A stretch of 20,000 bases of DNA from IMG/VR virus record IMGVR_UViG_3300021171_000137, one strand, 5' to 3'. This DNA comes from an uncultured virus (IMG/VR IMGVR_UViG_3300021171_000137). Taxonomy: Duplodnaviria > Heunggongvirae > Uroviricota > Caudoviricetes. Under the pieces are notes generated by a model. That model saw nothing but the letters and a program-made list of their open reading frames with translations. It ran no database searches and had not been told where the DNA came from. Position numbers and translations under genes: made by a program. Below, in pieces: positions 1 through 20,000 of this stretch. Numbering within the stretch: position 1 is the first letter of the stretch; every line of letters begins with the position of its first letter.

Positions 1-1
1 G

Positions 2-1318
2 TTTTTAATCGGCGCGGTGGGCCAGGAAATGGTATCGGCCAACCTCTTTGGCCTGTGGCGCAACGACTGGCAGGGCAACCAGGCGCTTTACGCCACGCCG
101 CGCACGAACAACTTGCTGCAATCGCAGGCCTTCGGCCAAACGCCGTGGGCCACTCTCGGAAGCGTCACGCTTGGCGCGACCGCCGGCACGGCGCCGGACG
201 GTTCGAACACGGCCACGCTTGTCACCCAAACGGCCAACGCCAGTTCGGTCTACCAGGATGTGGCCTCGATCGGCACCCAGGCCTGGACAGCGTCCGCGTA
301 CGTGAAGGGTGCAACCAGCACCGACATATCGCTCACGATCTTCTGGTTCACGGGCGGAACTACGCAGTCAGTGAACGTGGCGATGAACCCTGCAACGGGG
401 GGCCTGGTTGCCACCGGTTCGAACATCGCGACGCTCACCAACTATTCGATCACGGCACTTCCGAACGGCTGGTATCGCATCTCGATTTCAGGTGTGGGCA
501 CCGATCCGAATAACACCAAGGTGCGCTTCCAAATCTACGACTTCACCGGCGCGAACGGCAGTTACTACCTGTGGGGCGCCCAACTCGAGGTTGGCAATAG
601 GGCCACTTCCTACCTCGTCACGATCCTCACCACGATCACGCTGACTGACTACGTGTTCGATGCCCTTACGGGCCTCATCAAGTTCACTGTCACGCCGCTG
701 CCCAATTCGCAGCTCACCTGGGTTGGCAATTTCATCTTTGAACTCGGCGAGCTACCGGCCTGGAAAGCCAGCATCGCAAGCCAGTACGCCAACAGCCCTG
801 CATTGCTGGCTCTGATCCAGTCGTTCGAAGAATGCGTTGACCCGGCGGCCAACATCGAGGCCTTTTTCAACCTGATCTGGAATATCGACACGGCGCAGGG
901 CTACGGGCTGGACGTGTGGGGCCGCATCGTCGGGGTGACTCGCATCCTGAACATTCCGACCACGACCGCGAAGTATTTCGGATTCCAGGAAGCCAGCGGC
1001 GCGCATATCGAGGGCTTCAACAATGCGGTGTTCTTCAATGTGAACGTCGCCTCGAACTTCGCCATTTCCGATGCGATCTTCCGCACGCTGATTCTGGTCA
1101 AGGCCCTGATGAACATTTCGCGCACGGCGACGCCGACGTACAACAAGGCGCTGATGACGCTTTTTCCTGGGATCGGCAACTGCTACGTGATCGAAACAGG
1201 CCCAATGACGGCCCAGCTCACCTTTCCGGCGCCGCTCTCCGTTGTGCAGAAGGCGATCCTGCAACAAACGGGCGTGTTCTCGCCGCCCACCGGCGTGACA
1301 TTCACGATTGCCCCATAG
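2..1318 (+). CDS. Baseplate protein, DUF2612-like C-terminal domain with N-terminal beta-rich extension (probably 5'-truncated by the window)
   Basis: The frame is open from base 2. The C-terminal half has SQYANSP...WNIDTAQGYGLDVWGRIVGVTR...YFGF, typical of DUF2612 baseplate proteins. It lies directly upstream of the tail fibre. Confidence 0.8.
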   Translation, partial: FLIGAVGQEMVSANLFGLWRNDWQGNQALYATPRTNNLLQSQAFGQTPWATLGSVTLGATAGTAPDGSNTATLVTQTANASSVYQDVASIGTQAWTASAYVKGATSTDISLTIFWFTGGTTQSVNVAMNPATGGLVATGSNIATLTNYSITALPNGWYRISISGVGTDPNNTKVRFQIYDFTGANGSYYLWGAQLEVGNRATSYLVTILTTITLTDYVFDALTGLIKFTVTPLPNSQLTWVGNFIFELGELPAWKASIASQYANSPALLALIQSFEECVDPAANIEAFFNLIWNIDTAQGYGLDVWGRIVGVTRILNIPTTTAKYFGFQEASGAHIEGFNNAVFFNVNVASNFAISDAIFRTLILVKALMNISRTATPTYNKALMTLFPGIGNCYVIETGPMTAQLTFPAPLSVVQKAILQQTGVFSPPTGVTFTIAP

Positions 1319-1330
1319 GGACGCCAACCG

Positions 1331-2272
1331 ATGCTTGCCAGTCAGATTCCGACCTATTTTCCAGAGCCATTCGCGATCAACGCCGGAGCCGGGTACACGC
1401 GCCCGATCCCGAAGAATTCGCAAATCGGCCTCATCAACGGGGCCGCGAGCCTGAACGATGGTTTCCCGCCGTTGTGCTTTCAGCCGATCGAGAGCGGCGG
1501 CTTTGCACCGTTCGGTCAGGATTTCAACGGGTTGCTCGAGCAGATCACGGCCGGCTTGCAGTGGCTTCAGGCCGGGGGCCTCGCGCAGTACAACTCGACG
1601 CTTCAGACCGCGATCGGCGGCTACCCGAACGGCGCCGTGCTGATCAAGGCTTCCGGCAACGGGTTTTGGATTTCGACGGCCGACAACAACGTAACCGATC
1701 CGGACACGGGGGGCGCCGGCTGGAACGACCTACTGGCCATTTACGTAAAGAACGACGGCCACACCTACGGCATCAGCATCACCGGCAATGCAGCCACGGC
1801 CACCACGGCTAACACGGCGACCTCGGCGCTGACCGCGGGCTCAGCAACCACGGCCACCACGGCCACGACGGCCGCCAGCGCGACGGTTGCCGGCAGCGCA
1901 AGCAACTCGTCGACCCAGGCGGTTGGCACCAACAACACCACGATTGCCACGACGGCCTTCGTCAATCAGAACGCGTTCGGTACAGGCGGCCAGACCTGGG
2001 GGGACCAGACCGGCGCGCGCTCGGTGGGAGTGGCATACACGAATTCGACGGGACGGCCGATCTACGTATCGGTGACCACGCGGAATACGGGTCCAGGTAA
2101 CGGCGGCTCGATTTCTGCTCTGGTAAATGGCGTCACCATTTCGCAGGCCAGCAATTTCAACTTGAACTACCAGAACCACGTTTCTTTCATCGTGCCCCCT
2201 GGCGGCGTCTACCAGGTGAACAACATAGGAACCACAGCGCAAGCGTTGAATCTGTGGGCCGAATGCAGGTAA
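1331..2272 (+). CDS. Tail fibre protein
   Basis: The N-terminus (PFA..GAASLNDGFPP..GQDFNGLL..IGGYPNGAVL..STADNN.TDP) matches Bcep781/DUF2612-associated fibres as I recall them. It has a Thr/Ala-rich stalk, an IATTAFV motif and a C-terminal YTNSTGRPIYVSV...SFIVPPG..Y tip ending WAECR. Confidence 0.88.
   Translation: MLASQIPTYFPEPFAINAGAGYTRPIPKNSQIGLINGAASLNDGFPPLCFQPIESGGFAPFGQDFNGLLEQITAGLQWLQAGGLAQYNSTLQTAIGGYPNGAVLIKASGNGFWISTADNNVTDPDTGGAGWNDLLAIYVKNDGHTYGISITGNAATATTANTATSALTAGSATTATTATTAASATVAGSASNSSTQAVGTNNTTIATTAFVNQNAFGTGGQTWGDQTGARSVGVAYTNSTGRPIYVSVTTRNTGPGNGGSISALVNGVTISQASNFNLNYQNHVSFIVPPGGVYQVNNIGTTAQALNLWAECR
1783..1910 (+). repeat. Low-complexity (A-T-T/A-x-T) coding repeats in the fibre stalk
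   Basis: GNAATATTANTATSALTAGSATTATTATTAASATVAGSASNS; recurring ccacggccaccacgg in the DNA. Confidence 0.7.
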
Positions 2273-2282
2273 AAAGGACACC

Positions 2283-2582
2283 GTGATGCGCCACTTCCAA
2301 AATCCTGCCAATGGTCAGATTCACGGCTACGACGTCGACGGATCGCAGGACGATCTGATCGGCAAAGCCATCGATGCGCATTGGGAAGAAGTCCATGACG
2401 TTACCCAAGCGGCTGCGCCCGCGGGTGCGCCGCAGCTTCCCGGCGCCCACGACAGGATTCTCGAACTGGAAGCGAGCGTGACGCCGCGCCGGCTGCGCGA
2501 AGCGATCCTGACGGAACGAGGCCGCGACTGGCTGGTCAATATCTACGATCAGATCGAGGCTCTGAGAAAGCAGCTGTCATAA
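2283..2582 (+). CDS. Putative tail fibre assembly/chaperone protein
   Basis: AAGGA SD upstream; follows the fibre gene. The C-terminal ILELEAS.TPRRLREAIL...IEALRKQL helix is typical of fibre chaperones. Confidence 0.6.
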   Translation: MMRHFQNPANGQIHGYDVDGSQDDLIGKAIDAHWEEVHDVTQAAAPAGAPQLPGAHDRILELEASVTPRRLREAILTERGRDWLVNIYDQIEALRKQLS

Positions 2583-2837
2583 GTGAAGAAACGGAACAAA
2601 AACGCGCCTGTCTTCCGAATCGGCAACGCCCTGGTCGCTGTCGATCACTACACGTCGACTGAAACGCCAGGGCCTTTTTACATCTTCACCGTCACTAGGG
2701 ATGAGGACGGCATCACATTCCAGTACCGCTTCAATCCGAAGGCCGTACCAACTGGTTTAGACGGAGAAGTGCTGGCCCGTTACCTGCTCGAGCATGCCGC
2801 GGATGCCAAATTCATGCGTTACTGGAAAGAAGAATAG
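2583..2837 (+). CDS. Hypothetical protein (84 aa)
   Basis: GTG start abuts the previous TAA; protein-like composition. Confidence 0.55.
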   Translation: MKKRNKNAPVFRIGNALVAVDHYTSTETPGPFYIFTVTRDEDGITFQYRFNPKAVPTGLDGEVLARYLLEHAADAKFMRYWKEE

Positions 2838-3010
2838 CTGACCTCGGCAACAGCACCACGGATACGGGATTAAGGATTCGAATCCAGTATCCGCAGGGTT
2901 GAAAGTGCTCTAAACGAGTCCACCCGCGTATCAAACGCGGTTCGCTCTGGATCATCGGTGCGCGCAGTGGGCCGTTTTTCGAGCGATTAAGGCCATCGGG
3001 CATAGCCAGA

Positions 3011-3241
3011 ATGCGCCCCATGCCTGCAAACGATCCAATCTGGACCGCAAAGGTTCCGGCGGCGCCGCTTGATCCGGCCCCGCTTAAGCCGCTCGAGGCC
3101 GCAACGGCGTCGCGTGGCATCGGCGTGGTTCCGGTGCAGCCGACAATGCCGTACGCCACGCTACTCACCTTTGCCGCGGTGGTTTGCCTGCTCGGCGCCC
3201 TGGCCTGGTACATCCTTTATGTTCACGTGGCAGTCACCTAA
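3011..3241 (+). CDS. Small membrane protein with one C-terminal TM helix
   Basis: Pro-rich N-terminus followed by hydrophobic LLTFAAVVCLLGALAWYILYV; start uncertain (3011 or 3020). Confidence 0.55.
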   Translation: MRPMPANDPIWTAKVPAAPLDPAPLKPLEAATASRGIGVVPVQPTMPYATLLTFAAVVCLLGALAWYILYVHVAVT

Positions 3242-3437
3242 TGTTAGGCCCGCGCGCCCGGGAGTCTTTCCGGTGACGGTGCCGGTAGGCCCTTCGAACG
3301 TCCAATTGCGGCCCACGGAAGTGCGCTGGGCGCGCTGGACGGGCGAATACTGGTGCTGCTGGGGGACGACGCCAGAGCGGGCCGCTAGGGCCTCGTTTCC
3401 CGGACCGTCGGCTGGATACAGGTGGGCCAACCAATGA
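3219..3437 (+). CDS. Hypothetical phage protein (72 aa, Trp-rich)
   Basis: ATG 3219 gives MFTWQSPNVRPARPGVF...RWTGEYW. The stop overlaps the endolysin start (ATGA 3434-3437). Confidence 0.6.
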   Translation: MFTWQSPNVRPARPGVFPVTVPVGPSNVQLRPTEVRWARWTGEYWCCWGTTPERAARASFPGPSAGYRWANQ

Positions 3438-3895
3438 CACCGCAGGATTTCATCAGTCAGCTAACGCCGGCCGCGCAGTCATCGGCCGCTATCACCAAGA
3501 TCCCGGCCTCGTTCACGATCGCCGAAGCGGCGCTCGAATCGGGCTGGGGTGCCTCGCAGCTGGCGCGCGATGGCTTCAACCTGTTCGGTGTGAAGGCCGA
3601 TCCCTCCTGGACCGGCGACGTGCTTCAGATGAACACCCGCGAATTCCTGAACGGCCAGTGGGTGATGCAGCTTGCGAACTGGCGCAAGTATGGCGACTGG
3701 CTCGGAGCTATCCAGGATCACGCAGCCTTTCTGCTCGGTAACCCGCGCTACCAGGCGGCGTTCGAAACCACGAACGGCATCGACTTTGCCAGTGCCGTTG
3801 CGGCGGCCGGCTACGCCACCGATCCTCAGTACGCCAGCAAGATCGCCTCGATCATTCGTGCGCACGGCCTGCTCGGCCTGGACAGCGTCGCGTGA
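3434..3895 (+). CDS. Endolysin, glycoside hydrolase family 73 (FlgJ/glucosaminidase-like)
   Basis: AALESGWG (catalytic Glu), NLFGVKA, T.EF.NG and GYATDPQY (YxTD) motifs; no signal peptide visible. Confidence 0.93.
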   Translation: MTPQDFISQLTPAAQSSAAITKIPASFTIAEAALESGWGASQLARDGFNLFGVKADPSWTGDVLQMNTREFLNGQWVMQLANWRKYGDWLGAIQDHAAFLLGNPRYQAAFETTNGIDFASAVAAAGYATDPQYASKIASIIRAHGLLGLDSVA

Positions 3896-4197
3896 ACCCC
3901 GAAAGCGCCTGGTCGAAGTTCTGGCGCCACATCAGCACCGGCCCGGACAATCAGACCATCGAGCCGGCCAACGTGATGGCGATCGTGCACTGCCTTTTCA
4001 CGATGATGGTGGCCAGCACTGGCACGCTGATCTGGCTGTGGAAGGCCTGCAAGGCCTCTGGCGTGCCCGATCTACAGTCCTTTGGCATCGGCCTTAGCGC
4101 GGTGGGTGCGTCGGTCGCCGCGGCGATCTGGGCCCTCGGCAAGGCGCAGGGCGCGCGCGGCGACGCGGTTTACGCGGGCCGGGGGGACGGCAAATGA
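3892..4197 (+). CDS. Putative holin (2 predicted TM helices)
   Basis: Two hydrophobic segments, GTGA/ATGA coupling to both neighbours, located between endolysin and spanin genes. Confidence 0.7.
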   Translation: MNPESAWSKFWRHISTGPDNQTIEPANVMAIVHCLFTMMVASTGTLIWLWKACKASGVPDLQSFGIGLSAVGASVAAAIWALGKAQGARGDAVYAGRGDGK

Positions 4198-4619
4198 ACT
4201 TGCTCGACTACATCAAGATCGGCGTGCCCGCCGCGGTCGCGGTCATGCTGGGCGTGTGGCTGCTGGTTGCCAAGGGTGAGCTGGCAACGACGCAGGCGGC
4301 CCTCACAACGACGCAAGGCAAGCTCTCGACCAGCGAAGCCGATCTGGCGATCGCCAATGCGAACCTGACAACCGTTCGTGGGGCCCTCGTCGACGCCAAT
4401 CAGCGCACGCTGGATGCAGCGGCCGATGGCAAGAAAGCCGACGCCGCGGCCCAGCAAGAGGTTTCGGCCGCACGGGTCGCCAATCAAACGCTCGCGGTTC
4501 GCGTGGCCGCGCTCGAGGGGCAGGCCAGGGCGAGCGCGCCGCGCCCCGCTGGGCTGGACGCATGCCAGAACGCAGACAGAATCTTGACTGAGCAGATCGA
4601 TGCTGGCCCGGTTAAGTAA
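4194..4619 (+). CDS. i-spanin (Rz-like), pair 1
   Basis: N-terminal TM helix (IGVPAAVAVMLGVWLLVA), Ala-rich coiled coil and a single Cys near the C-terminus. The 3' end overlaps a lipoprotein gene. Confidence 0.8.
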   Translation: MNLLDYIKIGVPAAVAVMLGVWLLVAKGELATTQAALTTTQGKLSTSEADLAIANANLTTVRGALVDANQRTLDAAADGKKADAAAQQEVSAARVANQTLAVRVAALEGQARASAPRPAGLDACQNADRILTEQIDAGPVK

Positions 4620-4893
4620 ACTCACGGCGGGTATGTTTGCAGCCACCTTGGTGCAGGCTTGCAGCACTGCTGCCTCGCCACCACTTGCGCCCGTGATCGA
4701 GATTCAGAAGGAAGAAGTCCAGGTGCGCGTGCCGTGCCAGGTCGCTGACGTGCCGGCGGTGAAGTATCCGTTCGACGAAGCCACCAAAGACTCTCCAATC
4801 GACACGAAAGTGGAATTGCTCACTGCGGATCGGCTGGCGCGCGCCGAAACAGAGCGCGTGCTTCGCGCGGCGTTGGACGGTTGCAGGAAGTAA
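4600..4893 (+). CDS. o-spanin (Rz1-like lipoprotein), pair 1
   Basis: Signal peptide II MLARLSKLTAGMFAATLVQA-C, Pro-rich linker, V.VPC motif and C-terminal L.AALDGCRK. Overlaps the i-spanin by 20 nt. Confidence 0.82.
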   Translation: MLARLSKLTAGMFAATLVQACSTAASPPLAPVIEIQKEEVQVRVPCQVADVPAVKYPFDEATKDSPIDTKVELLTADRLARAETERVLRAALDGCRK

Positions 4894-4897
4894 TTCG

Positions 4898-4990
4898 ATG
4901 CCTCCAGAAGCCGGAGAAGTCATTGCGCTGATCCTTCTCGCAGCGCTGTTGTGGACCGTGTTCACGACCAAGTCGCGCAACGGCAAGTGA
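4898..4990 (+). CDS. 30-aa single-TM micropeptide (not in the ORF track)
   Basis: MPPEAGEVIALILLAALLWTVFTTKSRNGK*; AGGAAG SD about 7 nt upstream; acidic N-terminus, hydrophobic core, basic C-terminus. Confidence 0.55.
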   Translation: MPPEAGEVIALILLAALLWTVFTTKSRNGK

Positions 4991-5059
4991 CCCGTCGGCA
5001 CGTGCTGAATCATTGAGTTATTAGCGCGATCGCGGTATTGCAGGCTGAGCCATCATTGA

Positions 5060-5407
5060 ATGATGGGAGCCATGCGACATTTGCGCGAGGTCGACGTCGG
5101 CGAGAGCGAACGGCCGCCTCCGCCGCCGCGCGCGCCGTGGTCAATCATGAGTCTGAGCGTGCCGCTACAGACAGCGGTCGGCGTTCTGCTATGGACGGGC
5201 GCTGCGGTTGCATATATCGATCACAGATTCGGCAAGGTCGACGTGGTCGCTGCGCAGCAGGAAAAAGATCGCGAAAAGGCCGTAAGCGACAAGGAACTGA
5301 TCGCTAAGGATTTTCAATTGCGCGACCAGCGGATCGACGAGCTTAAGGGGCAAATGCAGTTAATGGAATGCAAGGTTGACGGCGGCAAGGCCTGCGGGGG
5401 CAGATGA
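5060..5407 (+). CDS. Single-TM membrane protein (holin/antiholin-like candidate)
   Basis: One TM segment (TAVGVLLWTGAAVAYI), charged coiled coil, C-terminal C-x7-C. ATGA-coupled to the next gene. Possible starts at 5060, 5063 and 5072. Confidence 0.6.
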   Translation: MMGAMRHLREVDVGESERPPPPPRAPWSIMSLSVPLQTAVGVLLWTGAAVAYIDHRFGKVDVVAAQQEKDREKAVSDKELIAKDFQLRDQRIDELKGQMQLMECKVDGGKACGGR

Positions 5408-5988
5408 TGAATGAGCAGATGGTGGACGATGAAGCCGCGCCGAAGCGCAAGCGCATTCACCCGCTTGCGTGGGTGACGCCCTGTCTTCTCGCGGCCGCGG
5501 TGTGCGTCAGCACGGGCTCGGTGATCACTTCGCGCTACGACAAAGCGGCCGCAATCAAGCTGGCAGAACAGGTCGCAAAAGACCGGAAACAGGATCGCGA
5601 AGACGCGGGCGCGCGCGAGGCGCACTTGAATGAATTACTCCAAACCGAGAGAAAAGAAAATGAGAAAGAGGCCCAGCTTCGCCAGCGCAACCACATGGCT
5701 TTTGCTCAGCACGCTGGCCGGGTGCGCAGCGCTCTCGAAGCCGACCTGTCCCGTAGTCGAACCGACAGCGACGCCTGTACCGTCCGAATTGCTCGAATCT
5801 CCGAGGACTACGGAGACGTCGACGACCTACTCCGAGAAAGTGTCCAACTTCTCGAAGAAGGTAAAGCAGAGGGCGCTCGCCTCGAAGCAGAAAACAAGCG
5901 CCTCGCCCGCATCGCCGCCGGCTGGCAGCAGCGCTACGCCCTCGAGCACGCCGAACGCATCACGGTGACCGCGAAGAAAGGCGGCTAG
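5404..5988 (+). CDS. i-spanin (Rz-like), pair 2
   Basis: Basic KRKR, then TM helix (LAWVTPCLLAAAVCVSTGSVI), then a long coiled coil with a Cys. Contains an embedded lipoprotein ORF. Confidence 0.72.
   Translation: MMNEQMVDDEAAPKRKRIHPLAWVTPCLLAAAVCVSTGSVITSRYDKAAAIKLAEQVAKDRKQDREDAGAREAHLNELLQTERKENEKEAQLRQRNHMAFAQHAGRVRSALEADLSRSRTDSDACTVRIARISEDYGDVDDLLRESVQLLEEGKAEGARLEAENKRLARIAAGWQQRYALEHAERITVTAKKGG
5660..5968 (+). CDS. Embedded o-spanin (Rz1-like lipoprotein), pair 2
   Basis: In the +1 frame, wholly inside 5404-5988: MRKRPSFASATTWLLLSTLAG-C with a canonical LAGC lipobox, then Pro-rich KPTCPVVEPTATPVPSELLESP. Confidence 0.72.
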   Translation: MRKRPSFASATTWLLLSTLAGCAALSKPTCPVVEPTATPVPSELLESPRTTETSTTYSEKVSNFSKKVKQRALASKQKTSASPASPPAGSSATPSSTPNASR

Positions 5989-6169
5989 GACGCGGTCGTT
6001 TCAGGCCCAGAAACCAATCCATTAGCCGCTCGAGCAGATAACGGCTGCCGTGATATGGCGCCGCTGATGCCAGCGCCACAATGCCCAGAGCCAGCAGGAA
6101 AAGCAGCGCGAACGGAAGGCATACCCACCAGTACCACGGCCGCGCGGGCAAGCTCGCCGGGTAAGCCAT
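5960..6169 (-). CDS. Small membrane protein (69 aa), last gene of the leftward operon
   Basis: ATG 6169 lies 2 nt after the previous stop: MAYPASLPARPWYWWVCLPFALLFLLALGIVALASAA... Confidence 0.6.
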   Translation of the reverse strand: MAYPASLPARPWYWWVCLPFALLFLLALGIVALASAAPYHGSRYLLERLMDWFLGLKRPRPSRLSSRSP

Positions 6170-6171
6170 CG

Positions 6172-6609
6172 CTATGACGGATTCTGCATAACGTTGATCA
6201 CCATGAGCGGCTGCACCACGTTGACCGCGATCGCGCGTTCGGCTCCGCGCTGTAGATTCTCCGTCCATACGGTGCACGTTTCCAAGCCGACCACGAATCC
6301 CAATTCTTCGGCCACCATCCAGACGGCGTATTGGTTCGGCGCCCTGCCCTTGCGGGTGGATGACATCGACATGTGACGGCAGGCGCCGATCGGGTGGCCG
6401 TGCTCGATCGAAAAGGTCACAAGGTACGTCATCGGCAGATCGATCGTCTGGGCGTCCATCTGAGCCATGTGCGCGCGCTTCCCGTCGGGTGTCTGAATGC
6501 GCTCGAACAGGCCCACCACATTGACCGGGTTTTCGGCTGCTAGGCGTCGCAGCTCGGCTAGGGCCGCCTTCTCGTGCTCGCCGATGATCAGCGCCGATCC
6601 GAAGCTCAC
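6172..6609 (-). CDS. Hypothetical phage protein
   Basis: GTGA overlap with the upstream gene at 6606-6609; VTFSIEHGHP..CRHMSMS motif. Confidence 0.7.
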   Translation of the reverse strand: MSFGSALIIGEHEKAALAELRRLAAENPVNVVGLFERIQTPDGKRAHMAQMDAQTIDLPMTYLVTFSIEHGHPIGACRHMSMSSTRKGRAPNQYAVWMVAEELGFVVGLETCTVWTENLQRGAERAIAVNVVQPLMVINVMQNPS

Positions 6610-6986
6610 GGCATCTTCTCCGGGAATGGCCACTTGCCCGCGGCGCGAAGCTCTTCGACGGTCGGATCACCGGGCCGAACAATCCCATCGCGGATCATCT
6701 TGTCGCGGACCTCCCGGACCAGTTCGGCGCCGGCTGGCGTTTCAAGCATCGCTCGATCTTCCTCACGACAGGCCTGTACCCGGATCAGCGGCCGGCTGTC
6801 GCCCTGGCATCTATTCCGCGGCAGACGGCGCGCTTCGTCTACTGCTTCGAGGAATTCCTGAAACAGCGCTTCGCTGTGCTGTTCGTAGCGTTCCGTGATC
6901 GCGCGGATCGCCGACTCGAACAGGGCCACCGACTCGGCGTCTTCGATCAGCTTGGCTTCTTCGGTGGGGGGCTTTCTTCGGCGCAT
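6606..6986 (-). CDS. Hypothetical protein
   Basis: Likely start MRRRKPP at 6986 with AGGAG upstream; helical composition. Confidence 0.6.
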   Translation of the reverse strand: MRRRKPPTEEAKLIEDAESVALFESAIRAITERYEQHSEALFQEFLEAVDEARRLPRNRCQGDSRPLIRVQACREEDRAMLETPAGAELVREVRDKMIRDGIVRPGDPTVEELRAAGKWPFPEKMP

Positions 6987-7159
6987 GCGTTTCGCTCCTG
7001 AGCGGCCTTCCTGATACGCGCCTGGCCGTGCCGGGCGCAGTAATTGCCCAATGGCTGATTCTGTAGGCCCATCACGGTGCCAGTCGCGGGAATTGTGCAC
7101 GCGGGATGACTGCAATTTCCCAGCTGCTTGAACCAGCGGGCTTCGTCAGGCTCTTTCAA
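6947..7159 (-). CDS. Hypothetical protein, possible Zn-binding (C-x4-C...C-x2-H)
   Basis: TTGA overlap with the upstream stop at 7156-7159; fills the gap in the operon. Confidence 0.5.
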   Translation of the reverse strand: MKEPDEARWFKQLGNCSHPACTIPATGTVMGLQNQPLGNYCARHGQARIRKAAQERNACAEESPPPKKPS

Positions 7160-7374
7160 ATGATCTGCCCGAACCGCATCGGCGGTGGCCAGCCGTAAGT
7201 TTCCGGATCGATGATGTTGATTTTCGCTCCGCAAGGCATTTTCACGTTTCGCGACTCACCGCCGCTAGGACCCAGCAACAGCTCGTCAGGCGCCGCCTTT
7301 TCGCCGCATATCGGACATTCTCCCCGCTCGAGCCGATCAAGCTCGGCTTCCGTCATGTCGCGAATCTGTCTCAT
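7156..7374 (-). CDS. Small zinc-ribbon-like protein
   Basis: CPICG...GPSGG.SRNVKMPCG; ATGA-coupled with GAGG SD. Confidence 0.65.
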   Translation of the reverse strand: MRQIRDMTEAELDRLERGECPICGEKAAPDELLLGPSGGESRNVKMPCGAKINIIDPETYGWPPPMRFGQII

Positions 7375-7781
7375 GTCTCGACCTCGCCAGCTCGAGCCCG
7401 ACGCCGCGGGGGCGGTGTCTTGTCGGGTCCTTCGACCTCGACGATCACGCGCCAGCGGTCGTTGCGTTCCTGGTCGTAGCTGAACACCAGGCGCGGATCG
7501 CCGTCATCGATTTTGAGCCAGTCGGCGATCCCGTCGACTACGTTTTTGCAGGCGGCGGGCAGATTGTCGTGACCGTCGAGTCGTGACGGCCCGGTGCGCG
7601 TCAGCCGAATCTGAATCGGACCCATCAAGTCCACCGCCGATAATGGGAAAGGATGCGCTTCGCGCATCCGCAAATACGTTTCGCGACGTTCACGCTTGGC
7701 AATCTTTCCTGCGGCTGCCCAATGCACGCGTTCGTTCAGTTTCGAATGCGTGCGCATTGGGATTACGACTCGGACTTGCAT
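7371..7781 (-). CDS. RusA-like Holliday junction resolvase
   Basis: LD.HDNL..ACKNVVDGIADWLKIDD acidic catalytic pattern; N-terminal S.LN...HW motif. Confidence 0.72.
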   Translation of the reverse strand: MQVRVVIPMRTHSKLNERVHWAAAGKIAKRERRETYLRMREAHPFPLSAVDLMGPIQIRLTRTGPSRLDGHDNLPAACKNVVDGIADWLKIDDGDPRLVFSYDQERNDRWRVIVEVEGPDKTPPPRRRARAGEVET

Positions 7782-7969
7782 GATCCGTCTGCCAACATTC
7801 GTAGCATTATTTCTGCCGCGTTTTCGTTAACCAGCTTGATGGCGGACTGCATCGATTCGCCGGTCATGAACATACAGCGTAGAACCTCCTGACGAAACAG
7901 GATCGGCATCTTTCGGTACTCGGCAAGCGCCTCGTCAGCGATATCAAGCGCATCGGCTGGAATGTTCAT
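7763..7969 (-). CDS. Hypothetical protein
   Basis: ATGA-coupled ORF in the operon. Confidence 0.55.
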   Translation of the reverse strand: MNIPADALDIADEALAEYRKMPILFRQEVLRCMFMTGESMQSAIKLVNENAAEIMLRMLADGSCKSES

Positions 7970-8250
7970 CGTTGCTTCAACTCTAGGATCGAAACCGGGA
8001 TCAGCCGTCGCACGGCATCGATATGCGAAGTGAGAACGCTTTCAATCGCGGCGTTGCCCATCAGGAAGTGACCGGCCAGCCATATTGAGAGCAAGTCTGC
8101 CAGCACTGCGCCCTGGACTAGGGTCGGCTGACCCGCCAGCAGCGGCTTGATCCGTTCGACGATTTGCAGCGCCAACGTCGCGTCGGCGCTGGCATCACGG
8201 ATGGTCCAGTCATCCGGTCCGGAATTCGGATCGATGCTGATCGGGATCAT
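7966..8250 (-). CDS. Hypothetical protein
   Basis: Likely start MIPISID at 8250; QGAVLADLLSIWLAGH helix. Confidence 0.6.
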   Translation of the reverse strand: MIPISIDPNSGPDDWTIRDASADATLALQIVERIKPLLAGQPTLVQGAVLADLLSIWLAGHFLMGNAAIESVLTSHIDAVRRLIPVSILELKQR

Positions 8251-8488
8251 TTTTCGCCGCCTGCCTTTCAGCCCATTCCCGGGCGTGCTTCGGACACAGA
8301 TCCTTTTCGGGCGCTGGTATCGATGTGCAACTACCGCACAAATGTGCATCGCACGTCCCGCTGCGCCGCGCCGGTACTTTCCAATCGCAGGCGCGCGTGG
8401 CGATGTTGCCGCACTCGCAGCGCTGACGGCGCTCGCGAGTACAGAAGATCCCGCCGAGGGTGCCGGTCCTGAATGGATGGCAAGTCAC
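8210..8488 (-). CDS. Cys-rich zinc-finger-like protein
   Basis: CECG...ACDW...TCDAHLCGSC...DLCPKH. Confidence 0.7.
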   Translation of the reverse strand: MTCHPFRTGTLGGIFCTRERRQRCECGNIATRACDWKVPARRSGTCDAHLCGSCTSIPAPEKDLCPKHAREWAERQAAKNDPDQHRSEFRTG

Positions 8489-8736
8489 GCGCGCTCACCC
8501 TGACGGGCCCTGAAATGTCGGCTCAACGGCGATGGCTTTTCGTCCCGGAACGCCCCGAAATGTTCGGCGAGGAATTCCGGCTCGAGCGGGATCCAGTAGA
8601 AACTGAGCAGGGTGCGGTAGCCATTGCCATGCTTGTCGGACAGCGTATATCGGCGCCCGCGCGCGATACTAAACTCGGTTCCTGCCTGATCGCGGAAGGT
8701 GTGAGCCTTGATGCATATGGCGGTGCAGATCATCAT
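8485..8736 (-). CDS. Hypothetical protein
   Basis: Coupled ORF in the operon. Confidence 0.55.
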   Translation of the reverse strand: MMICTAICIKAHTFRDQAGTEFSIARGRRYTLSDKHGNGYRTLLSFYWIPLEPEFLAEHFGAFRDEKPSPLSRHFRARQGERA

Positions 8737-8739
8737 CTG

Positions 8740-9261
8740 TCACGCCGTGGCCTCGATAGGCTCACCGATTTCGACCTGTCGGTTGTCATCGGGCGGTTGC
8801 AGCGAAATCTCGATATCTTCCTGTACCAGATAACACAACTTGCCGCATTGCTGCTCATCGGGCCTGCACTGCACCCGGAACTGCACGTTCACGCTGCCAC
8901 CGTTCATCAATTCGAAGTGGAATCTATCGGCAGATCGAACATCCAGATGCATCGCCGATCGCTCGCTCACGCCGTGATGAACGTAGAGCATGCCGCCGAC
9001 TATCTCCAGTTCCCAGTCGATCGGGGCCATATTCGGAAAGCGCAGTTCAGGCAGCCATCCGGGCTCCAGCTCCAACTGGTCGCGACGATCTGGTTTGCGG
9101 TACAGGCTCGATTTAAGCGCCGGGTCGAACTCGCTCAGAAGATCGTTGGCTGTCAGGAACGAGAACTTCAGATCGGCCACGAGCACCTTTTCGTCGCCAT
9201 GCACTTCTTTGCGTACATTGAAGTGGACTAGCTTCGCCTTTTGATGAACAAGAGTCAGCAT
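8740..9261 (-). CDS. Conserved hypothetical phage protein (beta-rich)
   Basis: AAGGGG SD before ATG 9261; N.RKE.HGDE.V...DLKF, FDPALKSSLY and GGSV...FRVQ motifs recur in proteobacterial phage early regions. Confidence 0.75.
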   Translation of the reverse strand: MLTLVHQKAKLVHFNVRKEVHGDEKVLVADLKFSFLTANDLLSEFDPALKSSLYRKPDRRDQLELEPGWLPELRFPNMAPIDWELEIVGGMLYVHHGVSERSAMHLDVRSADRFHFELMNGGSVNVQFRVQCRPDEQQCGKLCYLVQEDIEISLQPPDDNRQVEIGEPIEATA

Positions 9262-9274
9262 GACGGTTCCCCTT

Positions 9275-9574
9275 TCACCAACTGGATAGTGCATCCATGC
9301 GCTCGAACACGTGGCCTATCGCGTCACCATTTTCGAGCTGGTACGTGCCCACGTAGCGAATGTGCCCGACGTCCTCTGCTAGCACACGCGCGCCGGTGTG
9401 CAAAGTGACCAGGACACGCCTTTCCACTTCGATGTAGGGCGGTTCCTCACCGATCACCCAGATGCAAGGCCGGTCGCGGTGCACCTGTATGCACAGGATT
9501 TTCGCGCCCACCGGCAACATCAAGACTTGACGCGGGTCCCGCTCGATCGGCCATTTGATGATGATCGTGGCCAC
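9275..9574 (-). CDS. Conserved phage protein (DUF7352-like)
   Basis: IIKWPI...LMLPVGAKILCIQ...PCIW...TG...YVGTYQL...HVFE pattern. Confidence 0.7.
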   Translation of the reverse strand: MATIIIKWPIERDPRQVLMLPVGAKILCIQVHRDRPCIWVIGEEPPYIEVERRVLVTLHTGARVLAEDVGHIRYVGTYQLENGDAIGHVFERMDALSSW

Positions 9575-9577
9575 GGG

Positions 9578-9862
9578 TCAGTCCAGATTCGGCACTGTGG
9601 CCGCTGCGGAGCCGGCCACCTGGCTTGCTGATGCGTCGCCAACGGGCGCCGCCTTCGCAGTCTCGCGTGCTTTAGCCTCGTCCCTAGCAGCGCAGAGAAT
9701 GCGGATTACCAGTTTTGCAATCTCGCGCATTTCCAGGTCGTACTGCTCGCGCCGCTCGGCGTCGAATAGTTGCTGGATGAAAGAGCGATCGCCCATGTTG
9801 AACAGCGTCACCATATCCGCCAGCAACGCGAACGGGATAGCCGCGATGCGCCGCAGTCTCAT
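9578..9862 (-). CDS. Hypothetical protein
   Basis: ATGA overlap at 9859-9862 with GGAAGG upstream; MRLRRIAAIPFALLAD. Confidence 0.55.
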   Translation of the reverse strand: MRLRRIAAIPFALLADMVTLFNMGDRSFIQQLFDAERREQYDLEMREIAKLVIRILCAARDEAKARETAKAAPVGDASASQVAGSAAATVPNLD

Positions 9863-10329
9863 GCGCGGCCTTCCATCGCAGCATCGATCGCCTTGTCCAT
9901 TTCCGAATCTGGGGCCATCACGTCGTCGTTCCACTCTGCGAACAGATCGACTTTTCTCCCAAAGCGGGTCGTGTACTTACCACCGGTTCTGCGCAGCCAG
10001 CGGTACCGCATGGCGTCCTGCTCTACCGCCTCTGGTTTTTGCAATGTCAAGACATCGTAGCCGTCCAGATACACACTGAGCCGACGATTTTTAACGACCG
10101 CTGCCAAATGCCGGCGCACTTCGCCCTCACTCCAATCCTCCAGCGTGTAATTCGCGACCCGCGCCGCGGCAAAAGCGAGGGTGATGAGCTTGATGAATGC
10201 CGATAGCCCGACTCGCGTTTCACTGTTCGCTATACCGTCAGAATGCCCAATCATCTGAATGTCGGCCTGCGCCAGCATCAGCAGAGCTTCTTCTCGCGTT
10301 ACTTCCGGGATCAGAGGGGTGATTGTCAT
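9859..10329 (-). CDS. Ead/Ea22-like accessory protein
   Basis: ATGA-coupled start at 10329; C-terminal DAMRYRWLR...DKAIDAAM motif common in Ead/Ea22-type proteins. Confidence 0.6.
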   Translation of the reverse strand: MTITPLIPEVTREEALLMLAQADIQMIGHSDGIANSETRVGLSAFIKLITLAFAAARVANYTLEDWSEGEVRRHLAAVVKNRRLSVYLDGYDVLTLQKPEAVEQDAMRYRWLRRTGGKYTTRFGRKVDLFAEWNDDVMAPDSEMDKAIDAAMEGRA

Positions 10330-10670
10330 TTGGCAAAGTCCCGCACGAGCACGGCCGCGGAAGGCTGCCCGTTCGCATCCAGCCACGCTGCAACTTGCTC
10401 GAGCGTGTCGGTATGGACCTTGTGCGCGTGCCCGTAGGTGAACGTGATTTGGGTCAGAGCTTCGCAGTTCGGGCAGTGCATCGTCGCGCCGGCGGGCTTG
10501 CCGCGACGCTCTTCGATCATTTGCTTGATCGTTCTTGCAGAATTCAGAGCGCCAACGTCGTAGGCCATCTGCATAACGTTTTCGAACCATTCGAAAATCG
10601 TCACGATGCCGGCCGGCATCGCGTGCGTCTGGCGGAAATTGGCGAACCACTTCGCCGCGGCGTCGCTCAT
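10326..10670 (-). CDS. Hypothetical protein with CPNC motif
   Basis: ATGA overlap at 10667-10670; start MSDAAAKWF. Confidence 0.6.
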   Translation of the reverse strand: MSDAAAKWFANFRQTHAMPAGIVTIFEWFENVMQMAYDVGALNSARTIKQMIEERRGKPAGATMHCPNCEALTQITFTYGHAHKVHTDTLEQVAAWLDANGQPSAAVLVRDFAK

Positions 10671-10849
10671 TCTTTGCTCGAGTCTTTTGCCTGCTGGATT
10701 GCTTTGCTGGCGATCCCGGCGATTTCGCCCAGCGCGAAGGTCAGGTGAGGCGATACCTGGGCCCCTTCCGGATATGGATACAGCACCGAGGCAAGATCGT
10801 GGATGGCCTTGAGCAATTTCAAAGAGCGATGTTCTTCGGTTTGGCTCAT
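10667..10849 (-). CDS. Hypothetical protein (60 aa)
   Basis: Coupled ORF; amphipathic helices. Confidence 0.55.
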   Translation of the reverse strand: MSQTEEHRSLKLLKAIHDLASVLYPYPEGAQVSPHLTFALGEIAGIASKAIQQAKDSSKE

Positions 10850-10858
10850 TCGAACAGG

Positions 10859-11020
10859 TCACCCTTGCATGTCGTGTTTTTTGAACCACTCGTCGTGGTA
10901 CTTCTTGAAATCTTCCTCGCTCATGCCTTCCGGCCATTCGAGCCCATCGACAAAGACGCGCATGCGCTCAGACCTCACAATCCTGAACGTGGTCCATCCT
11001 TCTTTTTCGTTCTCGGTCAT
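10859..11020 (-). CDS. Hypothetical protein (53 aa; not in the ORF track)
   Basis: MTENEKEGWTTFRIVRSERMRVFVDGLEWPEGMSEEDFKKYHDEWFKKHDMQG*; ATGA overlap with the ATPase stop. Confidence 0.6.
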   Translation of the reverse strand: MTENEKEGWTTFRIVRSERMRVFVDGLEWPEGMSEEDFKKYHDEWFKKHDMQG

Positions 11021-12825
11021 TCAAACAGTTCCCCGCTGGCGCTGATCGCCGATCGGCCGCCAGTAATGAGGTCCAGTGACCGCAGTCGGCTCAAGACATT
11101 GTCCACGTGTGCGCTGGTGGTCGAATAGCCTGCCCGTTGTGCGATTTCATCACGGGTGAGGCTGCCGGGGTAGGCCTCGAAAACCACCTTCAGGAACGCT
11201 GCTTCAGCGGCGCCCCCGGCCTCGAGCATCCAGTAATCGCGCAGTCTGTCCCCGGATGGGAGCGGTTCGAACTCGCCCAGCGCTGCCAGGCCGGCGTCCG
11301 TGATCCGGATGTCGCCGCGGCGGCCTTCAGCGTAGGCGGCAGCTCGCAGGGAACTCAGCACGTTGTCGACGTGCGCCGACTTGGACGAGTAGCCGGCGAA
11401 AAGGGCCACCTGGTTGCGACTGGTCGCTTTGCCCTGCCGTTGAGCTAGGACCGTCAGGAACTTCCTCTGGGCCGCGTTCAGGGTCGCGCTGGTATGACCA
11501 GCGCCATTGCCGGCGCGCGGTGCTGAGCCCCGTTTTAGCCCCTCTGCGCCGGCAACATGCATGGCATCGAGCGCCTTGCGCATCTGCTTCGACTTGTCGT
11601 CCATCCATGTTGGCGGTTCGCCGCTGACGATCTTCGTGCCAGGCTTGATCCCACGGCCGGTCACCTTCATTCCAGGCTTCAGTGCTCCGGTCGGCGTGGC
11701 CGTCATGGGCCCGATCAGTCGAATAGCGTCCGCGCATTCCTTGCGCACCGCAATGATCAGGGCATTTTCCACGTGCGTGAAAACGCCTTTGGCCACGGCG
11801 AGCGTATCGTGCTCTCCGGCCAGATAGCCTTCGTTGCGCTCGTTATCCAGGTCTTTAAAACTCGGACCCGGCAGCGTCGTGTTTGCCCTAGTCAGTTCCC
11901 GCCGCGCGTTGGCCAGCTCACGCTTAAGGTCCGCGATCGATTGCGCTTCGGCTTCGGCTTCCTTTGGCAGATCGGAGAGCTTCGGCAGCACGGCCACGAT
12001 CGCCGCGGTTGGCTTCGGTGGCGCTCGCAGCGTGCGATCGCCCGCCTTCGGATGCGTGGTCGACACCGGGCCGATCCGCAGCGGCCGCACCTGGGGCGAT
12101 AACGCCGGCCCGAACGCGAAAAACTCGCCAGGGGCGAGCTGCCGCAGCTTGTCCATGGCCTCGCGCGCCGTGAAGCCCAGTTCGTCGGCGGCTCGTTTAA
12201 CGTCGACGTCCAGGCCGGTGCGTCCGACCAGCTTGTTCAGGCACTCGGCGGCCGCGTCTTTGTGCAGCTTGGCCAGCCGTTGCGTTGCAGCAATCAGCGC
12301 GAACCCGCGCTTGCGCCCGCGCGTCGCCAGATCGATCACGGCGCCGGCCGATTCGGCCCTGGCCGACTCCGGACAGAAGACGTGGGCCTCGTCCAGCACG
12401 ATCAGCGCCGGCCGCCACAGCGCCTTTGGCGCATTGACCAATGCCTCCAGGAAGATCCGCACGAAGGCCTGCCGCTCGTGGGCTTTCAAGTCGTAGATGT
12501 CCAGGATGGCAGACACGCCTGTCTCAAGCAGCCGGCGCGCCAGCAGTGCCGCGGTCTTCGGATGCGCCAGCGCGTCCCCGTCGTGCGGAGCGGCGATCAC
12601 GAAGTCGTGCTTTTCCCGCAGAGTCGCGAACTCGCCTTCCGGATCGATGACCAGCTGTTGCACCTGGCCGGCGGTCTGCTCGAGCAGCCGGCGGATCGTC
12701 CAGGACTTTCCTCCGCCGGAATTGCATTGCACCAACATCCGCGTTTCGAGCAGCCGCGGCAGATCGATCGCGACCCCCGACGGTCCTGGCAGGCCGTCTT
12801 CGAAGATGCCCAGCGTCGGTTTCAC
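11017..12825 (-). CDS. HerA/DUF87-like P-loop ATPase with coiled coil and tandem C-terminal winged-helix-like repeats
   Basis: Walker A CNSGGGKS, VIDPEGEF, Walker B LIVLDEAH, RGRKRG arginine finger and ATQR motif, all characteristic of the HerA/FtsK superfamily. Confidence 0.85.
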   Translation of the reverse strand: MKPTLGIFEDGLPGPSGVAIDLPRLLETRMLVQCNSGGGKSWTIRRLLEQTAGQVQQLVIDPEGEFATLREKHDFVIAAPHDGDALAHPKTAALLARRLLETGVSAILDIYDLKAHERQAFVRIFLEALVNAPKALWRPALIVLDEAHVFCPESARAESAGAVIDLATRGRKRGFALIAATQRLAKLHKDAAAECLNKLVGRTGLDVDVKRAADELGFTAREAMDKLRQLAPGEFFAFGPALSPQVRPLRIGPVSTTHPKAGDRTLRAPPKPTAAIVAVLPKLSDLPKEAEAEAQSIADLKRELANARRELTRANTTLPGPSFKDLDNERNEGYLAGEHDTLAVAKGVFTHVENALIIAVRKECADAIRLIGPMTATPTGALKPGMKVTGRGIKPGTKIVSGEPPTWMDDKSKQMRKALDAMHVAGAEGLKRGSAPRAGNGAGHTSATLNAAQRKFLTVLAQRQGKATSRNQVALFAGYSSKSAHVDNVLSSLRAAAYAEGRRGDIRITDAGLAALGEFEPLPSGDRLRDYWMLEAGGAAEAAFLKVVFEAYPGSLTRDEIAQRAGYSTTSAHVDNVLSRLRSLDLITGGRSAISASGELFE

Positions 12826-13661
12826 GTAGGGGCATCCTTCTCAGGCACAAGCGCGGCGGCAAGTTCGCGGATCATTCGTGCTGACTGCCGTAATCTGCTT
12901 CCAGGACCGTTGATAAGACCAGCGCCTTGCTCACGCAGTTCGGCGATCTTGTCGCAGATCAAGGCAGCCTGTTCGATTTTCTCCGCCAGCGCCCGCTCGG
13001 CCTCTAGCCGGTGCGCGATGGCATCCTGCTTATCCTCGATGATGCAGTCGTATTGTCGTTGCAGTTCGGCCAGTTTTTCCGTCAGCGCCGCGTTCCTGTT
13101 GCCAAGAGTGAGAGTCGCATCTTGCAGGCGAACACGTTCGGCCTCGAGCGCTTCGACGCGATCCCGCAAAACCTTGTCACTCTGGTACCAGTCGGCCGTC
13201 TCGTCCTCAAGGCGCTTTATCTTGTCGCGCAGGCCGGCAACGGCAGCCGTGCTCGGACACTCGTTGCGCAGCCGCTCCCAACCATCGTCGCCCTCGGCGA
13301 TGTGCTCGCACGCCTTGACAAGAAGCATCTGAGCGTCCCGCTCCGCTATCAGCGCGGCGGTGTCGGGAGGGAAGGCGCGATCGTTCAGCGCTGCATGTAG
13401 ACGGCTCGTGAGACGTGCTTCCTGCTCTGCGCTGAATTCATGCTGCGGATTCTCGAAGTAGTGCAGCAGATCATTGACCAGCGCGAACCACCAATGCGGC
13501 TCCTGCTGCTGCGCCGTGGCACTATCCGCAAGAATCAAAGCCTGCCAGCCCTTCCCTTCTGGCTGATCCTCTCCCGGCACGCATTCTTCATCGTATTCGG
13601 CGGGTCCGTGCGGAGTCGAAGGTTGCGAGACTCCGCGTATCCATGCACGGATTCGAGTCAC
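12822..13661 (-). CDS. Mosaic coiled-coil accessory protein (Ead/Ea22-like)
   Basis: Long heptad region; IEQAALICD motif; ATGA/GTGA coupling. Confidence 0.65.
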   Translation of the reverse strand: MTRIRAWIRGVSQPSTPHGPAEYDEECVPGEDQPEGKGWQALILADSATAQQQEPHWWFALVNDLLHYFENPQHEFSAEQEARLTSRLHAALNDRAFPPDTAALIAERDAQMLLVKACEHIAEGDDGWERLRNECPSTAAVAGLRDKIKRLEDETADWYQSDKVLRDRVEALEAERVRLQDATLTLGNRNAALTEKLAELQRQYDCIIEDKQDAIAHRLEAERALAEKIEQAALICDKIAELREQGAGLINGPGSRLRQSARMIRELAAALVPEKDAPT

Positions 13662-13903
13662 GGCATCGCCTTCCGTTCTAGTGCCAGAACATCGGCCGAA
13701 TCAACTCGCGTGACGCGGATCTGGACACCGCAGTGCGGGCACGGATCGGCTTCCAGCGTCAGGCCTGAGCGGGCGTAAGTGACTTCGCATTTGGTCCCGG
13801 CCGGAATGATCAGCATGCCGTTGCGCATTTCACGTCGCGTTTCGACGATCATGCCGACCCAGTCATTCACAGGGCGGCCTCGGCGCAGAGGGCGCGTTTT
13901 CAT
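13658..13903 (-). CDS. Hypothetical protein with CPHCG motif
   Basis: ATGA-coupled at both ends. Confidence 0.65.
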   Translation of the reverse strand: MKTRPLRRGRPVNDWVGMIVETRREMRNGMLIIPAGTKCEVTYARSGLTLEADPCPHCGVQIRVTRVDSADVLALERKAMP

Positions 13904-15573
13904 GCAATCCGCAATTGACCCGTGCGTACGATGCCCAGCACTTCTTCGTCGCTTGGCGCACGGCTAAATTCCACGATAAGGTGCGTGTCATCCAAGAAAG
14001 CGACTAACGGCCCCCGGGGACGCTGAATGTTAATGGCGCACAGGGATACGTTTGTCCAGTCCACTGTTGCGACCGCGCCGGAGTGCAGAACTGCGCCACT
14101 TGGCAGCGTCGCTCCGACTCCCGGCGCGCCGGTGTTTGTCACCGACTCTATTGCTGGCGGCGGGGACGCGACGGCGGTGGCCGCGACCTGGATCGCATCG
14201 GCGGCCGCCTGCTTCGCCGCTGCCGCCCGGTCGCGCTCCAGTTCTTCCTGCCGCACCCGCTCCCGGTGCGCCGTCATGCGCGATTCGATGACCAGCACCA
14301 AGTCAGAATTGGCTTTGAGCACGAGCTGGGCCGCGTCGGTGAACAGGAACGCGTGTTCGGGCGCCAGTTCCCGCAGCGTGCCGATGTTGGCCTGGATCGC
14401 ATCGGCCGCGCGGTCGACCTTGATGGTTTGATGCGCCAGATGCGTGCTCACACGGTCGTGCATGCTGGCAATGGACTTCAGGCTTCGGATCGAGCCCGCG
14501 AAGTCTTCCTCGATGGTGGCCAGCTTCGGGCCCGCAGCGCCCTTGGGCCACCAACCGGCGGCGACCTTGGCCAATCGATCATTCATCTGGATCACGTGCT
14601 CGGCGAACGCTTGCTTGCCCTTCTGGACAATGACGAAGCGGATCTGATCGTTACGCGCCTTGATCAGCCTTTCAAGCGACAGGCGCTTGTCGCGCAGATC
14701 GCTGCGGATTTCGTCGACGGTTCGGAACAGTTCGTCGATGCTGGAGGTCTGTGAAAGCGCCTGCCCCTTGACGACTTCGAGCCGGTCTTCACCATCCTTG
14801 CACCAAACGACCGCCTTGCGGGCATCGGCGAAGTCCTGATCGTTTTGCAGATCGGTGCGGATCGAGGCGATGAGGTCATGCGCGGCGTCGCGAAAGGCGG
14901 CCAGGTTCGATGTCAGCACGCGCCCTTCGACCGTTATCAGCAGCGCGGGTAGTTGCTGAATTGACGTGCCCGTCGGCTCGAGCACGATTTCGGGCGGCGT
15001 GTACGCGGCCAAATCGACGTCGAACTGCTTCCAGCCGGCCAGAAGTTCCGCGGCCTCGCCTTCGCGCAGGCTCACCCAGCACCACACCGTGTTCTCGCGC
15101 GTACCGTCGCTGCACATGAAAAGGCACTTTTCGGCGCTGGTGATGTGCAGGCCTTGCGCGACTTGCCAGCGGTGGTACGGCGGGCACTCTCCAGCCTGCA
15201 CTGCGGCGAACAGTTCCCGGTTGTACTGCTTGCATTCCCAGGTGATCCGGCCGTCCATGATGAGGCCGTCCAGGCTGGCCAGCAGATAGCCGTCGTCATC
15301 GGTGACGGTGGCCGGATACAAGGCCTCGCCCAGGATTTCCTCGGCAAGCGGCCGCGCTAGGCGTTCGACAGCGTGCCCGTGTTCGAGCACATTCTTGCGA
15401 AACCAATCGGAGAATTCCTGTTCACTGCCCGTGGCCGTCATGTGCAACAGGTCGGTGCGCTTCACTCGCAGCGATACACCCATCATTGCGGGTGCGACCG
15501 AACCCGTGCGGTGCGTCGTGCCGCGCGCAACGTGCCAGTCGGGCGTGCCCTGAACTACCTCAAGCAGGCGCAT
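13900..15573 (-). CDS. YqaJ-like viral recombinase exonuclease (lambda Exo family) with long helical C-terminal extension
   Basis: QGTPDWH..R...TGS, GH.VE..AR, LLASLDGL, WECK and WQV.Q motifs; start MRLLEVVQG at 15573 with AAGGA SD. Confidence 0.9.
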   Translation of the reverse strand: MRLLEVVQGTPDWHVARGTTHRTGSVAPAMMGVSLRVKRTDLLHMTATGSEQEFSDWFRKNVLEHGHAVERLARPLAEEILGEALYPATVTDDDGYLLASLDGLIMDGRITWECKQYNRELFAAVQAGECPPYHRWQVAQGLHITSAEKCLFMCSDGTRENTVWCWVSLREGEAAELLAGWKQFDVDLAAYTPPEIVLEPTGTSIQQLPALLITVEGRVLTSNLAAFRDAAHDLIASIRTDLQNDQDFADARKAVVWCKDGEDRLEVVKGQALSQTSSIDELFRTVDEIRSDLRDKRLSLERLIKARNDQIRFVIVQKGKQAFAEHVIQMNDRLAKVAAGWWPKGAAGPKLATIEEDFAGSIRSLKSIASMHDRVSTHLAHQTIKVDRAADAIQANIGTLRELAPEHAFLFTDAAQLVLKANSDLVLVIESRMTAHRERVRQEELERDRAAAAKQAAADAIQVAATAVASPPPAIESVTNTGAPGVGATLPSGAVLHSGAVATVDWTNVSLCAINIQRPRGPLVAFLDDTHLIVEFSRAPSDEEVLGIVRTGQLRIA

Positions 15574-16681
15574 TCGGATCCTTCTTCTTCGGTTGTTCGG
15601 TCGATTCCTTCGGCTTGGGCGCATCGGCCGCCGGGGCGGGCGTAGGCGGGGCGGCCGGCTGCAAGGCATGAATCTTCTTCTTCTGATCTTCGGTCAGAGG
15701 TTTCCTCGATTCGGCCATCGCGATGACTTGCTGGGCGGATCGCTGGCGCTGTTGCAGCACTGGCGTCCACTTGACCAGTTCGGCTTCGAATTCCGCGGGC
15801 TCCCAAGTCGGAATCTCTTTTCCTTCTTTCTCCAGCGCGCGGTTTTCCATCACCTGTACCCAGCTTGCTTCGCCTTCGCTGATCGCCCCGAAGATCCCGC
15901 GCAGGCGCACCATTTCATCCGGGCTGCACTGGTCTAGCGGGTGTTCAAGGTATTCGACCAGCATGGTCGCGCTCACGCCGATTTCCGCGAATGAATCGAC
16001 GATCGCCTTGCGCGTCGCACTCGGATCCCTGGCCGCTTCGTCACGCCGGATCGCTTTGATGATCGCCTCGGCTTCATCCTGTATGTCGCCCGGGATGAGG
16101 CGCAAGCCTTGCGTGCGGATCGCCTTCGACAGATACGCGCCGCGCTTGTTCAGCATGTCGTCTTCCGTCGCCGGCACGGTGTAGGTCTTTTTGCCGCGGC
16201 TGTTGGTCCGTACCGACAGATACGACCCGTCATCCATGGGCTTCGCACGTTCGACCGTGCGCGGCACGACCACCTGAAGCGCGTACGGCACATTCGACTC
16301 GAAGTCCGTGATCGTGACTTGATGCACTTCCTGCAATTGATCCTGGAAGATCATTTCGGTTTCGCAGGACAGGTTCCGAATGCAGCGGATCGCCACTTCG
16401 ACGAACCGGATTCCCAAGCCTTCGACACCGTCGCCGATCGGCTTGTTATAGAACGCCGATTTGTTGTGAGCGAACCCTGGACGCTTGCATTCTTTCAGGA
16501 TGTCCGTGCGCACCTGATCCCAGTTACGCGGCCGATTCCAGGCCGCGATGTAGCGGGCTTCGACGGTCGCCTTGGCGCGCGCGGCCAGGGCGATGCCCAT
16601 CGGGGTCGATTCCGCGCCCTTGGTTTCACTGGCGCCGAATTCCTCGCGCACCGTGACTTCGTTTCCGACGATTGCCACCAT
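15560..16681 (-). CDS. Conserved phage protein, candidate single-strand annealing protein partnering YqaJ
   Basis: First gene of the operon (GAGGG SD), overlaps the exonuclease start. RPR...ECKRPGFA...Y.KP.G..VEGLGIRF.E and KAIR...LRLIPGD motifs; Pro/Lys-rich tail. Confidence 0.6.
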   Translation of the reverse strand: MVAIVGNEVTVREEFGASETKGAESTPMGIALAARAKATVEARYIAAWNRPRNWDQVRTDILKECKRPGFAHNKSAFYNKPIGDGVEGLGIRFVEVAIRCIRNLSCETEMIFQDQLQEVHQVTITDFESNVPYALQVVVPRTVERAKPMDDGSYLSVRTNSRGKKTYTVPATEDDMLNKRGAYLSKAIRTQGLRLIPGDIQDEAEAIIKAIRRDEAARDPSATRKAIVDSFAEIGVSATMLVEYLEHPLDQCSPDEMVRLRGIFGAISEGEASWVQVMENRALEKEGKEIPTWEPAEFEAELVKWTPVLQQRQRSAQQVIAMAESRKPLTEDQKKKIHALQPAAPPTPAPAADAPKPKESTEQPKKKDPNAPA

Positions 16682-16683
16682 GG

Positions 16684-16713
16684 TTGCTTTTCCCTCGCTA
16701 AAGTGATTACAAT
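16684..16713 (+). promoter_or_regulatory. Candidate divergent sigma70 promoter for the small HTH gene
   Basis: TTGCTT (16684-16689), 18 nt spacer, TACAAT (16708-16713). Confidence 0.45.
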
Positions 16714-16740
16714 CGTATCTAGTATGGTGACATCTGTCAA
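16712..16740 (-). promoter_or_regulatory. sigma70 promoter for the leftward early operon
   Basis: Minus strand TTGACA (16740-16735), 17 nt spacer, TACGAT (16717-16712); about 30 nt upstream of ATG 16681. Confidence 0.8.
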
Positions 16741-16882
16741 CGGGAAAGCAAAGCGCCGAGAGCGCAAACGCCGAATGGCGCGACTACGGGCGCTTGGGGT
16801 TCCGGACGCCGAAATCGGCAGGCGCGAAGGGCTCAGCCGGAATCGGGTGGGAGTGATACTTGGCCGGAAAAATGGGCGGTAG
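16724..16882 (+). CDS. Small basic HTH protein (Cro/repressor-like, 52 aa)
   Basis: MVTSVNGKAKRRERKRRMARLRALGVPDAEIGRREGLSRNRVGVILGRKNGR; the G...AEIG...GLSR.RV..IL pattern is a classic HTH. Confidence 0.7.
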   Translation: MVTSVNGKAKRRERKRRMARLRALGVPDAEIGRREGLSRNRVGVILGRKNGR

Positions 16883-17096
16883 GGGCGGAACGCTTAGTGC
16901 GCGGCGGATCCGTGCGATGTCGAAGCGACGGCAAATGATCGCAATCGATCGTGCGTTCGAAGCTATCGCAATGCGTTATATCGGCTGGCCGGTCAACGAA
17001 CAGACGCGTGACCACATACACGCGGACTTTACGGGCTGGCTGGTAAAGATGATTCGTTCAGAGCCGGCAGCAGATCCGCGTATCGACCAGCAGTGA
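16872..17096 (+). CDS. Hypothetical protein
   Basis: Overlaps the end of the HTH gene and fills the gap before the convergent gene. Confidence 0.45.
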   Translation: MGGRGGTLSARRIRAMSKRRQMIAIDRAFEAIAMRYIGWPVNEQTRDHIHADFTGWLVKMIRSEPAADPRIDQQ

Positions 17097-17654
17097 TTCC
17101 AGGCGCGGCGCGATGCTGTCGCTGAGCCTACCGAGGTCTTCCCTCACCCGCGCTAGGTAGCGCTCCACGGTGCGCTGTGGCACCGAGGCAATGCGCGAAA
17201 TTTCCCGCGCGGATTTTTCCGAAACTCCGAAGTAGCGCAGCGTGCCCAGCTTGATCAGAAACGGCCGGCTCGAGTGCGAGGCTAAGTGTTCGGCGCAGAT
17301 GCGCGCGCCCTCGATCCGGTGCCGGCCAGCCGCGTAGTCCGCCAGCACTAGGGCCAGCTCGATCCCGCGGAAATTCGTTTCGATGATGCGGCGGATCGCC
17401 GCTGACTGCTGATGCCATTCCTGGCTTGTGAGCATCACGCGGGCCCCGAAGGTCGGCGCGCCCGCGTAGCACTGGCTGAATGCGAGGATGGTCGACTCGC
17501 TCAGCCGAAATGAAAACATCAAAGCCGCCCGAACGTTAGAGAAGATCGGTTCGGGCGCCTGTCGCGCTAATGACGACCAGGCCCGGATCTGTGCATGTAG
17601 TCGGTCGGTTTCATGGCTGCTGTTCTTCGCTGCGCTGACTTGTTGTTCGAGCAT
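17058..17654 (-). CDS. Putative transcription regulator / Q-like antiterminator with C-terminal HTH
   Basis: F.NVRAAL.F.F N-terminal motif and C-terminal SAREISRIASVPQRTVERY HTH; last gene of a nin-like cluster. Confidence 0.55.
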   Translation of the reverse strand: MLEQQVSAAKNSSHETDRLHAQIRAWSSLARQAPEPIFSNVRAALMFSFRLSESTILAFSQCYAGAPTFGARVMLTSQEWHQQSAAIRRIIETNFRGIELALVLADYAAGRHRIEGARICAEHLASHSSRPFLIKLGTLRYFGVSEKSAREISRIASVPQRTVERYLARVREDLGRLSDSIAPRLESLLVDTRICCRL

Positions 17655-17982
17655 GGCCCGGCACCTGTCGCCAATGGGACCAGCGCTCCCTCATCTTGTT
17701 GAACACTTCGCTGATCACTTGCGCGAGCAAGGATAGCTCTGAACCATGCTGCAATTCGAACAGGCGCCGATTTTTATGGATACCGAGGTCCCCAGTGTGG
17801 TGCGGCTCGCAGAGCGGAAGGACCAGCATATGGGGGGCACGTTGACCACCGCCCTGCCCTTCGCGTATGTGATGTATCTGTGCCGGCGTCGCACCCCATC
17901 CAAGATTCCGGCACACGACGCACCCAAGGCTCTGCACAAGTGCCATCCACGCCTGCTCTAGTACAGTGGGTTCACGTTTCAT
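17611..17982 (-). CDS. Ref/DUF968-like HNH nuclease
   Basis: GCVVC...PAQIHHIR.GQG.GQRA.H..VLPLC..HH.G..GIH. Confidence 0.82.
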   Translation of the reverse strand: MKREPTVLEQAWMALVQSLGCVVCRNLGWGATPAQIHHIREGQGGGQRAPHMLVLPLCEPHHTGDLGIHKNRRLFELQHGSELSLLAQVISEVFNKMRERWSHWRQVPGHARTTSQRSEEQQP

Positions 17983-18040
17983 GGGGTGAGTTACCCGGGG
18001 GGATTAGATGCTTCCAGGTAGTTGGTACCAGTGATCCCCT

Positions 18041-18292
18041 TCAAATCCAGGTTTCGAACACGGCCGGATCATCGGCTTCAGCACGCGGAATACACACGAG
18101 GCCTTCGGGCACGCCGGCCCGCGCGTGGTCCAGGCTGTAACAAACGCACGCCTGGCCGTGTGGGCGCAGTTCGCCGCGCAACACGTCCCATCTACGCAAC
18201 ACCCACTTGCCGGGGTAGTCCAGCGGATCGCGGTAGATCGTCCAGGTCGACAGGACGCGGTCGGCTTCAGTCGGGATTTCGTTCGAAGCCAT
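18041..18292 (-). CDS. Hypothetical phage protein
   Basis: WTIY.DP.DYPGKWV.RRW...DDP...ETWI pattern; GGAAGG SD. Confidence 0.7.
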   Translation of the reverse strand: MASNEIPTEADRVLSTWTIYRDPLDYPGKWVLRRWDVLRGELRPHGQACVCYSLDHARAGVPEGLVCIPRAEADDPAVFETWI

Positions 18293-18797
18293 CAAGCACG
18301 CCTTCCATCATGTCGAACGGGTCTTGGCCTTTCAGGTGAGGCCAGAGGAACGGCGCGCAGTCGTTGCCCCGCAAAAAGTCCAGGACTTTTTCATGGACGG
18401 TGATGAATTCTTCTTCGTCGGCCTTGGAATAGCTGATCGACTTGGCCAGCGGTACGACTCCGCCTTTTGCGCCGGCTGCCCAGGTGACATGACCGGCGTT
18501 GATCAGCAGCCAATGGCGGAATTGTTCGAAGTCTGTGAACCGTTCCTGCGAGTCGTAGACGGCCGTGATCATCGCGAAGAATAGTCGATGGTGTTTGCCG
18601 TTGCGCAGGAAGCGCGTTTCGAACTCGAGGATTTCGCCTGGCTCGAGCTTTGCAATCCGGCGCCAAAAATGCCGCCACCCTCGCTTGTCATCTTGGCCCA
18701 GACCATCGACCATCCCGAACACGACATAGCGTGCGCGCTCAAGGTCGGCATCACTCGGCTTTGCTTTCTGATTTCTGAACAATGTCAGGCGCGCCAT
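18267..18797 (-). CDS. DUF1367 family protein (nin region)
   Basis: RN.KHHR.FFA...FEQFR.WL.I.AG...P..KSISY.K.DEEEF. Confidence 0.8.
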   Translation of the reverse strand: MARLTLFRNQKAKPSDADLERARYVVFGMVDGLGQDDKRGWRHFWRRIAKLEPGEILEFETRFLRNGKHHRLFFAMITAVYDSQERFTDFEQFRHWLLINAGHVTWAAGAKGGVVPLAKSISYSKADEEEFITVHEKVLDFLRGNDCAPFLWPHLKGQDPFDMMEGVLDGFERNPD

Positions 18798-19356
18798 CGC
18801 CGTCTGCCCGGAACCAATCGCGGATGTCCGCCTGTATTTCACCCCCGGTGACCATTGCGTGCAAGGCCCAGATCACGGTCGCATTGGCGTATGGCACGTT
18901 GGCGTTCGAGTCCTGGGCCAGCTCGCATTGCAGCGGCGTGTCGTCCATGTTGACGCAGGTCCGGCACGGTACCGGCCTCGCCGCGTACACGGAACAGCGT
19001 CCCTCTTTTAAGAATGGGCACGGGTGCTCATAGGAACGTTCGGCCAACCAGTAGACGCGGTCAACCGGCTGAAGTGGCTTCTGAAGCTTTCGGCCTGACG
19101 CGCGCGCCAGCAGTTCAGCTTCCGATTCAGATACCGGCACCGCCACGTAGCAGCAGTACGAGCAACTGTGCCGGCAGGCTGAATAAGGTTTCAGCTGGTC
19201 GCTGAACCTCGAGGCCAACTCGATCAGCTTGGCGAGGCGCTTTTGCTTGGTCTGGCCGGGCTTCTGAATCGACAGGGCCAGTGGATTTAGTGTTTCGCTG
19301 CCGCCGCGTTCCAGGTTGTAGCGCTTCGATGTTCGCATTGCCCTTCGCCTTGGCAT
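18751..19356 (-). CDS. YkgJ-family (CxxxCxxCC) Zn/Fe-chelating protein; start uncertain
   Basis: ACRHSCSYCC...V..SEA...CPFL..GRCSVY.ARP..CR. Confidence 0.82.
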   Translation of the reverse strand: MPRRRAMRTSKRYNLERGGSETLNPLALSIQKPGQTKQKRLAKLIELASRFSDQLKPYSACRHSCSYCCYVAVPVSESEAELLARASGRKLQKPLQPVDRVYWLAERSYEHPCPFLKEGRCSVYAARPVPCRTCVNMDDTPLQCELAQDSNANVPYANATVIWALHAMVTGGEIQADIRDWFRADGDGAPDIVQKSESKAE

Positions 19357-19392
19357 CGGGCCAGTGCGCGCGCTGGCGATCGGCCAGGTCGC

Positions 19393-19644
19393 TCATAGGT
19401 AGAGCGGTTTCCAGTATTCGTCCGTCCAATGATCATGATGAACGAACGAAACCGTGGCCCGGAAGCCCTCTTTATTGAATCGATGCTCGAAGCCATGGAC
19501 CCAAGCGACCGGCTCGCGTATCCGCCGTGCGCGGTCCTGCTCGATGGCGAGGCGTGCCCATTTTTCAAGATTCTTCCATTGCGCTTCAGAAAGGTGGCCG
19601 ATGCCGATCGGTAACGGCGGCAGTTCAAGCGTCGGCAGGTTCAT
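19393..19644 (-). CDS. Hypothetical protein
   Basis: ATGA-coupled start MNLPTLELPPLP; EPVAW motif typical of phage accessory proteins. Confidence 0.65.
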   Translation of the reverse strand: MNLPTLELPPLPIGIGHLSEAQWKNLEKWARLAIEQDRARRIREPVAWVHGFEHRFNKEGFRATVSFVHHDHWTDEYWKPLYL

Positions 19645-19835
19645 AGCTTTTTGGTGCGGAGAAGTTCGTCCAACTCTTTCTTGGACTGCGCGATCGCCAC
19701 CCAGCAAGCCGTCATCCCGGCTTCGTAGGCAACACGCATCGCGGAAATCGTGCCCGGATCCTCATCAACATCGAAGTCATCGCAGTATTTCGCGAACCAC
19801 GCTTCGAAACTGTACGGTGGCGGCGTTTCCGTCAC
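19641..19835 (-). CDS. Hypothetical protein
   Basis: GTGA overlap at 19832-19835 (alternative ATG 19865); FEAWF...AYEAG motif. Confidence 0.55.
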   Translation of the reverse strand: MTETPPPYSFEAWFAKYCDDFDVDEDPGTISAMRVAYEAGMTACWVAIAQSKKELDELLRTKKL

Positions 19836-19999
19836 GGCAGTTTTATTCGCCGATTCATCAGCCATTCGCTGCGGCCCCATCGGCGCTTGACCCATCTGGG
19901 TAGCTCCCACGCGCCTTGACGGGTGACCTTTGGGGAAAAACGGGTCATCACGTCGGCATGCAACATGGGCAACGGCCGGTTCTCGTCCCAAAGGTCGTG
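19832..19999 (-). CDS. 3' end of a gene running off the window
   Basis: Open frame HDLWDENRPLPMLHADVMTRFSPK...RRIKLP* ending in a GTGA overlap. Confidence 0.45.
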   Translation of the reverse strand, partial: HDLWDENRPLPMLHADVMTRFSPKVTRQGAWELPRWVKRRWGRSEWLMNRRIKLP

Positions 20000-20000
20000 C

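Follow-up and report, generated by a model that had tools for sequence, protein, structure and literature searches.

Spanins are regarded as terminal lysis genes, one system per phage. In phage lambda, the Rz/Rz1 spanin consists of an N-in bitopic protein with two periplasmic helices and a hinge, and of a proline-rich lipoprotein that is read in the +1 frame, with periplasmic cysteines in both partners. Another type is found in Pseudomonas phage D3 and Xanthomonas phage Rb1, where orf33 (annotated just as hypothetical) and a gene for an "outer membrane spanin component", respectively, follow an endolysin gene and a membrane/helical gene. The chromosomal lysis cassettes that serve protein release in type 10 secretion contain a holin and an endolysin. 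They show, for example in Yersinia entomophaga, that spanin genes can be retained by bacteria for purposes of their own (PMC10847048).

In the portions of the literature consulted, no phage was found that had been reported to carry two complete two-component spanins, and two passages were set aside, as they mean the two subunits or genes of one system. The consulted part of the text of Kongari et al. 2018 (PMC6139136) makes no mention of second, multiple or redundant spanins, and its supplementary tables could hold such cases.

Here, we describe the lysis region of an uncultured soil phage, of which a stretch of 20,000 nt was analysed (referred to as the window). Two unrelated gene pairs built like spanins were confirmed, and all four open reading frames were found where a sequence-only reading, made without database searches, had placed them: an overlapped pair (pair 1, 4194-4619 and 4600-4893) and an embedded pair (pair 2, 5404-5988 and 5660-5968), all on the plus strand. 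Both pairs are complete and differ in architecture, as that reading had held, and its claim that they are not alike agrees with a BLASTP comparison of pair 1 against pair 2, in which no similarity was detected. A blastn search with positions 3000-6200 of the window against cultured phages gave no match.

The overlapped pair of the lysis cassette

Pair 1 belongs to a series of plus-strand genes connected by short overlaps (3422-3895, 3892-4197, 4194-4619 and 4600-4893). The first of these encodes an endolysin of the glucosaminidase type (PF01832, E 6.3e-34; PHROG endolysin families down to E 1e-51). Its stop is overlapped by 4 nt by the start of the gene at 3892-4197 for a holin-like protein of 101 aa, in which hydropathy analysis places hydrophobic helices at residues ~29-47 and ~64-82. 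This product has no family match in Pfam, PHROG or NCBIfam and, to judge from the position of its gene, would be the holin.

The candidate i-spanin of pair 1 (4194-4619, 141 aa) starts with a hydrophobic helix at residues 7-25 (hydropathy), followed by a helical, Ala/Thr/Gln-rich periplasmic part with Cys124. Its AF2 model is mostly helical at low confidence (pLDDT 55.4), the match to PHROG 214 "Rz-like spanin" is weak (E 0.045), and one full-length relative shows 82% identity. The partner gene (4600-4893) overlaps it by 20 nt and encodes the o-spanin lipoprotein of 97 aa, beginning MLARLSKLTAGMFAATLVQAC, with the lipobox LVQA-C, serine at +2, and the periplasmic cysteines Cys46 and Cys95. LVQA-C fits a PROSITE-type lipoprotein pattern, and Cys46 and Cys95 are conserved in the family alignment A5. 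This lipoprotein is a member of the o-spanin family PHROG 3580 (E 1.2e-8) and has relatives in 81 cultured-phage records. BLASTP matches include gp034c of Caulobacter phage S2B (E 5e-12) as well as D3 orf33 (3e-6) and the outer membrane spanin component of Rb1 (2e-6); the latter two are 34-35% identical to the pair-1 lipoprotein and share with it the pattern VPC...ADR..R...E..L.AA..GC. On the side of the inner protein, D3 orf32 shows no significant similarity, and the DUF2570 protein of Rb1 has a short P.P.G.D.C match only. S2B gp036c was rejected as a homologue of the pair-1 i-spanin (BLASTP E 6.9), the likeness being architectural only.

In summary, pair 1 displays i-spanin topology, the position straight after an endolysin and a holin-like gene with short overlap, o-spanin homology, a lipobox and periplasmic cysteines. 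It is probably an overlapped pair of the D3-orf33 type, which comes behind the endolysin and holin-like genes in the reading order, and it enters our main reading of the locus as such. A word-index search with the pair-1 proteins returned just one to two close relatives, and a scan of viral contigs with A5 recovered the window's own lineage only. In the metatranscriptome run X16, a 261-nt contig matches 4625-4885 within the lipoprotein gene, which does not show transcription, and the remaining matches are scraps of 18-32 nt. Pair 2 has no cover in this run, which carries no weight either way.

The nested pair and its embedded frame

The outer gene of pair 2 (5404-5988) encodes an i-spanin-like protein of 194 aa with a single N-terminal membrane helix at residues 24-42 after KRKR (hydropathy, N-in) and a mostly helical periplasmic domain. 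Its AF2 model (pLDDT 79.9) comprises a helix 21-121, a break at 122-128 and a helix 129-181, and the helices are split at Cys125, which is near-invariant in the family alignment A1. A C-terminal ERITVTAKK is also conserved there. Fully embedded in the outer gene is an o-spanin-like lipoprotein gene (5660-5968, 102 aa), whose offset of 256 nt (5660-5404) places it in the +1 frame. Its product begins MRKRPSFASATTWLLLSTLAGC, contains 11.8% proline and has a second cysteine at residue 30. The lipobox of the window copy (LAG-C, alanine at +2) fits by pattern, and the G-C is invariant in 15/15 aligned sequences; most bacterial copies, described below, read LPGC with proline at -2, outside the usual lipobox consensus.

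The embedded gene extends from nt 257 to 565 of the 585 nt of the outer gene, that is from 0.44 L to 0.97 L of its length (L). According to the consulted part of Kongari et al. 2018 (PMC6139136), ~70% of embedded spanins start at 0.4-0.5 L and end at 0.9-1 L, and periplasmic cysteines occur in both partners in 507 of 528 spanins. In pair 2, these are Cys125 and a second lipoprotein cysteine, which each of the 15 aligned sequences has at residue 29 or 30. This is the layout of lambda Rz/Rz1, with the +1 lipoprotein at ~0.44-0.97 L, and the cysteines in both partners are a further likeness. The two systems show no significant similarity at the level of sequence or HMM, and the mature lipoprotein has ~80 aa in pair 2 versus 40 aa in Rz1 (Kongari et al. 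2018, PMC6139136, in the part consulted). Unlike Rz/Rz1, pair 2 is coupled to an upstream membrane gene, shares its phage with another spanin and also occurs solitarily in bacterial chromosomes.

None of the known spanin HMMs of Pfam, PHROG and NCBIfam matched pair 2 significantly. Sub-threshold spanin matches were obtained with PHROG 456 (E 0.0028), LysB TIGR03495 (E 0.011) and PHROG 312, the last in 3 of 24 family members (best 9.3e-5). Pfam matches to Anthrax_toxA, T7_gp14 and Arteri_Gl were discarded, being far below cut-offs and typical of coiled coils. With tblastn, neither pair-2 protein was found among 50,697 cultured-phage records, and a search for relatives of the outer protein yielded 23 representatives out of 1.84 billion (E <= 0.001). 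By these searches, pair 2 is an unnamed sequence family and, if lytic, one that current annotation misses as a spanin family. Among ESM-Atlas clusters, the nearest carry DUF2514 in 19-50% of their members or Phage_lysis in 11%, which is a lead only. A complex prediction with the periplasmic domain (residues 45-194, A1) and the mature lipoprotein (23-102, A4) gave a score of 0.25 and a mark of 0.32 and allows no verdict.

As the DNA is GC-rich (61%), the embedded frame might be open by chance and just the 194-aa protein real. Long alternative-frame ORFs are common in this DNA, the +2 frame also has open stretches of 50-70 aa, and a PROSITE-like lipoprotein pattern occurs in 4 ORFs of the 20-kb window compared to 2.06 +/- 1.4 in 100 first-order Markov shuffles; the lipobox pattern alone is not significant. 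Conservation argues strongly the other way. The embedded start codon, the signal peptide and the lipobox cysteine were present in 21/21 loci and then in 23/23 loci, at outer-protein identities down to 32%, and the frame is open in all 23, which was the check that the sequence-only reading had proposed for it. The alignment of 15 embedded proteins is gapless through start codon, h-region, G-C lipobox and motif, with M1, G21, C22, S26, P28, E43, L44, L45, S47 and P48 invariant, and the motif P-ELL-SPK is kept in all 23 loci examined. Furthermore, the third-codon entropy of the outer frame is 1.275 bits over codons 1-85; it drops to 0.752 bits over codons 86-150 and is 0.99 bits over codons 151-188, and within the overlap the third position falls below the first (0.752 vs 0.802). 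A chance frame is thus very improbable indeed. Both pairs stand above chance because they are conserved in relatives; the embedded frame of pair 2 is a real gene, and selection acts on both frames.

Distribution in phages and bacteria

Directly in front of pair 2 lies orf115 (5060-5407, plus strand), a conserved gene whose coupling to pair 2 the sequence-only reading had missed. Its product is a small, bitopic membrane protein that ends in a coiled coil, and the last 4 nt of the gene overlap the start at 5404. Wherever a phage locus extends far enough, a homologue lies immediately before the pair-2 gene, and orf115 is the constant element of the module in phages. In an alignment of 11 members (A8), the start MG..LR.VDVD.GE, a WSI motif, a membrane segment and Y...DA.RD...RDD.I.EL.RR are conserved. 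No family was assigned by Pfam, PHROG or NCBIfam; an Atlas search returned viral hypothetical clusters only, and a DUF2730 lead at 0.81 was dismissed as below the useful range. A palindrome was observed at 5022-5037 of the window. Promoter and terminator scans of window positions 2200-7200 and of 3400-7200 in the related locus L037 detected none above shuffles.

Around phage lysis genes, the nested unit occurs in at least three different arrangements and alongside canonical spanins of two or more unrelated families. Phages can dispense with it: four sibling phage loci (L054, L058, L059 and L060) have kept orf115 and lack the nested pair; a canonical Rz/Rz1 is present in L054, L058 and L059. 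The suggestion that the second pair had been acquired independently gains partial backing from this distribution, and pair 2 looks to have been acquired independently. An endolysin gene lies within ~1.5 kb of the module in most phage loci whose sequence extends far enough. In the lineage of L006 and L037, the module and the holin, endolysin and Rz/Rz1 genes are on opposite strands, and in L012 no endolysin was detected within ~1.2 kb downstream of the module. The contigs of the L005/L011 lineage end after the endolysin, and their nearest longer relative, L060, is one without pair 2. The last bases of L011 contain a gene start that resembles, by eye, a 150-aa three-helix protein of L037. Closer to the window, a 10.5-kb contig of a related strain covers positions 1-7633 including both pairs with 72 differences, and a 41-kb contig carries full-length relatives of both pair-1 proteins and of the outer pair-2 protein at 82-89% identity.

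Endolysins of different types are exchanged between the lysis cassettes of these lineages, namely glucosaminidase, VanY/M15 and a lysozyme which we take to be GH24-like from sequence motifs and PHROG endolysin matches. Along with the variable presence of pair 2 among sibling phages, this would also fit an intact but redundant leftover of cassette mosaicism that has no separate role and is heading for loss. Such a fate appears improbable for a unit with both frames intact in 23/23 loci at 32-100% identity, an invariant start codon and lipobox cysteine and a third-position constraint specific to the overlap, and which has been retained with pair 1 in diverged relatives.

Outside of phages, pair 2 was found in one Burkholderiales family, alone and in single copies in 8 of 232 genomes, and solitarily at 8 loci of the genome collection. 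Both frames are intact in all bacterial copies. Their neighbours include genes for homoserine dehydrogenase, peroxiredoxin, ribosomal proteins S6/S18, FKBP, a threonine-aldolase-type lyase and DNA ligase. The 22 MAG neighbours scanned (of 27 proteins) included no phage gene, and in contrast to type 10 secretion systems, neither a holin nor an endolysin was seen among the scanned neighbours of these solitary copies. They have ~100-160 nt of upstream sequence in common and little downstream, and their flanks differ.

These copies, beside housekeeping genes and with a shared upstream region, point to a job other than lysis, as do the orientation of the module against the lysis operon in one lineage of phages and its absence from siblings. 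Pair 2, with or without orf115, may be an envelope-spanning complex for exclusion, tethering/remodelling or vesicle release, carried by phages as an accessory gene and kept by some bacteria for their own use. We consider this possible but rather unlikely, for the phage copies are mostly located in lysis regions, the measured features (geometry, cysteines and two-helix model) match those of embedded spanins, and no known exclusion or tethering family in Pfam, PHROG or NCBIfam is matched. In addition, three related phage records (G001, G234 and G235, two of them judged complete) contain no tyrosine integrase or resolvase, and therefore the idea of a moron expressed in lysogens, which finds no support there, was not adopted. 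A more far-reaching form, which we hold to be somewhat more doubtful still, is that the nested rod and lipoprotein are a self-contained, mobile, envelope-spanning device that originally or mainly serves a purpose other than phage lysis and that soil Burkholderiales keep alone under their own conserved control region. With a similar degree of doubt, such a device could tether or remodel membranes, release vesicles or act against incoming phages, and phages would have acquired it, coupled it to orf115 and now bear it next to their usual spanin.

Two proposed spanins in one phage

On balance, we lean slightly towards a phage with two complete two-component spanins, in which pair 1 would be the spanin of the lysis cassette and pair 2, together with orf115, a portable accessory module of the embedded type that travels between the lysis regions of phages. 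On the model of lambda Rz/Rz1, the 194-aa protein of pair 2 would reside in the inner membrane and extend as a two-helix rod into the periplasm, and the embedded lipoprotein would be lipid-modified at Cys22 and transported to the outer membrane. Both partners would bind across the periplasm and be fixed by disulfides involving Cys125 and Cys30 of the lipoprotein. Upon removal of the cell wall by the endolysin, the complex would collapse and bring about fusion or rupture of the outer membrane. Pair 1 and pair 2 may also divide the labour between them.

Differing from the view of one spanin per phage, a second, unrelated and conserved spanin-like pair rides here as an optional module. If pair 2 is lytic, it would be a natural model in which to ask what a phage needs two outer-membrane disruptors for, with differences in host envelopes, timing or back-up as possible reasons, and it would add a spanin family that has been missed by annotation. 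If it is not lytic, the spanin architecture would have been reused for another envelope function, and membrane bridging or fusion could be tested outside of lysis.

The lysis region and its overlapped pair

On the plus strand of the window, tail-fibre genes recognised by PHROG matches precede a glucosaminidase endolysin (3422-3895; PF01832, E 6.3e-34) and, directly after it, a holin-like gene for 101 aa with two helices (3892-4197). Then follow the overlapped pair 1, a gap of 167 nt, the 115-codon gene orf115 (5060-5407) and the embedded pair 2. From about 5960 onward the genes lie on the minus strand, among them a RecE-like exonuclease and a NinB-like protein. The window comes from an uncultured soil phage; the region is present in several soil metagenome runs, and G001, a related IMG/VR record of 60 kb (79% complete), has 71% of sampled words in common with the window and encodes an identical pair 2 protein. 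Neither integrase nor resolvase was found in G001 or in the related records G234 and G235, the latter two judged complete. The gap upstream of orf115 contains a 16-nt palindrome (TAGCGCGATCGCGGTA region, 5022-5037), which could be an operator or due to chance. A gene for a 69-aa membrane protein (MAYPASLPARPWYWWVCLPFALLFLLALGIVAL..., 5960-6169, minus strand) runs towards pair 2 and shares 29 nt with its 3′-end; a W-rich membrane ORF of a related locus (L006, 334-687, plus strand), similar by eye, converges on a canonical Rz/Rz1 pair.

The sequence-only reading had described two complete spanin pairs of different architecture here, and its four reading frames were all recovered on the plus strand at the positions it had given. 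Pair 1 consists of an inner gene (4194-4619; 141 aa, hydrophobic helix at residues 7-25) and, overlapping it by 20 nt, a lipoprotein gene (4600-4893; 97 aa, signal ending LVQA-C). In pair 2, the outer gene (5404-5988; 194 aa, hydrophobic helix at residues 24-42) harbors in its +1 frame a lipoprotein gene (5660-5968; 102 aa, signal ending LAG-C, 11.8% proline). The two pairs are indeed unlike in sequence, as BLASTP detected no similarity between them, nor of either to the canonical pair of a related phage.

The pair 1 lipoprotein is, judged by sequence kinship, a member of a known o-spanin family. It matches PHROG 3580 (labelled ‘unknown function’; E 1.2e-8) and shows 44% identity (E 5e-12) to gp034c of Caulobacter phage S2B, also a lipoprotein, for which tblastn found relatives in 81 records of cultured phages, mostly of Pseudomonas (70). 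Alignments extend to the relatives in phage D3 (E 3e-6), where orf33 comes after endolysin orf31 and orf32 with 4-nt overlaps, and in Xanthomonas phage Rb1 (E 2e-6), where the protein is annotated as ‘outer membrane spanin component’ and comes after a DUF2570 protein, downstream of the endolysin. All three lipoproteins have in common two cysteines and a helical C-terminal pattern. The inner-membrane partner reached PHROG 214 with an E-value of 0.045, had no BLASTP match to D3 orf32 and gave a helical model of low confidence; its likeness to known spanins is only architectural. Because of its position, its overlap and the kinship of its lipoprotein, pair 1 is the spanin of the lysis cassette and an ordinary member of a known family.

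In S2B itself (L004, 2072-3162), the genes for DNA polymerase and exonuclease flank a spanin-like set of separated type, which comprises the two-helix gp038c, the 29-aa gp037c, the membrane/coiled-coil protein gp036c, gp035c and the lipoprotein gp034c. These are annotated as hypothetical except gp038c, whose label ‘ABC transporter’ looks wrong. In a soil metatranscriptome run (X16), one 261-nt contig with two differences covers 4625-4885 in the pair 1 lipoprotein gene; it may be DNA carry-over.

Two reading frames in the embedded pair

A PROSITE-like lipobox pattern matched four ORFs of the window compared to 2.06 ± 1.4 in Markov shuffles and is by itself weak evidence. Since, in addition, alternative-frame ORFs are plentiful in this GC-rich DNA, the case depends on relatives. 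An exhaustive phmmer search of 1.84 billion representatives found 23 relatives of the outer protein at E ≤ 0.001, with a common N-terminal membrane helix, a near-invariant Cys125 and a C-terminal ERITVT motif.

The corresponding DNA was drawn from viral, metagenome and genome collections. Conservation of the embedded frame, proposed earlier as a check, was found throughout: in 21 of 21 loci, which include two cut by contig ends and some copies of one contig, the corresponding +1 stretch has no stop and encodes a signal peptide ending G-C, and a second pass found the frame intact in 23 of 23. Fifteen embedded proteins align without gaps, with M1, G21, C22, S26, P28, E43, L44, L45, S47 and P48 invariant. 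In the codon alignment of the outer gene, third-position entropy before the overlap is 1.275 bits (first position 0.985, second 0.983), falls to 0.752 bits over codons 86-150 (first position 0.802) and is 0.99 bits over codons 151-188. In this alignment the drop marks a second frame under selection, and it is most pronounced where signal peptide, lipobox and motif are encoded. That the embedded frame arose merely by chance, as the abundance of such ORFs might suggest, is accordingly hardly credible.

Phage arrangements and solitary bacterial copies

Besides the order found in the window, pair 2 occurs in two further phage arrangements. In one lineage (L006/L014/L036/L037/L038/L052-L057), the tail-fibre gene is followed on one strand by genes for a three-helix protein of 150 aa with a charged tail, for a 91-aa product, for a small conserved protein (‘YWCCWG’) and for a secreted protein of 145 aa, and then by an endolysin gene and a canonical Rz that embeds Rz1; orf115 and pair 2 are inserted in the opposite orientation, after the 91-aa gene and before YWCCWG. 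As endolysin, this lineage has a VanY/M15 peptidase (PF02557) or a lysozyme labelled GH24-like from its motifs and PHROG endolysin matches. In the other lineage (L005/L007-L011), orf115 and pair 2 are followed by a small ORF (and one further ORF in L010) and a glucosaminidase endolysin, where the contigs end. Pair 2 thus accompanies canonical spanins of at least two unrelated families, namely window pair 1 and the Rz/Rz1 of the L006 type.

A homologue of orf115 precedes pair 2 in every phage locus reaching far enough. Its product begins with MG..LR.VDVD.GE on the cytoplasmic side, crosses the membrane once and has a coiled-coil tail; family searches assigned it to no family. Four sibling loci keep it in their lysis regions without the nested pair: L054 (3432-3680, minus strand), L058 (5509-5808, minus), L059 (5520-5807, minus), these three with canonical Rz/Rz1, and L060 (2842-3201, plus), where it lies directly upstream of the endolysin. 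In these lysis regions orf115 is therefore the fixed element, and the nested pair is an optional addition to it. orf115 may be a lysis gene in its own right, and could encode a holin-like protein, a regulator or something else.

Further small genes recur in these regions. The YWCCWG protein (W.RWTGEYWCCWG...P.RA) was seen in every lineage examined, adjoining the endolysin or the orf115 module (window 3219-3437, plus; L006 2251-2538, minus; L037 5067-5354, minus; L012 3744-4046, plus; L060 about 4637-4843, plus); its L037 copy matched no Pfam family, and the window ORF, first listed as 3069-3437, probably starts at 3219. Another conserved product, secreted and rich in Cys (about 125-145 aa), has a lipobox-like signal (LTAC or VFAAC) and matched no Pfam family; its gene follows pair 2 or lies between those for YWCCWG and endolysin (L037 4639-5073, minus; L006 1823-2257, minus; L013 1639-2013, plus). 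L060 also carries, after its endolysin, a gene for a 179-aa protein with C-terminal hydrophobic helices (3910-4449, plus) that looks like a holin, and a second lysozyme-like gene on the other strand (5789-6199).

A more distant, bacterial branch (32-39% identity to the window protein, 62-84% within the branch) comprises eight loci on MAG contigs whose titles read Burkholderiaceae, Betaproteobacteria or Burkholderiales. Copy number was one in each of five genomes, and eight of 232 genomes of one Burkholderiales family gave a match, many of these genomes being incomplete, so that absence is not firm. No orf115 homologue lies upstream, and a scan of 22 chosen MAG neighbours showed cellular genes within 8 kb: homoserine dehydrogenase, AhpC/TSA peroxiredoxin, PhoH-PIN, SIR2, an MFS transporter and ribosomal proteins S18 and S6 (L027); XdhC, FKBP and TacA-GNAT and PIN toxin-antitoxin genes (L029); DoxX, a trypsin-like peptidase and a beta-eliminating lyase (L030); a fatty-acid desaturase (L028); and an ATP-dependent DNA ligase (L031). 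Both frames are intact in all copies, most with LPG-C instead of the consensus lipobox. The copies resemble one another over the coding region, over about 100-160 nt ahead of it and over no more than about 40 nt behind it; farther flanks are unrelated. The upstream region (L016 about 1355-1514, L027 about 7890-8000, likewise in the other solitary copies) contains a conserved GCGCTACATCCGAACGGCTGACCCGC block, a AATGCGGTAGAAA block and a GGAAGGAA ribosome-binding site, and may be a dedicated promoter or regulator site.

Against a purely lytic role, or at any rate against necessity, speak the dispensability of pair 2 in siblings, its opposite strand in one lineage, the solitary bacterial copies with their own conserved upstream region and the lack of any known-family membership. 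Another envelope function is possible, though less likely than a lytic one.

Spanin likeness and role of the embedded pair

The AF2 model of the outer protein (24-row alignment, pLDDT 79.9) shows a membrane helix continuing as a long helix (21-121), a break around Cys125 (122-128), a second helix (129-181) and a loose tail. The embedded gene occupies 0.44-0.97 of the outer gene. According to passages of Kongari et al. (2018, PMC6139136), the o-spanin gene runs from 0.4-0.5 to 0.9-1 in about 70% of embedded pairs, 507 of 528 spanin pairs have periplasmic cysteines, and deviant lipoboxes occur among o-spanins. In gene geometry, cysteines and modelled fold pair 2 resembles an embedded spanin, yet it belongs to no named family: HMM matches stayed below significance (PHROG 456, E 0.0028; LysB TIGR03495, E 0.011; PHROG 312 in three of 24 family members), and neither protein matched anything in 50,697 cultured-phage records. 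ESM-Atlas neighbours carry DUF2514 (19-50% of their members) or Phage_lysis (11%), which is a lead and not a test.

The simplest reading of the phage pair 2 is a second, accessory spanin, because most of its measurable features fit the spanin definition, it lies in lysis regions in most phage loci and both pairs are intact in diverged relatives. That it acts as a lytic spanin is somewhat favoured; a redundant leftover that is still intact is improbable. Searches of open-access text, mostly at the level of listings, turned up no phage described as having two complete two-component spanins. What appears to be new is a second, unrelated and complete spanin-like pair as a portable module, together with its presence or absence among siblings and its solitary chromosomal form.
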